From a virus (lineage: Duplodnaviria > Caudoviricetes), in the IMG/VR virus record IMGVR_UViG_3300030104_002647, positions 1,007-65,006 of that record: a stretch of 64,000 nt of DNA. The stretch is one strand, 5' to 3'. The notes under the pieces are model-generated. The model searched no databases, was not told the origin of the DNA, and was given only the letters and a program-made list of their open reading frames with translations. The position numbers and the translations under genes are program-made. This document shows, piece after piece, positions 1 to 64,000 of this stretch. The first letter of the stretch is position 1; each line of letters begins with the position of its first letter.

Positions 1-85
1 TTCTGTCTAGTATAGTTTCAATGCTGACATGGTATGGAGTAATGGTTTCTTTAATATTTTTAAAGATTGTTATATTTTGTGTCAT
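1..85 (-). CDS. N-terminus of probable primase(-helicase), runs off window start
   Basis: ATG at 85-83 reads MTQNITIFKNIKETITPYHVSIETILDR, open to the edge. Resembles the VirE_N/BT4734-like N-terminus of Bacteroidota phage primases and probably joins the truncated ORF at the window end. Confidence 0.6.
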   Translation of the reverse strand, partial: MTQNITIFKNIKETITPYHVSIETILDR

Positions 86-89
86 ATTA

Positions 90-250
90 ATGTTGATTTT
101 ATGTTGATTTTTTATTTATAACTCGTTGATTATCAATAGTTGTGTTGAAAATGTTATATATATTATTAATTTAAGATAAAAAAAAACAAAAAAAAATAAA
201 TAAAAACTATATAGCTGTATAGAGACTGCTAAAATTGACATTTCAACACA
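90..250. repeat. TGTTGA iteron-like repeats with IHF-like site (candidate origin A)
   Basis: ATGTTGATTTT x2, TGTTGAAAATGTT, inverted TTTCAACACA at 241-250. Reverse complement of 119-131 matches WATCAANNNNTTR. Confidence 0.5.
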
Positions 251-261
251 AAAAAAAGCTG

Positions 262-284
262 AAAAAAGGAGGACGAATCCTCCT
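262..284 (-). terminator. Intrinsic terminator after SSB
   Basis: Minus strand AGGAGGA-UUCG-UCCUCCU followed by a U run. Confidence 0.85.
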
Positions 285-304
285 AATTTCTATCAAAAAC
301 TAAA

Positions 305-568
305 CTAAAAAGGAAGGTCATTGCTAACAGCTTTAGCTACCGGCTCTGACGCTTCTTCTTCTTTTACATAAGGTGTTTGAACCTTAATACTTATGTACTT
401 ATCTCCTGATTGAGTAGTTGATACCCATCCGGCAAGTTCCCATTGAACTCCGTCAGGTGTACAGCATCCACCTTTGTAATCAGGTTGTGAATCTTTTTCT
501 TTGTATTGGTTTTTAAATAGACTCCCACTCGATGCTTTGTGTACGTATTTCTTTTCTTGGTCTGACAT
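305..568 (-). CDS. Phage single-stranded DNA-binding protein
   Basis: GSLFKN..K....PDYKG...LAGW...YISIK motif, acidic tail ending DLPF, next to the Exo/SSAP pair. Confidence 0.7.
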   Translation of the reverse strand: MSDQEKKYVHKASSGSLFKNQYKEKDSQPDYKGGCCTPDGVQWELAGWVSTTQSGDKYISIKVQTPYVKEEEASEPVAKAVSNDLPF

Positions 569-737
569 GATTTTTAATTTTAATATTTCGTTCCAAATGA
601 TTAATTGTTGAGATGATTATATTAGTTTTCTCATCTGTACTATCAGCAGTCATCGGAACTTGAACCCACATGATAGTACCTTTAGGAGTTCTTCTTGGAA
701 GAATATTCCTAATTTTTTTAAATAGTTTTTTTAACAT
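513..737 (-). CDS. Hypothetical protein
   Basis: ORF filling the operon between the exonuclease and SSB genes. Confidence 0.5.
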   Translation of the reverse strand: MLKKLFKKIRNILPRRTPKGTIMWVQVPMTADSTDEKTNIIISTINHLERNIKIKNHVRPRKEIRTQSIEWESI

Positions 738-1458
738 AATAATTATTTATATCCTCTACTGAAACATCTTTGTTAGCAAAGAATTGATTATATATATTTA
801 CAGCTTGTTTAACTTTATCTTCGCCTTTTGCAAGAGCTATATCGCTAGTCTCAAACAATCCGCATATACCAAATCTTTCAGCACTTTTATCTATTACTAT
901 AAAGATAACAGGTTTTCCAAAAAGGTGTTGGTATATATATGCTTGGCTGTCGTAATTATAATAATAACTATTAATATGAAATTTAGATATATCGCTTGTG
1001 CTTTTTAAATCTATAACGTACTCGTCAGATATAATATCTGCTTTTCCCTTCCACTCTACCCCAAACAATTCTTTTATCTGTGGTTGTTCGTATACATTTT
1101 TTGGATTTTTTATCATGCTGAAAAGCTCTATGTTTTCAAACAGGATATCTACAAGCATTTCACATTCATCAGCTTCCTTTTGTAATAACCTTATATTACC
1201 ATCCTCACATGCTTCCTTATAAACTTTTGTGTTACGGCTTGATGCATCTACTATATCAAAGTTTTTTGCCTTCTCCGGCTCTAAAATTAATTGATGAAAG
1301 TATCTACCGTATAAAAAATTTTTATTGTCAGGTTGCTCTTGCATAAACAATTTGGGATGAGTTAGTAGTTGACTAATGTTTGAATTAGACAAATACTTAC
1401 GACCAATTCCGTTATAATATTCTTGGTCGTCTTTAAGTTTCTCGATTATATCTCTCAT
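718..1458 (-). CDS. PD-(D/E)XK exonuclease (RecE/ExoVIII-like)
   Basis: LSNS, G..FH...LEP, KGKADI, IDLKS, Y..QAY.Y motifs. Confidence 0.8.
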   Translation of the reverse strand: MRDIIEKLKDDQEYYNGIGRKYLSNSNISQLLTHPKLFMQEQPDNKNFLYGRYFHQLILEPEKAKNFDIVDASSRNTKVYKEACEDGNIRLLQKEADECEMLVDILFENIELFSMIKNPKNVYEQPQIKELFGVEWKGKADIISDEYVIDLKSTSDISKFHINSYYYNYDSQAYIYQHLFGKPVIFIVIDKSAERFGICGLFETSDIALAKGEDKVKQAVNIYNQFFANKDVSVEDINNYYVKKTI

Positions 1459-2009
1459 ACTAACTCCTTAAAGTTCTTAGCAATTGCTTCTGTATAATCT
1501 TCATCGATTTCGTACATTTTTCTTAGCTCTGTACCGCACCACTTTAAACCTTTGGATTTATTTTTTGCAATAAACTCTAAAGCAACAGCATAATTATCAC
1601 CAAGCTGAATTGAAGGTAGCTTTGTAACTTGATTGAAATGTACAGCTTGTTTATTTGGAGATGAATTTAGTTTAGCATTAGCAACTTCTTCATAAGATGC
1701 TACTGCCGTATCTAATCCAATACCTAGATTACCTAAAGCTCTACCCCATGCTGATGTCTCACAATTTTCTACATATGAAGTTTTATTAATAAAGCTGCTG
1801 CCTTTGACTTCTTCAGCCAATCCGGTAGCTATTACTTTACCTTCCTCATTAGTGATTACTGCTTTTAACATAATAGAGTTGTCGGTTTTTTCGACTACCT
1901 CAGTTATTAAAGAATGATTTTTATAATTAGTTCTGAAATACTTTAATCTTTCGTGAACTTCAACGTATTTTTTTCCTTTTACGTCAATAGTTTTTAATTT
2001 TTTACTCAT
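1455..2009 (-). CDS. Single-strand annealing protein (Rad52/Sak-like)
   Basis: KGKKYV.V.ERL and ENCETSAWGRALGNLGIG motifs; adjacent to the exonuclease. Confidence 0.7.
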   Translation of the reverse strand: MSKKLKTIDVKGKKYVEVHERLKYFRTNYKNHSLITEVVEKTDNSIMLKAVITNEEGKVIATGLAEEVKGSSFINKTSYVENCETSAWGRALGNLGIGLDTAVASYEEVANAKLNSSPNKQAVHFNQVTKLPSIQLGDNYAVALEFIAKNKSKGLKWCGTELRKMYEIDEDYTEAIAKNFKELV

Positions 2010-2015
2010 AATATT

Positions 2016-2420
2016 TTATTTAAGTTGATTTAATTTTTGTGAAACTTTCGTAAACCTTTGCATAATCCTCTCACGATTTGCTTTGAGACTTTGAATATGC
2101 TTTGCGTTCTTGCGGGAGTTCACTTCATCCCTTATTTTATTTTCTATTATCTCTAGCTTTGAACGATAATTAGACAAAGCTAATGAAAATACTCCATATC
2201 GCCACCCTTTTTCAAAAAAACTTTCTAAATTTTTTTCCGGTACTAGAGTATAATAATCCCCACCCTTTGTGGTATTATGTATATTAATTTTGCCTGTTAT
2301 GTTTACTTTTTCAATACGAATCCCATATAATATATTGGCTTCATATCCATCTCCATCAAGTGATGCTGTATAGTCATCATCTTTTGCTTGTTGAAATATG
2401 TTTTCTAAAGTGAAACGCAT
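2016..2420 (-). CDS. Hypothetical protein
   Basis: 134 aa ORF in operon with coiled-coil-like C-terminus. Confidence 0.7.
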   Translation of the reverse strand: MRFTLENIFQQAKDDDYTASLDGDGYEANILYGIRIEKVNITGKINIHNTTKGGDYYTLVPEKNLESFFEKGWRYGVFSLALSNYRSKLEIIENKIRDEVNSRKNAKHIQSLKANRERIMQRFTKVSQKLNQLK

Positions 2421-2713
2421 TCTTCAATACTTTGACACACTTTTACAAAATCTTTATCTCTTACTTTTGATTCTTTTACAGCATGTATTCCATGAATGAT
2501 TGATGAGTGTCCTATATCATAGCCGCTCTCCTTCATAAATTGTTCGATGAAGGTTAACTTCATGGGTCTATTTTTACATAGATAATACAACATGTGCCTT
2601 GCATCTACAATCGCTCTAGTTTTATCTTTTGAAAATAATTTATCAGTTGTAATATTGTGAACTTCTGCTACTTTTTGAGCATACTTATTGAATATTTCTT
2701 TTTTATAATTCAT
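2405..2713 (-). CDS. DnaA C-terminal (domain IV)-like HTH protein
   Basis: VAEVHNI...LFSK.K.R.IVDARHM.YYLC...GHSSIIHG resembles DnaA domain IV. Confidence 0.65.
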   Translation of the reverse strand: MNYKKEIFNKYAQKVAEVHNITTDKLFSKDKTRAIVDARHMLYYLCKNRPMKLTFIEQFMKESGYDIGHSSIIHGIHAVKESKVRDKDFVKVCQSIEECVSL

Positions 2714-2840
2714 TTATATTTAATTTGATTAAAAAATTTAAAGGGGGAGAAACAAAAACATTTAATATTATGGAACGCTCTTATACATCCCTCTAGATTA
2801 ATAATAACAAACTCCCCCTCTAAACCAACATTATGAAACA

Positions 2841-2848
2841 CAAATATA
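2841..2848 (-). promoter_or_regulatory. Bacteroidota-type -7 promoter element TATATTTG
   Basis: Intergenic match to TAnnTTTG upstream of the replication/recombination operon. Confidence 0.6.
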
Positions 2849-2856
2849 GTCATTGT

Positions 2857-3180
2857 TTATTTCTTGTCCAAATTTTCTCGAGCAATAATCAATAAAATTA
2901 TATACCCACACAAGTCAAACAATGTGTCCTCAGTTTCATCGGACAAACCTTTGTTTCTAATTCTAGCCAACTTGTCGTCTATCCTTGCAGATAGTCCTTC
3001 GATAGCATTAGCTTTAGAAAAAATATTAAGTGGAGTAAGTGCAGAGTTACCATAAGCTGTATTTTTGTCTAACAGCATCTTGTAAACTTTTGCAGTTACA
3101 TCTTTTATTTTGTCGGTATTCGGATTTACCTTTTTTTTCGCCTTTAGGATTTCTTTACCCTCGTTCATGTAGTGATTCAT
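2857..3180 (-). CDS. Nucleotide modification-associated domain (DUF1599/Nmad1-like) protein
   Basis: KN.AYGNS...RIDDKLARI...DTL.DL.GY.ILL pattern. Confidence 0.7.
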   Translation of the reverse strand: MNHYMNEGKEILKAKKKVNPNTDKIKDVTAKVYKMLLDKNTAYGNSALTPLNIFSKANAIEGLSARIDDKLARIRNKGLSDETEDTLFDLCGYIILLIIARENLDKK

Positions 3181-3575
3181 TGATTTGTAGCGTCTTTAAT
3201 GTAGGGAGCTGTAATATGTGATGCTATAAGGTTATACAAAATTTTCTCCCCCTCTGCTTTAGATAAACAAGTGTGATAGTTATTATAATATCTGATATAA
3301 TATTTTTTACCTATTTGTTGTAACAGCATAGACCCTACATATCTGAAGATATATTCAGCATCTTTTTCTACCTCTAATCCCATGTCAATCAATGCGATAT
3401 CTCTTTTATGATAGTTATCCATGTACGATTTATATTTCATTTTTCTACCTGTCGCTTTAAACTTAGTAAGAGACATAGGTTTTTTACCTTCATATTGTTG
3501 TATCTTTTGGATATAACTTTTGTTAGGTTTTTTTTGTAGCTTTTCTGTAAGCACTTCGTGATTTAGTATATTCAT
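3177..3575 (-). CDS. Hypothetical protein
   Basis: 132 aa ORF, translationally coupled to the next gene. Confidence 0.7.
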   Translation of the reverse strand: MNILNHEVLTEKLQKKPNKSYIQKIQQYEGKKPMSLTKFKATGRKMKYKSYMDNYHKRDIALIDMGLEVEKDAEYIFRYVGSMLLQQIGKKYYIRYYNNYHTCLSKAEGEKILYNLIASHITAPYIKDATNQ

Positions 3576-3582
3576 ATTTTAT

Positions 3583-3765
3583 TTATTTTAATGCGTCTGT
3601 ACTCTTTACCCACCAATGTCCATCGATGAGTTTTTTTTCAACATCTCCCCAATGATTCTTTACCTTGTCAGACAGGTGTCTGTGGAGGTGAAGTCGGAGC
3701 TTTCGATTCTGCTCCTTCTCGTTGAGGTATAGTTGAAATATTTTTTTGTCCTTTTCTATTGACAT
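3583..3765 (-). CDS. Hypothetical protein
   Basis: 60 aa ORF in operon. Confidence 0.55.
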   Translation of the reverse strand: MSIEKDKKIFQLYLNEKEQNRKLRLHLHRHLSDKVKNHWGDVEKKLIDGHWWVKSTDALK

Positions 3766-3916
3766 TTAATTTTAATTTTTTATGGTCAACAAAACGCTTT
3801 TTGTGATTAACCTTGCCACTATATTTGAAGTAGCAGTCTAGGTCAATCACATTGCGTTTGCGTACCTTATTAATCTCCTTTTGTATACGGAGAAACTTGA
3901 TTATTTGTTTGGTCAT
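3668..3916 (-). CDS. Hypothetical basic protein
   Basis: ORF in operon direction, but about 100 nt overlap with the next gene. Confidence 0.45.
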   Translation of the reverse strand: MTKQIIKFLRIQKEINKVRKRNVIDLDCYFKYSGKVNHKKRFVDHKKLKLNVNRKGQKNISTIPQREGAESKAPTSPPQTPV

Positions 3917-4003
3917 ATCTTACTACGAATCCAAATGTAAATTAGGCACAAAATTGCACCCATGAAAGATACAAAGGTAGCAATATATTTGTCTCTCATT
4001 TTA

Positions 4004-4273
4004 TTACTCATTTCTTTCAAAGATTGTATGGTCTTCAATATTTCTTTCAACCCTAAGTTTTAGTGAGGTGAGAATCAAGTCCTCAATCTCATCATACTTC
4101 TTGTTAAAGAACTCCTGAGCTTCATCAGTATACTCGGTGCATATCACCTTGCCTGTTTCTAAATGCTTGACTTCTTTGATAGTGTTCATTCCAAATTTCA
4201 TAGTTGTAACTTCACATGCTAAGTCAGAAACTAATTCAATTAGTTTTTCGTTTTCAATAAATAATCTCATCAT
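4004..4273 (-). CDS. Hypothetical protein
   Basis: 89 aa ORF with AAATATTATG start context. Confidence 0.7.
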   Translation of the reverse strand: MMRLFIENEKLIELVSDLACEVTTMKFGMNTIKEVKHLETGKVICTEYTDEAQEFFNKKYDEIEDLILTSLKLRVERNIEDHTIFERNE

Positions 4274-4382
4274 AATATTTAAATTTAAATTAATAATAAT
4301 AGGCAGAGAGTAGGGCTACGTTAAACAACTGCGTGGGTTAGCTCTCTTTTAAAAGTTCCGCTCCTTTACTTACCTAAGTTTT

Positions 4383-4410
4383 TTGTAACACCTGTGTTAC
4401 AAGTGTTACA
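4383..4410. repeat. Inverted repeat TTGTAACAC-CT-GTGTTACAA plus extra GTGTTACA half-site
   Basis: Perfect 9-bp arms at 4383-4402, third half-site at 4403-4410. Confidence 0.7.
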
Positions 4411-4788
4411 TTAGTCAATCAGTTCTATATCTAATGTACTTATTTCATCCTCCTCACTATCCTCATCAACTAGCCATGCCGGAAGACTATCTCTCTCTTC
4501 ATACATGCCGTCTAATGTATAGCTAATTTGATTGTGTTCAATAAGGTCTTGAATAAATCTATTACCCCAATATTGAATGTCTTCGTGGTCGGAGAACATC
4601 CACTCTGCAAACCTTTTGCGAGTAATTGTGTATCTCTTTTTTGCATGTGATTTTGTTACATGCTCTTCCACTTGCTTTAAGTAATCTTCCCATGAATAAG
4701 GAACACCCTTAACACCGCCAACATCAGCGTTATATAATTCTCTGTGTCTCTTTTTTTGCTCGAGACCGAGCCATCTTTTTTCTCTCAT
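4411..4788 (-). CDS. Hypothetical protein
   Basis: 125 aa ORF with AAATATTATG start context and acidic tail. Confidence 0.7.
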   Translation of the reverse strand: MREKRWLGLEQKKRHRELYNADVGGVKGVPYSWEDYLKQVEEHVTKSHAKKRYTITRKRFAEWMFSDHEDIQYWGNRFIQDLIEHNQISYTLDGMYEERDSLPAWLVDEDSEEDEISTLDIELID

Positions 4789-4799
4789 AATATTTGGTT

Positions 4800-5357
4800 T
4801 TAATTAAAAACTGTTGTCATATAATTGTCAACTGCATTCCCTTCCCTACTATTAGTAATATAGCTTGGAACTGACGTATGGTAGGAGTATTTTGAAATCC
4901 TGTCTAATATCCCATCCAATTCGTTAAATACATTGTAAATTTTTAGAACAGTAATGCTCACATCTTTCCACTCTTTTTCATTACCACCTTTTTGTCGTGT
5001 GGTTTGTATGTGTGCAGTTATGATTCCGCAATCATTTACATCCTCACCGCTGAAACGAATCTTACCTTGCAGATATATTCCTTTGGGGGTGAGAAATTCT
5101 TTGACTATCAGCTCTAGCCAAGCGTAGTAGCCGTAGAACTTTTCTTGGTCTGTCCATTCTAGATAGTGTTCTCCTCCTACCTCGTATATGTTCCACTTCA
5201 GCCAAATACTTGGAGCGTCTTCTCTTCCGGTTGTATATTTGTCATCGTGAATTGTGTGTCTTGGCTCTAGCCAATTGTTGTGGTAGTCGATTAACTCGCT
5301 GTCTGTTAATTTTTTAGACAGTTTCATCCTACCGATAAACTCTGTTGTGTATCCCAT
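4800..5357 (-). CDS. Phage hypothetical protein (MGYTT.F.G type)
   Basis: MGYTTEFIG...EKFY.Y..WL...G.I...GED pattern recalled from phage early genes; AAACATTATG start context. Confidence 0.7.
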   Translation of the reverse strand: MGYTTEFIGRMKLSKKLTDSELIDYHNNWLEPRHTIHDDKYTTGREDAPSIWLKWNIYEVGGEHYLEWTDQEKFYGYYAWLELIVKEFLTPKGIYLQGKIRFSGEDVNDCGIITAHIQTTRQKGGNEKEWKDVSITVLKIYNVFNELDGILDRISKYSYHTSVPSYITNSREGNAVDNYMTTVFN

Positions 5358-5420
5358 AATGTTTGGATTTAATTAATATTTAATTTAGTGAACACTTTGA
5401 AATCTTGTTCAGGATTATAG

Positions 5421-5540
5421 AACGCAGACGAGGATTCGAACCTCATTTTATTAACCTAACGTCATGTGTCAAATTAGTAAGGTAGTTATGATTCTCCTTA
5501 CCTATAACCACTTCCGAGCACCATGCTATCATCTGCGTTT
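5421..5540 (-). ncRNA. tRNA-like structured RNA (acceptor stem + T-arm, non-canonical body)
   Basis: ACGCAGA/UCUGCGU acceptor-like stem directly after UGAGG-UUCGAAU-CCUCG T-arm. The interior of about 85 nt has extra helices. No encoded CCA. Confidence 0.7.
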
Positions 5541-5546
5541 CAATTG

Positions 5547-5578
5547 CAATATTACGAATTAATAATTTAATAAACAAA
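5547..5578 (-). promoter_or_regulatory. Putative promoter for the tRNA-like RNA
   Basis: TTTG-N20-TAATATTG (one mismatch to TAnnTTTG), ending about 6 nt before the RNA. Confidence 0.55.
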
Positions 5579-5596
5579 TTTTAGACGAACTATTTT

Positions 5597-6319
5597 TTAT
5601 TTCTCCGGTTTATAATTAGGATTTGGAGCGTTCTCAGTCGTTAAAACTTGTAACATTATTGCATCCATAAACTGCTCTAAAATGTACCCAAACTTGTCAT
5701 CAAAATTGTGGTCTTCTCGCCAATTGTGTAGCCACCTTTTAAAGTCATTAAGCACCTTATAATCAGTCATATATCTGCTTATCCAAGACAGCATTCTCTC
5801 ATAGTATTCAGTAACTACATACTCGTCATGGACGGTACAATTACCACCACAATAGGAGCAATCTTCTGCAATCTCATCATAATCTTGGTCATCATCATGC
5901 GAATTATAACATCTGCTAGACTCCCAACCACTTCCACCGCACTCACAACAATCCGTAAATCGTTCCTCAATCACATTGCAGTTTCCGTTGTTGAAGTAGT
6001 CGTAATAGAATCTATTAGCTACTCGAATCAGCTCACCATGAATGGTCTCAGCTTCCGCAGAAGATGGAACTAGCTTTTTATACAGCTCGTTATGTTCTTT
6101 TTGGTAAGCTCCTTCATCGTTCCAATACCTTTTGCCTAGCGGTGTTGATTTACCCTGATGCTCTGCTGTTTTTTCCATCCAAGCCATCCAATCGACTAAT
6201 ATTTTACGAGCATCGATTTTGCTCATACCGAATCTGCGTTGTAGGTAGGGGGTCGCACCTAGCATATTTGTCTCCCCTGACATCTGCAAATCGCAGAGGT
6301 AATTAAAATGTGTGTTCAT
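5597..6319 (-). CDS. Early protein with DnaJ-type CxxCxG zinc-finger insert
   Basis: CCECGGSG...CSYCGGNC motifs; appears to be a multi-domain fusion. Confidence 0.7.
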   Translation of the reverse strand: MNTHFNYLCDLQMSGETNMLGATPYLQRRFGMSKIDARKILVDWMAWMEKTAEHQGKSTPLGKRYWNDEGAYQKEHNELYKKLVPSSAEAETIHGELIRVANRFYYDYFNNGNCNVIEERFTDCCECGGSGWESSRCYNSHDDDQDYDEIAEDCSYCGGNCTVHDEYVVTEYYERMLSWISRYMTDYKVLNDFKRWLHNWREDHNFDDKFGYILEQFMDAIMLQVLTTENAPNPNYKPEK

Positions 6320-6345
6320 AATGTTTACATTTTTAATTAATAAAT

Positions 6346-6394
6346 CTGTTTCGACCTTTTGGTCTCATCAGCGATAGTACACACTACCGGACAG
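6346..6394 (-). ncRNA. Hammerhead ribozyme, type III (HHR1)
   Basis: CUGUC^CGGUAGU-GUGU-ACUAUCG-CUGAUGA-GACC-AAAA-GGUC-GAAA-CAG. Full core, predicted cut at 6390/6389. Confidence 0.93.
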
Positions 6395-6434
6395 GAGCAG
6401 TTTAAAATCATGCTCAGGATTACACTTACTGAAT

Positions 6435-6845
6435 CTACTCTACGCAGTAGCCATCTTCATCGACTTCTACGACAAAGTAATCTGAGTGATTATCGACTAG
6501 CTCCGCAAGGGTTTCATCATCAATATCATCAATCATATCATCGGATAAGATATCTGAAGATATGGAGGTGTTAAATAACATTCCATCTTCAAACATACTC
6601 TGAACCTCTGACATCATTTCATATTCATCGGTGAACAGCTCATCACAAGGGTAATACGCTCCTTTGTCTGCGTCTCTTCTATCGGTGATAATGTAGATAT
6701 CAAATCCATCTTTTGAAGTTTCACACAGAATGTGAATCTCTGTTGATTGGTGATAGGGGGTCTCGATTGAACTTCCAAATACATCTTTTAAAATGGTTTC
6801 AATTCCCATATCTCGAAGCTCTTGAATTTTTACTTTTTTTCTCAT
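6435..6845 (-). CDS. Acidic hypothetical protein
   Basis: 136 aa, D/E-rich. Confidence 0.75.
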   Translation of the reverse strand: MRKKVKIQELRDMGIETILKDVFGSSIETPYHQSTEIHILCETSKDGFDIYIITDRRDADKGAYYPCDELFTDEYEMMSEVQSMFEDGMLFNTSISSDILSDDMIDDIDDETLAELVDNHSDYFVVEVDEDGYCVE

Positions 6846-6846
6846 T

Positions 6847-7080
6847 TTAGTTTTGATTTAAATTAGACATTCTTTCTTTATGCTCTGCATACAATAGAGC
6901 GATTATAAGGCACGAACAAAATCCGTACAGGCATACACACGCAATCCAAACAATAACACCGGTAAAAGTGCTTATATCGGTTTTTAGAATGTGGATGAAT
7001 AAATTGCCTACCATAAAAATTATTGGTAAACTGACTAGAGCGTATATTAACGACTCTGAATAAATTAATAGTTTTTTCAT
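6847..7080 (-). CDS. Small two-TM membrane protein
   Basis: Two hydrophobic segments; AAACATTATG start context. Confidence 0.7.
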   Translation of the reverse strand: MKKLLIYSESLIYALVSLPIIFMVGNLFIHILKTDISTFTGVIVWIACVCLYGFCSCLIIALLYAEHKERMSNLNQN

Positions 7081-7105
7081 AATGTTTATTAATTAATTAT
7101 TATTT

Positions 7106-7154
7106 CTGTTTCGTTCTTTTGAACTCATCAGGTAAGGTACACACCTTACGACAG
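7106..7154 (-). ncRNA. Hammerhead ribozyme, type III (HHR2)
   Basis: CUGUC^GUAAGGU-GUGU-ACCUUAC-CUGAUGA-GUUC-AAAA-GAAC-GAAA-CAG. Predicted cut at 7150/7149. Confidence 0.95.
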
Positions 7155-7180
7155 GGGAGCGTTAGCTCCCTTTGTGTTAG

Positions 7181-7417
7181 TTAATTTATTTGTATTCTAC
7201 TTTGTAATATGTTGCGTTCTTCAATTGCTTTTTCAATCTCGTAATCCATTAAACCTTCTAATTGATTTAAGCTGTTATTTAACCTGTTAATATGTGCTAC
7301 ATTTGTGCATATATTTAAATGCCCATTAGCTATTAAAGTTTCATGTTGAAACACTTCTATTCCTCTGTTTTCGGAATCAATTTGTTCTGTAAAATACACT
7401 TCTAGATTATATCTCAT
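7181..7417 (-). CDS. Hypothetical protein
   Basis: 78 aa ORF in the early operon. Confidence 0.7.
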   Translation of the reverse strand: MRYNLEVYFTEQIDSENRGIEVFQHETLIANGHLNICTNVAHINRLNNSLNQLEGLMDYEIEKAIEERNILQSRIQIN

Positions 7418-7421
7418 AATT

Positions 7422-7712
7422 TTATTTATTTAAGTTAGTAAGTTTGTAAATGCCGTCTTTTATTTTCTCTCTAGTTTCTTCTATATATTCGCCTAGAAAA
7501 GCATTTCTATATTTCCCTGTTGTTCTTGAATAATCCCAATAATATTCATCTAATTCAATCGGTTTACTTCCGTTAGGAATAAAGGCAATTATCGAATTAT
7601 AGCTTTGAAAATAGCTACCCTTTTTAGTGTGAATTTTAAATTGATTTGCAACAGGGTTTCCTGAGTTGCTGTAAAAGTTTCGTACTCTGTAAAAATCTTT
7701 TAAATTTTTCAT
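7422..7712 (-). CDS. Phage early protein (FQSY.S.IA / YS.TT.K type)
   Basis: YFQSYNSIIAF...WDYSRTTGKYRN.FL motif recalled from phage early regions. Confidence 0.75.
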   Translation of the reverse strand: MKNLKDFYRVRNFYSNSGNPVANQFKIHTKKGSYFQSYNSIIAFIPNGSKPIELDEYYWDYSRTTGKYRNAFLGEYIEETREKIKDGIYKLTNLNK

Positions 7713-7723
7713 AATGTTTAGTT

Positions 7724-7918
7724 TTAGTTATTATATTCTTCGCAATTCTCATCTCGAAGCTCTTGTATTTCTTGCTCAATAAACGATTCTAATCTGCAAA
7801 CTAGCTCTTGTATATCGTTATCGTTTAATAATTCTTCAGATTCAATTTGTTCTGCCAAGTAGTTGTAAAAACCGCTTTCGTTTCCAAATTCTGAAATGTT
7901 TTGAATTAATTCTCTCAT
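7724..7918 (-). CDS. Small acidic hypothetical protein
   Basis: 64 aa, E-rich; AAACATTATG start context. Confidence 0.7.
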   Translation of the reverse strand: MRELIQNISEFGNESGFYNYLAEQIESEELLNDNDIQELVCRLESFIEQEIQELRDENCEEYNN

Positions 7919-7942
7919 AATGTTTGTTATTAAATTTATAAT

Positions 7943-7989
7943 CTGTTTCTGCTTTCGCTTCTTCAGGTAAGGCGCACACCTTACGACAG
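7943..7989 (-). ncRNA. Hammerhead ribozyme, type III, weak stem II variant (HHR3)
   Basis: CUGUC^GUAAGGU-GUGC-GCCUUAC-CUGAAGA-AGC-GAAA-GCA-GAAA-CAG. Predicted cut at 7985/7984. Confidence 0.8.
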
Positions 7990-8025
7990 GAGCAGTTTTT
8001 TCTCGACTTGCTCAGGTCGGTTCTG

Positions 8026-8088
8026 TTATACAAAGACAATCTCAAATTCTTGAGATATATCCTGTATTGCTATATCATATGCATTCAT
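8026..8088 (-). CDS. 20-aa micro-ORF MNAYDIAIQDISQEFEIVFV
   Basis: Same AAACATTATG start context as neighbouring genes; fills the gap before HHR3. Confidence 0.55.
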   Translation of the reverse strand: MNAYDIAIQDISQEFEIVFV

Positions 8089-8113
8089 AATGTTTAGTAT
8101 TAAATTAATATTT

Positions 8114-8722
8114 TTATTCACCGCCTGTTATCTCTTCTTCTCTGATGCGGTCTTCAATCTCTTCTTCGCTCATGTACTCATACAAGTAATGATTTATAAT
8201 CATTTCAGGACATTTGAACAGTTTCGCATCTGTGTAACCTCCTCTGACATCGCATCCGTTGTGTATCTGTAAGAGTAAATATTCTTCGCCGTTGATTGTC
8301 AACCATCCGCCCTGAAGGGTCTGCGATAGGTCAGAATCGCCGTTGTATGTGTTGAAGGTTCGACCCTCTTCAATCTCGTTGCCCTCTGTTAAATCGTTCC
8401 ACGCTTCGAGAGAAACTCCCCACGCTTCAGAATCGCCGTTCCAATCTGTTGCTCCTGATTGAATATCGTTAAAATTGTTGCAAATGTAATCTAGTTCTAA
8501 CGCTGAATCATCACCGGCTAAGAAGTGAAATACTGATACTTCTCTGTTAATCCATCCGTTTTCATCTGTTATGGTTTCCGGTTGGTCATTCTCGAAATCT
8601 GACTGACTGCGTTTTTGGTTTCGTTCCCAATGTCTACCGTAAGCACCGCCTGAATCTAGCATGTGCGAACCTGTTGACTCTGTTAACATTTCGTAAATTA
8701 ATTCTTTTAAATAAGTGTTCAT
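8114..8722 (-). CDS. First early gene, acidic hypothetical protein
   Basis: 202 aa with HMLDSGG.YGR.W and QIH.G.DVRGGYT motifs. Confidence 0.8.
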   Translation of the reverse strand: MNTYLKELIYEMLTESTGSHMLDSGGAYGRHWERNQKRSQSDFENDQPETITDENGWINREVSVFHFLAGDDSALELDYICNNFNDIQSGATDWNGDSEAWGVSLEAWNDLTEGNEIEEGRTFNTYNGDSDLSQTLQGGWLTINGEEYLLLQIHNGCDVRGGYTDAKLFKCPEMIINHYLYEYMSEEEIEDRIREEEITGGE

Positions 8723-8763
8723 TTTAAGTAAATTTTAGTGCCTTTCGGCTGTTAATAATACAG

Positions 8764-8771
8764 CAAAGATA
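8764..8771 (-). promoter_or_regulatory. Early promoter -7 element TATCTTTG
   Basis: TAnnTTTG about 40 nt upstream of the first leftward gene; GCC-GAAA-GGC hairpin in the leader. Confidence 0.7.
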
Positions 8772-8968
8772 TAAACTTTTTTTTAATTCTCGTATAATTT
8801 TAGTTTTTTTTTCGTTTAATTATTTTCTCTTTGTGTTGATAACTCTGTAACTTGCTGAGGTTCAACGCTTTACATGTTGATAATTCACGCAAATTTATTT
8901 AATCTTTTTTGATTGGGTTCGGTTGCTCTCTTTATTCTTTGTGTCTCTGTTCACAAAAATAAATATTT

Positions 8969-9172
8969 GGGGGAAGGTTTAGAGGTTATCCGGTGGGGGT
9001 GTGGGGTGTGTGTGGTGTGTGATGAGGGAAGGCAGGAAGGAGGGCAGGAGGTCGGGCAGGTAGCCGGACAAAATTTGTAAAAAATTAGACAGGAACGAGT
9101 CAAAACACTAAGGGGGGTCAAAAATAAATCTGACTTTTTTTTTGCGGCACACAAACGCATAACGGGGGGGAG
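8969..9172. other. G-rich non-coding island between divergent arms (candidate terminus/packaging region)
   Basis: GT-rich tract, GGCAGG x3 at 12-nt period, G6 and G7 runs in an AT-rich genome. Confidence 0.45.
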
Positions 9173-9228
9173 TCTAAACAGTACATATAACTAAATAAAA
9201 TTTTTGTATCTTTACAAAAAAAATTATT

Positions 9229-9465
9229 ATGGGCAAACCTTACAAACAATTACAAAAGGACGGAAAGATTTCCAACTTTGTAGACGGACTGTATATTCAG
9301 AACGGTAGAGAAATGAATGCAAGAGCAGATGGTATGACAGGTATTGCACGTGCTTCTATGTATAGACAACAAATGAAGAAGCAATATAAAATAGATTGTA
9401 TCGCTGATGGAATAGAGAGAGCTAAAATGAGAATGGATGGCGATAAAGATATATATGAGTTTTAG
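9229..9465 (+). CDS. Hypothetical protein
   Basis: 78 aa ORF preceded by TATCTTTA (9207-9214) and followed by a terminator. Confidence 0.75.
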   Translation: MGKPYKQLQKDGKISNFVDGLYIQNGREMNARADGMTGIARASMYRQQMKKQYKIDCIADGIERAKMRMDGDKDIYEF

Positions 9466-9491
9466 TTGATGATGAGTATGTGTGTTGATTG

Positions 9492-9522
9492 AAAGGGGGA
9501 TTCTAACGAATCCCTTTTTTTT
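9492..9522 (+). terminator. Intrinsic terminator
   Basis: GGGATTC-TAAC-GAATCCC followed by T8. Confidence 0.85.
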
Positions 9523-9523
9523 A

Positions 9524-9716
9524 TGTTGTAATTTAACAAAGTTGTGTTGATTTTGTGTTGATTTTAAAATTGATAATTAATTACAAATCAATAACTTATA
9601 AAAATAAATGTTGAAATGTTGATTTGAAAAAGGAACTGTAGTCAGAAAAAAACATATGCGTTAAATAAAAAGAGAGAGAGAGAGTAGACGACAATTAAAT
9701 TCAGCATTGCAGCATA
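9524..9716. repeat. TGTTGA iteron-like repeats with IHF-like site (candidate origin B)
   Basis: GTGTTGATTTT x2, AATCAATAACTTA (9586-9598), TGTTGAAATGTTGA, (GA)n tract, inverted CAGCAT copies. Confidence 0.5.
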
Positions 9717-9734
9717 AAGTATAAATAGTTTTTA

Positions 9735-9742
9735 TATCTTTG
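9735..9742 (+). promoter_or_regulatory. Promoter -7 element TATCTTTG
   Basis: TAnnTTTG 21 nt before groEL. Confidence 0.7.
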
Positions 9743-9763
9743 CCTAAATTAAATACACTTTAA

Positions 9764-11377
9764 ATGAATCCAATTAAAATGCCATCCGGCTTTAATCCAA
9801 AGGAATTATCTTTTGGAGATGAAGGGAGAAATAAACTTATCTCCGGTATTACCCAAATCGCAAATGCAGTAAAGAGCACTTTAGGTCCTAGAGGGAATAC
9901 AGTATTAATAGAATCACAATATGTAACGGGAGGATTAACTGTAACTAAAGACGGTGTAACCGTAGCTAAGGCAGTTGATTTACTCGACCCTGTAGAGAAC
10001 CTAGCGGTTCGTATGATGAAACAGGCGGCAGACAATACAGCATCCTCAGCAGGAGACGGAACAACTACAGCTATCGTATTGACTGAAGAGTTAGTGAAGC
10101 AGGGTAATGAATTAATGGATGATACCACAAACAGAGCTGAGGTTCTGCGTGAGATAGTGAGTGAGACTGAGAGAGTGATTGAGCGATTAAAGAAAGCATC
10201 AAAGAAGATTACAAATAAAAGACTGAAAGATGTTGCTGTTATCTCAGCAAACAATGACAAGGTTATAGGTAAAGTAATTGCAGATACATATAAGAAAGTA
10301 GGCAAGAACGGAATCGTTACTGTAGAAAAGTCAGAGTCTAGTGAAACATATAGTGAAACCACAAACGGTATTAAAATAGATAGAGGTTGGACTTCTCCTT
10401 TATTTGTAAACAATCAAAAGAAAGACGAGTCTATATTAGAAAATGTACATGTACTTGTAAGCGATGCTGAGATTAATAATGTATTGGCAATTGAAGGAAT
10501 ACTAAAACCAATTATCAACGAACAAAAGAAATTATTAATTATTGCACCAATGTCTGTTAATGTAGTAAACACTTTAGCTGCGAATGTAGTAAAGAATGGA
10601 TTACAGTTATGTGTGATAGGTCCTCCGCAGTTTGGATACAAACAACACGAGCTTATGCAAGACATAGCAGTTTCGGTGGGTGCGAAATACTTTTCAGAAA
10701 AAACAGGAGATGATTTATCATTAATAACATTTGCTGACTTAGGTCATGCTGATAAATGTATAGTAGGTCAAGAGTCTTCTATATTAATTAAATCATCCAC
10801 ACAAGAAACTGATGTTAGTGAACGAGTATCTCAACTATGGGATGCACACAAGATAACATCAAAGAAAGAAGATAAAGAGTTTATACTTTCAAGAATAGCA
10901 TCCCTTAGTGGTGGTATAGGTGTAATCTATGTTGGAGGACAAACTGATATTGAACAAAAAGAATTGTTCGATAGAGTAGATGATGCAGTATGTGCAGTTC
11001 GTTCCGCACTACAAGAAGGAATATTACCGGGAGGTGGAATAGCATTATATGATATTGCTGCAGCTCCAAGACAAGAGTCAGAAAAAAAATCCAAAAAAAT
11101 TGCTGACGCAATTTTGTATAATTCTCTAATAGCTCCTTTAGCACAAATTTTAAAAAATGCCGGACTAGACCCTGAAGAACTATATTGTTGTTCAAAAGAA
11201 GACGGAAAAGGATTTGATGTAAAGAATGAAAAATGGGGGAGTATGATTGATATGGGAATTATTGACCCAATGAAAGTAACTAAGAGTGCTTTACAAAATG
11301 CAGTTTCAGTAGCAGTAACAATATTATCAACCAATGCCATAATAACAATGGCACGAACATACGAACAGAAAGATTAA
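9764..11377 (+). CDS. groEL: Phage-encoded chaperonin GroEL
   Basis: STLGPRG, TKDGVTVA, AGDGTTTA, LSGG, EGILPGGG and GIIDP motifs. Confidence 0.97.
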   Translation: MNPIKMPSGFNPKELSFGDEGRNKLISGITQIANAVKSTLGPRGNTVLIESQYVTGGLTVTKDGVTVAKAVDLLDPVENLAVRMMKQAADNTASSAGDGTTTAIVLTEELVKQGNELMDDTTNRAEVLREIVSETERVIERLKKASKKITNKRLKDVAVISANNDKVIGKVIADTYKKVGKNGIVTVEKSESSETYSETTNGIKIDRGWTSPLFVNNQKKDESILENVHVLVSDAEINNVLAIEGILKPIINEQKKLLIIAPMSVNVVNTLAANVVKNGLQLCVIGPPQFGYKQHELMQDIAVSVGAKYFSEKTGDDLSLITFADLGHADKCIVGQESSILIKSSTQETDVSERVSQLWDAHKITSKKEDKEFILSRIASLSGGIGVIYVGGQTDIEQKELFDRVDDAVCAVRSALQEGILPGGGIALYDIAAAPRQESEKKSKKIADAILYNSLIAPLAQILKNAGLDPEELYCCSKEDGKGFDVKNEKWGSMIDMGIIDPMKVTKSALQNAVSVAVTILSTNAIITMARTYEQKD

Positions 11378-11391
11378 TTAAATTAAATAAA

Positions 11392-11520
11392 ATGGTAATA
11401 CATAATTATATATTCGATAGCTTTAGACAAGACAAAGCTGAAATTGAAAAAGCTATAAAGTTATTAGAAAAAAATGGCTATATAGTATACAACAAAGATA
11501 AAGTATATGATAGCGATTAA
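11392..11520 (+). CDS. 42-aa protein between groEL and groES
   Basis: MVIHNYIFDSFRQDKAEIEKAIKLLEKNGYIVYNKDKVYDSD, with A-rich leader. Confidence 0.6.
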   Translation: MVIHNYIFDSFRQDKAEIEKAIKLLEKNGYIVYNKDKVYDSD

Positions 11521-11764
11521 TAAGTATATAATAGTAGAGAATGTAAAGGAAGAATTAAAAACTGAATCCGGTTTATTATTATCTGAGCAAGATGCAGAAC
11601 AATTTCGTTACAGAAAAGCTAAAGTAGTCACACCGGGTACTGAAGTAAAATCTATTAATAAAGACGATATAATATATTACGACAAAAGAGCCGGATACCA
11701 AATGGTGCTTGAAGGTTTAACTTGTTCTATTATTAGGGAGCAAGATGTCGTTGTTGTCTTATAA
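11507..11764 (+). CDS. groES: Co-chaperonin GroES
   Basis: KTESGLLL mobile loop, KVV..G..V..I...D.I.Y, IIRE.DVV; adjacent to groEL. Confidence 0.9.
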   Translation: MIAINKYIIVENVKEELKTESGLLLSEQDAEQFRYRKAKVVTPGTEVKSINKDDIIYYDKRAGYQMVLEGLTCSIIREQDVVVVL

Positions 11765-12164
11765 ACTTATTCATTTCTTTTATCATGTTTCTATATACTT
11801 TGTCAGTATAACTAACATTAGATTTAAACATAGGATTGCTTGTAGGACTTTCAGGTATTTGTTCTCCATTTAATTTTTTATAAATAGAATCAATCATTCG
11901 ATTAGCTTTAAAGCTTAAAGAATAAAGTGTTTTGTGTTTTCCTACTCGTTTACGAAAAACTTCAATCCAACCTTTTTTAAGTAATTGGTCAAAGCGATTT
12001 ACATTCCAACTTAATAGTTCGTTAAACTCTTTGAATTTTTCTTTACCAAAATATTTCTCAGAATAAAGAAATAACAACATATCAAGCTCACCTGTACTAA
12101 TACCATATTTAATTTTTATAAAATATCGGACAACTCTCCAATACTTAAGATAATCATTTTGCAT
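11733..12164 (-). CDS. Putative winged-helix (MarR-like) regulator
   Basis: ELDMLLFLY...L.K.GWIE....R....LYSLS pattern; the only minus-strand gene in the rightward arm. Confidence 0.55.
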   Translation of the reverse strand: MQNDYLKYWRVVRYFIKIKYGISTGELDMLLFLYSEKYFGKEKFKEFNELLSWNVNRFDQLLKKGWIEVFRKRVGKHKTLYSLSFKANRMIDSIYKKLNGEQIPESPTSNPMFKSNVSYTDKVYRNMIKEMNKFIRQQRHLAP

Positions 12165-12177
12165 TTAATTTAATTTG

Positions 12178-12185
12178 TATCTTTG
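12178..12185 (+). promoter_or_regulatory. Promoter -7 element TATCTTTG
   Basis: TAnnTTTG in the 38-nt divergent intergenic region. Confidence 0.7.
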
Positions 12186-12202
12186 TGTAAAAGTAATAAA
12201 TT

Positions 12203-12454
12203 ATGGCAGACGAGAAAGACCCAAAGGAAAAAAATATAGTTAATCCTAACGATAACTTTAAAAACATTATATCATCTTATTTGTTATCACAAATGAATCA
12301 AGATAAAGATGACCCGTCAAAAAAACCAAATAACACAAACACAGAAAATCAAAAGAAGACTACGAAGATGCGTGTTACAGGTTTGAGACAACTAGGAGAT
12401 GTAAAGAGTAAGCTTAAAAATTCTATAAGAAATAGAAAAAATAGATATGCCTAG
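12203..12454 (+). CDS. Hypothetical protein
   Basis: 83 aa ORF after the promoter. Confidence 0.65.
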   Translation: MADEKDPKEKNIVNPNDNFKNIISSYLLSQMNQDKDDPSKKPNNTNTENQKKTTKMRVTGLRQLGDVKSKLKNSIRNRKNRYA

Positions 12455-12538
12455 TCCGTTTCATACTCCTATAAATAATAATGAAGTAAGAGATTTATCT
12501 ATTTATCTTGTTAACTTTTTTATTATTATTTTTGTGTA

Positions 12539-12667
12539 ATGGCAAGAAGAGCTAATGTAGTAACCTACAGGAAACCTAAAAGAAAGTCGCACCCTCATTG
12601 CAAGAATGCTAGTAGAGGTCAATCAAAATATAAAAAACCATATAGAGGACAAGGAAGAAATGGCTAA
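12539..12667 (+). CDS. Small basic protein (YKKPYRGQG motif)
   Basis: Manually translated 42 aa: MARRANVVTYRKPKRK...YKKPYRGQGRNG. Confidence 0.65.
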   Translation: MARRANVVTYRKPKRKSHPHCKNASRGQSKYKKPYRGQGRNG

Positions 12668-12815
12668 GAAAGGAAGAACAAAAGGAAACAAAATATGTCC
12701 GGCAGGAATAGCTTGGGCTAAAAGAACATTCGATAAGTATCCATCTGCGTATGCAAACATGGCTGCAAGTAAATATTGTAAAGACCCTAATTACGGTAAA
12801 GGAAAAAAGAAATGA
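12660..12815 (+). CDS. Small basic protein
   Basis: MAKKGRTKGNKICPAG...YPSAYAN. ATG 12660 is more plausible than the track start at 12606. Confidence 0.7.
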   Translation: MAKKGRTKGNKICPAGIAWAKRTFDKYPSAYANMAASKYCKDPNYGKGKKK

Positions 12816-12928
12816 GCAAGTTAAGTAAAAAACAAAGAAAGATAGCAAGAGCTGCAATGCCTTTTGATAGAATCACAGGTGCAGACTTTAAAGCTATAAA
12901 GATGAAAAAGAAACGTAAGAAGAAGTAA
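12812..12928 (+). CDS. Small basic protein
   Basis: MSKLSKKQRKIA...ITGADFK...KKK, coupled to both neighbours (ATGA / TAATG). Confidence 0.7.
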   Translation: MSKLSKKQRKIARAAMPFDRITGADFKAIKMKKKRKKK

Positions 12929-13170
12929 TGGGCGAACTAGCTAAATGGAGAAAACAAAAATGGGTACGCATAGGAACGGATGGAAAGATTAAAGGTCCAT
13001 GTGGTACTAGCAAAAATAAAAAAAACCCTGACAGATGTTTGCCACTATCTAAAGCTAGACGACTTTCAAAAAAACAATTATCTGCTACAGCTAAGAAAAA
13101 GAAAAGAGCAGGTAGCAGAGGTAAACAATTTGTAAGTAATACAAAAGCAGCTAAAGTTAGAAACTCATAA
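12928..13170 (+). CDS. Small basic protein
   Basis: L.KW..QKWV..G...CG...CLP..KA...GKQFV pattern. Confidence 0.75.
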   Translation: MGELAKWRKQKWVRIGTDGKIKGPCGTSKNKKNPDRCLPLSKARRLSKKQLSATAKKKKRAGSRGKQFVSNTKAAKVRNS

Positions 13171-13454
13171 TGGCAAAAGCAATAAGCAGAACAACGGGTA
13201 AAGGCGGTAACTATCGTTCTACTAAGTCAGGAGCAGGAATGACTAAGAAAGGTGTTGCTGCATATAGAAGAAAAAATCCCGGCTCAAAATTAAAAACAGC
13301 AGTCACAGGTAAAGTAAAACCCGGAAGTAAAGCTGCCAAGAGAAGAAAGTCATATTGTGCTAGAAGTCTCGGTCAACTTAAGAGAAGTAGTGCAAAAACA
13401 AGAAACAATCCTAACTCTAGAATCAGACAAGCTAGACGTAGATGGAAGTGTTAA
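13170..13454 (+). CDS. Small basic protein
   Basis: NPGSKLK.AV...RRKSYCAR...SRI..ARRRWKC pattern. Confidence 0.75.
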   Translation: MAKAISRTTGKGGNYRSTKSGAGMTKKGVAAYRRKNPGSKLKTAVTGKVKPGSKAAKRRKSYCARSLGQLKRSSAKTRNNPNSRIRQARRRWKC

Positions 13455-13475
13455 ATACATAAAGAAAAATAATAT

Positions 13476-13483
13476 TATCTTTG
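13476..13483 (+). promoter_or_regulatory. Promoter -7 element TATCTTTG
   Basis: Intergenic TAnnTTTG 17 nt before ATG 13501. Confidence 0.65.
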
Positions 13484-13500
13484 TAAAATAAATTTAAAGC

Positions 13501-13653
13501 ATGGGAGCGTTTAAAGACATGGTTAAAAAGCTGATTGCTCAAGGTAAGAGTCCTGAAGCTGCAAGAAGAATAGCATACTCTATTGGTGTTAATAAGTATG
13601 GAAAAAAAGGCATGGCTAGAAAAGCGAAAGCCGGAATGCGAAGTAAAAAATAA
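13501..13653 (+). CDS. Small basic protein
   Basis: Manually translated 50 aa: MGAFKDMVKKL...IG.NKYGKKGM. Confidence 0.7.
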   Translation: MGAFKDMVKKLIAQGKSPEAARRIAYSIGVNKYGKKGMARKAKAGMRSKK

Positions 13654-13671
13654 TTTTAAAAAATAAAAAAA

Positions 13672-13869
13672 ATGGCACAAGGTTATAACGACAGATTAGA
13701 CGAATCTTTAGGCATGAAGCATAAAGGTAAGCACAAACAAAGTATGAAAGATAGAAGAGACGAAAGTAAAGCTATGTCCAAGAAAATGTATGGACATGCT
13801 TACGGGGGAGACCATCATATGAAATATGAGGAGCACCTAGGTTCAAATTCTAAAAACTTTAGAAAGTAA
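13672..13869 (+). CDS. Small basic His-rich protein
   Basis: QGYN.RLDESLG...QS.KDRRDESK.M pattern. Confidence 0.7.
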   Translation: MAQGYNDRLDESLGMKHKGKHKQSMKDRRDESKAMSKKMYGHAYGGDHHMKYEEHLGSNSKNFRK

Positions 13870-13875
13870 TCAGGT

Positions 13876-13983
13876 ATGAAAAATATATGGTGTAAATTTC
13901 AATGCATGTGGAATTGGCTATTAGACAAAATTTCATTTGAAGTCAAAAGCTGTCCGAATAAACTTTGTACTTGTAATAAATGA
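13876..13983 (+). CDS. 35-aa Cys/Trp-rich protein
   Basis: MKNIWCKFQCMWNW...CPNKLCTCNK; ATGA overlap with the next gene. Confidence 0.55.
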   Translation: MKNIWCKFQCMWNWLLDKISFEVKSCPNKLCTCNK

Positions 13984-14144
13984 AAAAAAGTAGAGGATTA
14001 GGAGATTCGATTGAGAAGGCGACTAAAGCTACCGGAATCAAACACTTAGTAGGTGCTACAGCTAAAGCTGTAGGAATTAGAGATTGCGGATGTAATAATC
14101 GCAGAGATACTTTGAATAGACTTTTTCCATATAAGAATAACTAA
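13980..14144 (+). CDS. Small protein with GLGD...DCGC motif
   Basis: MKKSRGLGDSIEK.TKATGIK...DCGC..RR..LN.LFPY, 54 aa. Confidence 0.7.
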   Translation: MKKSRGLGDSIEKATKATGIKHLVGATAKAVGIRDCGCNNRRDTLNRLFPYKNN

Positions 14145-14172
14145 TATATAAAAACCCTTAAATAATTAAAAC

Positions 14173-14952
14173 ATGGCAACAATACCAAGCGGTCAAAAAT
14201 TCCATACTGTAGCAAGTACGGTAGACACAGAAAACAAAGGTTCTGCAGGACTTAACGCCCAAAGAACAATTTTTACAATGCAAGATATCCAAGACACTAT
14301 CACAGTAGGTGGCGGGGTTGACGGTTCAGGAACAGCAAATTCGCTGTCTAGATGGTTAGACTCAAACACTTTACAGGATGCAGGAGTAACAGATGATGGT
14401 TCTACAATAGCTGTAGCAAGACCATTAGACGTAACAGGAACAGTTACATCTTCAGTCAACTTAGTTGGTGTAGATGCAGTTATGTCCGGTAATGTAACTG
14501 CAGTAGATATGGTAGCATCAGGAAATCTTTTAGTAGGAGATAATACAGGAGAAAACCCTGTAGGTATCAACGTACAACAAGATAAAGGAAACTTAGCAAT
14601 CGGAGTATTAATTCACAATCAAAATACAGGAGCAGACGCAGATGCGAAGATTTCTTTCGAAACTCAATCAGCGGCTGACGTTTCAATTGGAATTGATAGA
14701 GGAGATTCAAACAAATTTAAAATTTCAAGAAGTGGAAACTTAGGAGTTAATGATGAAATGTCTGTTGACTCAAGTGGTGTGACAGCTAATACTGCAGTAA
14801 CTTCAGCTACATTTAATGTATCTGCATTAGAAACTGCACCGGCTTCAGCTTCAGCTACAGGAGTAGCAGGAGACATTAGATTTGCAACTGATGCAATTTA
14901 TGTTTGTACAGCTACAGATACTTGGAAAAAAGTAGCAATAGCAACATTCTAA
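14173..14952 (+). CDS. Putative virion fibre/decoration protein
   Basis: G/S/T-rich, with C-terminal G..G.I.....IYVCTATDTWK module typical of fibre proteins. Confidence 0.65.
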   Translation: MATIPSGQKFHTVASTVDTENKGSAGLNAQRTIFTMQDIQDTITVGGGVDGSGTANSLSRWLDSNTLQDAGVTDDGSTIAVARPLDVTGTVTSSVNLVGVDAVMSGNVTAVDMVASGNLLVGDNTGENPVGINVQQDKGNLAIGVLIHNQNTGADADAKISFETQSAADVSIGIDRGDSNKFKISRSGNLGVNDEMSVDSSGVTANTAVTSATFNVSALETAPASASATGVAGDIRFATDAIYVCTATDTWKKVAIATF

Positions 14953-14963
14953 AATTAAAGATT

Positions 14964-15122
14964 ATGCCAACAGTAGGTAAAAGGGTATTTCCATATAATG
15001 CAGTAGGTAGAGCTCAAGCGGATTCTTATGCAAGAATGACAAAGGGCAAGATTAAATATAATCCTACCTACGGCATGGAAAATTCTACTAAGAGTAGTAA
15101 ACCCAAAATGAAGAAATATTAA
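14964..15122 (+). CDS. Small basic protein
   Basis: MPTVGKRVFPY...G...A pattern; this ATG preferred over the track start at 14904. Confidence 0.6.
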   Translation: MPTVGKRVFPYNAVGRAQADSYARMTKGKIKYNPTYGMENSTKSSKPKMKKY

Positions 15123-15139
15123 TAAATAAATAAATAGAT

Positions 15140-16003
15140 ATGTCGTACTTAAAGAATATGATTAGTGGAATGAACGCTATTGAAATCGTTCCTCATAATA
15201 CTATATATGTTCCAAATCCGGCTTTTTTAATTGTAAGAGATAGTAACTCAAATACAGTAGCTGATAAATTATATGATTCATCAATTACTACGCAAATATG
15301 GCAGGGTACAACAGATGGTGCGGCTACAGGTCAATTAGTTGATGGTACACAAAATTTTTTACTAAACTCTACACAAACACAAGCAGGTAGTGCTGCAGGT
15401 GCGGGAAAGTTTATTAAAGAAGGTAATGTAATTTTAAATTCAACAGATGCAACAGAGCATATAGTTTTAAATCCTGCATTTGTAAATCCAAATGCTCAGG
15501 TACAAAATGCAATACTCGTTAATGTTGCTGTACCTTTTAATAAAGCTTATACAATAGAAGCCGAAGGTTTTAAATCTAAACTTGGTGTGAAGGCAGGAGA
15601 TATTGTAGTAAACGAAGCTACCAAAAAGATGGCTTTAGTTACTGCTGTAACTGATGACCGTACTCTAGAACTTGATGCAGACATTTTTCAGTCGACAGCT
15701 GAGAAATATAGTATATACGGTGCTAATCCACCATCATCAAAAGGACAAGGTAATCCAAGCTATGTGGGTAATGCAGAGGGTTGTTTAATATATGTGGGAA
15801 CTACTACAGAATTTAAACAAGATATTGATGCGTCACCTAGTGGTACTGATGACCCAAGATATGTAGATATTAAAGTTAAAACAGTTGGAGGAGAAGATGT
15901 GCAATTTAATAACTTCCCTGTAGGAGAAGTATTGCCTGTACAGGTTGTTCAAGTTTTTGAAACACCAACAATAACTAATGCAAGATTAATAGCAATTTGG
16001 TAA
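15140..16003 (+). CDS. Putative structural protein
   Basis: Beta-rich, C-terminal G..LPVQV..V..T...LIAIW. Confidence 0.65.
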   Translation: MSYLKNMISGMNAIEIVPHNTIYVPNPAFLIVRDSNSNTVADKLYDSSITTQIWQGTTDGAATGQLVDGTQNFLLNSTQTQAGSAAGAGKFIKEGNVILNSTDATEHIVLNPAFVNPNAQVQNAILVNVAVPFNKAYTIEAEGFKSKLGVKAGDIVVNEATKKMALVTAVTDDRTLELDADIFQSTAEKYSIYGANPPSSKGQGNPSYVGNAEGCLIYVGTTTEFKQDIDASPSGTDDPRYVDIKVKTVGGEDVQFNNFPVGEVLPVQVVQVFETPTITNARLIAIW

Positions 16004-16088
16004 ATATAATAAAATGATATACACACAAACTAATACATGGTCGAATGATATAGCGTTTACATACGTTATGAAATAAAAGAAAAAAAAG

Positions 16089-16391
16089 ATGGCACATAAG
16101 ATATCCGAAGATACAAATGTAACTTTAGATTTAAAAACTATAGGAATGATTGTAGGATTTACGATATCTCTTGTGACCATGTATTTTACTTTAAAAGCTG
16201 ACATTGCCAATGCAGCTGAACTACCAAAACCTGAAGTTACTCAGGTTGAATTTTCATATAAAGACCAATTGACGAGAACGGTTGTTGAGGGGGTTCAAGC
16301 CGACATGACAACAATCAAAGAAGACGTTAAAGAAATAAAACTTCAACTAGACAAAATGGATGAAAGATTATATGAAATTAGCAAGAAATGA
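16089..16391 (+). CDS. Membrane-anchored coiled-coil protein
   Basis: N-terminal TM segment and heptad-repeat C-terminus. Confidence 0.7.
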   Translation: MAHKISEDTNVTLDLKTIGMIVGFTISLVTMYFTLKADIANAAELPKPEVTQVEFSYKDQLTRTVVEGVQADMTTIKEDVKEIKLQLDKMDERLYEISKK

Positions 16392-16723
16392 GACTATGGA
16401 TACTATTATTGATTTTATTTACTTCTACCGCTCACGCTCAGTATAAAGACGGAATAGTTGTTGTTCAATATAGTGCTGACTTCGTAAAAGCTGCTGAAGT
16501 AAATCTAGACGACCTAGATGGTGCAGACCAATTTAGATTTTACCTTACAGACCATCCCAAAATATTTAAAAAAGATAAGATAGTTTATCTTCCTACCGTA
16601 ATATTATATCACAATAGAAAAGAAATTATCAGAGTAGAAAGCAATATATCGCTTACTCTACCTGAAAATACATTAGAAGTAATTCAAGAACATATAAACA
16701 AAATTAAAAAAAGTAAGTTTTAA
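16388..16723 (+). CDS. Secreted thioredoxin-like fold protein without CxxC
   Basis: Signal peptide (AHA/Q), VVVQYSADF and I.YLPTVILY; no Cys. Confidence 0.55.
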   Translation: MRLWILLLILFTSTAHAQYKDGIVVVQYSADFVKAAEVNLDDLDGADQFRFYLTDHPKIFKKDKIVYLPTVILYHNRKEIIRVESNISLTLPENTLEVIQEHINKIKKSKF

Positions 16724-16724
16724 A

Positions 16725-17981
16725 ATGGATAGAAAAGAAAAAACAGAAAGGTTTTCATTGAACGCTATATTATACATGGTAATAATTTTTTTATTAGCAG
16801 CATTTACATATGGAGCACAAGCACAAGTTATAGTACAAGAGGATATTAAAATAAAAAAAGATAACATATTCAAAAAAGTATATAATGATTTTTTTAAATA
16901 TGGAACTTTCTATGTTGCAGGTAATGTAAATAATCCGTATCAAAAACAATCAATTGATTATGTAGTAAGAACTAATCCTAGCGGAAGTTTATATGATGTG
17001 CCGGTAGTTCAAGATGCTACTGAATATCATGAATTTGATTACAGATATGGATTAGGAATTAGACGTATAGCAAGATTCGATTATGAAAATAAAGAAAAAG
17101 CTTATTACGATGGTACGGAAAAAAATGTAGCATTATCTTCTCCTACAGCTGCATTTGATGGATGGGAATATTTATTTCATTGGGAGAAAGAAAGGGAAAG
17201 AGGTGAGGTGTTTACTAATCACCGTTACTTTCTTAGGCATACGGGTAATCATCACATTGTTAAAGTAGAGTCAAGAGCTGAAGGTAATGTAGGTTTTGAA
17301 TACAATTCGGCAGAAGTTAGGGGAAGACTACCAATAGGTAAAAAGTTTAGTATATCAGCGGGTGTTATAGCAAGAACTCATGACCAAGCATTTGGATACA
17401 ATCCTGTAGAAATTTGGTTAAATGAAACTAATGAAAGCGGATATGCATTGAATCCATGGTATACACTTGGATTCCAATACGGCTATGATGATATAGCATA
17501 TACCCAACAGGATGAGTTTGGGAATACAGTATATGATTGGTATTGGATTGACCCTGAAGGAAACATCGTAGCCGATAGTGATTTAGAGTTTCGTGAGACA
17601 GTCTTTGCTGACCTGATGAACAGATTTAACAGAGAGCAATGGGATTTACTTGATGCATTTGCAGAAGTAGCACCTATTGTCGGAATGGATTGGTATAGTT
17701 ATACAGATAAGGTATGGATTCATGCATATGCAAACTATATATTACCATATCATAAATACTTTAAAGGGGATGAAGCGTTTAGTTATTTAAATAGAAATAA
17801 TTGGGGATTAGGTGGATTAAGACAAGATTCTGAATTAGAACAATGGGATGACTATCAGTTTGGTTTAATTAGTGGGTGGTACATTACTTCAAAATTGAGT
17901 ATATTTGTAGAAGGAGAGTATACCAAATTTTGGGATACTGAAATTTTTAAATCTACTATAGGACTAAACATTGAATTATGA
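16725..17981 (+). CDS. Putative outer-membrane beta-barrel protein
   Basis: Signal peptide (AQA/Q), aromatic-rich amphipathic strands, C-terminal STIGLNIEL strand. Confidence 0.6.
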   Translation: MDRKEKTERFSLNAILYMVIIFLLAAFTYGAQAQVIVQEDIKIKKDNIFKKVYNDFFKYGTFYVAGNVNNPYQKQSIDYVVRTNPSGSLYDVPVVQDATEYHEFDYRYGLGIRRIARFDYENKEKAYYDGTEKNVALSSPTAAFDGWEYLFHWEKERERGEVFTNHRYFLRHTGNHHIVKVESRAEGNVGFEYNSAEVRGRLPIGKKFSISAGVIARTHDQAFGYNPVEIWLNETNESGYALNPWYTLGFQYGYDDIAYTQQDEFGNTVYDWYWIDPEGNIVADSDLEFRETVFADLMNRFNREQWDLLDAFAEVAPIVGMDWYSYTDKVWIHAYANYILPYHKYFKGDEAFSYLNRNNWGLGGLRQDSELEQWDDYQFGLISGWYITSKLSIFVEGEYTKFWDTEIFKSTIGLNIEL

Positions 17982-18436
17982 AAATAAGCGAACATATTAC
18001 ATACGCAGAAGCAATACACTCAAACACAGCTAAAAGAAAAAGAATAGACAACACACCAAATCCAACTCAAGTTGATACAATGAAGATGACTGCAGAAATG
18101 GTTTTTGAACCATTGAGAACATGGGTAGGCGGACCTATTAAAGTAAATTCATTTTTTAGGTCGGCTGAATTGAATGAAGCCATTCGGGGAGCAGCATCCT
18201 CGCAACATTGTAAGGGTCAAGCAATTGATATCGATGACGTATACGGACATAAAACAAATGCAGATATGTTTATGTATATAAGAGAAAACCTAGACTTTGA
18301 CCAATTAATATGGGAATTTGGTACGGATATGAATCCCAATTGGATTCATGTTTCATATGTATCTAAAGAAGAAAATAGAAATAGATGTTTAAAAGCATAT
18401 AAACAAGATGGTAGAACTAAATATAAAGTAATATGA
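17978..18436 (+). CDS. Endolysin, peptidase M15 family
   Basis: SFFRS..LN..I.G...SQHCKGQAID...WIHVSY Zn-peptidase motifs. Confidence 0.9.
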   Translation: MKISEHITYAEAIHSNTAKRKRIDNTPNPTQVDTMKMTAEMVFEPLRTWVGGPIKVNSFFRSAELNEAIRGAASSQHCKGQAIDIDDVYGHKTNADMFMYIRENLDFDQLIWEFGTDMNPNWIHVSYVSKEENRNRCLKAYKQDGRTKYKVI

Positions 18437-18846
18437 AAGAAATACTAGCAAAAATATTTGGAGGTAGTGCAGGTGAAGTAGGCGATAAATTATCTAACAT
18501 TGTAGACAGATTTGTTAGAACTAAAGATGAAAAAGCAGAATTTGAAAAAGAAATGACAGAGATACTAATAAATGCGGAAGCTGCTATGCAAAAAAATGTA
18601 ACTGATAGATGGAAAGCAGATATGACCTCTGACAATAAATTGTCTAAATCTGTAAGACCATTAGTTTTAATTTTTGTTATTGTATGTACTATGTTGTTAA
18701 TTTTTATTGATTCAGGATTTATTAACTTTGCAGTTGAAGAAAAATGGTCGGATTTATTGCAGATGCTTCTCATAACAATTGTTGCAGCATACTTCGGAGG
18801 ACGCTCATACGAAAAAGGAAATAAAATAAAGAATGGCAAAAATTGA
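18433..18846 (+). CDS. Holin (3TM/GTA-holin-like)
   Basis: RW.AD..SD..L.K.VRP, two TM segments, AYFGGRS.EK; follows the endolysin. Confidence 0.8.
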   Translation: MKEILAKIFGGSAGEVGDKLSNIVDRFVRTKDEKAEFEKEMTEILINAEAAMQKNVTDRWKADMTSDNKLSKSVRPLVLIFVIVCTMLLIFIDSGFINFAVEEKWSDLLQMLLITIVAAYFGGRSYEKGNKIKNGKN

Positions 18847-19552
18847 AACATACCCTCTATCTACACCTGTAGTTCCTGCGGATAAATGGATTGGTACTGA
18901 TGTAACTAATAATACAAAAAACTTTTCTGCAGCTGAGGTAGCTATATTTATGAATAAATATAATCGTATTGAATCTCAATCTTTAAGATATCAATATCAA
19001 GATTTAGAACCCGGTGATGCTAGATTAGCCGGAACTATCTCTTTCGATTCTACAAATACAGGAACAGTTCCTTTGAGTTCAATTACATCTTTTAAATTAA
19101 GCAAACAACAAATAAACAATGCTGTTGATGTGAGCACATATTATACAAACCCATTATTACAATCTACAGTATTAGTTTCACGAAGTGACGACCCTTCTAC
19201 CTTTGCAATTTATGAATGGGATTCAGCTGCTCAAGATGGTGTAGAAACTAATTTTTGGAACATTGGGGTTACTTACGCCACAGGGTATGGGAGTTTAGTT
19301 GATAGTGAAGATTATTTTATATCTTTGCTAACATATAAGTCTGACCCTGCAACGACCTACATTCATACACAAGGTGTAGCTTCAGCAACATGGACTATCA
19401 CACATAATTTAAATTCGTTTCCTTCAGTTACGGTAACGGATTCAGCTAACACTCCATATAGTGTTGCACAAGGACAGATTGTATATAACAACTCAAATCA
19501 GTTGACAGTTTCATTTTCAGCTGCATTTGCAGGAAAAGCATTTTTAAATTAA
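18833..19552 (+). CDS. Tail fibre anchor/adaptor protein
   Basis: MAKI.TYP...D..IGTD...TKNF N-terminus and W.ITHNL...PSV C-terminus. Confidence 0.6.
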   Translation: MAKIETYPLSTPVVPADKWIGTDVTNNTKNFSAAEVAIFMNKYNRIESQSLRYQYQDLEPGDARLAGTISFDSTNTGTVPLSSITSFKLSKQQINNAVDVSTYYTNPLLQSTVLVSRSDDPSTFAIYEWDSAAQDGVETNFWNIGVTYATGYGSLVDSEDYFISLLTYKSDPATTYIHTQGVASATWTITHNLNSFPSVTVTDSANTPYSVAQGQIVYNNSNQLTVSFSAAFAGKAFLN

Positions 19553-19567
19553 TAAAAGAAAGAAAAC

Positions 19568-21928
19568 ATGGCAATAAGATATTTGACTAACATTGATTTG
19601 ACGGAAAATGAAATACAGAACGTCAAAGCTCAAAACCTAGCATCTGACCCTACGGGTTATGCAGGTCAATTTATATTCAACACAACTTCTAATACTTTTA
19701 AGTATTACAATGGTTCTAGTTGGATAAGTTTAGATGGTACAGGAGATATTGCCGGTGTTACTGCAGGTGCAGGTCTATCAGGAGGTGGTACAAGTGGTAC
19801 TGTAACTTTAGCGGTAGATTACGCAGGTTCAGACAATGTCATATTAGAAGCTACTAATGCAGAGGGAAGTGCTATTGCAAGTAGTGATGTTATCATGTAT
19901 TCTGATTCTAATGATAGTGATAATGTAAAACATGGTCTTGTATCTGACTTACCATTCACAAATACTTCAGGTACAGTTACAAGTGTCGCATTAACTGAAA
20001 CAGGTAGTGCATTAACTATAACAGGTTCACCAATTACATCATCAGGAACTTTAAATATTGCAGGAGCAGGAACATCTTCACAAGTTATTTGTGGTGATTT
20101 ATCTTTAGCGACTTTAACAGATGGTACGGTAACTTCTGTAGGTATTACAGCAGGTTCAGGTATTTCTGTATCAGGTTCACCAATTACATCAAGTGGTAGT
20201 ATAACTGTTACCAACTCAGGTGTTACTTCTATTGTAGCAGGTACTAATGTAACTATTAGTGGGGCAACAGGTGCTGTAACAATAAATGCAGATACGCAAG
20301 GTGATATAACAGCAGTAAACGCAGGTACAGGTTTATCAGGCGGTGGCTCTACAGGTTCTGTTACTTTAAATGTTGATTATTCAGGTTCTGATAATGTTGT
20401 TTTAGCTGCCTCTGATGGAACATCAGTTACTTTAGCTGATACAGATGATATTTTATTCTCTGATGCTACTGATTCTGAGGTAAAATATGCTAACTTAACT
20501 CAGTTAGCAACTTACATTAATGCAGGAGCAGGTTCTGTTACTAGTGTAGCAGCAACTGCAGCTAACGGATTAACAGTAAGTGGTTCGCCAATTACATCTT
20601 CAGGAACACTAGCTTTTGGAATATCTGCAGGTGGAATTAATAACGATAGATTAGCTAACTCAACTATAAGTGGTGTTTCTTTAGGAAGTAACTTAAATTC
20701 TTTAAGTGCTTCTACAGGTTTAACAATGACATCTTATAATGGTTCAGCTGCTGTTAGTGATTTAAAAATAGATTACTTAGGAACTAACAATGCCATCGAA
20801 GCGGCTACCGATTTAGAAGGTACAGCTATAGCATCAGCAGATGTAATATGGTATAGTGATTCTGATGACAATAATATTAAGAAAGGTTTAGTTTCAGACT
20901 TACCTTTCGATGCTTCAGGTGGTACAGTCACATCCATTGCAACTCCGGCAGACGGAGGTTTAACGGGTGGTACAATAACTACTTCAGGAAGTTTAAGACT
21001 AAAAAATTATGGTTCTTTAAGTGCTAACAAAGTATTAAAGTGGGATAATTCAAATAATCAATTAACTGACTCGTTAATGACTGACGATGGTTCAACAGTA
21101 ACTATTGCAGGTAACTTAACAGTTAATGGTACAACTACAACAATCGATAGTACAACTGTATCCATCAAAGATAATATGATGGAGTACGCTAATGGCAATG
21201 ATGTTGCCGGTGGTGGTGCAAACTCAGTTGATATTGGATGGTTCGGTAACTATGTAATATCTTCAACTGACTATTATCCGGTTATGTTCTATGATGCATC
21301 AGCATCATCAAGTGCAAGTGCACCGGTCTTTAGACTAGGTAATGCTACTACTAAACCGGGAAGTACAGCTGCAATTGCAAATGTTGGTAAGCTATTCGCA
21401 AACATTGAAGGTACTATAACAGGTAATGCAGATACAGCTTCAGCTTTAGAAACAGCGAGAACAATAGCGTTGACAGGCGATGGTTCATGGTCAGTTACTT
21501 TTGATGGTTCAGCAAATGTTACAGGTGCTTTAACTTTAGCAACAGTAAATTCAACGGAAACTACTTCACAAGGTGGTGCGAGTAAATCTTTGACTATTAC
21601 AGCTAACGCTAAAGGTTTAGTTACTTCAATTGCGGAACAAGCTATATCTATTACAGCATCACAAGTAAGTGATTTTTGTACAGCTGTTGCAACTTGTATA
21701 GGTGATAATCATAGTTATGCACAAAATATTGGAAATGGTTCAGCTACTTCATATACTGTAACTCATAACTTAGGAACAAGAGATGTTTCTGTTCAATGTT
21801 ATGATAATAGTTCATATGATACAGTTTATTTGGATGTTGTGAGAACAAATACAAATTCACTAACCTTATCAACAACTTCAGCAATTGCATCGAATGATGT
21901 TAGGGTTTTAGTTAGTAAGGTTGGGTAA
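19568..21928 (+). CDS. Tail fibre protein with GSPITSSG repeats
   Basis: S/T/G-rich with repeated VTSV...GSPITSSG units and a THNLG C-terminal domain. Confidence 0.8.
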   Translation: MAIRYLTNIDLTENEIQNVKAQNLASDPTGYAGQFIFNTTSNTFKYYNGSSWISLDGTGDIAGVTAGAGLSGGGTSGTVTLAVDYAGSDNVILEATNAEGSAIASSDVIMYSDSNDSDNVKHGLVSDLPFTNTSGTVTSVALTETGSALTITGSPITSSGTLNIAGAGTSSQVICGDLSLATLTDGTVTSVGITAGSGISVSGSPITSSGSITVTNSGVTSIVAGTNVTISGATGAVTINADTQGDITAVNAGTGLSGGGSTGSVTLNVDYSGSDNVVLAASDGTSVTLADTDDILFSDATDSEVKYANLTQLATYINAGAGSVTSVAATAANGLTVSGSPITSSGTLAFGISAGGINNDRLANSTISGVSLGSNLNSLSASTGLTMTSYNGSAAVSDLKIDYLGTNNAIEAATDLEGTAIASADVIWYSDSDDNNIKKGLVSDLPFDASGGTVTSIATPADGGLTGGTITTSGSLRLKNYGSLSANKVLKWDNSNNQLTDSLMTDDGSTVTIAGNLTVNGTTTTIDSTTVSIKDNMMEYANGNDVAGGGANSVDIGWFGNYVISSTDYYPVMFYDASASSSASAPVFRLGNATTKPGSTAAIANVGKLFANIEGTITGNADTASALETARTIALTGDGSWSVTFDGSANVTGALTLATVNSTETTSQGGASKSLTITANAKGLVTSIAEQAISITASQVSDFCTAVATCIGDNHSYAQNIGNGSATSYTVTHNLGTRDVSVQCYDNSSYDTVYLDVVRTNTNSLTLSTTSAIASNDVRVLVSKVG

Positions 21929-21946
21929 TAATTAAATACAACCTTT

Positions 21947-24688
21947 ATGAATTTTTTAGCCAAAATTGATTCTAAAAGAATTGATGCTGCAGGTGATGTA
22001 AATATTACTGCAGGTGCTTTATCTATTACTACCGATGGCTCTAATAAAGCAACCCTTACTGAAAGCGGTAGTGGCGATTTCGAAATACATGCTGCTGATG
22101 ACTTAAGACTAAACGCTGATGGTCACGATATAGTTTTAAAAGGAGCAAGTAATGAATTTGGTAGATTAGCAAATGAGTCTCAAAATTTTATTATAAAAAA
22201 TATAACTGCTGATAAAGATATTATTTTTCGAGCAGATGATGGTGCAGGTTCAACAGAAACTTATTTTTACATAGATGGTAGTGCAAGTAAAAACGTCTCC
22301 AATAAAGATTTAAGAATAATAGACAGTAAAGATTTATCTCTTGGTTCTTCTGATGATATGCAGTTGCTACATAATGGAACAAATTCTTATATACAAAATT
22401 ACACAGGGGATTTACAAATAAATAGCCATGTTAATGGTGGAGATATATTATTTAGAGCTGATGACGGAACAGGTTCATTAACCACATATTTTTATTTAAA
22501 TGGTGACGATACAAATACTAACTTTCAAAAAGATGCTCTTTTTCCTGATAGCGTAAAAGCAAAGTTTGGGACTAGTGCGGATTTAACCATATATCACGAT
22601 GGTAGTCATAGTTACATCCAAGATGTAGGTACAGGAGATTTAAAAATTACAACAAGTGGTGGTGCAGTTAGAATAGATAAAGGAGTTTCTGAAAGTATTG
22701 CTGCATTTATTCCTGATGGTGCAGTAGAACTTTATTACGACAATAGTAAAAAGTTAGAAACTACAAGTGGTGGAGTAGAAGTAACAGGTAAAGTAGTAAC
22801 TACTGAAATAGAATCAGCAAGTACAATACTTTTAGATGCTGCAGCTGATATAACAATAGATGCAGGTGGTCAAGATATTATTTTAAGTCAGGATGCTACT
22901 ATATTTGGAACTATAAGTAATTCAAGTGGTCTTCAAATTAGGTCAAGAGTAAACGATGCAGATATGTTCTTGCGAGGTGTGGATGGAGGAGTAGAATTTA
23001 ACGCTCTTCAATTGGATATGTCTTCGGAGGGTGATGCATATTTCAACAGAAATATTGCTCTTAATGGTAAAATGGTGTTTAATAACAACCAAGAACTTAG
23101 ATGGGAAGATAGTAGTGGTACTGAAAGAACTGTACTTGAATTAGATTCATCAAACAACTGTTATTTAGGTACTTCAGCAGGTGGTAATTTATATTTAGTT
23201 AATGGTTCAAGTTACACAACAGCAGTAACTATTGATTCTTCTCAAAACGCAACTTTTGCAGGTGATATAACCTCAGGTAATATTAGTATAAATAAATCCA
23301 CAAATCCAAATATTCAATTATATAGAGAAAGTGCTACAACACAGTTATGGGAATTAAGTATTGATAGTAGCGGTAGGTTATTATTCCAAGAAGCTGCAAG
23401 TTCAGGTGGTACACAATACACAAGATTACAAATAGACGATACAGGTGAAGTTGATATTTACAATACACTTACAGCTACCGGCAATGTAACAGCTCCTGCT
23501 TTTTATATTTCAGGAGGTACAGGTAGTAATTATATTGATGTTATAAGTAATGATTTATACATTGTTGCAGCTGAAAAAAATATTATATATTCAGGTAATC
23601 AAGAAACAATAAGACTTGAAACTACAGGTCAAGTAGAGTTTGATAAGTATGGTGCACAAACTTTTACAGGTACTTCTGCATCATACTTAATTGCAACATC
23701 TGCAGGTGACATAATAGAAAAAACTCCGGCTCAAGTTAGAAGTGATATAGGAGCAGGTACAGGAAGTGGTAGCGTAACCTCTGTTGCGGTTACAGTAGGT
23801 ACAGGACTAGATGTTAGTGGTTCACCAATAACCTCAAGTGGCACAATCGATATTGATTTAGATTTAAGTGAATTAACATCAGCTACAGGTGCTATGGGTT
23901 CTTCAGATAATTTTGTGTTAAGCACAAGTGGTGGAAACAATAGAAAATCTACACCTAATTTAATAGGATTGTCTTTATTTAATAATGACTCAGGTTTTAC
24001 AACTAATACAGGAACAGTAACAGGTACAGGTTCTAGTGGTAGAATAGCTCTTTGGAATAGTAGCACAGGTCTTACAAGTGATAGTGATTTAGCATGGAAT
24101 AGTTCAACAAATAAATTAATTTTTGCTGATAACTCAGGGTATTCTCTTAAAAACAATAGCGGAGTTTTTGAGTTTAATACAGACCAAGATGATACATCTA
24201 CTAAAATTAATGGCTTTGGAGGCACAGGTTCATTAACGATAGGAGAAGGAACTATATTTACAGCAGGAAGTGGATTCTATGTTCCTTCAGGATATGGTAT
24301 ATCAGCAGGAACAACAGCAACAGCAAGTGGTACTATTAGAGCGACAGGTAATATCGTAGCATACTATTCAGACGAAAAATTAAAAGATTTTAAAGGAACT
24401 ATACCTAATGCTTTAGATAAAGTGTGTAAATTAAATGGTTATTATTATACACAAAATGAAAAAGCAGCAGAACTTGGATACGAAAATTATGAAAGGCAAG
24501 TAGGAGTTAGTGCACAGGAAGTGGAAAAGGTTATGCCTGAAGTGGTGGAAACTGCACCTATCTCTTACAACAATGACGAAGATTATTTAACAGTAGATTA
24601 TGGTAGATTAGTACCGCTTCTTATTGAATCAATCAAAGAATTAAAAAATGAAATAGAAATTTTAAAAAATAAATCATGTGGAAATTAA
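21947..24688 (+). CDS. Tail fibre/spike with intramolecular chaperone (peptidase S74) domain
   Basis: YSDEKLK...GVSAQEVEKVMPEVV...VDYGRLVPLLIESIKEL C-terminus. Confidence 0.88.
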   Translation: MNFLAKIDSKRIDAAGDVNITAGALSITTDGSNKATLTESGSGDFEIHAADDLRLNADGHDIVLKGASNEFGRLANESQNFIIKNITADKDIIFRADDGAGSTETYFYIDGSASKNVSNKDLRIIDSKDLSLGSSDDMQLLHNGTNSYIQNYTGDLQINSHVNGGDILFRADDGTGSLTTYFYLNGDDTNTNFQKDALFPDSVKAKFGTSADLTIYHDGSHSYIQDVGTGDLKITTSGGAVRIDKGVSESIAAFIPDGAVELYYDNSKKLETTSGGVEVTGKVVTTEIESASTILLDAAADITIDAGGQDIILSQDATIFGTISNSSGLQIRSRVNDADMFLRGVDGGVEFNALQLDMSSEGDAYFNRNIALNGKMVFNNNQELRWEDSSGTERTVLELDSSNNCYLGTSAGGNLYLVNGSSYTTAVTIDSSQNATFAGDITSGNISINKSTNPNIQLYRESATTQLWELSIDSSGRLLFQEAASSGGTQYTRLQIDDTGEVDIYNTLTATGNVTAPAFYISGGTGSNYIDVISNDLYIVAAEKNIIYSGNQETIRLETTGQVEFDKYGAQTFTGTSASYLIATSAGDIIEKTPAQVRSDIGAGTGSGSVTSVAVTVGTGLDVSGSPITSSGTIDIDLDLSELTSATGAMGSSDNFVLSTSGGNNRKSTPNLIGLSLFNNDSGFTTNTGTVTGTGSSGRIALWNSSTGLTSDSDLAWNSSTNKLIFADNSGYSLKNNSGVFEFNTDQDDTSTKINGFGGTGSLTIGEGTIFTAGSGFYVPSGYGISAGTTATASGTIRATGNIVAYYSDEKLKDFKGTIPNALDKVCKLNGYYYTQNEKAAELGYENYERQVGVSAQEVEKVMPEVVETAPISYNNDEDYLTVDYGRLVPLLIESIKELKNEIEILKNKSCGN

Positions 24689-24909
24689 CAAAACAATATT
24701 GGAAAGATATGTGGAAAGCTCTATGGAGTAAAACCACAATAGATGAAAAAGCTGTTGCGACAGTTAAAGAAATAAAAAAAAGATACAAATTAACTGCAGC
24801 AGAATTAGCTGATGTAGCTGATGCAATAAAAGAAGTTGGAAATCAACTTGGTGATATTGATGACGCAGTTAAAGGAAAAGCACGAAAGGGCAGAAAAGCT
24901 AAAAAATAA
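24676..24909 (+). CDS. Small amphipathic hypothetical protein
   Basis: 77 aa, W-rich N-terminus and basic tail. Confidence 0.7.
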   Translation: MWKLTKQYWKDMWKALWSKTTIDEKAVATVKEIKKRYKLTAAELADVADAIKEVGNQLGDIDDAVKGKARKGRKAKK

Positions 24910-25382
24910 TGGCAATACCATCGTCAGGAGCATTAGATTTTTTAAATATGGCTCGAGAATGTGCGTATGGTACATGGGGGTCGGGAAGTATAACGGGAGC
25001 TATATCTATTAGAGATTTAGTTGCCGGTGGTGATACATATGGGTCAGGTCAATCTTACCCATCTATTAACACATCAAGTGCTTCTTATCCTCCTAATTCA
25101 ACTCCTGTTCAGGCAAATTCATTTTACAGTTATGATAAAGATGCTTCATCATTGACTAGTTTTAATGGAAGTACAGGTGGAGGAAGTGGAAAAGCGGTTT
25201 GCGGTTCATCTACAGGTGTAACCTACTATCATGATGGTTCAGGAACTTATCCACAGGCAGGTGACAATGTTTACACCAACTCATCGGGAACTACACCTAT
25301 GGCTGATAACTATTATAAAATGGCAAACGGTGGACTATTGTTAGTTGAAGACGAACAGGCAAGTAGCGTAGGAGAATGTTAG
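24909..25382 (+). CDS. Putative tail-fibre tip/accessory protein
   Basis: MAIPSSGAL...FYSY N-terminal module plus a Cys-bounded C-terminal module. Confidence 0.65.
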   Translation: MAIPSSGALDFLNMARECAYGTWGSGSITGAISIRDLVAGGDTYGSGQSYPSINTSSASYPPNSTPVQANSFYSYDKDASSLTSFNGSTGGGSGKAVCGSSTGVTYYHDGSGTYPQAGDNVYTNSSGTTPMADNYYKMANGGLLLVEDEQASSVGEC

Positions 25383-25394
25383 ATAATAATTTAT

Positions 25395-25402
25395 TATCTT
25401 TG
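25395..25402 (+). promoter_or_regulatory. Promoter -7 element TATCTTTG
   Basis: Intergenic TAnnTTTG. Confidence 0.65.
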
Positions 25403-25442
25403 TAACAATTAAAATAATTATAAACACTTAAAATTAAATGAA

Positions 25443-25721
25443 ATGAGTAAAAAATTAACAGACGCAGAATTAGAATCAATTCAAAAATCACAAAACGACT
25501 TTACAAAAGCTAAATTAGTTATTGCTGACGTAGAGATGCGTAAAGTAGAAGTTCTAAAAGAAATCAACCAAATTAAGGAAGACTTCGCTAAAGTAGAACA
25601 AGAATTGATTAAGAAGTATGGAAAGGATAGTAGCATTAATATGCAAACCGGTGAAGTTAGAACCGCTGAGGATATAAAAGCTGAATCCGAAAAAGAAAAC
25701 GAATCAGAAAAAAAAGAGTAA
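25443..25721 (+). CDS. Coiled-coil protein, possible fibre chaperone
   Basis: Helical hairpin followed by L.KKYG...IN..TGE. Confidence 0.7.
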   Translation: MSKKLTDAELESIQKSQNDFTKAKLVIADVEMRKVEVLKEINQIKEDFAKVEQELIKKYGKDSSINMQTGEVRTAEDIKAESEKENESEKKE

Positions 25722-28700
25722 ATGGCAAAAATTAGCGACACTACGAGTTATCCAAATATAGCACCTGTTGGAGATGATTATTTAATATTAACAGATAAAG
25801 ATTCATCTTTAGCAACTAAAACAGTTTTAGTTTCAGCATTAGCAACTTATTTATTTGGAAACATTTCGTATTCGCTAATACCCGCTATTGATGACACATA
25901 TGATATAGGTTCATCAAGTAAAGAGTGGAAAGATTTATATCTAGATGGTATAGCATACATAGATGAGATACGAGCTGACCTAGGAGAAATTATTACTTTA
26001 ACTGTTCCTACTAACTTAACAGTTAGTGGTATACTTACTTTAACAGGAACAGTTGGAGGTTCTTCTTTAATTGTGTCGACTAGTTTATTAGGAGCTACTG
26101 ATAATAATATAGCTAGTACGTTAGCTATTAAAACTTATGTAGACGATGCAATAGCAACTGTAGATGATTTGTCTTGTTTTTATGACACAAGTTCCACATC
26201 AGTAAATATACCAACACAATCATTAAGGATATTAGGTACAGCTAACCAACTAACAACAGTAGGTGATGGAGCACAAACTATGCAGCTTTCATTTACTGCT
26301 AACATGGTAGCACCGGGAAATATTACAATTACCGGAAGTTCTTTCAAACCATTAACTGACAGTAACACAAACATAGGGAATGGAACTGATAAGTTTTTAA
26401 ATCTTTATGTAGATGCTATTGCCGATGATACAAATGCATTTGGTGCAGCAAACCAAGTTTTATCGGCAGGAACAGGGGGTGGTTCTTTGTCTTGGATAGA
26501 TATTCCAAATGAAGATTTATCAGTTAGAGTAGGAAGTTCAGGAGGAGCTACATTTGTAGTGGATTTAGCAACTGAAATGATTTCGTTTGTTGGTACAACA
26601 GATGAAATAGAAGTTTTATCTCCGGTATCAGAAACTGTTGCATTCAGATTACCTACAACTATAACTACTAGAGGAGCTCTTAATTCACAAGATATTAAAC
26701 CTCAAGCCGATATGACTTACGATATTGGTACAAGTTCTACTAAATATAAAGACTTATATGTTAGGTCTATTGCAGATGGAGCAGATAGTTTGGGTGGAGC
26801 TAATATGGTTTTAGCAAAAAATGCAGCAAATACAGCATTAGAGTGGACTACACCTGATGATTCTTCATTAGAATTTTTAGGCGATTCTAACACAGGTACA
26901 CCATCAGTAGACTTAAATTCTCAATCTTTCTCTGTTCTTGGAACATCAAGTGAGATTGTAACTACAGGTAGTGCACAAACTTTAACTTTATCGTTACCTA
27001 CAGCATTAGTTGCTCCGGGTTCTGTAAAAGCTACTACAAATTTAATAGCTACAGGAGATGTAGTTCCTGTTGCAGATAGTACAAGTAATTTAGCTTCAGC
27101 TACAGAAAAGTTTTTAGCTTTATATGCTGATTTAATTTATGACGCATCTAACTCAGCAGGTACTGCAGGACAAGTATTATCATCTACAGGTTCAGGATTA
27201 TCATGGGTAGCAAACACAGGTACAGACGATTTACAAATTGCAGGTGACACAGGAACAGGAGTAGTTGACCTTCCAACACAAACATTAACTGTTGCCGGAA
27301 CAGCAAATGAAATTGTAACAGTTGGAGGTTCACAAACAATAACAGTTGCATTCCCAACGGACATAACTACTAAAAACGATATTAATGTAACAGGAGATGC
27401 TTTACCTGTTACTGACAGCACTAGCAAATTAGGTAGTAGTACAAAAAAATGGCTATCTCTAGCTACTGATGATATTTTAGATGGCTCTAACAGTACAGGT
27501 ACAGAGTATCAAGTATTAAGAAAAAATTCAGGTAATACGGCTTTAGAGTGGTATGTACCTACGGTTTATTTTGCAGGTGATACAGGCACAGGTTCTATTA
27601 ATATAGGTCATAGTGATTCGACAAGTCCAATAAGATTATTGGGAACAACTAATCAAATAACCACATTAGGAGATGGCACAAGAACTGTTACATACAGTAT
27701 CCCGTCAACATTTATAGCTCCGGGCAGTATAGAATCAACAACAACAATGAAAGCTACTACTTCATTTGAAGTGGGTACAGATATAAAAGCTACAACTGAC
27801 CTAACTACAAAAATTGGTGGTACAGCTACAAGAATTTTAAGATTATATTTAAGTGAATTGTATGACCATTCTAACTCAGGGGGTACAAGTGGTCAAGTGT
27901 TATCTTCAGATGCTTCCGGTCAATTAGCATGGGTTGCACAAAATAACAGTACGTTAAATTTTGATGATGGTACAACTTCAGGTAGTGTTGATTTACCAAC
28001 ACAAAGCTTGAGTATTCAGGGTACTACAAATGAAATTACGGCAACAGCATTAAACCAACGCCTTACTTTATCATTACCCTCTACTATTACTGTACCGGGA
28101 GAAATGGCAATTACTACTTCATTAACTCCGGCTTCAAATGGTGCAGTACCTCTAGGTGGTAGTTCTCTAAGATGGTCAAAAATATTTGTTAATGATATAG
28201 ACGCAGTTAGTGGAGGTGTTGGAACAGCAGGACAATATTTAGTTAAAAATTCTTCTAACGAATTAGCTTGGTCATCTATAACTTCTAATTCTTTAGAATT
28301 TTTAGGTGATTCAAATACAGGAACACCAACAGTTGCATTAGGTTCGCAATCTTTAACTATTGCAGGTACAGCTAATGAAATTGTAACTGCAGGTAATGCA
28401 CAAGCATTAACTATAGCTTTCCCAACAGATATAACTACAAAAGGAGAAGTTAATAGTGTTGGTATTGTAAAACCAACTACTGACCAAGCTATTGACTTAG
28501 GTACATCCGCATTAAGATGGAAAGATATATATGTAAAAGAAATTAGAGATGCAGGTGACAATGTAGGTACATCAGGACAGGTTTTAGCAAAAAATCCTGC
28601 AAACACCGGATTGATATGGGTTAATAGTGGAACAGCAAATGTTGTTGAAGTAGTAACTACTGTATCAAATGCAGAAATGATGGCTTTAGCTACAACGCCA

Positions 28701-29048
28701 ATAGAATTAGTTCCTGCTCCGGGTGCAGGTAAAATGATTAGTGTTGTTGAATGTTTATGGAAACTTAATCATACAGCTCCAAACTTTGACTTTACCAATG
28801 ACGTTGCAGTAAGATTTAATGGTAGTGGAACTAATATTCAATTTCAACCATTCTTAAATTTTGATAATGGTATGTTAAATTCAGGTAGTGATTTTTACCA
28901 AACTATTCCACCGGCACAAAGCAATGGAAATGCAAATGGACAAATTAAAGTAAATGCTGCATTAGAATTATTTGCTGACACAAATCCAACGCAAGGTGGA
29001 GGGTCAACAAAATTTAAAATAAAATATAGAATAGAAGACGCATTCTAG
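25722..29048 (+). CDS. Long repeat-built tail fibre protein
   Basis: About seven units of roughly 120 aa (P..D....G....W/F..LY ... QVL...L.W ... GT.NEI.T). Confidence 0.8.
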   Translation: MAKISDTTSYPNIAPVGDDYLILTDKDSSLATKTVLVSALATYLFGNISYSLIPAIDDTYDIGSSSKEWKDLYLDGIAYIDEIRADLGEIITLTVPTNLTVSGILTLTGTVGGSSLIVSTSLLGATDNNIASTLAIKTYVDDAIATVDDLSCFYDTSSTSVNIPTQSLRILGTANQLTTVGDGAQTMQLSFTANMVAPGNITITGSSFKPLTDSNTNIGNGTDKFLNLYVDAIADDTNAFGAANQVLSAGTGGGSLSWIDIPNEDLSVRVGSSGGATFVVDLATEMISFVGTTDEIEVLSPVSETVAFRLPTTITTRGALNSQDIKPQADMTYDIGTSSTKYKDLYVRSIADGADSLGGANMVLAKNAANTALEWTTPDDSSLEFLGDSNTGTPSVDLNSQSFSVLGTSSEIVTTGSAQTLTLSLPTALVAPGSVKATTNLIATGDVVPVADSTSNLASATEKFLALYADLIYDASNSAGTAGQVLSSTGSGLSWVANTGTDDLQIAGDTGTGVVDLPTQTLTVAGTANEIVTVGGSQTITVAFPTDITTKNDINVTGDALPVTDSTSKLGSSTKKWLSLATDDILDGSNSTGTEYQVLRKNSGNTALEWYVPTVYFAGDTGTGSINIGHSDSTSPIRLLGTTNQITTLGDGTRTVTYSIPSTFIAPGSIESTTTMKATTSFEVGTDIKATTDLTTKIGGTATRILRLYLSELYDHSNSGGTSGQVLSSDASGQLAWVAQNNSTLNFDDGTTSGSVDLPTQSLSIQGTTNEITATALNQRLTLSLPSTITVPGEMAITTSLTPASNGAVPLGGSSLRWSKIFVNDIDAVSGGVGTAGQYLVKNSSNELAWSSITSNSLEFLGDSNTGTPTVALGSQSLTIAGTANEIVTAGNAQALTIAFPTDITTKGEVNSVGIVKPTTDQAIDLGTSALRWKDIYVKEIRDAGDNVGTSGQVLAKNPANTGLIWVNSGTANVVEVVTTVSNAEMMALATTPIELVPAPGAGKMISVVECLWKLNHTAPNFDFTNDVAVRFNGSGTNIQFQPFLNFDNGMLNSGSDFYQTIPPAQSNGNANGQIKVNAALELFADTNPTQGGGSTKFKIKYRIEDAF

Positions 29049-29060
29049 AAATTAAATGTA

Positions 29061-29285
29061 ATGGATATAAGAAAAATTTCAGTAGGACCTGACTATAAAT
29101 CAGGTGCTATGCATTATTTAGTTGGGCAAGAGGTATTAGGAGGAAATTATGTTATCCATTTAATTAAATTTGAATCTTCTACAAATAATTATAACATATA
29201 TATTATTCAAAAAAATGAAATTAAATTATGGAAATCGTTTAATAGTGTGATGCCGGTTTCTATAGAATACAATATAAATTTTTAA
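29061..29285 (+). CDS. Hypothetical protein
   Basis: IRKISVG.DYK..AMHY.VGQ...LWK.FN..MP.SIEYN. Confidence 0.75.
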   Translation: MDIRKISVGPDYKSGAMHYLVGQEVLGGNYVIHLIKFESSTNNYNIYIIQKNEIKLWKSFNSVMPVSIEYNINF

Positions 29286-29298
29286 ACAATGAATCAAA

Positions 29299-29862
29299 AT
29301 GCAATCCCCTCACAGCTTCATCGTACAACCACAAAAAGGAAAAAGGTACGACAATACTAAAAAATTTGGTGAGGTAGATTTTATTGTTAGCTCTTCACAG
29401 GAAGACCATAAGTTTTCAAATCGTTATGGAACAGTCATATCTTTACCATTAAATTATTGCGGACCTATTGAAATAGGTGACACATTAATAGTTCATCATA
29501 ATGTTTTTAAATATTATTATGATATGAAAGGCATACAAAAAAGCGGTAAAAGTTTTTTTAAAGATGATTTGTTTTTTATAGACAACGACCAATTTTTTTT
29601 GTATAATAAAAATGGAGAGTGGTTTGCTCACGATAAATATTGTTTTGTAGAGCCCATTGCTGCTAAAGATTATTATTTAAACAAAGCTATAAAACATGAG
29701 CCATTAATAGGTGTTATGAAATATCCAAATGCTGAGTTAATAAAACATGGCGTAAATAAAGGAGATGAAGTAGCATTTCAACCTGAAAGCGAATATGAGT
29801 TTAGAATAGATGGTGTATTAATGTATAGAATTATGTCTGAATTTATAACAGTTAAATTATGA
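29299..29862 (+). CDS. Tandem GroES-like domain protein
   Basis: Two repeats of a ..V.P...G.V....I..GD.V pattern. Confidence 0.6.
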   Translation: MQSPHSFIVQPQKGKRYDNTKKFGEVDFIVSSSQEDHKFSNRYGTVISLPLNYCGPIEIGDTLIVHHNVFKYYYDMKGIQKSGKSFFKDDLFFIDNDQFFLYNKNGEWFAHDKYCFVEPIAAKDYYLNKAIKHEPLIGVMKYPNAELIKHGVNKGDEVAFQPESEYEFRIDGVLMYRIMSEFITVKL

Positions 29863-30134
29863 GTAATATTGAAATTAAATTAAGAATTATTGAAGCAGGA
29901 CAAAAGGCAGTTGATGAATTAATTAGTGTTGCTAAAGAAAAAATAGTTAGAGGAGAGGAAGATGATTTATCTGCTGACAGATTAAAAAATGCTGCTGCTA
30001 CAAAAAAATTAGCAATTTTTGATGCATTTGAGATTTTAAATCGCATACAAACTGAAAAAGATTTAATTGAATTAGAAAGTAAAGGTATAACACAAACGAC
30101 AAATCAAGGTTTTGCAGAAAGACGTTCAAAATAA
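29859..30134 (+). CDS. Putative terminase small subunit
   Basis: Helical 91-aa protein immediately before TerL. Confidence 0.55.
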   Translation: MSNIEIKLRIIEAGQKAVDELISVAKEKIVRGEEDDLSADRLKNAAATKKLAIFDAFEILNRIQTEKDLIELESKGITQTTNQGFAERRSK

Positions 30135-32358
30135 ATTATATACTACATTATCTGATGTAATTCCTAAATCTGTACTTACAAATAAAAACAAAAGTGCAAC
30201 ATGGAAATACGGTTACAACGAAAAATATGATATTGTTGTAATTTCAAAAACAGGTCAAATAGGCGAAATTATTAGAATTAATAATATTAGTATTGCTTTA
30301 CCATTAGCACCAAAAAAAATAATAAAGCGAGACCCTTCTACCAAGCTTCAATATTGGGAAAGAAAAGAATATCCTAAACAATTAAAACGCATATCTACTA
30401 TTTTTCAATGGAACGAACAACCTGCAGTATTTAAAAATCAATGGGTAGATTACATAGAACAAGAATTTGATTACAGAGAAGAAGGATATTGGTTTTATAA
30501 TAATGGTATTCCTACTTACTTAACAGGTTCTCATTATATGTATTTACAATGGACAAAAATAGATGTTGGATATCCTGATTTTAGAGAAGCCAATAGATTG
30601 TTTTTTATTTTTTGGGAAGCATGTAGAGCTGATGTAAGAAGTTTTGGATTGTGTTATTTAAAAATAAGACGTTCAGGGTTTTCATTTATGGGTTCTTCAG
30701 AATGTATTAATACCGGAACATTAGCAAAAGATTCAAGAGTTGGAATTTTATCTAAAACAGGTTCTGATGCTAAAAAAATGTTTACAGATAAAGTAGTACC
30801 GATTGGAAGTAATTTACCGTTTTTTTTCAAACCTATACAAGACGGTATGGATAAACCAAAAACTGAATTAGCATTTAGAGTACCTGCATCTAAAATTACA
30901 AAAAAAAACATGTATACTGTTGAAGAAGAAGAGCTTGACGGTTTAGATACTACAATAGATTGGAAAAACACAGATGATAACTCTTATGATGGTGAAAAAT
31001 TATTATTATTAGTACATGACGAAAGTGGTAAATGGTTAAAACCTAATAACATATTGAATAATTGGCGTGTAACTAAAACCTGCTTAAGGTTGGGTAGTAA
31101 AATTATTGGTAAATGCATGATGGGCTCAACTTCAAACGCATTAAGTAAAGGGGGTAACAACTTCAAAAGTTTATATGAAGATTCGGATACTACGAAAAGA
31201 AATGCTAACGGTCAAACAAAAAGCGGTTTGTATAATTTGTTTATACCTATGGAATGGAATATGGAAGGATTTATAGACAGGTATGGTATGCCTGTGCTAG
31301 AAACTCCTGCTTCGCCTGTATTAGGTATCGATAATGAAAAAATAAAAGTTGGTGCTGTAGAGTATTGGCAAAATGAAGTTGACTCGTTAAAATCTGACCC
31401 TGACGCATTAAATGAATATTACAGACAATTTCCTCGTTCTGAGTCACATGCATTCAGAGATGAAAGCAAACAATCATTATTTAATTTGACAAAAATTTAT
31501 CAGCAAATAGATTATAATGATTCTTTAATATTACAACATCATGTAACACAAGGAAGTTTCTATTGGAAAGATGGTATAAAGGATAGTGAAGTAATTTTTA
31601 GACCTGATAAGCGTGGTAGATTTTTAGTCGGATGGACTCCCAATAAACAATTACAAAATAAATATTATATTAAAAATGGTAAAAAATATCCGGGCAATGA
31701 ACATATAGGTTCGTTTGGTTGTGATTCATATGACATATCAGGAGTTGTAGGAGGTGGAGGTTCTAACGGCTCTTTACATGGTATGACTAAATTTAATATG
31801 GATGATGCTCCAAGTAATGAGTTTTTTTTAGAATATATAGCTCGTCCACAAACAGCTGAAATATTTTTTGAAGAAGTATTGATGGCTTGTATATTTTATG
31901 GTATGCCAATATTATGTGAAAACAATAAACCAAGATTATTATATCATTTTAAAAATAGAGGATATCGAGGATACAGTATGAATCGTCCCGATAAAGTATA
32001 TAATAAATTATCAAAAACAGAAAGAGAATTAGGTGGTATCCCCAACTCTAGTGAAGATGTAAAACAATCTCATGCAGCAGCAATTGAATCGTATATTGAA
32101 AAATATGTAGGATTAGATTTTGAAGGAACATTTAGAGATTCAGAAGACATGGGTACAATGTATTTTACAAGAACATTAGAAGATTGGGCAAAGTTTGATA
32201 TATCAAATAGAACTCGTTTTGATGCGACTATAAGTTCAGGATTGGCTGTTATGGCGAATCAAAAACACTTATATTTACCTACCAAAAAAGAGTCAAAAAT
32301 AAGCATTAACTTTGCAAGATACACAAACACAGGAACTTTAAGCAAAATATTACAATGA
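30112..32358 (+). CDS. terL: Terminase large subunit
   Basis: K.RRSGFS Walker A variant, LLVHDESGK Walker B, GSTS coupling motif, GCDSYD nuclease motif; TTG start. Confidence 0.92.
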   Translation: MQKDVQNKLYTTLSDVIPKSVLTNKNKSATWKYGYNEKYDIVVISKTGQIGEIIRINNISIALPLAPKKIIKRDPSTKLQYWERKEYPKQLKRISTIFQWNEQPAVFKNQWVDYIEQEFDYREEGYWFYNNGIPTYLTGSHYMYLQWTKIDVGYPDFREANRLFFIFWEACRADVRSFGLCYLKIRRSGFSFMGSSECINTGTLAKDSRVGILSKTGSDAKKMFTDKVVPIGSNLPFFFKPIQDGMDKPKTELAFRVPASKITKKNMYTVEEEELDGLDTTIDWKNTDDNSYDGEKLLLLVHDESGKWLKPNNILNNWRVTKTCLRLGSKIIGKCMMGSTSNALSKGGNNFKSLYEDSDTTKRNANGQTKSGLYNLFIPMEWNMEGFIDRYGMPVLETPASPVLGIDNEKIKVGAVEYWQNEVDSLKSDPDALNEYYRQFPRSESHAFRDESKQSLFNLTKIYQQIDYNDSLILQHHVTQGSFYWKDGIKDSEVIFRPDKRGRFLVGWTPNKQLQNKYYIKNGKKYPGNEHIGSFGCDSYDISGVVGGGGSNGSLHGMTKFNMDDAPSNEFFLEYIARPQTAEIFFEEVLMACIFYGMPILCENNKPRLLYHFKNRGYRGYSMNRPDKVYNKLSKTERELGGIPNSSEDVKQSHAAAIESYIEKYVGLDFEGTFRDSEDMGTMYFTRTLEDWAKFDISNRTRFDATISSGLAVMANQKHLYLPTKKESKISINFARYTNTGTLSKILQ

Positions 32359-34790
32359 AAGATATAAAAATAGATATAACTGCCGCAGGTTTCCCAAGTC
32401 AATTTGTGTCTGATGCTAAAAAAGCAACAGTTGAGTTTGGGTTACAAATAGGTCAAGCAATACAATATGAGTGGTTTAGAAAAGATGGTGTAGGATGTAG
32501 ATACTATAATCAATGGGGTAATTTTAACCGATTAAGATTGTATGCTAGAGGTGAGCAATCTGTAGGTAAATATAAAAATGAATTAGCTATTGATGGTGAT
32601 TTATCTTATTTAAATTTAGATTGGTCGATAGTACCGGTTATTCCTAAATTTGTTGACATTGTTGTTAACGGAATGTCTGATAGATTATTTAAAGTTGAAG
32701 CATACGCACAAGATGCTATGTCTCAAGCAAAGCGTTCTAAGTATCAAGATATGGTAGAAGGTCAAATGTCTGCAAAACCTATTCTTGAAAATATATCTAA
32801 AAATTTTGGAGTTGACCCTTTTGTAGTTGAAGCTGATAGTTTGCCTGAAACTGATGATGAACTGCAGTTGTTTATGAATTTAAATTATAAACCTGCTATT
32901 GAAATTGCGGAAGAAGAAGCAATAAATACTTTGTTTGAAGACAATCATTATCAAGACATTAGAAAAAGATTAGACTACGATATTACTGTTTGTGGTATTG
33001 CATGTGCAAAACATGAATTTCTTGAGGGTAATGGAGTTACTATATCTTATGTAGACCCTGCAAATCTTGTTTATAGTTATACTGAAGATAAGCATTTTAA
33101 AGATTGTTTTTATTGGGGAGAAATAAAAACTTTACCCATAATAGAGTTAATTAAAATTGACCCTACATTAACAAATGAAGATTTAGAAGAAATAAGCAAA
33201 TACAGTCAAACTTGGTATGATTATTTTAATACAGCACAGTATTATCAAAACAGTATTTTTTATAGAGATACAGCTACGGTTATGTATTTTAATTATAAGA
33301 CTACTAAAGAGTATGTATACAAAAAGAAAAAACTAGATGGTGGCGGAGCTAGAGTAATTGAAAAAGATGACCAATTTAATCCTCCTGATGAAATTCAACA
33401 AGAAGGTAATTTTGAAAAAATAAGTAAACGAATTGATGTTTGGTATGAAGGGGTTATGGTTATGGGTACTAATTTTATTTTAAAATGGGAATTGTCTAAA
33501 AATATGGTTAGACCAAAGTCAGCATCTCAACATGCAATGCCTAATTATGTAGCGGTTGCTCCTCGAATGTATAAGGGAAGTATCGAGTCTTTAACTAGAA
33601 GAATGATACCTTTTGCAGATTTAATACAGATAACTCATTTAAAGCTACAGCAAGTTATCGCTAAAACAGTCCCTGATGGTGTTTATATTGACGCTGACGG
33701 ACTTAATGAGGTCGACCTAGGGACGGGTAACGCTTATAACCCTGAAGACGCTCTACGGCTTTATTTTCAAACAGGTAGCGTTGTAGGTAGAAGTTATACT
33801 CAAGATGGTGAATTTAACAACGGTAGAATACCAATCCAACAACTTACATCTAATAGCGGAGCAAGTAAAACACAAATGCTTTTAACTAATTATAATCATT
33901 ATATGGATATGATTAGAACAGTAACAGGATTAAATGAAGCGAGAGATGGTTCAACACCAAACCCTGATGCTTTAGTAGGGGTACAAAAACTTGCTGCATT
34001 AAATTCTAATACAGCTACTAGGCACATACTAGATGCAAGTTTATATTTATATAGAACTCTTGCTGAAGCGTTATCTTACAGAGTAGCTGATGTTTTAGAA
34101 TATTCATCATATAAAGAAGAATTTATAAATCAGATAGGTAAATACAATGTTTCAATATTAAATGAAATAAAAGATTTATATATATATGATTTCGGTATTT
34201 TCATTGAGGTATCTCCTGACGAAGAAGAAAAAGCTATGTTAGAACAAAATATACAAATGGCTTTATCAAAACAAGATATAAACTTAGAAGATGCTATTGA
34301 TATTAGAGGTTTAAGGAATATAAAACTTGCTAATCAATTACTCAAAATGAAACGAAAAAGAAAAAAAGAGGATGATGAAAAGCGAGAAATGACTAAACAA
34401 GCAGTCTTAGCTAAACAGCAGCAAATGTCGCAACAAATGGCAGCTCAAACTGCTATGCAAAAAATTCAAGCAGAAGGTCAAATGAAAATGCAATATCGAC
34501 AAGCGGACATAGCATTTGAAATAGAAAAAATGAAAGTTGAAGCTCAATTAAAACAAAGCTTAATGGCAGAAGAGTTTGAATACAATATGCAATTAAAAGG
34601 ACAACAAGATGCTGCTTTGTCTCAAAGAGAAAAAGATAGAGAAAAAGCTAAAGCAAATAGGATTAGTCAACAAAATACTGAACAGTCTAATTTGATAAAT
34701 CAAAAGAAAAATAATCTTCCTCCACAAAGTTTTGAATCTAATGAGGATAGCTTAGACGGCTTTAATTTATCAGAATTTGACCCTAGATAA
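32355..34790 (+). CDS. Portal protein
   Basis: 811 aa after TerL, with IPKFVDIVVNG, TGLNEARDGS and a long Q/K-rich helical barrel. Confidence 0.88.
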   Translation: MKDIKIDITAAGFPSQFVSDAKKATVEFGLQIGQAIQYEWFRKDGVGCRYYNQWGNFNRLRLYARGEQSVGKYKNELAIDGDLSYLNLDWSIVPVIPKFVDIVVNGMSDRLFKVEAYAQDAMSQAKRSKYQDMVEGQMSAKPILENISKNFGVDPFVVEADSLPETDDELQLFMNLNYKPAIEIAEEEAINTLFEDNHYQDIRKRLDYDITVCGIACAKHEFLEGNGVTISYVDPANLVYSYTEDKHFKDCFYWGEIKTLPIIELIKIDPTLTNEDLEEISKYSQTWYDYFNTAQYYQNSIFYRDTATVMYFNYKTTKEYVYKKKKLDGGGARVIEKDDQFNPPDEIQQEGNFEKISKRIDVWYEGVMVMGTNFILKWELSKNMVRPKSASQHAMPNYVAVAPRMYKGSIESLTRRMIPFADLIQITHLKLQQVIAKTVPDGVYIDADGLNEVDLGTGNAYNPEDALRLYFQTGSVVGRSYTQDGEFNNGRIPIQQLTSNSGASKTQMLLTNYNHYMDMIRTVTGLNEARDGSTPNPDALVGVQKLAALNSNTATRHILDASLYLYRTLAEALSYRVADVLEYSSYKEEFINQIGKYNVSILNEIKDLYIYDFGIFIEVSPDEEEKAMLEQNIQMALSKQDINLEDAIDIRGLRNIKLANQLLKMKRKRKKEDDEKREMTKQAVLAKQQQMSQQMAAQTAMQKIQAEGQMKMQYRQADIAFEIEKMKVEAQLKQSLMAEEFEYNMQLKGQQDAALSQREKDREKAKANRISQQNTEQSNLINQKKNNLPPQSFESNEDSLDGFNLSEFDPR

Positions 34791-34818
34791 TACCTTAAAA
34801 TAAATATTAGAGAATGTT

Positions 34819-34826
34819 TAACTTTG
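34819..34826 (+). promoter_or_regulatory. Promoter -7 element TAACTTTG
   Basis: Intergenic TAnnTTTG before the scaffold/capsid operon. Confidence 0.65.
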
Positions 34827-34848
34827 TACCAAATTAAAATTAAATCAA

Positions 34849-35934
34849 ATGAATTTAGAAAATATTAAAGTAAGAGAAGTAAGTTCGCCTGAAAAAGGTA
34901 AAGCTGAAATAGAGCAAGAGCTGTTAGATAAAAAAGCTCAACAAGATGCTCAAGAATCACAAGTTGTTGAAGAACAAGTTGTTGAAGAAACTAAACCTGT
35001 AGAACTTGATGACAATTCAGTTCTAGAGTATTTAGGAAAAAGATATAATAAAACCATTAATTCATTTGATGAGTTAATGCAGGAAAGAGAAGAACAAGAG
35101 GTTTTACCTGAAGATGTTTCATCTTTTCTAAAATATAAAAAAGAAACAGGTAGGGGAATCGAAGATTATGTTCGATTGAACAGAAACTTTGATGACATGC
35201 AACCTGATAATTTGTTAGCTGAGTATTACCTAGCAACTGATGAAGCTATAGATTCAGAAGATGTAGACGATTTGTTAGATGAGTTTAGATGGGATGATGA
35301 TGTAGATGATGAAAAAGTTGTTAAGAAAAAAAAGTTAGCAAAGAAGAGAGCTGTTGTTCAAGCTAAGAAATATTTTAACGAACAGAAAGAACAGTATAAA
35401 CAACCCCTTGAGTCAAGTACGGTTGTTAGTTCTGATGAGAGTAAAAAAATTGAAGAGTATGAACAATATCTCAAGAGTGTAAGAAGTAATGAGGAAGAGA
35501 CTAGAAAAAAACAAGATTGGTTTTCTAAAAAAACTGACGAGGTTTTTTCAAGTGAGTTCAAAGGTTTTGAGTTTACCGTAGGCGATAAAAATGTTACCTA
35601 TAGTCCCGGTGATGCATCCGAAATGAAATCGAAACAATCTAATGTTTTAAACTTTATAAATAAGTTTATAGACCAAGATACAGGTTTGATGAAAGATGCA
35701 CAAGGTTACCACAGAGCTTTATCACTAGCTATGAATCCTGAGAAGTTTGCTAAATTCTTTTATGAATTAGGTCAAGCGGAAGGAGTTGAAGATGTAGTCC
35801 GTAAAACAAAAAATGTTAGTATGGATATTCGTAAGACTCCTGAAACTGCAACAACTCAAGGAGGAATGAAAGTTAGAGCTTTAAATACCGACTCAGGTCG
35901 AGGTTTAAAGATAAAAAGTATGAGAAAAAAATAA
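34849..35934 (+). CDS. Putative capsid scaffolding protein
   Basis: Acidic and helical, located between portal and capsid genes. Confidence 0.7.
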   Translation: MNLENIKVREVSSPEKGKAEIEQELLDKKAQQDAQESQVVEEQVVEETKPVELDDNSVLEYLGKRYNKTINSFDELMQEREEQEVLPEDVSSFLKYKKETGRGIEDYVRLNRNFDDMQPDNLLAEYYLATDEAIDSEDVDDLLDEFRWDDDVDDEKVVKKKKLAKKRAVVQAKKYFNEQKEQYKQPLESSTVVSSDESKKIEEYEQYLKSVRSNEEETRKKQDWFSKKTDEVFSSEFKGFEFTVGDKNVTYSPGDASEMKSKQSNVLNFINKFIDQDTGLMKDAQGYHRALSLAMNPEKFAKFFYELGQAEGVEDVVRKTKNVSMDIRKTPETATTQGGMKVRALNTDSGRGLKIKSMRKK

Positions 35935-35957
35935 GTAACAATTAAAAATTATTAATT

Positions 35958-37412
35958 ATGGCAGTATTAGCAAGTCCAACGTATCAGTTGCAGCCAAGTG
36001 CACAACAGGTAGCGTTGTCGTCAAACTATATTACTAATGCTCAATTTAACTTTTTGAATCAGTATCTTCCTGATACTTATGAAAAAGAGTTTGAGAGATA
36101 TGGTAATAGAACTGTTTCATCATTCTTAAGAATGGTAGGAGCAGAAATGCCTTCTAACTCTGACCTTATCAAATGGGCAGAGCAAGGTAGATTACATATT
36201 AAATATGTAAACTGTACTTTAGGTGGTGCAGGTGGTGGTGCAGCTTCAGAAACTTTTACAGTTCCTGCAGCACAAATTGACCCTGCAAGACAACCTTCAG
36301 GTTCAGTAGCACCGGCAGGTGCAGCAGGACAAATCGGTATCAGAAAAGGTCAAACAGTAATGATTTCTGATGATACAGCAGGTTCTGCATTAAACAACAA
36401 AGGTATCGTAACTGCAGTTACAGCAACTACTTTTACAGTAGCGATGTACGAAGCAGCAGGTTTAGCAGCTTACGCAGGTACAGTATCAGTTTTCATTTAT
36501 GGTTCTGAATTTAAAAAAGGAGTAAATGGAATGGAAGGTGGATTAATTTCTAACGATTTCATTTTTGAAAATTCTCCAATTATCTTAAAAGATAAGTACC
36601 AAGTATCAGGTTCTGATATGGCACAAATCGGATGGATAGAAGTTCAAACTGAGGATGGAGCGTCAGGATACTTATGGTATCTAAAATCAGAGCACGAAAC
36701 TAGATTACGTTTCGATGATTATCTAGAAACAGCAATGGTAGAAGCTGTACCGGCAGAAGCAGGTTCAGGTGTTGCTACACAAGCTGTATATGCAGATGCA
36801 GGTAACAAAGGTTCTGAAGGTGTATTCTACGTTGTAGAAGCTAGAGGAAATGTTTGGGGTGCAGGTAATCCTTCTGATTTAGCAGGATTTGACAGCATTA
36901 TTTCAAGATTAGACAAGCAAGGTTCAATTGAAGAAAATGTAATTTTCGTTAATAGAGCGTTCTCGTTTGATATTGATGATATGTTAGCAGCTCAAAATTC
37001 TTATGGTGCAGGTGGTTCTTCATATGGACTATTTGACAATGATGAAGAAATGGCGTTAAATTTAGGATTTACAGGATTTAGAAGAGGTTATGACTTCTAT
37101 AAGTCTGAGTGGAAATACTTAAATGACCCAACAATGAGAGGTGGATTAGTAGGTGGAGCAATAAATGGACTATTAGTTCCTGCAGGTTCTACTACAGTTT
37201 ATGACCAAATTTTAGGTAAAAACGCTAAAAGACCTTTCTTACATGTTAGATATAGAGCTTCAGAAGCTGAAGATAGACGCTATAAGTCTTGGATTACAGG
37301 TTCTGCAGGTGGAGCTTCAAACAAAGATTTAGATGCAATGGAAGTTAACTTCCTTTCTGAAAGATGTGTTTGTACTCTAGGTGCTAACAACTTCTTCTTA
37401 TTTAAATCATAA
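35958..37412 (+). CDS. Major capsid protein
   Basis: 484 aa, position after the scaffold gene, biased codon usage, strong terminator downstream. Confidence 0.85.
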   Translation: MAVLASPTYQLQPSAQQVALSSNYITNAQFNFLNQYLPDTYEKEFERYGNRTVSSFLRMVGAEMPSNSDLIKWAEQGRLHIKYVNCTLGGAGGGAASETFTVPAAQIDPARQPSGSVAPAGAAGQIGIRKGQTVMISDDTAGSALNNKGIVTAVTATTFTVAMYEAAGLAAYAGTVSVFIYGSEFKKGVNGMEGGLISNDFIFENSPIILKDKYQVSGSDMAQIGWIEVQTEDGASGYLWYLKSEHETRLRFDDYLETAMVEAVPAEAGSGVATQAVYADAGNKGSEGVFYVVEARGNVWGAGNPSDLAGFDSIISRLDKQGSIEENVIFVNRAFSFDIDDMLAAQNSYGAGGSSYGLFDNDEEMALNLGFTGFRRGYDFYKSEWKYLNDPTMRGGLVGGAINGLLVPAGSTTVYDQILGKNAKRPFLHVRYRASEAEDRRYKSWITGSAGGASNKDLDAMEVNFLSERCVCTLGANNFFLFKS

Positions 37413-37427
37413 GGAGTATATATAATT

Positions 37428-37458
37428 AAGGGAGGATTAACCTCCTCCCTTTTTTTTT
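37428..37458 (+). terminator. Intrinsic terminator after the capsid gene
   Basis: AAGGGAGGA-TTAACC-TCCTCCCTT followed by a T run. Confidence 0.88.
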
Positions 37459-37480
37459 AATCTAATTAAATTATAATAAA

Positions 37481-38230
37481 ATGAAAAAGACAAAAGAATT
37501 TGTAGACAAAGTCTACCGCCTAGTTGGCGAGAAATATCCCTTAGCTTTTATGTTGGCTACTCAACATAGTAGAAGATTTCCCTTAATGTATTTTGATAAT
37601 GATACAGGTGTTAACAAACCTCTTCGTTATGCAAGAAACCAAAAATCACCATTTGTTGATGAACAAGACGGTAATGTTATTTTAGAACCGATTGTGTTCG
37701 AAGATGGAATGCTAGTTGTTCCTAAAGAAAACCAAGTGTTACAAGAGTTTCTTTCAATTCATCCACAGAACGGTGGTGTATTTGAAGAAGTAGATAAAGG
37801 TAAAGAAGCTGCTGAAGATGTAGAAACATTATATGCTGAGGTTGATGCATTAATTCTTGCTAGAGAAATGACATTAAATCAATTAGAAACAATTGGAAGA
37901 GTGTTGTTTGGTGATATAAGCAAATTAACTACTGCTGAATTAAAAAGAGATATGTTAGTTTTTGCAAGAAAATATCCTACTGATTTAGTAAATATGGTTA
38001 ATGACCCCATGTTAAAATTATATTCTAAGGTTCAATTATTTTTTGACAATAGACTATTAGTTTATAAAAATGGAAAAAAAGACGTACATTTTAATACCAC
38101 TTCAAATAAAAAGAGAATGGTAAGTATTCCGTATGGAGAAGACCCTATATATATTGTGTCTTCTTTTCTTCAATCTGACGATGGTATAGAAGCTTTAAAG
38201 CTACTAGAAAAACGGCTAGAAGACAAGTAA
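37481..38230 (+). CDS. Hypothetical protein (post-capsid)
   Basis: 249 aa, LRYA.NQKSPF.DEQ...LQEFL..HP. Confidence 0.75.
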   Translation: MKKTKEFVDKVYRLVGEKYPLAFMLATQHSRRFPLMYFDNDTGVNKPLRYARNQKSPFVDEQDGNVILEPIVFEDGMLVVPKENQVLQEFLSIHPQNGGVFEEVDKGKEAAEDVETLYAEVDALILAREMTLNQLETIGRVLFGDISKLTTAELKRDMLVFARKYPTDLVNMVNDPMLKLYSKVQLFFDNRLLVYKNGKKDVHFNTTSNKKRMVSIPYGEDPIYIVSSFLQSDDGIEALKLLEKRLEDK

Positions 38231-38236
38231 TTTAAG

Positions 38237-38269
38237 AAGGGGATGAAAAAATCATCCTCTTTTTTTTTT
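38237..38269 (+). terminator. Intrinsic terminator
   Basis: GGGGATGA-AAAAA-TCATCCTC followed by T10. Confidence 0.8.
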
Positions 38270-38272
38270 CCT

Positions 38273-38280
38273 TATCTTTG
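38273..38280 (+). promoter_or_regulatory. Promoter -7 element TATCTTTG
   Basis: Directly after the terminator, 15 nt before the next ATG. Confidence 0.7.
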
Positions 38281-38295
38281 TAAAAAAGATAACAG

Positions 38296-39033
38296 ATGAT
38301 ACAACAGGTTTATGACGCTGTTCTTGCTATTTTAAATAAAAATAACTATGGTTATTTATCACCGGCAGATTTTAATTTATATGCTCAACAAGCTCAATTA
38401 GATTTGTTTGAAGATATATTTTATCAGTTTAATAATCAAGTTAATAAAGAAAATTTAAGAGGTTCAGGAACAGGTTATGCAGATATTAAAAAAGGAATTG
38501 TAGAAGTAATTGATATGTTTTCTGTTACTGCAGCATTAACACATATTGCTGACAATACTTTTAATATGCCGTCAACTGTTACTACAGGGTCTGATTTTTA
38601 TTTTATAAATAAAGTTTTGTGTTATGATGCTGCCGGTACTACATTTACAGGAGAAGCTGAAAGAGTAAGTCAAAGCAAAATAACAATGTTAAATAATTCT
38701 TTATATACTGCTCCAACCACAACTTTTCCGGCATACACAACTCAAGGTAGTACAATGACTGTATTTCCTAACACTATTAATGCAACAAATATGGTACAAT
38801 CACAATACATTAGATATCCTAAAACTCCCCAATGGACATATGTATCACTAGGTGCAGCTCAACAACCACAATTTAGCGTAACAGCTAGTTATCAAGATTT
38901 TGAACTCCCTCTAGATTATTTTCAAGATTTAGTAAATAAAATATTACAATTTGCAGGTATGGAGATTAGAGAAGGGGATGTAGTTCAATTTGCTTTAGGA
39001 CAAGAACAGATAGAAAACCAAGATGAACAATAA
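38296..39033 (+). CDS. Tail ring / head-tail adaptor protein
   Basis: NK...GY..P..FN..A.QAQ and YIRYP..P.W...DFEL pattern; gene position. Confidence 0.65.
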   Translation: MIQQVYDAVLAILNKNNYGYLSPADFNLYAQQAQLDLFEDIFYQFNNQVNKENLRGSGTGYADIKKGIVEVIDMFSVTAALTHIADNTFNMPSTVTTGSDFYFINKVLCYDAAGTTFTGEAERVSQSKITMLNNSLYTAPTTTFPAYTTQGSTMTVFPNTINATNMVQSQYIRYPKTPQWTYVSLGAAQQPQFSVTASYQDFELPLDYFQDLVNKILQFAGMEIREGDVVQFALGQEQIENQDEQ

Positions 39034-39956
39034 TGGCTTATATTACAGATTATCAATATTATACAAATAACAATACCAACCCCGAAGATGCAAATTGGGG
39101 TTCATATCAGTACATTAGTTTAGACGATGTGGTGACTAATTTTCTATTAATGTATAATGGAAACCATTCTTTAGTGAATAATGAAGAAAGATATAAAATA
39201 TTATTTCATGCAAAAAGAGCAATTCAAGAATTAAACTACGATGCATTTAAAGAAATAAAAGCTTTAGAACTACAGGTTACAGATTCATTACGATATATAT
39301 TACCTGCTGACTATGTAAATTGGGTAAGGGTTTCTATGTATTATGATGGATATTTAAGACCGCTTGTTGAAAATATACAAATTAATTCTGCAAGTGCGTA
39401 TTTACAAGACCATCAAGGTAATATTTTATTTGACCATTTAGGTAATATTTTAAAACCTCAGTATTCTGAGCTAACAAGACAAAGATTAACGGGTGTTCAA
39501 AAAACACAATATTTAAATCAAGGTGCTCCTTATGATGGTTATTGGGGGTGGCAAGTAGACGGAGTATGGTATTTTGATATGGCTATAGGTGCGTCTTGGG
39601 GTTTAAATACAGAAACAGCTAATGCTAATCCTACATTTACTATTGACAAAAAAGCCGGTGTAATAAACTTTAGTTCTGCGATGAATGATAAACTAGCAAT
39701 TTTAGAATATATTTCAGACGGAATGGAAAACGGTGATGATTCAAAAATAACAGTAAATAAATTATTTGAAGAATATATATATGCGGCTATTGAATTTTCT
39801 ATATTAAATAGTAAACTTGGTGTTCAGGAATATATTGTAAATAGAACTCGAAAAAGAAAATCTGCTTTATTAAGAAATGCAAAAATAAGATTAAGTAATA
39901 TACATCCGGGTCGTTTATTACAAAATCTGAGAGGTCAAGATAAATGGATAAAGTAA
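39033..39956 (+). CDS. Second tail ring (tubular protein A-like) protein
   Basis: LP.DYVNWVR.S and LEYISDG motifs; gene position. Confidence 0.65.
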   Translation: MAYITDYQYYTNNNTNPEDANWGSYQYISLDDVVTNFLLMYNGNHSLVNNEERYKILFHAKRAIQELNYDAFKEIKALELQVTDSLRYILPADYVNWVRVSMYYDGYLRPLVENIQINSASAYLQDHQGNILFDHLGNILKPQYSELTRQRLTGVQKTQYLNQGAPYDGYWGWQVDGVWYFDMAIGASWGLNTETANANPTFTIDKKAGVINFSSAMNDKLAILEYISDGMENGDDSKITVNKLFEEYIYAAIEFSILNSKLGVQEYIVNRTRKRKSALLRNAKIRLSNIHPGRLLQNLRGQDKWIK

Positions 39957-39957
39957 G

Positions 39958-42900
39958 ATGGGTAAAATACAAAGAAATTTCGTACAGGGAAAAATGAATA
40001 AAAGCGTTGATGAACGCTTAGTTCCTAATGGACAATATATTGACGCATTAAATGTAAGACTTGGTTCAACTGAAAATTCAGAAATAGGTTCAGTTGAAAA
40101 TTCTAAAGGTAACACACCACTTACTACATTAAATTTTAGCGAAGACCTTAGTAATCAAGCAAAATGTATTGGTGCTTATGAGGACGGAGCAAATCAAACA
40201 ATTTATTGGTTTGTACATGACCCTGCATTTACTGTAGGTGCAACAGGAAAAATAGACATGATTGTTTCTTACGATGTAGAATTTGATAGTTTAACCTATC
40301 ATGTTATTAGTATGGATGATGCAACCGGTAATCAAAAAACTATTTTAAACTTTAATCCTACATATTTAATTCACAGTATAAATAAAGTAGAAGACATGTT
40401 GTTTTTTACAGATAATTATAATCCTCCTCGTTTTATTAATGTAAAAAGAAATTATCCAATTCCTATAGGTAATGTTGACCAAATAACAGCTGAGTCTTTA
40501 TTGGTAATTAAAAAACCACCTATTATCAGTCCTCCAATATCTATGTATAATGGAGCAGGAGAAAATACTTTTTTAGAAAACAAAATACTTTGTTTTGCAT
40601 ATAGATACGAGTATGGAGATAATGATTTTTCAGCAACTTCACAATGGTCAAAACCTGCGTTTATTCCTAAAACATTTGGGCTAAGTAGTTCTGATTATAC
40701 CAATGAAGGAATGGAGAATAGTAGAAATGGTGTAGAGATAACATTTAATACCGGAGGACCTTTAGTAAAAGGAGTAGAAGTTTTATTTAAAAATTCAGGA
40801 GATTCTGTAATTAAAGTTATTGATAATTTTAATAAATCTGAATATGGGTATGTTGACAATCAAGACGTAACTATAACTTTTGATAGCAATCAAATTTTTA
40901 CTGTATTACCAACCGACCAAATAGGGAGATTATATGACAATGTTCCTTTAAAAGCGGTTACACAAACTTTAATGGGTAATAGATTGATTTATGGTAATTA
41001 TTTTGAACAATATAATTTAGTAGATTATCAAGGTGTAGCTGTAGATTTAGATTATACTATAGAATTAAAAAGCGAAGATATTGGTTCGTTTGACTTAACA
41101 GAAACTAAAATAAGTTCTGACTATACATTTGACTCAACTTCAGGAACTCAAAGCGTTGCCGATTCTGCTGTTACTATTGATTTAACAGAAATGAATTTAG
41201 TTGCAGGTGGATTATTAGAAATGGATATTATATTTCAACACGCTCAATTTACAGGTTCAGGAGGTCCTTCTGCTCAAACCTCTAGCACAAATATATCTTT
41301 TTCATTTAATCTAGTTTTAAATTACCCTAATGCTTTTGCTTTAGCTACTTCTACAGAATTTATTAATACTGTTGGAACATCATCAACAGTTTCAACTATT
41401 GCAAATTCTTGTACCGGAAGCACATGGACAGACACATGGAATTGCGATATGCCAAACAATTTAGACACATATTTTGCATACAACTCAGGTATAACGCCTG
41501 AAGCATATCCTAATGTTGGTCCTATCAATATAATAACCGACCCTACAAATGTTAATATTTTTACTTTGCAATTTCCTGCAATGGCTTGGTCGGATTGTGA
41601 TGCTTCAAGTTGTACGCCTACAAATATTGTATATGAATATTTTAAAATTTCTACTGTACAAGCTACATATAGAGAAAAAGGTGAAACTGAAAGTTTACAT
41701 AGTGATTTTGATTATGCTGTAGGAATAGTATACATGGATGATTTTAACAGGTCATCAACTGCTTTACTTGCACCTAACGCAAGTTTACACGTGCCTTGTA
41801 GTGAAGCTGAAAGAAAAAACAGAGTTGAAGTATCTATACCTTCTAATATGAAACCACCTTATTGGGCACATAGATACAAGTTTGTTCTCAAACCAACAAA
41901 TACCACATACAATACTATATATGCTAATATATTTTTTAATGACCCCGCTACTAGTGCGACTTACATTTTATTAGAAGGTGAAAATAATGAAAAGGTAAGC
42001 GAAGGTCAAAGACTTAGAGTGAAAGCCGATACCAATGGTGCTTTACAAAGATGTGCATACGCTACCATATTAGAAAAGAAATCACAAGCTGCAGGATTTA
42101 TAACGATACCTTCTAGCATAGGTTCAGGTAATACTGTGGATATACCTGCGGGTACATACGCAAAAGTTATAGCTAATGATTTTACAACAGTTGCTTTAAA
42201 TCAAGATGGTACAGCAGCATCTGATTTAGCAATAATAGAAATAGACAGGACAACATATACAGATAGTGGAGGAAATTCTGTATTTAATGCTGTAGGGGTA
42301 AATGTGCTTGATACTACTACAAGTCTATATGTTGATTACGACATTCCACAAGGAACTAGAATTACTATGTTTATAAAATTTACTAGATTAGGACCGGGTG
42401 GAGGTAATGGAAATTGTGAAAGAAGAATTTATACTTTAGATTTTAATTTCACATCAAGTCAAACATACGCAAATTTTGCAGATTGGTTTAATGGAGATAA
42501 CATACAACAATATTTAGATGATGGTACTTGGGTTGGTGGAGGTAGTCCTGCAGCAGCTGCTCCAACTAACGAGTATGATTCTACTTTGTTTACTGCCGCT
42601 TTTGCAGGTACTCCTAATAGTATAGAAGCAGCTATGTCAGCAAATTATGTAACTATTAATAAATATAAATTTGTTAGGAGTTCAACTGACAATGGACTTT
42701 ATTTTTGCTGTACAGGAACAGAAAGTTGTTCCGGTCTTTTTTCTAAGAAAAAAAGAAGGTCTACAGCTGAAGTTCAATTTGTAATTTTTAGAGCTGAAAG
42801 CACATTAATATTTGAAACCGAGCCACAGGAAGCGTTGCCTGATGTGTTTTATGAGGGTGACCAAAGTTACCCAATATTAAATCCGGGATTAACAAATGCA

Positions 42901-44526
42901 AGACATGGTGGTGGAACTGCCCAACAAATTGCTGATGGTAATGTTAATCAAACAGATTCAGTATCAGGATTAATTAAAAGCACTTTATTTAATTGCTATG
43001 CTTTTGGAAATGGAGCAGAAAGTTATAAAATATTAGATAGAGTAGGAGGAGCAGAATTATCTCCCGGCAATAGAGTTACTACAGTTTCAAATCAAAATTA
43101 TAGAGAAATGCATAGATTTGCAGACCTTACATATAGTGGAAGATTTAGTGACGAATCTAATGTTAATAGATTAAATGAATTTAATCTTAGCACATCAAAC
43201 TTTAAAGTATTAGAAGATTCATTTGGCTCAGTACAAAAATTATTTGGTAGAGAAACAGATGTATTAGTGTTACAACAAGATAAAATTTCTTATGTTTTAG
43301 CGGGTAAAAATTTATTATCCGATTCTACGGGTGGTGGTCAAATTGCATCTGTTCCTGAAATTCTTGGAACACAAATCGCTAGAGTTGAAGAATACGGTAT
43401 CAGCAATAATCCTGAAAGTTTTGTTTGTTATGGAAGTGAAAAATATTTTACCGACTCAAAAAGAGGTGCAGTAATTTTATTATCAGGAGTAAGTGCTAAA
43501 GCTGAAAAACTAGATGTTGTTTCTGAAATGGGAATGAGAGGATGGTTTAGAGATTTATTTATAAATAGTTTTAACACACAAAAGTTAGGCGGTTACGACC
43601 CATACATGAATGAATATGTTTTATCTAGTAATTGTATAGAATTGCCTGTTTCACCTCAAGTAGAAAACTGTGGTATACAATTAACTTACAGTAAACTAAC
43701 AGCTTCTAATACTCCTAGAAACTTAACTGTAGAATTAGGTCAACCCCTTGGAGAAGTTACAATAACATATACTGCTCCGATGTTAGCTGCAGGATTAACA
43801 TTTAAAATAGATGCGACATATGATGGTACTACAGGAACAACCGGTGATGTAACTACATCCGGTACACTTACTTTTCAAAAAAATAATTTACAAGTAAATA
43901 CTGCCGCTATTAGTCTTACTGTAGGAGATGTAGGTTCAACCGGTAATGAAATAAATAATTTAGAAGTAGGAATTAGTTGTCCTTCTCCTGATACAATAAC
44001 TGTAAAAGCTATTGTAATTACTACTGATGCAAACGCAGGTTTATTAATTAGAAGAGGTTACAATTATAATGACGGAAGTGTTACATTACCTTCTACTAGC
44101 GAACAAATTATAATGGTATCAGGAACATCATCTCCTTTAGTTTCAAGTTTTACTTCTATAACAGGGTTTCAAGGAATAAATTCAATTCCTACTAATGCTT
44201 CTACAGTACAAATGTATACCCTTAAAAAACCTGATGACACATATACGTTTGACCCAACAAGTGACAGATTTGGGTATTTAAGAAGTGCAACAAATTATAA
44301 TAACAATTCTACTGATATGAATAATTTATTAACAGCAATAACTACTGCAAGTAATTGGTTGACCACAAATCAATCTCAAGCACCCGGCAAATATTATGCT
44401 GATTTTACTATGCCAAGTACAACTGATGATTATTTATATTTAGTATACGATTTAAGAACTACAACCAATGTGAGTTTATGTTACTCAAACACATCATTTA
44501 ATGATGCTTGTTGTGGTTGTTCATAA
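39958..44526 (+). CDS. Tail nozzle/muzzle (stabilisation) protein, N-terminal part with insertions
   Basis: F..GKMNK..DERL.P.G.Y.DA.N start, LFFTDN.NPPR.IN, YGIS.NPESF, YFTD.KRG.V, GGYDP propeller motifs. Confidence 0.75.
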   Translation: MGKIQRNFVQGKMNKSVDERLVPNGQYIDALNVRLGSTENSEIGSVENSKGNTPLTTLNFSEDLSNQAKCIGAYEDGANQTIYWFVHDPAFTVGATGKIDMIVSYDVEFDSLTYHVISMDDATGNQKTILNFNPTYLIHSINKVEDMLFFTDNYNPPRFINVKRNYPIPIGNVDQITAESLLVIKKPPIISPPISMYNGAGENTFLENKILCFAYRYEYGDNDFSATSQWSKPAFIPKTFGLSSSDYTNEGMENSRNGVEITFNTGGPLVKGVEVLFKNSGDSVIKVIDNFNKSEYGYVDNQDVTITFDSNQIFTVLPTDQIGRLYDNVPLKAVTQTLMGNRLIYGNYFEQYNLVDYQGVAVDLDYTIELKSEDIGSFDLTETKISSDYTFDSTSGTQSVADSAVTIDLTEMNLVAGGLLEMDIIFQHAQFTGSGGPSAQTSSTNISFSFNLVLNYPNAFALATSTEFINTVGTSSTVSTIANSCTGSTWTDTWNCDMPNNLDTYFAYNSGITPEAYPNVGPINIITDPTNVNIFTLQFPAMAWSDCDASSCTPTNIVYEYFKISTVQATYREKGETESLHSDFDYAVGIVYMDDFNRSSTALLAPNASLHVPCSEAERKNRVEVSIPSNMKPPYWAHRYKFVLKPTNTTYNTIYANIFFNDPATSATYILLEGENNEKVSEGQRLRVKADTNGALQRCAYATILEKKSQAAGFITIPSSIGSGNTVDIPAGTYAKVIANDFTTVALNQDGTAASDLAIIEIDRTTYTDSGGNSVFNAVGVNVLDTTTSLYVDYDIPQGTRITMFIKFTRLGPGGGNGNCERRIYTLDFNFTSSQTYANFADWFNGDNIQQYLDDGTWVGGGSPAAAAPTNEYDSTLFTAAFAGTPNSIEAAMSANYVTINKYKFVRSSTDNGLYFCCTGTESCSGLFSKKKRRSTAEVQFVIFRAESTLIFETEPQEALPDVFYEGDQSYPILNPGLTNARHGGGTAQQIADGNVNQTDSVSGLIKSTLFNCYAFGNGAESYKILDRVGGAELSPGNRVTTVSNQNYREMHRFADLTYSGRFSDESNVNRLNEFNLSTSNFKVLEDSFGSVQKLFGRETDVLVLQQDKISYVLAGKNLLSDSTGGGQIASVPEILGTQIARVEEYGISNNPESFVCYGSEKYFTDSKRGAVILLSGVSAKAEKLDVVSEMGMRGWFRDLFINSFNTQKLGGYDPYMNEYVLSSNCIELPVSPQVENCGIQLTYSKLTASNTPRNLTVELGQPLGEVTITYTAPMLAAGLTFKIDATYDGTTGTTGDVTTSGTLTFQKNNLQVNTAAISLTVGDVGSTGNEINNLEVGISCPSPDTITVKAIVITTDANAGLLIRRGYNYNDGSVTLPSTSEQIIMVSGTSSPLVSSFTSITGFQGINSIPTNASTVQMYTLKKPDDTYTFDPTSDRFGYLRSATNYNNNSTDMNNLLTAITTASNWLTTNQSQAPGKYYADFTMPSTTDDYLYLVYDLRTTTNVSLCYSNTSFNDACCGCS

Positions 44527-44535
44527 AATAAAAAA

Positions 44536-45486
44536 ATGGGATTAACAGTATCGAAATATTTAGACGGACCTACATTTGCTACAGCAACATCTGTATACGA
44601 TGATGCTACTTTAAGCACACTAGCTGCTGATGGATGGTATATGGAAAATAATAAATACAGAAGACAAAGCGGTGGGGTTCTTCAACCAATTGTAAATTGT
44701 CCAAGCTGTAATGAACTTTGTAGAACAAATGGTCAAACACCATTATCTCCGGGTGAAGGAACTATTGCTATAGACCAAGGTGCAGGTGTATACTACATGA
44801 CATTTCAAACAGGAACAGGCATTGGTGTTATAAGAGCTTTTATTGATGATTTATCTTCTAAAGCTTATGGTATTCAAATATCACACAACAGCACCTTATA
44901 TAATGAATGGACTGATGTTGCTAATGGATATCAATCACCCGGTGGCTTGAATCCAATATGGCTAGGAGATTCAACGGTAGGACCTACTGCAGGAACTGCA
45001 TATACAAGTCAACCAACATTTACTTGGGATGGTGCAGCATGGGTTTCAGGAAGTACAGTCGGATATACTGTTAATAGTGCAGGTACTAATTATACAGCAA
45101 ATCCCGGTATAGCATTCGCACCCGTACCTAAAACATTTTCAAGCAACACCACGATAACACTAACAGTATTTAGACCACCAATAGGGGGTATGGGAGATAC
45201 TCAAGTAGGACTAATGTGTCCTGACTTATTACCTCCAATACTATATAACACTACTGTATTTGCTAATTCAACTGATGCATGTAATGCAACCGGAACAACT
45301 GCATCTTTTTATTCTGCAGGATTTGGTGCTTCAAATGCACTAGCACAAACCAATGGATTTGTATTTACAAACAACTTTGGCACAACAGCTTTAGGTGCAG
45401 GATTTTATAAAATAAGTAGTGGAGGTAACGGATATATGCAAGTTGATAGCAACGGAACAATAGTATTAATAGGAAGTTGTCCTTAA
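44536..45486 (+). CDS. Cys-containing tail accessory protein
   Basis: G/T-rich beta modules, CPSC motif and C-terminal Cys. Confidence 0.65.
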   Translation: MGLTVSKYLDGPTFATATSVYDDATLSTLAADGWYMENNKYRRQSGGVLQPIVNCPSCNELCRTNGQTPLSPGEGTIAIDQGAGVYYMTFQTGTGIGVIRAFIDDLSSKAYGIQISHNSTLYNEWTDVANGYQSPGGLNPIWLGDSTVGPTAGTAYTSQPTFTWDGAAWVSGSTVGYTVNSAGTNYTANPGIAFAPVPKTFSSNTTITLTVFRPPIGGMGDTQVGLMCPDLLPPILYNTTVFANSTDACNATGTTASFYSAGFGASNALAQTNGFVFTNNFGTTALGAGFYKISSGGNGYMQVDSNGTIVLIGSCP

Positions 45487-45496
45487 AATAAAAATT

Positions 45497-46330
45497 ATGG
45501 CATGTCAAAATTATACATTAAGTTATAGCGGGGGAGTACAAGGATTTCCATCTTTTTACTCTTATTACGCTGATTACATGATTGGAATGAATAATTATTT
45601 TTATTCATTTAATAAAGGTAATTTATACAGGCATAACACTAATGAAGTAAGAAACCAATATTATGGTGTAAACTATAGTTCTACTATTACTAGTGTATTT
45701 AATGAATCACCTTTAGAAAGTAAATTGTTTAAAACTATAGTTTTAGAATCAGATTCAGCATGGGATGTTGATTTTATTAGTGATATTCAGTTAACAGGAT
45801 TTATACAAGACGAATCATTTGAAAAAAAAGAAGCAGCATTTTTTGCATATTTAAGAACTGAAGGTTCAACTACAGGTGCGGGAACGCCTATAGGTTCAGA
45901 ACAATATCCATTACGTTCTATTCAAGGAATAATGAATAGTGATACAAGAAGCGGAACAGTTGCTAATCCTGTTGTACAGTTTGACATTGGTATAAATTCT
46001 AGCTTATCTACATACATAAATCCACAAATAGCTGTAAATGACTATTTATATTGGAGTGATGTAACTCAAGCAAATCCTCAATTAACTTATGCAGGACAGA
46101 TTACAGCTATAGCATATACTCCTGTAAATGGTATTGTAAAAATAGAAATAGATGCAGCAGGAGCTGCTGCTATACCGGCAGGAAACTTATATTTTGCTGC
46201 GGTTAAAGACCAAATAGCTGAATCATATGGTATAGTAGGACATTATGGAGAATTTAAATTAACAAGTAATACGAGACAAGCAACAGAATTATTTGCTGTT
46301 CAGTCAGATGTTATGAAAAGTTATCCTTAA
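45497..46330 (+). CDS. Nozzle/muzzle C-terminal-like protein
   Basis: TLSY....GFPSFYSY....N..YSF..G.LY.HN, K.FKTI.LES, F.KKE, ELFAV. Confidence 0.6.
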   Translation: MACQNYTLSYSGGVQGFPSFYSYYADYMIGMNNYFYSFNKGNLYRHNTNEVRNQYYGVNYSSTITSVFNESPLESKLFKTIVLESDSAWDVDFISDIQLTGFIQDESFEKKEAAFFAYLRTEGSTTGAGTPIGSEQYPLRSIQGIMNSDTRSGTVANPVVQFDIGINSSLSTYINPQIAVNDYLYWSDVTQANPQLTYAGQITAIAYTPVNGIVKIEIDAAGAAAIPAGNLYFAAVKDQIAESYGIVGHYGEFKLTSNTRQATELFAVQSDVMKSYP

Positions 46331-46336
46331 AATTAG

Positions 46337-46344
46337 TATCTTTG
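46337..46344 (+). promoter_or_regulatory. Promoter -7 element TATCTTTG, near-leaderless transcript
   Basis: Only 6 nt before ATG 46351. Confidence 0.55.
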
Positions 46345-46350
46345 TGCTAA

Positions 46351-46761
46351 ATGAAATTTAATGTAAGGGTACTTAGTAAAAATGACTATGATGATATCTT
46401 AGTTGGATGGTGGAAAGATTGGGGTTGGACACCTCCTATAAGAGATTTTTTACCTCTTAATGGGCTTGGTGGTATTATGATAGAATGGCAAGGTACACCT
46501 GTTTGTGCAGGTTTTGTAATTTCAACAGACTCTAAGGTTTCTTGGGTCGATTGGATTATTTCTAGTAAAACATTTAGAGAAAAACCACACAGAAAGGATG
46601 CTCTTCATTTATTGGTACAAACATTAACTGATGTAGCAAAAGAAAGAGGAAGCACATATGTTTATGCATTAATTAAAAACTCCCCTTTAGTTGATGTTTA
46701 TCTTAACAACGGATATGTAAAAGGGGAAAATTATAATTTTGAAATGATAAAAGCATTATAA
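46351..46761 (+). CDS. GNAT-fold (acetyltransferase-like) protein
   Basis: A...G...V.....L...Y...GY pattern; podovirus-like position between nozzle and ejection genes. Confidence 0.55.
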   Translation: MKFNVRVLSKNDYDDILVGWWKDWGWTPPIRDFLPLNGLGGIMIEWQGTPVCAGFVISTDSKVSWVDWIISSKTFREKPHRKDALHLLVQTLTDVAKERGSTYVYALIKNSPLVDVYLNNGYVKGENYNFEMIKAL

Positions 46762-46762
46762 T

Positions 46763-47755
46763 ATGGCATTAACAACTACAGCATCTATATTAGCAGCAAC
46801 GGCATTAGCACTATCAACAGGAACGACTATTGCTTCAGGTATACAAGCAGGTAAATCAAAAAAAGCTGCAGAAAATGCAGAGGATAGAGCAGACCAATAC
46901 ATGCAGGAAGCAAGAGGAAAACTAGAAGTAAATGAGTTTGACGAACTTGCATTAAGGACAGAAGTTTTTGATAAGCAACGAGACCAATTAGCTGCATTAG
47001 GTTCAAATATTGTAGCGGCTGTAAGCCAAAGTGATAGACCTATGGCTAACATACAAAATGTAGTTGATGCTGTAATGAAATCAGAAGACAAAATAACTGA
47101 CAAAGAAGTTAAAGAATTACAAGATTTAGATTTAGTACAAGCAGAAGAGGAATCAAGATTAAAAGACATTGGTATACAACTAGATTTAGGGGAAGTTGCA
47201 GGTGCACAAAAAGAAATAGCAGACGCAAAAATGAGAGCTGCTCAATTTAAAAAAGATTTTGCTTCAGGATTAACAAGTACAGTTATGCAAGGTGTTCAAT
47301 TAGGTGTACCATTATTTCAAAAATCTGCACAGATAAAAGGTATTGAAGGTTTTGAATTTGATGGCTTAACAGGTTCTGACGCTTTAAAAGCTAAATTAAC
47401 TGATACAGACTTTATAGCAAGTTTAGAAAAAGATAAAGGTTTTGGAGCTTTGACTAGAGATGATTTAACAACTTTAGGAGGTTTAGAAGGCGATGAATTA
47501 ACAGGGTTCTTAAGAAACAAACTGTCAGCCGGAAACATAAAATATTTAACTGACCCGAGTAAAGGAAATGTAAATCCTTTTGTTCCTCAAACTGTTTCTT
47601 CTGTAAACAAAACCATGTCTGATTTAAGTATGAATCCTTACAATATAGCTGCAGGTAGCACTACCTCTCCAACCGATTTAAAGTTGTTAGCTAACTCACT
47701 TGGTGTGACAGTTGAATCATTGAAAGCGTTAATAAGTTCACAACAAACAAAATAA
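46763..47755 (+). CDS. Internal virion (ejection) protein 1
   Basis: Hydrophobic A/G-rich N-terminus followed by a helical region. Confidence 0.65.
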   Translation: MALTTTASILAATALALSTGTTIASGIQAGKSKKAAENAEDRADQYMQEARGKLEVNEFDELALRTEVFDKQRDQLAALGSNIVAAVSQSDRPMANIQNVVDAVMKSEDKITDKEVKELQDLDLVQAEEESRLKDIGIQLDLGEVAGAQKEIADAKMRAAQFKKDFASGLTSTVMQGVQLGVPLFQKSAQIKGIEGFEFDGLTGSDALKAKLTDTDFIASLEKDKGFGALTRDDLTTLGGLEGDELTGFLRNKLSAGNIKYLTDPSKGNVNPFVPQTVSSVNKTMSDLSMNPYNIAAGSTTSPTDLKLLANSLGVTVESLKALISSQQTK

Positions 47756-47758
47756 AAT

Positions 47759-49663
47759 ATGGCAACTAGTTTTGGATATGTAAGAGAAGACAGAGAGGAT
47801 AGAGTCAATTGGGCAAAAATTGGTAAAGATGCAAGTCAAGCTATTCTAGATGAAAGACAACGAAGACTTGATGAAAAGGATAGAATAAGAACCGAATCAA
47901 AAGAGTTTGACGACTCTCTTTATGATTTGCCACTAACTGACAATAATTTAGTTCGTAGTCAAGCGTTAGATATGGCTAATCTGATGTCACAAGAAAGACT
48001 ACAACAAGACAGAGACTTGCAGGATGGTATACTATCTGTAAGAGACTACACTATTCAAAGACAAAATTTATATAATACTGCAGAGATGGCGGGTGACATA
48101 AATTCAAAAAAAGCCGAAGCGTATAAATTATATATTGAAGCAGTTAATGAAGGAAACTTATCACCTGAAAGTTCTGCGGTAAAAGCTTATTATGAAAAAT
48201 TTACTTCACTTGACAATTATGGTTTACAACTAGACCAACAAGGAAATGGATATTTTGCTCCAAAATTATTTGATGATAATAATGTAATGCTTGGATACTC
48301 AGACAATCCTGCTGATTTTGTAGGAATGAAAGGATATCAATCAAATTTATTTGCATTAAAACCGGCTGTAGATTTAGAAGCAGATGATAGTATTGTTGAC
48401 ATGATAATAGGTGCAGCTGCAGAAACATGGAAGATTGCAGGGGGTGGTTTTAAAACAGTAAATGATGCGTTTAAAAATCCTGCTTTTCAAGAAGAATTAA
48501 AAAATATTATAAGTAGTCAAATAGTAAATCCTGATGTAGCTTCAGCTATTGCGGGTAAATATCTTGGATACGATTATGAATTTTTAAAAGGTGGAGAAAT
48601 ATCTAAGGGTGGGAAAGTAGTTCCTTTAATTTTAAATCCTAACAATGGACAATGGGAGTTTGATGATGAAAGTGAACAAGGCATAAAAGTAAAAGCTCAA
48701 ATTACTGAGATGTTAATTAACAGAGCAAGAGCTAAAATGAGCAGAACTGAAGACCCATATAGTGCATCTGAAATAAAAACATTTGATGAAATAAAACAAA
48801 AGAAAAAAGGTAAAGAAGAAGTTGCAAATCAATTATTTGCATTGCAACAAGGAGATGCTGATGCAGTAAAAGCAGCTGTTAGATTCTTTGAGGGTAACAA
48901 CAATATTACAAACTTTACTATTGTGGATAATGGCACTTCATTTACTTATGATGTTACAGATTCTAATGGTAATACATTCCAAAGAGAAATTGATAGAAGT
49001 GTAAGTCCTGATTTATTCTTTACTCAAGTAGGAGAGAAGTTTAGTAAATTTACCTTAGGTGAATTAAAAGGAACAAATACATTCAAGAAAAGAAAAGGCG
49101 ATACTGTAGCTGATGCTTCTAATCCTGATAATCAACTATTTTATAGTAACCTTAGCTCACCAATAGAGTTTGAAGCTATTGATGTAACACCTCCTGATAC
49201 AAGTGAAATAAAAAGTATATTAACAGATACATATTTAAAAGGTCAAACAATTACATCAGTAAAAGAAAGATTTAAAGAAAACTTTGACCTTGGTTTTGAA
49301 GAAGCAATAAACGTAGAGTTAAGTTCTTCCGGTGTAGGTTCAGCACAAGTTATAGGTGAAGATGGTGATTTTGCTGTAATAAATATACCAAATGTAACTG
49401 CAGGAAATATTATAATTAGAAAAGATAGCGAAGATGATTTAATTAGAGCTATTGCAAAAATACAAGACGCAGCTAAGAGAGGTGGCAAAGTATCTAATAA
49501 AGACATGATAAAATTATTTGACATTGACTTAGCTAGAGCAAAAGTATTTTACGGAACAATTACAGGAGCTGATACTCAAGCTGTAGAAGATGCGTTTGGA
49601 GCTGATGGCTCAGGAGCAGGTAGTACAGGTGGCGGTGGCATCAATGGTTCAGAATTTAATTAA
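47759..49663 (+). CDS. Internal virion (ejection) protein 2
   Basis: 634 aa helical protein; synteny with podovirus ejectosome genes. Confidence 0.6.
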   Translation: MATSFGYVREDREDRVNWAKIGKDASQAILDERQRRLDEKDRIRTESKEFDDSLYDLPLTDNNLVRSQALDMANLMSQERLQQDRDLQDGILSVRDYTIQRQNLYNTAEMAGDINSKKAEAYKLYIEAVNEGNLSPESSAVKAYYEKFTSLDNYGLQLDQQGNGYFAPKLFDDNNVMLGYSDNPADFVGMKGYQSNLFALKPAVDLEADDSIVDMIIGAAAETWKIAGGGFKTVNDAFKNPAFQEELKNIISSQIVNPDVASAIAGKYLGYDYEFLKGGEISKGGKVVPLILNPNNGQWEFDDESEQGIKVKAQITEMLINRARAKMSRTEDPYSASEIKTFDEIKQKKKGKEEVANQLFALQQGDADAVKAAVRFFEGNNNITNFTIVDNGTSFTYDVTDSNGNTFQREIDRSVSPDLFFTQVGEKFSKFTLGELKGTNTFKKRKGDTVADASNPDNQLFYSNLSSPIEFEAIDVTPPDTSEIKSILTDTYLKGQTITSVKERFKENFDLGFEEAINVELSSSGVGSAQVIGEDGDFAVINIPNVTAGNIIIRKDSEDDLIRAIAKIQDAAKRGGKVSNKDMIKLFDIDLARAKVFYGTITGADTQAVEDAFGADGSGAGSTGGGGINGSEFN

Positions 49664-49668
49664 TAACT

Positions 49669-52600
49669 ATGAACGAAAAAGCATTTAAGCAGTTATACGA
49701 GGAGTTCGTAAACACCGGATATAAAGGTGATAGGCAAGAGTTCATGGAGCTTCTATCCACAAACACCGATGCATTCATGCAAGGTTTCAATGCTTTTACC
49801 TCAACAGGTTATAATGGCGATGAAGATGCATTCGCTGAATTGATAGGGGTTACATCTCCTCTAAAAAAAAAAGACGAACCTCAAGAGAGTGGCGATTCTC
49901 CTTTGGAAGATGGTCAATTACCATCAGATACTCCTCCTGAAACAACTGCAATTAATGAAAGAAACATTCCTCAAATGCTTGAGAGAGTGGAAACCACAGT
50001 TAATGGTCAACCATTATGGGAAGTAGTTGGTGCTAGGTCTGCTGATGAATTGATAGAAGCCATAAATGTTAATGTTGATTACGAGAAAAGAGTTCAAGAA
50101 GCTAATACAAGTGAGGTTGCAGATGACGCAGATAAGTTAGCTGAGTTCATAAAAAACTTTCCTGCACCAACCGAAAGACAACTAGACCTTTATCAAGAAT
50201 ATTCAGGAGGTAACTTCGATGAAATCTTATATAACTTTGATGAAGAAAAAGGAACAGGTAGTGCGATTCCTGTAGACTTACCTGAAGTTGCTCTCGAAAA
50301 AGAAGCAAAGAAAAGAGCGAAAAAAGAAGTTATAGATACCAAGGATGTGCTGCTTGAAGATATAATAGGTGAAAGTGAACAGTCACCACAAGATGTTAAA
50401 GATAAAGTTGACAACCTAGATAAAGAAGCAAGAGCTAAAGTTACTGAACAATTAGGTGCTGATTTAAGTAATGCTTCATATTATAATGAAGATGGTACTG
50501 TTAATTTAGATAAAGTAAATTTTGAAAGACAAGTTGAAATTGCTAAAGAAGAAATAAACCCTGACTTTGATGAGTTTGAAGAAGGCGTTACTGCAAGGCA
50601 AAGAGAATTAAGAAACCAAAGATATAAAGCTAGTAAAACCTTACAAGCTGAGTTTGACAAAGTTGTATCAAGAGATGATTTAAGCGTTGAAGATTTAACA
50701 TTATTAAACAATATGTTAAATGAAGACCTTCCATTTATTACAGGTGAACTGATAAATAATGATGACAATGAACAAACCATAGATTTTTTAAATGAAAAGT
50801 TTGGAAAATATAATTTAGTTTTTACTCCAACATCCTTCGGTGGCATGAGAGTTACTAGAGCAGACGGTAAAGCTGATATAGCTATTGATATAGACCCTAA
50901 TATAGGGTCTACCGTAAAATTGAAACAAGCATTGACTAATTTTATTGGATTAAATGCTGATGTTCCTAATGTTGAGCTAATGGATGTTGAAGGTTACCAA
51001 CAAAAAGCTAAAAGAGCTCAGGACATGAGAAGAGGAGCTAAAAATGGCATTGATGGATATGAAATGGTAATGAATGAAAAAGATGGTGAGTTCTTGGTAT
51101 ACCCTACATTGTTTCCAAAAAACTATGATGACCAATCTAGCTTTCCAAGTTCATGGGAAAAACTTGACAATGACGATGCATATATATTTGCGTTACAACA
51201 AAACGAAGTGTTTAAATTTAAATCTCAAAAAGATGCAGAAAAATTTATGTTGGATTTTCAGGGAGTGTCAACTGTTGACGGTGAAGCTGACGCATTCTAC
51301 AGAGATAGAGGTTTAGATTATACAGCAGTCAAAGCTGCTATGGATGAGTATGAGCAAGTGCGTGATGAGATTATATTTATTGAAGAATTATATTTTAATA
51401 CTGTACAAGAATATCAAGGTCCGGGAGTTGGACCTATGGGATTGTTTAAACAGGGTAGTTTTTTACCTGAAAATTTAAGAGACCCAAGTACAGAAGATGT
51501 AGTTACTCCACAAGTTAGAGAGTTAAAAGATTTATCACTTGCTGACCAAAAAAGATTCGGTCACCTTTTTGTTAATGGTTTACCTGTAGGAGAACTACAA
51601 AACCGTCTTCCTGAATTATACAGGCGAAGAGATATATTATTTGAAGCTAACTTTAGTGATGATATTACTAGAGCTCGAGAAGACTTTGATGTTTACTTGA
51701 GAAAACAATATGATGAAAGAAGTAAGAAAAGTTTGGACAACAACAACAAAGTAAAAGAAGCATATGAAAATCTTGAAAAAGAATCTTTGTTAGAGTTTCA
51801 GGTTAAGTTAGAAGATTTACCTGAGTATGTTCGTGGTAATTTAGATAAGCTAGAACCTTTTCAGGTTAACATGGCAAGTAAAATATATGGAGATTATTTA
51901 ATGTTGCAGAATGAACAACAAGTATTAAGAGTTGAATATGATATAGCTTCTAATTATTTCAATGCAATGGAAAATAAAAATGTAAAAGGCGAGTATATAG
52001 ATAATCATTTTGGTTTCGTTAATGAGTTTCGGAAAGGATTAGAACAAGGTAATGCATTAAATGCTATTCTTCAATATGCAATGGGTATTGATATGTTTGA
52101 TTATTTTTCAGATACTGTTGACCCTGATGACTCTATGTCAGTAGCACTAGCTATTGTATCAAGTGCAAAAGCTAAAGCAGAAATGGGTGACAGTAGAACT
52201 ATGTTAGCATGGAATGATTCAAAAACTGCTCAAGAATCTTGGGAGGTTTTTTTAGATAATCCTTTTGAATGGGCTACACAATTATCAGCAAACAGCGTTG
52301 GACAAATGTTAGAGTTTGGCTCACAAATTATACCTGCTGCAGGAGCAACAGGATTTGGAGTAGGTGCTCTTACAGGACCGGGAGGAGCTTTGACAGGAGC
52401 AGGTTATGGTTTAAGAACAGGTTATGCAGCAACAGGGTATGCTGTTGAATATACTAATTCAATTTTTGAAGCAATAAGTGAAGCAGGTTATGATATACAC
52501 AATCCTTATTCTGTAGAGTTAGCTCTTCAAGATGAAGCCATGTGGGAAGCAGCTGCAGCTAGAGGTAATCAACGAGGTATACCAATTGCTGTTGTAAACT

Positions 52601-55600
52601 ATTTTACTGCCGGTCTTGCAGGTAAATTAATAAATAAAACAGGACCTGTAATATCTTTGAAGTCAGGTTTGGTTAAAACAGGTGCTATTGGTGCAGAGAT
52701 AGGTATTCAAACTACAGGTGAAGCATTGAGTGAAGTTGCAGGTCAAGGAAGTGAATTACTTTTAGGTGAAGACTTAGGTGGTGTAAATTTAGAAACCAAT
52801 GAGCCATACATTATACGTTCACGAAAAAGTTTTGATGGAAAAGAAATTGCAGCTGAAGCAGGTGGTTCGTTAGGTAGTGGTAGTTCTGTTACCAACTATA
52901 TGGTTAATACATATATGATATCTAGAAACAAACAGTTTGATACTTTCATTCAAAACCTAACCAACCCTGAATTTTTATCTAATTATAATTATGCTACTGA
53001 AGAGCAGATTATGGATTATGTAAATAAAGCTGTAAAAAATAAAAAACTAACTGAAAAGGAAGCACAAAATATAAAAAAGAATTTAGGATTAAAAAGAGAT
53101 GCACAAAATGCCGCAGGTGAAGGTGCACCTAAAAATGTTATTTCTAGATTGATGCAGTTAATAAATGCACAAGAATTATTATCAAGTGATAGAAATAGAA
53201 AACAAATATATAATAAAAAGCTACAAGAGATTGCTGATGAAATTAGCACACTTGTTACCACACATAAATTATCTGATAATCCTACCAACATTACTGAAGG
53301 TTTAGTAGGATTGGATGTAGGAAGAATCAAAAGATTTAACAGAGCTAGAAACCAATTTCAAATAGGTAGCTTTGTAACAACAGACTATGAAAAATTTAAA
53401 AAGAAACTGAATAGAGTTACAGACCCTGATGCATTATTTGCTATACAGGTCTATGACGATATGAACCTAAGTGAAGAAGCAAGTAACTTAGTGGCAGAAA
53501 AAATTAATGAGCTTAAGAAAAAACGAGCAGCTCAAATGGGGATTGAGTTAGACCCCTCTGAACTTCTAACCGTAACTACAGATATTAAAGAAGATGCCGG
53601 TACGCAGCAAACGACAGATGAGGTGGTTGGCAGCCAACAGGAAGGACCTGTTGAAAAAGTGGACGAGAGAGTATCCCGTCAACCTAAAAAAACTACCCGA
53701 GAAAGTCAAGAAAAAAATGAGATAACTAAACCCGAAGAAATAGAGGTTGGTTCAAATCCTATAACATTTACAAAGTCTACAAAAACTAGAGGTCAAACCT
53801 TTACTGAAGAGGTAGAAGATTTAACTGAAGAAAACAACGAACAAACTACAGGTGTAAAAAAAGTTACTTTCTCTTCTGAAATAGAAAACAAAAAATCAGG
53901 AAGAAAAATAAAGAAAAAATCATCCTCTGTTCCTATACAAGAAACTAGATTTAAAAACTTTGAAGAATCTATACGAGAAGAACTTAGAGACAGAGAGATT
54001 ATAGATGATAGTGTTGAAACAGAAATAGAAATTGAAGAAGTTACACTTGTACCTGAAACAACAGAGTCCAATGCAGCGGGGAATACTATATTTACAGTAA
54101 AAGTAAAAGCCAAAGGTGCTCCCGGTATTACTGCTGTTAGTATTGATGGTATCATTGCTGAAGAATCTGTTGACCAAGTAACAGAGCAGATAGATGAAGA
54201 AGCTATAGAAGGGTTTGAAGCATCGTTAGAAGAAGACAGTAAAGTAGACTTTAGAGCAGAAGAGGAACAAAGCGATAATTATTTTGAAAGACTATCTAAA
54301 GATGAGCAGGAGAATGTAAACAAGTTAGTTGATTTTGCTAACAAATCTTTTCCGGGTACAATGATTAATGTAGACTCTGAAACCTTTCAAAATGTATTAA
54401 ATGAACCCGGCACACAAAAGTATTTAAAAGGTAATGAAGTTGTATATGGTATTACTAAGGACGGTGATATATATATAAACCCTGATGTGCATAAAAATCA
54501 AAGCTCTCTCTTCAATACAGCAATTCACGAGATGGGTCACATATGGATTGATTACTTAAAAACCACACCACAGGGGGTTAAGATATATAACAGAGGTAAA
54601 GAGCTTGTAAGTAAAACAGAGGAGTATAAAAAACAATTAAAAAGATTTAATGGTGATGAGCAAAAAGCTATAGATGAAACAATGGCTGTACTTATTGGTA
54701 ACAAAGGTGAGTCGATTGTAAATAAAACTCTGCAACAAAAATTCAAAGATTGGTTAAAAGGTATGTGGGCATACATAAAGAAAACATTCAAGATGTCCAA
54801 AGATTTAACTGAGCAAGAAATACAGGATTTAAACTTAGATGGTTTCTTAAATACAGCAATAGCTGATATATTTAGTGGTGAGCCAATAGAACTTACCGAT
54901 GTGCAAAAGAAGCAACTTAAGAATCCTGATGTATTATTTAAAAAAGATTTATCAATTGAAGAAATAATATATAGAGGTAGACAACAAGGACTAGCTGAAA
55001 TAAACATTCAGGAAGTTTTAAGAAGAAGACATGGTTTAAGTAAAAAAGAAGCTGTAGCTGCGATGCAAGAAGAAAGAGCAGCTGTACCTAGAGCTTTCGG
55101 TAATGTTGAAGGGGGGATTAATGTTGGTAGACAAATCCTTGCAGAAGTACAAGAAACAGAAAATAAAAGAAAAACAAAAGAAAAACGAGAAGGTAAAATT
55201 GTAACGACAAAAGACGAAAGAGCTCAACGTATACAAGAGTTAAAAGATAATCCTACATTCAAAAAACTTTCTGAACTAGACCAACAAAGATTGATAGTAG
55301 CTTATGATAAAGAGTTTGGTAGTGTAGCAGGTGTAGAAACTCAGCGTGAGATTCAGTCTATACTTAATGAATTAAAAGGTAGAAAAAAACAGGATAAGCT
55401 ATCACAAGGTATACGAAACAGGTTAACTAATATTATTAAAGGTTTGATACCTAGGTCTGATAATATCACAAAGCAGACATTGACAAGTTTAAACAAAAGA
55501 GTAGCTGAGGTTAGCCAAGAAAACTTTGATGCTGTTGTACAGGAGGTGCAAGATATAGCTAAAACTGTAGAGCAAAAAGATATACAGCAACAACGTAAAA

Positions 55601-58476
55601 AAATTCAAGATTACGTTGATAAGAAAAAGAAAACTAGAAAAGGCACAACAAAAAAACCTGAAGCCGGTACTATAGAGTATAGAGGTATTACATATTTTTC
55701 AGCTGTCGATAAAATAATTAACATGACTCCTGACGAGTTAGCTGCAAAGCAAGAAGAACTAGATGCAAAAGAAGCTCAGATAGATGCAGCGTTGAAGAAA
55801 GAAGCTGAGGGAATTGATTTAACTTTAGATGAAGCTATTCTTCTAGGTGAGGTTGAAGCAGTTGCTCGTTTCGGTAATATTGAGCAGATGAATGTTTCAG
55901 AACTTCAAGAAGTTTTAAAAGCATTGCGAGAGGATAGTAAAGAGTCTACAGAAAGATTATTCCAAAGAAGACAAAAGAGAAGAGAAGAAGCTGAAAAATT
56001 AAATGAACAAGCTGATTCAGATATTCAAAGCAATAACCCATCTTTATTTAATGAAGATGGTTCTGTTAAAACCAATCAAGAGTTTGAAAATGAGCGTATG
56101 AACTTTCTTTCTTCTTTGAAGAAAAGAGGTGTAATGAAAACCATAACTAAAGGTTTTGAATCTGTAATGAAGGGTTATGTAGATTTATTTGGTTCTAAAA
56201 ATCCATTTAGAGGTATAAGACAAATGGTAGATGCTACAGTTAGTAACTCAAGAACTATATTTAACATGCTTGATGGTGTGTATGGAACTAAATTTTTTGA
56301 AAAACAGTTTCATCAGCGTTTAGCAAGAGCCAACTTTAATAGAGAACAAGGTGAAAGAAGAGTTAAAACTATACTAGATAACATAGCAAAAAAAGCAGGT
56401 ATAAAAGAAGGTAGAGAAATAGGTATACCTAGATTATTTCAAACTAAAGGACCTTTAGAAATTAAAAACACAAAGGGTAAACTCATTAGTTATAGTCCAC
56501 AAATGTTGATGTATCAATATGCAATGAGTTTAAATGAAGACACAAGAAAGAGAATAGCTGAACAAGGAATTACTGATGAGGTAATTGAACAAATAAAAAC
56601 CCACCTTGGTCCTGAAGCTATTGCATATGTTGATGGTGTGGTTGAATATTTATCGGATACTTACTTTGATGAAGTAAACGAAGTTTACATTAGAAACAAT
56701 GATGTTAGTTTAGGAAAAATAGATAATTACTTTCCGGTAAGAATTGACACAACAGAGTCTGTTCAAAAAGCTGATATGGTATCTACTAAATCACCTTTTA
56801 TGGATGGCTTTAGAGCTGCATCACCTAAATCATTGAGAGCAAGGGGTAAAACAGGGGTTATAGCTTTAAACACTTTGTTTGATAGCACATTGGATACTCA
56901 TGTCGAATCTAACGAAAGATACAAAGCATATGCAGATGATGTTAAAACATTCAACAAAATGTTAGAGTTTGACTCAGTAAAACTTTTATTACGAGCTACA
57001 GGAACAGAAGGGATTGTAAATGAAACTTTAAATTATGCTGTTAACGGTGCGGTTGCATTTAAAAACAATTCATTGAAAGACCAATTTATAAATAATTTGT
57101 TAGGTAGTTTTGTTGCTTATATATTAAATAATAAGTTATGGCAGATACCAAAACAAGCAAGTTCCTTGGTTATGGGTTTTACAAACATGGATGTAAAGGG
57201 TGGCAAATTAGGTGCACTAGGTAGAGCTAGAGCTAAAGGTGGAATTAAAGGTGCTCTAGCACAAGTTCCTGCTACAATGGTTGATGCAACGGTATTTGTA
57301 AGTAGATATTTACAATTACTTTTAGCTAGTTTACTTGGAAAAGAAGGCGGACTTAAAACAGCAAGAAGAATATCAGCAGGTTTTGAAAACAGACTACAAG
57401 ACGCATTAAAAGGTAGAAACTTAACGCAGCTATCATCAGGACAGGAAATGGGTTCTAATATTACAGTTGATGTTGGAGAAGGTGTAATGAATTTTATTTT
57501 TAAAATACCGGGTGTTAAAGGCAATATAAACATGACACCTAAACAAGTATCAGAAAGAATTTCTTCTATTATGGGTGCGGGTACGAGTATTGGAGATTTA
57601 CTTGGTGTGTTAGGATATTTAGCGGTCTATAATCAAGACATTGCAAACGGTATGACAGAAACAGAAGCTGCATTGAGATTTGTTGAATACAATTTAACTC
57701 AGCAGTCTCGAAGAGATATGGATAAAGGAGGTTTACAAAGGGAAGCCGGTTTACTTAAATTATTTACTACGTTTGGAAGCACAATGTTACTTCAGCTAAA
57801 TGATACTGCATATAGAGGTAGAAACATATCTAGAGCAATACAAAGGCAGATAGCGGCTCTCAAAGAAGGTAATATTAAAAAAGCAATTGATGAAGCTCCT
57901 ACTAAAGAGGACGTAAGAGGATTTACTTTATCAGGTGCACTTGCTAACATGGCTTTCATTGCAGTTGCCAACCTGATGATATTGTTCAGGGGTGATGACA
58001 AAGAAAAAGAAAAAGCACTACAAGAAATAAAACTACAAAGATTTGGTGTAACACAAATGGCAGAACTACCAATCTTCGGAACATACTTTGTTGATTTAGC
58101 ATACTATTTGGACACAGGAAAACAGCGTCCTCCTTTTAAAAGAAGCTCACAAGTTGACCCGATTGCAAGAATAGGTAGAGAAGTTTCAAAAGACTTTGGT
58201 GAAGGAAACTATGGTAAAGTTGCGGAAACCGTATTAGAATTTATGATAATAAAAGCTCAAGTTGACCCAATAGAAGCTAGTTATGACCTCATCATGGGTG
58301 AAGGTGATATGGAGCAAAATATATATGAAATACTTGGTATTCCGAAAACACAAAGACCCGGTGATGGTAAAAGCGGTGGTTTAAATAAAACCGAAATGTT
58401 AAAATGGGCAAAAGAAAACAATCCTGATTTATATAAACAGCTTCTTGAAATTAGAAAATTAAAATCTAAAAATTAA
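49669..58476 (+). CDS. Giant ejection/polyvalent protein with zincin HExxH motif
   Basis: 2935 aa, glycine-zipper segment near 52340-52440, AIHEMGH at 54520-54540. Confidence 0.75.
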   Translation: MNEKAFKQLYEEFVNTGYKGDRQEFMELLSTNTDAFMQGFNAFTSTGYNGDEDAFAELIGVTSPLKKKDEPQESGDSPLEDGQLPSDTPPETTAINERNIPQMLERVETTVNGQPLWEVVGARSADELIEAINVNVDYEKRVQEANTSEVADDADKLAEFIKNFPAPTERQLDLYQEYSGGNFDEILYNFDEEKGTGSAIPVDLPEVALEKEAKKRAKKEVIDTKDVLLEDIIGESEQSPQDVKDKVDNLDKEARAKVTEQLGADLSNASYYNEDGTVNLDKVNFERQVEIAKEEINPDFDEFEEGVTARQRELRNQRYKASKTLQAEFDKVVSRDDLSVEDLTLLNNMLNEDLPFITGELINNDDNEQTIDFLNEKFGKYNLVFTPTSFGGMRVTRADGKADIAIDIDPNIGSTVKLKQALTNFIGLNADVPNVELMDVEGYQQKAKRAQDMRRGAKNGIDGYEMVMNEKDGEFLVYPTLFPKNYDDQSSFPSSWEKLDNDDAYIFALQQNEVFKFKSQKDAEKFMLDFQGVSTVDGEADAFYRDRGLDYTAVKAAMDEYEQVRDEIIFIEELYFNTVQEYQGPGVGPMGLFKQGSFLPENLRDPSTEDVVTPQVRELKDLSLADQKRFGHLFVNGLPVGELQNRLPELYRRRDILFEANFSDDITRAREDFDVYLRKQYDERSKKSLDNNNKVKEAYENLEKESLLEFQVKLEDLPEYVRGNLDKLEPFQVNMASKIYGDYLMLQNEQQVLRVEYDIASNYFNAMENKNVKGEYIDNHFGFVNEFRKGLEQGNALNAILQYAMGIDMFDYFSDTVDPDDSMSVALAIVSSAKAKAEMGDSRTMLAWNDSKTAQESWEVFLDNPFEWATQLSANSVGQMLEFGSQIIPAAGATGFGVGALTGPGGALTGAGYGLRTGYAATGYAVEYTNSIFEAISEAGYDIHNPYSVELALQDEAMWEAAAARGNQRGIPIAVVNYFTAGLAGKLINKTGPVISLKSGLVKTGAIGAEIGIQTTGEALSEVAGQGSELLLGEDLGGVNLETNEPYIIRSRKSFDGKEIAAEAGGSLGSGSSVTNYMVNTYMISRNKQFDTFIQNLTNPEFLSNYNYATEEQIMDYVNKAVKNKKLTEKEAQNIKKNLGLKRDAQNAAGEGAPKNVISRLMQLINAQELLSSDRNRKQIYNKKLQEIADEISTLVTTHKLSDNPTNITEGLVGLDVGRIKRFNRARNQFQIGSFVTTDYEKFKKKLNRVTDPDALFAIQVYDDMNLSEEASNLVAEKINELKKKRAAQMGIELDPSELLTVTTDIKEDAGTQQTTDEVVGSQQEGPVEKVDERVSRQPKKTTRESQEKNEITKPEEIEVGSNPITFTKSTKTRGQTFTEEVEDLTEENNEQTTGVKKVTFSSEIENKKSGRKIKKKSSSVPIQETRFKNFEESIREELRDREIIDDSVETEIEIEEVTLVPETTESNAAGNTIFTVKVKAKGAPGITAVSIDGIIAEESVDQVTEQIDEEAIEGFEASLEEDSKVDFRAEEEQSDNYFERLSKDEQENVNKLVDFANKSFPGTMINVDSETFQNVLNEPGTQKYLKGNEVVYGITKDGDIYINPDVHKNQSSLFNTAIHEMGHIWIDYLKTTPQGVKIYNRGKELVSKTEEYKKQLKRFNGDEQKAIDETMAVLIGNKGESIVNKTLQQKFKDWLKGMWAYIKKTFKMSKDLTEQEIQDLNLDGFLNTAIADIFSGEPIELTDVQKKQLKNPDVLFKKDLSIEEIIYRGRQQGLAEINIQEVLRRRHGLSKKEAVAAMQEERAAVPRAFGNVEGGINVGRQILAEVQETENKRKTKEKREGKIVTTKDERAQRIQELKDNPTFKKLSELDQQRLIVAYDKEFGSVAGVETQREIQSILNELKGRKKQDKLSQGIRNRLTNIIKGLIPRSDNITKQTLTSLNKRVAEVSQENFDAVVQEVQDIAKTVEQKDIQQQRKKIQDYVDKKKKTRKGTTKKPEAGTIEYRGITYFSAVDKIINMTPDELAAKQEELDAKEAQIDAALKKEAEGIDLTLDEAILLGEVEAVARFGNIEQMNVSELQEVLKALREDSKESTERLFQRRQKRREEAEKLNEQADSDIQSNNPSLFNEDGSVKTNQEFENERMNFLSSLKKRGVMKTITKGFESVMKGYVDLFGSKNPFRGIRQMVDATVSNSRTIFNMLDGVYGTKFFEKQFHQRLARANFNREQGERRVKTILDNIAKKAGIKEGREIGIPRLFQTKGPLEIKNTKGKLISYSPQMLMYQYAMSLNEDTRKRIAEQGITDEVIEQIKTHLGPEAIAYVDGVVEYLSDTYFDEVNEVYIRNNDVSLGKIDNYFPVRIDTTESVQKADMVSTKSPFMDGFRAASPKSLRARGKTGVIALNTLFDSTLDTHVESNERYKAYADDVKTFNKMLEFDSVKLLLRATGTEGIVNETLNYAVNGAVAFKNNSLKDQFINNLLGSFVAYILNNKLWQIPKQASSLVMGFTNMDVKGGKLGALGRARAKGGIKGALAQVPATMVDATVFVSRYLQLLLASLLGKEGGLKTARRISAGFENRLQDALKGRNLTQLSSGQEMGSNITVDVGEGVMNFIFKIPGVKGNINMTPKQVSERISSIMGAGTSIGDLLGVLGYLAVYNQDIANGMTETEAALRFVEYNLTQQSRRDMDKGGLQREAGLLKLFTTFGSTMLLQLNDTAYRGRNISRAIQRQIAALKEGNIKKAIDEAPTKEDVRGFTLSGALANMAFIAVANLMILFRGDDKEKEKALQEIKLQRFGVTQMAELPIFGTYFVDLAYYLDTGKQRPPFKRSSQVDPIARIGREVSKDFGEGNYGKVAETVLEFMIIKAQVDPIEASYDLIMGEGDMEQNIYEILGIPKTQRPGDGKSGGLNKTEMLKWAKENNPDLYKQLLEIRKLKSKN

Positions 58477-58885
58477 TAGTTTTAAAAGGCGAGTCCTTTT
58501 TATCTAGGTAAACCATCAGCTCTAAATCATTATAAGATTCCGGTCTTGGTTTTCTTCCACCCCAAGTAATATTACCCTTGATATGTTTTACCTTACAATA
58601 AACGATTCCATCGAGACATGCCCATATCATTACAGGATTTAATCTTTTGTCAGCTAACTTAACTAACTTTCGTGCAGCAACCGGTAGAGGAAATGCATCT
58701 TTAATCATACGCAGTCTACCCTTGACCTCAGCATATGCTATATGTATTCCCTTTGAATCAAATACTTTGTAGTCAATATCTTCAGGGTCTAGCTTTTTAA
58801 AACTACCATTAAATTTTTCTACGAATGTATTGATTGCCTGTTTCTCTCTCTTTAAATCTTGTTCAGATTCAAACCACATATTCAA
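58466..58885 (-). CDS. PD-(D/E)XK nuclease-like protein
   Basis: DIDY...AYAEVKGR motif. Confidence 0.6.
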   Translation of the reverse strand: MNMWFESEQDLKREKQAINTFVEKFNGSFKKLDPEDIDYKVFDSKGIHIAYAEVKGRLRMIKDAFPLPVAARKLVKLADKRLNPVMIWACLDGIVYCKVKHIKGNITWGGRKPRPESYNDLELMVYLDKKDSPFKTINF

Positions 58886-58886
58886 T

Positions 58887-59645
58887 TTATAAATCCATTA
58901 AACAATTTATTGCGGTGTGTCCACCTAAAACTACACCACACCCTATGGCTTGTTTCTTAAAATTTTTTGCGTATGCTGCCGCATATGTTTTAGCATCTAT
59001 TCCACATCCTACTTGCATTGCAAAAACTCTAAACTTTTTTCCTACAAACCATTGCACATATGCTTCAGTATGGGTGTGTCCACATACACTAGACATCATG
59101 TTATTTTTAGCTTTGGTTTTAGCTTGTGAACCCTCGCCATGCTCATACAATACATTATCATATGTTATATTCTCTACCCAATTCCATTTAGGAGTGCCTA
59201 AGACATCGTTATACGACCTTATCCATGCTGAGGGTACTCCCCCTGTCATTGCCTTCCTTGAAGCCATCCTATCGTGGTTTCCTATACATACATCAGCAAC
59301 AGGAAAAGATTTGTACCATTTTTTTATTCTTTTAACGGCTAATGTTAACTCGTGTCCTGCTGATAATCCATCAGGGTCTTGCTCATGATATGAGAATCCA
59401 TGCGAGTCGAGTATATCTCCAATAAAAATAACATGATTACAATTATATGTAGCATAAATTTGCTCACAAAACTCTAAATAACCGTCTAAACAAAAGGGTT
59501 CATGTAAATCTCCTACGATTAAAATTCTTCTTTCTTTTCTGTTTATGTTTTCAAACGCTATTCGTTTGTTTCCACTTAGGCGTGGACGTATCTCATCATA
59601 GTGGTTCTTATCACCACTAGGTTCATAAGGACTATTATATTTCAT
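58887..59645 (-). CDS. Calcineurin-like metallophosphoesterase
   Basis: GDLH, GDILD, GNHD, HG and GHTH motifs. Confidence 0.9.
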   Translation of the reverse strand: MKYNSPYEPSGDKNHYDEIRPRLSGNKRIAFENINRKERRILIVGDLHEPFCLDGYLEFCEQIYATYNCNHVIFIGDILDSHGFSYHEQDPDGLSAGHELTLAVKRIKKWYKSFPVADVCIGNHDRMASRKAMTGGVPSAWIRSYNDVLGTPKWNWVENITYDNVLYEHGEGSQAKTKAKNNMMSSVCGHTHTEAYVQWFVGKKFRVFAMQVGCGIDAKTYAAAYAKNFKKQAIGCGVVLGGHTAINCLMDL

Positions 59646-59823
59646 CTTCTAAGTTTTCTAGTATAGAACGAAGCATACGAATGTTGTTCACTACTTCAAC
59701 ACGAAGTTCAGGGTATTGTTGGTCTACAAAGAGCTCGTAGATGGTGTTGTTGGAGTTGTGAATCTCATTCATCACAAAATTGATGTGCTTGATTCTTTCG
59801 TTTTCAACTCCTCTTATTGGCAT
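59635..59823 (-). CDS. Hypothetical protein
   Basis: 62 aa helical ORF in operon. Confidence 0.65.
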   Translation of the reverse strand: MPIRGVENERIKHINFVMNEIHNSNNTIYELFVDQQYPELRVEVVNNIRMLRSILENLEDEI

Positions 59824-59842
59824 AATTTTTTATTTGGATAAC

Positions 59843-60409
59843 CTAGTCGTATACTCCATTAAATATTGTATTTAATTTTTTTTCTATTACCTCTTCAGTA
59901 TCCGGCTTCGTTCTGTTTCTTATTAAATCAAACAGTCTTTTAAATCTTTTATCTCTGATTTCGGTAGTGTGAATAGTCTCTTGGAGACTCTGTATTTCCA
60001 AAGATAGCAATTTATTTCTATCTTCCAAAACCAATATATGTCCTTTGAGTTCGTGTGGACGCAAATCATCTATCCTTGGGTCGGCTAATTTATAGTATCT
60101 AAGACAGGTTTGATATTGTGAATCAAGTTCTTTGTCATATTTTAAAATAAAATTTATATTTTTTAAATAATGTAAAACCGAAGCATGACTTTCTAGATTT
60201 AAAAAGGATGCAATGGTGTTAACTTTAGCTCCATCTTCTCTCATCATTTTTGTAAACAACATTCTAGCGTTAACAAAGTTTCTTTGTCTACACTTGTGCG
60301 TTAAATCAATGTTGAAAACTTGGTTAATAATTTTTTTAAATAGGTTGGCTCGTGTAGATTCTCTGTAGTATTGCTTCATTTGATTGTAGTATTTGATTTT
60401 TTGACACAT
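59843..60409 (-). CDS. Second DnaA domain IV-like HTH protein with coiled coil (start may be 60379)
   Basis: DL..K.RQR.FVNAR......R.....IA..L...HASVLHY.K. Confidence 0.6.
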   Translation of the reverse strand: MCQKIKYYNQMKQYYRESTRANLFKKIINQVFNIDLTHKCRQRNFVNARMLFTKMMREDGAKVNTIASFLNLESHASVLHYLKNINFILKYDKELDSQYQTCLRYYKLADPRIDDLRPHELKGHILVLEDRNKLLSLEIQSLQETIHTTEIRDKRFKRLFDLIRNRTKPDTEEVIEKKLNTIFNGVYD

Positions 60410-60707
60410 AATCTAAGTAGGTGTCGCAGTCAATTTGATTTACACTAATAAAGATAGGAAAATCTTTTGGTTCATGAATATATTCTACTTCAAAAAAATA
60501 TGGATTGTCATATTTTAAAACACCACCTATCTTTTGCGTGTATCCCTCTAGCATAGGAAGCATGTAAGCATTACATTCTATTAAAACCGCAATAGGAACT
60601 GCAATGTAGTCTGCCATATTTTGCATATCCTCTACTAAGTTTTCGTCAAACTCGTAGTAAGTATCAATCCCCTCTATATATTTCTGTAATGCATCCATGT
60701 TCTTCAA
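60336..60707 (-). CDS. Hypothetical acidic protein
   Basis: 123 aa ORF in operon. Confidence 0.6.
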   Translation of the reverse strand: MKNMDALQKYIEGIDTYYEFDENLVEDMQNMADYIAVPIAVLIECNAYMLPMLEGYTQKIGGVLKYDNPYFFEVEYIHEPKDFPIFISVNQIDCDTYLDYVSKNQILQSNEAILQRIYTSQPI

Positions 60708-60906
60708 GCTCTTTTAATCTATACTTTTGCAAGGTGGTTAACCTACCCTTGTTAGTTTTTACTTCGCTAAATAATACTTGTGTGTTTGGTGGTATAGCAA
60801 TTAAATCCGGTATACCGTTTTTATTTGTTTTTACAAGCTTTAAAACATAGTAACCTTTTGACTCAAGCTCCTTTATTCTTTTGCTTTGTATCTGCTGTTC
60901 TGTCAT
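60664..60906 (-). CDS. VRR-NUC domain nuclease
   Basis: E..IQ...GIPDL...F.EVK...G.L..LQ. Confidence 0.85.
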   Translation of the reverse strand: MTEQQIQSKRIKELESKGYYVLKLVKTNKNGIPDLIAIPPNTQVLFSEVKTNKGRLTTLQKYRLKELEEHGCITEIYRGD

Positions 60907-61078
60907 TTTTATAGTCTAAGTAAAATCCAATTCCCACAATTAAGTTCATTCCAATAGATGAAAAAATCTCAACTAAATCATGAAACGAGTGTATAGATAA
61001 ATGAACATGCCCTACCACCCAAAATGGAATTGCTAAATTTTCACTTATCCAAATCAAAGTAAATTTAACAAACCTCAT
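60863..61078 (-). CDS. Small membrane protein
   Basis: Two hydrophobic segments. Confidence 0.6.
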   Translation of the reverse strand: MRFVKFTLIWISENLAIPFWVVGHVHLSIHSFHDLVEIFSSIGMNLIVGIGFYLDYKNDRTADTKQKNKGA

Positions 61079-61079
61079 A

Positions 61080-62315
61080 CTACAAATTTAAGAAATCTCT
61101 TTTGAAGTGTTTTAAAGTATAGTCCTTCTTACGAGTAACAGCTTTATAGATTTTATCTTCAATTCCTGCCGAAGTAAACACCCAAAATATTTTATTGTGA
61201 AGTCTATTTTTGGTTGTCATCCTATCACGAGATTGCCAATAGGAGGTAGCAGAAAAATCTATGTTATAGTAAATTAATGCATCGGCTTTGCGTAAACTTA
61301 TACCTTCCCTCCCACTAACAATCTGCAAAGCTATACTTTTATCTGTCTCATTGAAGACGCTTAGTTCCGTTGAAATGGTCTCCCCATAAACTTCCTTAAT
61401 TGCTTTTAATTCTTCTTTGAACTTATAAAAGATAGCAATCTTTTTACCTGAAAATTTATTTTTAATAAACTCAGCTTTTGTTAAGTCTAACACCATTGAA
61501 CTACCGCTTTCAAATTTAACAGTACCGGAAAAGATTTGGTGTAGCTTTGACATTAGCTTCACAGGTGTATCACCCATGATTACCTCATCTTTACCCTCTA
61601 CTACTAAATGTTTTTGTAGTTTCTTAGCAAGACTATAAGTCGCATCTTTCATGCGAACATACAAAATTTCTTCTGTAGTTTGCACTTCAAAACCTGCGTT
61701 TTTTTGACTAAAGTTTATTGTAAATGGTCGCATCATTTCAAGGATGCTTTCGTGTCCGGCAGAGTAATCTCGAATCTGAAGTCCACCGATTGGTTTGATT
61801 CTGACATTAACATAGTCATCAGAAAACCTATAAAAATTTTTATAATGAGCAAATGGATTTGTAGGGATTCCATACACTTGATGATACATTTGACTGAATG
61901 ACTCAGGTGTTGGAGTTCCTGACAAAAGAATTACAAATGGTTTTGTTTTGTCTATTAGCTCCTTTACTTGCTTTGCTCTTTTGCTTGGCTTAGGAAACGC
62001 ACCCATTGAATGAGCTTCATCACAGATGATGACATCCCATTGCGTGTCAGGAATCTTGTGAATGCTTTCGTAATTGATTGTGATTAAATTAAAGGAAGGA
62101 TTGAGTAGTTGATAGTCATCTTCAATACTTGAGATGGCTTTCTTTTTTGTAACGAACAAAACATTTACAGCTTTTACTCGGTCTGCTATACCTAAACTAG
62201 TTAGGGTCTTGCCTGTTCGTACCTCCATAGCAAGGTAGACAAACCCCCTACTCAATAAGGTTTGACTACCTAAGTCTATGATGGTTTTTTGATATGGTCT
62301 TAGCTCACAGCTCAA
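61080..62315 (-). CDS. SF2 (SNF2-like) helicase
   Basis: LRPYQ, RTGKT, DEAH, LSGTP, EGISL and QSRDR motifs. Confidence 0.88.
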   Translation of the reverse strand: MSCELRPYQKTIIDLGSQTLLSRGFVYLAMEVRTGKTLTSLGIADRVKAVNVLFVTKKKAISSIEDDYQLLNPSFNLITINYESIHKIPDTQWDVIICDEAHSMGAFPKPSKRAKQVKELIDKTKPFVILLSGTPTPESFSQMYHQVYGIPTNPFAHYKNFYRFSDDYVNVRIKPIGGLQIRDYSAGHESILEMMRPFTINFSQKNAGFEVQTTEEILYVRMKDATYSLAKKLQKHLVVEGKDEVIMGDTPVKLMSKLHQIFSGTVKFESGSSMVLDLTKAEFIKNKFSGKKIAIFYKFKEELKAIKEVYGETISTELSVFNETDKSIALQIVSGREGISLRKADALIYYNIDFSATSYWQSRDRMTTKNRLHNKIFWVFTSAGIEDKIYKAVTRKKDYTLKHFKRDFLNL

Positions 62316-62572
62316 ATTTTTCGATGCTTATTTTCCGTCCAAGAATCTAAGATTGCTGTGATTTTTCCACACTTCTCGTAATGCTCTATTTCAGTAAAAT
62401 AATCTAACATGTTTTCAAGAACTACTTTATCTACCGGCTGAAGTACATCATGTATATATACACCTTTGTCTGTACCAACAAGTGTATTATCAAATCGTTC
62501 TTCAACTATAACATTGTATGAATTAATCATAGCGTGGTATACTGTTAATTCATTGTCTTGTTCTTCTTTCAT
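62312..62572 (-). CDS. Hypothetical protein with UVR-like helical hairpin
   Basis: YF...E.YEKC..I motif. Confidence 0.6.
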   Translation of the reverse strand: MKEEQDNELTVYHAMINSYNVIVEERFDNTLVGTDKGVYIHDVLQPVDKVVLENMLDYFTEIEHYEKCGKITAILDSWTENKHRKI

Positions 62573-64000
62573 ATATCTAATTTACTATTATATTCTAATT
62601 CATGTTTACTTCTAAATCTAATCCATTTACCCATAGCATCTCTTCCTTCTTCCGGTGGTACACCTTGTTTGAAAACTCCGTATGCAGTTAACCACTTATA
62701 AAATCTAGTCCTAGATATAGTCATTTTAGCTTTCGGTCCATAGTCAGGATTCTCTTCTATAAAGTTAAAATATAAATCTTGCTTACGCAATTGTATATTT
62801 GGTTTTAATAAATCATTTGGTTCATGACCTGTAACTAATCCACACCATTCAATAAAATCATGAGATGTTTCAGCTGACAGCTGTCGAACTTTTAAATTTA
62901 CAAAAACTGATTGCATTAAACCTTTTTCTAAATAAAGTTGTAAACAGGATATCATATAGTTATCAAACTCACACCACATATCTTCATCCCAATCTCCAAA
63001 CATTAATTTACCAAACTCATCAAAAGGTGTAAATGTTTTATTATAATACTGATGTAGCTCTAGCTCCCACTTACGTCTAGCAAAAGAATTACCTGCACCT
63101 TTGATTGCATAGTTAGTCGTTATAGCTATCTTTGGGGATTTACTAAAAGGTATCTTGATTGCATCTTTGTTTTTCTTTTCAAGTGTAAGACCTTCAGTAA
63201 TCAAACTAAATAATCTCTCAAAATCAAAATACTTTTTTACATCATCAAAACAGAGAATCTGTGTATCAGCAGAAACTAATTGATAAGCAAAAGACCTTTC
63301 GAATGCAAAACTCTTACCGTCAATAGTTACTAATTTTTTCATATGAGACAAGGCATTCATAAACAAACCCTTACCTGTACCACCTTCAGGGTTATCGCTT
63401 ATAACCTCATCGTTTAGGATTACAGCCGGACAAAAAGAAAGGTTTTTATAGCCATGCATCATAAACCCTATTGTAGATTCCATAGATTTTATTCTACTTT
63501 CATTTTTCGCACATATGTTTGTAATAAAAGTTTTGTAATCACAATTATCTATTTTACATTTTTTAAAGTCTCGGTCTATTACATGGTCTTTCCAAACAAA
63601 ACCACCTAAGTCAATGTAATCTATGGTTGTAACATTATCTTTTGTAATTTTTACAGCACAATTTTTATAGTACAAGTATGAAGTATTTTTATTATCAGCT
63701 ATAAAATAAATATTTACAGATGAAAGTAAAGTAAGAAACTCATCCTTAAAAAACCTTGTGTTGTCTGCAAAGTAGTTGTATATAGACAGGTCATCAAGCT
63801 CTATCAATCCACTTAATATAAAATCTTTTATTTCTTTTTCAGTAGTGTGGTCAATCAAATTATTTTGTACTCTTACAAAAACATAATTCTTACTACCTTC
63901 AGGACAAAATTTATAGAATCCATTGTCTTCCAAGTATTCTTTAAATAAAACATGAACTATTTTTATAGTACCCTTATCGTTTTTTACCCAAAAAGTTTGG
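62569..64000 (-). CDS. Primase-associated helicase (SF3/D5-like), 5'-truncated by the window end
   Basis: GGTGKG Walker A, CFDD Walker B, ITTN motif C. The frame stays open upstream of 63933 to the edge. Confidence 0.8.
   Translation of the reverse strand, partial: QTFWVKNDKGTIKIVHVLFKEYLEDNGFYKFCPEGSKNYVFVRVQNNLIDHTTEKEIKDFILSGLIELDDLSIYNYFADNTRFFKDEFLTLLSSVNIYFIADNKNTSYLYYKNCAVKITKDNVTTIDYIDLGGFVWKDHVIDRDFKKCKIDNCDYKTFITNICAKNESRIKSMESTIGFMMHGYKNLSFCPAVILNDEVISDNPEGGTGKGLFMNALSHMKKLVTIDGKSFAFERSFAYQLVSADTQILCFDDVKKYFDFERLFSLITEGLTLEKKNKDAIKIPFSKSPKIAITTNYAIKGAGNSFARRKWELELHQYYNKTFTPFDEFGKLMFGDWDEDMWCEFDNYMISCLQLYLEKGLMQSVFVNLKVRQLSAETSHDFIEWCGLVTGHEPNDLLKPNIQLRKQDLYFNFIEENPDYGPKAKMTISRTRFYKWLTAYGVFKQGVPPEEGRDAMGKWIRFRSKHELEYNSKLDI

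What the first reader, a model, noticed from the sequence alone, without database searches (positions are those of the whole stretch)
6346..8013. Three intercistronic hammerhead ribozymes punctuate the early operon
Seen: three minus-strand elements with the complete hammerhead core (GUC^, CUGANGA, GAAA) in type III topology. Stems differ between copies but stay paired: stem I CGGUAGU/ACUAUCG vs GUAAGGU/ACCUUAC, stem II GACC/GGUC vs GUUC/GAAC. All lie in the coding orientation and end 26, 25 and 24 nt before the next ATG (6319, 7080, 7918). Known: intergenic hammerheads are reported from bacteria and phage, but their function is mostly unknown. Inference: a protein-free mRNA-processing system that cuts the early transcript into 5'-OH sub-messages, analogous to RNase III processing of T7 early RNA.
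Basis: partly seen in the sequence, partly recalled or inferred. Interest (0 to 1): 0.92.

Follow-up and report, generated by a model that had tools for sequence, protein, structure and literature searches.

The report
Three hammerhead ribozymes between phage genes
A 65-kb marine phage carries three self-cutting hammerhead RNA motifs between small co-oriented genes, each boxed in by a protective fold upstream and a fixed short leader downstream; they are very probably real, but clustered hammerheads in phage operons have been known since 2011 and cutting was not tested here.

Summary
Three minus-strand type III hammerheads lie at 6344-6397 (A), 7104-7157 (B) and 7941-7992 (C), with the predicted cut sites and 26/25/24-nt leaders exactly as stated. 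A and B are canonical. C has a complete core but an A10.1/A11.1 mismatch and a 2-bp stem II. Rfam RF00008 finds A and B below its gathering score and misses C. A model built only from 42 hammerheads of other phages scores all three at 50.6-73.7 bits. Across 45 distinct relatives stems I and II covary strongly, and positional counterparts of A and B exist in syntenic phages.

Each ribozyme sits in a module: stop codon, hairpin or small pseudoknot abutting the 4-bp stem III, ribozyme, about 23-nt leader, ATG. In a variant strain the repeated ribozyme/leader units border a two-gene insertion.

The most likely function is self-cleavage of a polycistronic transcript into separately protected messages. 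No RNA data exist for this. Perreault et al. (2011) already described clustered phage hammerheads and this idea, and the U-U mismatch and short stems II and III.

Earlier notes of this scan reported the hairpin-plus-hammerhead layout and the pseudoknot on other DNA. Verdict: a new member of a known kind, of moderate interest.

The parts
6344..6397 (-). Hammerhead A, type III, canonical core. It has GUC with the cut between 6390 and 6389, a 7-bp stem I with GUGU loop, a 4-bp stem II with AAAA loop, and a 4-bp stem III.
   Evidence: sequence. RF00008 33.4 bits. Leave-out model R2 67.1 bits. Identical in the variant strain L135, while the 712-nt aligned stretch is 94.2% identical. A positional counterpart with changed stems lies in L047.
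6395..6421 (-). Upstream pseudoknot-type element of A: AAU CCUGAGCA UG AUU ..AAAC UGCUC. Its last C is position 16.5, so it directly abuts stem III.
   Evidence: motif present 3 times in the window against 0.03 expected; gap 0 to stem III; motif widespread, and the P1 helix is supported in 66 of 92 distinct matches against 16 of 92 in a shifted control.
6320..6343 (-). AU-rich leader between hammerhead A and the ATG (6319) of the 240-aa gene. The leader ends in AAACAUU before the AUG.
7104..7157 (-). Hammerhead B, type III, canonical core. It has GUC with the cut between 7150 and 7149.
   Evidence: RF00008 36.4 bits. R2 73.7 bits. A positional counterpart lies at L054:8685-8738, upstream of the homologous 77-aa gene, with a GUA site, U10.1/U11.1 and different stems.
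7155..7170 (-). Upstream hairpin of B, GGGAGC-UAAC-GCUCCC. Its last C is position 16.5.
   Evidence: MFE fold; z -4.52 for the 81-nt stretch. (-10.5 kcal/mol, gap 0).
7081..7103 (-). AU-rich leader between hammerhead B and the ATG (7080) of the 77-aa gene, whose product looks like a membrane protein by eye.
7941..7992 (-). Hammerhead C, type III variant. It has core CUGAAGA, a GUC site with the cut between 7985 and 7984, an A10.1/A11.1 mismatch, and a stem II of 2 G-C pairs with a GAAA loop.
   Evidence: Not reported by RF00008 at E<=10. R2 50.6 bits. The same A-A plus 2-bp stem II design recurs at L058:2274-2325 of another, 68-kb phage, with one compensatory pair change in stem I.
7990..8019 (-). 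Upstream pseudoknot-type element of C: CGA CCUGAGCA AG UCG ..AAAAC UGCUC. It abuts stem III.
7919..7940 (-). AU-rich leader between hammerhead C and the ATG (7918) of the 64-aa gene. In variant strains 7722-7927 is absent, and the same 24-nt spacing then leads to the 96-aa gene.
   Evidence: (a joint 7721/7928 in contigs of runs X13 and X16).
5390..5416 (-). Third copy of the pseudoknot motif (CCUGAACA..UGUUC, with a G-C to A-U change in the second helix). It has no hammerhead and lies between a tRNA-like element and the leader of the 185-aa gene.

Best explanation
The three elements are cis-acting type III hammerhead ribozymes. They are transcribed as part of a long leftward message that carries more than 20 small co-oriented genes of a marine, probably Bacteroidota-infecting, tailed phage.

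Each belongs to a fixed module: stop codon, a hairpin or small H-type pseudoknot whose last base abuts the 4-bp stem III, the ribozyme, a 24-26-nt AU-rich leader, then ATG.

Self-cleavage after C17 would split the transcript into two kinds of product:
- The upstream piece would end in a stable fold plus CCUGUC with a 2',3'-cyclic phosphate. This is a poor substrate for 3'-5' exonucleases.
- The downstream piece would begin with a 5'-OH followed by the two ribozyme hairpins and an unstructured ribosome-landing leader.

Gene blocks could then differ in stability and translation. The abutting fold probably also stacks on the short stem III and insulates the ribozyme from upstream coding sequence. 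A and B should be fast. C, and the U-U variants in relatives, are probably slower, tuned versions.

Shown: sequence, structure, covariation, position, and conservation in relatives. Inferred: cleavage itself, the single transcript, and the effects on stability and translation.
For: - Core and topology are complete in all three copies.
- RF00008 matches A and B over the full model length. Leave-out model R2 gives 73.7, 67.1 and 50.6 bits.
- In 45 distinct family members, 93.8% of cells are paired against 69.4% in shuffles and 31-45% when the partner is slid. All 7 stem I pairs and 3 of 4 stem II pairs show changes on both sides.
- Positional counterparts of A (L047) and B (L054) sit before homologous genes with different stems, cleavage triplet and stem III pair.
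- The C design recurs in L058 with a compensatory change.
- Pseudoknot A plus hammerhead A (78 nt) show no change in strain L135, whose aligned 712 nt are 94.2% identical.
- Module evidence: in 39 of 45 cases the upstream fold ends at position 16.5 or 16.6. Mean MFE is -11.8 against -5.0 kcal/mol for control windows, Wilcoxon p 1.4e-8.
- In 40 of 45 cases an ATG-ORF of at least 40 aa starts within 45 nt, median 23.5 nt. In 44 of 45 an upstream frame stops within 150 nt, median 30 nt before position 16.5.
- All three are on the coding strand, and no minus-strand terminator-like site lies in 4000-9800.
- Tandem phage hammerheads have been shown to cleave in vitro and in vivo, and the U-U mismatch, 2-bp stem II and weak stem III are reported as compatible with activity (PMC3088659, passages).
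Against: - No RNA evidence: none of the 23 listed runs is RNA, so cleavage, co-transcription and timing are untested.
- None of the three reaches Rfam's gathering score, and C is not detected by RF00008 at all.
- The thermodynamic MFE of each element forms stems I and II but not stem III. It pairs the core CUG with CAG instead. Two of the three fold z-scores are modest (-1.43, -2.27).
- C has an A-A mismatch at the most conserved stem II pair. The paper states only that U-U is the best-tolerated mismatch.
- The family alignment was seeded with a pattern taken from the window's own core and stem III. Stem III conservation is therefore partly imposed, and related sequences inflate shuffle statistics.
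- Relatives carry 0 to 2 copies: MW202828.1 has none, G001 two. The elements are therefore dispensable for this phage type.
- The hairpin stabilisation idea rests on general knowledge of exonuclease requirements, not on any test.
Confidence: 0.7

Rival explanations
1. Translation switch. The main purpose of the cut is to create a new 5' end at a fixed distance (about 75 nt, with about 24 nt unstructured) from the start codon. An internal cistron without a Shine-Dalgarno sequence would then be initiated efficiently only after cleavage. Stability effects would be secondary.
For: - The spacing from ribozyme to ATG is very narrow: median 23.5 nt, IQR 21.25-26, with 40 of 45 within 45 nt.
- The window's leaders are AU-rich, lack AGGAG and share AAACAUUAUG.
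- In RNA viruses of fungi and plants, ribozyme self-cleavage was reported as essential for cap-independent translation (PMC13725137, abstract only).
Against: - Family members with clear AGGAGG sites before the ATG have the same layout (L007, L043), so it is not tied to SD-less hosts.
- In cellular (mostly CPR) genomes the same ribozyme subtype lies at a broad distance from the next start: median 41 nt, IQR 28-73, for the 31 of 38 with a start within 150 nt.
- A minimal leader length is expected in compact genomes anyway.
- No bacterial precedent was found in my searches.
Confidence: 0.12
2. Recombination joints or selfish cassettes. The repeated fold-ribozyme-leader units persist mainly because they act as homologous crossover sites that move small early genes in and out, like the PeSL cassettes of T4-type phages. 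RNA cleavage would be incidental or only mildly useful.
For: - Strain L135 has hammerhead A, then two extra small ORFs, then a second hammerhead (GUA, U-U) before the 240-aa gene. The window aligns to both flanks with an overlap at 6316-6371, which is the ribozyme 3' half plus leader.
- Contigs of two runs lack exactly 7722-7927, the 64-aa gene, with the joint inside the shared leader.
- Copy number varies from 0 to 3 among relatives.
- Ribozymes at homologous positions are not homologous in sequence.
- PeSL precedent: PMC2839356 (title and start of abstract from the listing).
Against: - Strong compensatory covariation in stems I and II and an invariant catalytic core across 45 members show selection on the RNA fold, which a DNA-level role alone does not need.
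- One of the two indels uses the leader, not the ribozyme, as its joint.
- Two events are anecdotes, not a rate.
Confidence: 0.08
3. Inactive relics or chance motifs. Some or all copies, especially C, no longer cleave.
For: - All copies are below Rfam's gathering score.
- C has A10.1/A11.1 and a 2-bp stem II.
- Stem III is 4 bp and is not formed in the MFE.
- Perreault et al. found no activity for some predicted ribozymes with disruptive mutations (passage).
Against: - The full core is intact in all three copies.
- The C design is kept in another phage with a compensatory change.
- The leave-out model gives E-values of 7.6e-12 or better.
- Chance expectation is met by one hit in 354 kb of related phage DNA.
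Confidence: 0.05
4. Circular RNA production. Pieces between two ribozymes (835 nt from C to B, 760 nt from B to A) are excised and ligated into circles, as in viroid-like RNAs and retrozymes.
For: - All three copies share the same stem III strands (CUGU/ACAG), so the 3' end of one excised piece could dock on the ribozyme body at its own 5' end.
- Perreault et al. raised this possibility.
Against: - Docking would rest on 4 bp only.
- Within other phages, successive ribozymes have non-matching stem III (CUGU and CCGU in L005 and L019).
- Perreault et al. looked for circular or spliced products and detected none.
- The pieces carry ordinary protein genes.
Confidence: 0.03

Closest known systems
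Clustered cis hammerheads flanking genes in prophages and phages (Perreault et al. 2011, PMC3088659; passages read)
   Same: Several same-strand hammerheads lie between single genes or short gene blocks of unknown function in phage DNA. The proposed role is processing of a long transcript. Natural U10.1-U11.1, 2-bp stem II and weak stem III variants occur.
   Different: The examples named in the passages I read are prophages of Clostridium, Azorhizobium and Agrobacterium. This is a free marine phage genome. Those passages do not mention the abutting upstream hairpin or pseudoknot, the fixed leader of about 23 nt, or an A-A mismatch.
Rfam RF00008, Hammerhead_3 (type III hammerheads of viroids, satellites, retrozymes)
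   Same: The core, the three-helix junction with open stem III, and closed stems I and II are the same. There is a full-length alignment to the model for A and B.
   Different: Scores of 33-36 bits are below the 48.5-bit cut-off (short stem III, longer stem I, short loop 2). C is not matched. The context is a DNA phage mRNA, not a rolling-circle replicon.
RNase III processing sites of the phage T7 early transcript (recalled from general knowledge, not from a call)
   Same: An intercistronic cut in an early polycistronic RNA leaves the upstream message ending in a hairpin.
   Different: The cut here would be made by the RNA itself, and the products carry 5'-OH and 2',3'-cyclic phosphate ends.
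PeSL promoter/stem-loop cassettes of T4-type phages (PMC2839356 and PMC4122927; listing and start of abstracts only)
   Same: Repeated regulatory cassettes lie between small variable early genes and mark insertion, deletion and replacement borders.
   Different: PeSLs are promoter plus terminator-like stem-loop. Here the unit is fold, ribozyme and leader, and no promoter has been shown. Only two indel events were seen.
Widespread phage 'gene-end' H-type pseudoknot noted earlier in this scan, compared there with the coremin / xrRNA-C motif (Dilweg et al. 2019, PMC6546385; passages read)
   Same: The elements upstream of A and C carry the same conserved words (CCUGAGCA .. AAACUGCUC) with a covarying 3-6-bp first helix. 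They lie at gene ends and are often 5-14 nt before tRNA genes.
   Different: Coremin as described in the paper is two hairpins (the first with a YGAD loop) separated by a conserved 10-nt spacer. I could not map the phage motif onto that layout. No resistance to any nuclease has been shown for the phage motif.
Ribozyme-dependent translation initiation in RNA viruses (PMC13725137; abstract)
   Same: A self-cleaving ribozyme lies just upstream of an ORF and is conserved in position.
   Different: That system is eukaryotic and cap-independent. Nothing comparable has been shown in bacteria.

Membership tests
Hammerhead ribozyme (core definition as used by Perreault et al. 2011: C3 U4 G5 A6 N7 G8 A9, G12 A13 A14, A15.1-U16.1, H17) | All conserved core nucleotides are present in the right order | tested here: met
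   A and B have CUGAUGA, C has CUGAAGA. All have GAAA followed by C, and GUC at the cleavage site.
Hammerhead ribozyme | Three helices around the core, supported by covariation | tested here: met
   stem I is 98.7% paired, with 7 of 7 pairs showing double changes. Stem II is 90.4% paired, 3 of 4 pairs. Stem III has 3 invariant pairs and 2 with double changes; its sequence was partly fixed by the search pattern.
Hammerhead ribozyme | Standard pair at 10.1-11.1 next to the core (a mismatch there was a rejection criterion in Perreault et al.) | tested here: inconclusive
   Met in A and B (G-C), not met in C (A-A). In the family: G-C 36, U-U 7, A-A 2 of 45. The paper reports natural active U-U variants but not A-A.
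Hammerhead type III (Rfam RF00008) | Stem III open, stems I and II closed by loops | tested here: met
   (alignment to the model structure).
Hammerhead type III (Rfam RF00008) | Score at or above the curated gathering cut-off (48.5 bits) | tested here: not met
   no match at gathering; 36.4 and 33.4 bits, with C absent. The shortfall comes from the helices, not the core (alignment).
Hammerhead ribozyme | Site-specific self-cleavage giving 5'-OH and 2',3'-cyclic phosphate ends | not testable with these tools
   No RNA run holds the stretch. Only DNA contigs could be laid.
Hammerhead ribozyme | Loop-loop or pseudoknot tertiary contact between stems I and II, needed for fast cleavage at cellular Mg2+ | tested here: inconclusive
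   Loop sequences are conserved: loop 2 is AAAA in 24 of 45, and loop 1 is GUGU or GAGU in 26 of 45. This suggests a contact. No 3D or mutational test was possible.
Clustered phage hammerheads (Perreault et al. 2011) | Two or more hammerheads in one orientation flanking genes in phage DNA | tested here: met
   There are three in 1.7 kb on the coding strand of a virus record that CheckV rates 100% complete. Other loci also carry three (L005, L019, L024).
Coremin / xrRNA-C | 3-4-bp hairpin with YGAD loop, conserved 10-nt spacer, second hairpin | tested here: not met
   This was a comparison by eye of the motif with the description in PMC6546385. The phage element folds as one 3-bp helix with a 10-nt loop that pairs downstream. 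Only a short UUAAAC-like word is shared; the coremin sequence is recalled, not from a call.
PeSL-type mobile regulatory cassette | Early promoter within the cassette | tested here: inconclusive
   The sigma-70-type scan is not above shuffles (28 against 23.3 +/- 4.1). Bacteroidota-type promoters are not covered by the tool.

The most novel reading that the evidence does not exclude
The fold-hammerhead-leader unit is a portable 'RNA punctuation cassette' with three proposed jobs:
- The cut leaves the upstream message capped by a hairpin or a conserved H-type pseudoknot, only 5-8 nt from a cyclic-phosphate end. This would make a termination-free, nuclease-proof 3' end.
- It gives the next cistron a defined 5' end and a leader of about 24 nt that its translation depends on.
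- The repeated unit is the crossover site by which marine phages swap small early genes.

The same pseudoknot placed 5-14 nt before tRNA genes would do the first job at RNase P cuts. The tRNA-like element at 5421-5538 would be a fourth, protein-dependent punctuation mark of the same operon.
Probability: 0.25. Interest if true: 0.7.

Novelty: new member of a known kind. Interest (0 to 1): 0.45.

Why it matters
What bacterial and phage hammerheads are for is still open: a 2019 review (PMC6765202, passages) says more work is needed to define the purpose of these ribozymes. This locus does not answer that, but it offers a compact test case of 1.9 kb. It holds two canonical ribozymes and one weakened one, two kinds of upstream fold (plain hairpin and pseudoknot), fixed leaders, and natural strains that differ by whole gene cassettes at the module borders. 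The module statistics turn the vague idea of 'mRNA processing' into specific predictions that can be tested. They predict 3'-end protection by the abutting fold, a role for the leader length, and graded cleavage rates through the 10.1-11.1 pair.

Tried and rejected
RNA evidence: the look-up of sequencing runs listed 23 runs, and no RNA holder was listed. Read laying could therefore show only DNA contigs. Its list of other letters was cut at 7133, so I could not see whether the A-to-U change at 7133 (stem I of B) is compensated at 7148.

Relatives through the 136-aa protein: none in IMG/VR.

Other ribozyme classes in the window: none at E<=1 in Rfam.

Trans-acting or split hammerheads (a lead from earlier scan notes): no further CUGUC-plus-stem-I half sites exist beyond the three complete ribozymes. 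Type III topology does not suit trans cleavage either.

Association of the ribozymes with the widespread 96-aa gene family: rejected. Only 1 of 71 loci with that gene has a hammerhead.

Hairpins as intrinsic terminators: rejected. They are followed by CCUGUC, not a U run, and the scan flags no minus-strand terminator in 4000-9800.

Pfam and PHROGs give no function for the flanking proteins. Three of 10 hit unknown-function PHROGs, and there were no Pfam hits except a sub-threshold one.

Literature: searches found no paper on an upstream hairpin or pseudoknot abutting phage hammerheads. The supplementary figures of PMC3088659 (Figures S1-S8) may show such features.

Rows left out:
- Duplicate cores and loci that overlap other loci (L001, L002, L016, L039, L049, L050, L052, L053) were dropped before building A2.
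- L055:4665 and L047 were added from my structure-based scan or from synteny, not from the pattern.
- In one search, matches with less than 40 nt upstream were skipped.
- In one search, my strict rule counted 0 of 97 pseudoknot matches as followed by a hammerhead, though by eye L139 has one 8 nt downstream.
Full report
WHAT IS THERE. The window is 64,000 of the 65,006 bases of a virus record that CheckV rates as complete. From about 9160 down to 1, more than 20 small ORFs run on the minus strand with tiny gaps. Plus-strand genes, including a Cpn60-type chaperonin, start at 9764.
- A (6344-6397): CCUGUC^CGGUAGU-GUGU-ACUAUCG CUGAUGA GACC-AAAA-GGUC GAAACAG
- B (7104-7157): CCUGUC^GUAAGGU-GUGU-ACCUUAC CUGAUGA GUUC-AAAA-GAAC GAAACAG
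- C (7941-7992): CCUGUC^GUAAGGU-GUGC-GCCUUAC CUGAAGA AGC-GAAA-GCA GAAACAG

Its core is complete, but 10.1/11.1 is A-A and stem II has only two pairs. Stem III is 4 bp in all three.

IS IT MORE THAN CHANCE. Rfam at gathering thresholds reports nothing in the window. With E-value thresholds, RF00008 (type III hammerhead) aligns end to end with B (36.4 bits) and A (33.4 bits). The E-values are 3.7e-4 and 2.5e-3 for the whole window. C is not listed, and no other ribozyme family appears.

A scan of my own that demands the core plus pairing in three stems finds only these three sites on either strand.

A covariance model built from 42 hammerheads of other contigs, with no window sequence, scores B at 73.7, A at 67.1 and C at 50.6 bits. 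The next hit scores 15.2 bits.

As a background rate, 71 loci (354,285 bases) of marine phages, collected through an unrelated 96-aa gene, contain one such ribozyme.

Thermodynamic folding alone forms stems I and II but not the short stem III. This is usual for hammerheads and is a weakness of that test, not of the motif.

COMPARATIVE EVIDENCE. A pattern made of the stem III strands and core found 44 stretches in IMG/VR. After removing duplicates and adding neighbours, 45 distinct ribozymes were aligned. Results for the hammerhead structure:
- 93.8% of cells pair, against 69.4% in column shuffles and 31-45% when partners are slid.
- All seven stem I pairs and three of four stem II pairs show changes on both sides.
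- Stem III was partly fixed by the search pattern and says little.
- The 10.1-11.1 pair is G-C in 36, U-U in 7 (all seven with A17) and A-A in 2.

Syntenic phages carry ribozymes at the same positions but with different sequences. L047 encodes a 240-aa protein 75% identical to the window's. It has a GUA/U-U ribozyme with a CCGU/ACGG stem III at the place of A. L054 has a GUA/U-U ribozyme before the homologue of the 77-aa gene, at the place of B.

The unusual design of C (A-A plus two G-C pairs) recurs in L058 of a complete 68-kb phage, with one compensatory pair change in stem I.

In the variant strain L135, pseudoknot A and ribozyme A (78 nt) are unchanged, while the aligned 712 nt are 94.2% identical. 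The TARA contig L134 is 99.84% identical to the window. It differs in A only at position 16.5, outside stem III and the core.

Copy number among relatives is 0 (MW202828.1), 1 (G002, G006) or 2 (G001, G003). The elements are therefore accessory.

THE MODULE. In 39 of 45 cases the best fold of the 40 nt upstream ends at position 16.5 or 16.6, directly against stem III. Mean energy is -11.8 kcal/mol, against -5.0 for control windows further upstream (Wilcoxon p 1.4e-8). In 31 of 45 the energy is -8 or lower, and six cases lack an abutting fold.

Downstream, 40 of 45 have an ATG-ORF of at least 40 aa beginning within 45 nt of G15.4 (median 23.5, IQR 21.25-26). Upstream, a long open frame stops a median of 30 nt before position 16.5 in 44 of 45.

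In the bacterial and archaeal genome collection, the same pattern hits 39 stretches. Most are Saccharibacteria and other Patescibacteria, with a few Bacteroidota and Chloroflexota. Of 38 distinct sites, 26 have a fold ending within 0-2 nt, but the distance to the next start is broad, with a median of 41 nt. The fold-plus-ribozyme pairing is therefore general. The tight coupling to the next start is a feature of the phage loci.

TWO KINDS OF UPSTREAM FOLD. B has a plain G-C-rich hairpin. A and C have a weak 5-bp hairpin with conserved sequence, CCUGAGCA..AAACUGCUC.

This word pair occurs three times in the window (expected 0.03). The third copy (5390-5413) has no ribozyme and carries a G-C to A-U change in the helix.

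In IMG/VR the motif hit more than 119 stretches before the scan stopped. Many such matches are expected by chance at this pattern length. However, in 66 of 92 distinct matches the three or more bases before the motif pair with the bases two positions after CCUGAGCA. In a shifted control this holds for 16 of 92. The pairing makes an H-type pseudoknot.

Ten of those 66 have a tRNA gene starting 5-34 nt downstream, seven of them tRNA-Asp. Others are followed by a ribosome site and ATG.

Earlier notes of this scan describe the same pseudoknot and compare it with the plant-virus coremin element. From the passages of PMC6546385 that I read, I could not map it onto the coremin layout.

HOW IT MOST LIKELY WORKS. 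The ribozymes would cut the nascent or finished polycistronic RNA after C17. The upstream product would end in a hairpin or pseudoknot followed by 5-8 nt and a cyclic phosphate. The downstream product would start with a 5'-OH, the stem I and stem II hairpins, and a free leader of about 24 nt.

From general knowledge, 3'-5' exonucleases need a single-stranded tail to engage, and 5' structure and a 5'-OH slow 5'-end-dependent decay. The cut would therefore yield separately stabilised messages. This is an RNA-only counterpart of RNase III processing of T7 early RNA (recalled).

The abutting fold could also stack on the 4-bp stem III and shield the ribozyme from upstream sequence.

The steps from 'is a hammerhead' onward are inferred. 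No RNA run holds this DNA. There is no minus-strand terminator-like site in 4000-9800, which fits read-through transcription but is weak evidence.

CASSETTE BORDERS. Strain L135 has ribozyme A, two extra small ORFs, then a second ribozyme before the 240-aa gene. The window aligns to both flanks with an overlap at 6316-6371. Contigs of two runs from different studies lack exactly 7722-7927, the 64-aa gene. The joint lies in the shared leader, which preserves the 24-nt spacing. These two events suggest that the repeated units are crossover sites, as proposed for the PeSL cassettes of T4-type phages (PMC2839356, listing only). Two events do not make a rule.

WHAT IS KNOWN. Perreault et al. 2011 (PMC3088659; passages) report several relevant points:
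- Multiple hammerheads flank single genes or short blocks in prophages.
- They propose processing into gene-length mRNAs.
- They show cleavage for three tandem arrangements in vitro, and for the Agrobacterium triple arrangement in E. coli.
- They note U10.1-U11.1, 2-bp stem II and weak stem III variants.
- They place a halovirus hammerhead 13 nt before an early helicase gene.

A 2019 review (PMC6765202) still calls the purpose undefined. My three literature searches found no description of the abutting fold or the fixed leader. The supplements were closed, so I do not claim these are unpublished. Earlier notes of this scan had already seen hairpin-plus-hammerhead layouts in CPR bacteria and phages, and the pseudoknot before tRNAs. 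My searches confirm these layouts on my own data.

VERDICT. This is a new member of a known kind, with a clearly defined module that makes the open question of function testable. Interest is 0.45.

Noticed in passing
window 5421-5538 (-): A tRNA-like element with a 7-bp acceptor stem and a GGUUCGAAUCC T arm, but about 80 nt where the D and anticodon arms should be. RF00005 gives 18.1 bits (E 0.26) and ARAGORN finds nothing. It fills another large gap of the same operon and is followed by the pseudoknot motif and a leader. It could be an RNase P/Z-type punctuation mark. By eye, L047 (about 180-300) shows a similar T arm.
   Followed up: partly
window 5390-5416, 6395-6421, 7990-8019 (-); IMG/VR loci L136-L215: A small H-type pseudoknot motif (N3 CCUGAGCA WG N3' ..AAAC UGCUC). 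It is widespread in phage contigs, often 5-14 nt before tRNA genes (7 of 10 are tRNA-Asp) or shortly before gene starts. It is not matched by any Rfam family in the window.
   Followed up: partly
window 7722-7927; L135:712-1207: Strain-level gene cassette differences. The 64-aa gene is absent in contigs of two runs. A two-ORF insertion sits between two hammerheads in a metagenome contig.
   Followed up: partly
window 9764-11377 (+): The phage encodes a 537-aa Cpn60/TCP-1 family chaperonin (PF00118, E 1.1e-54).
   Followed up: no
window 8960-9100 (-): A pyrimidine- and C-rich low-complexity tract (CCUGCC, CACAC and CCCAC runs) in an otherwise AT-rich genome. It lies just upstream of the first clear gene of the leftward block. 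The 69-aa ORF called there looks spurious.
   Followed up: no
window 4273-4411 (-): A 138-nt gap with two possible folds (GUAACAC..GUGUUAC, and AGAGAG..CUCUCU enclosing about 30 nt) before the next leader. There was no Rfam match at E<=1.
   Followed up: no
alignment A2 (45 ribozymes): All 7 ribozymes with U10.1-U11.1 have A at position 17 (a GUA site), while 33 of 36 with G-C have C17. This may reflect shared descent of a subfamily or a functional link.
   Followed up: no
genome-collection loci L255-L293: The same hammerhead subtype (CCUGUC..CUGAUGAG..CGAAACAG) is most common in Saccharibacteria and other Patescibacteria genomes. There it is often followed by a GUUCUUU-like word. One Dehalococcoidia contig carries three copies.
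   Followed up: partly
window 8026-8088 (-): A 20-codon mini-ORF with the standard AAACAUUAUG leader lies between the 202-aa gene and pseudoknot C.
   Followed up: no
window 9491-9520: A 13-bp hairpin flanked by an A run and a T run (a bidirectional terminator-like site) lies between the small plus-strand ORF 9229-9465 and the chaperonin gene.
   Followed up: no
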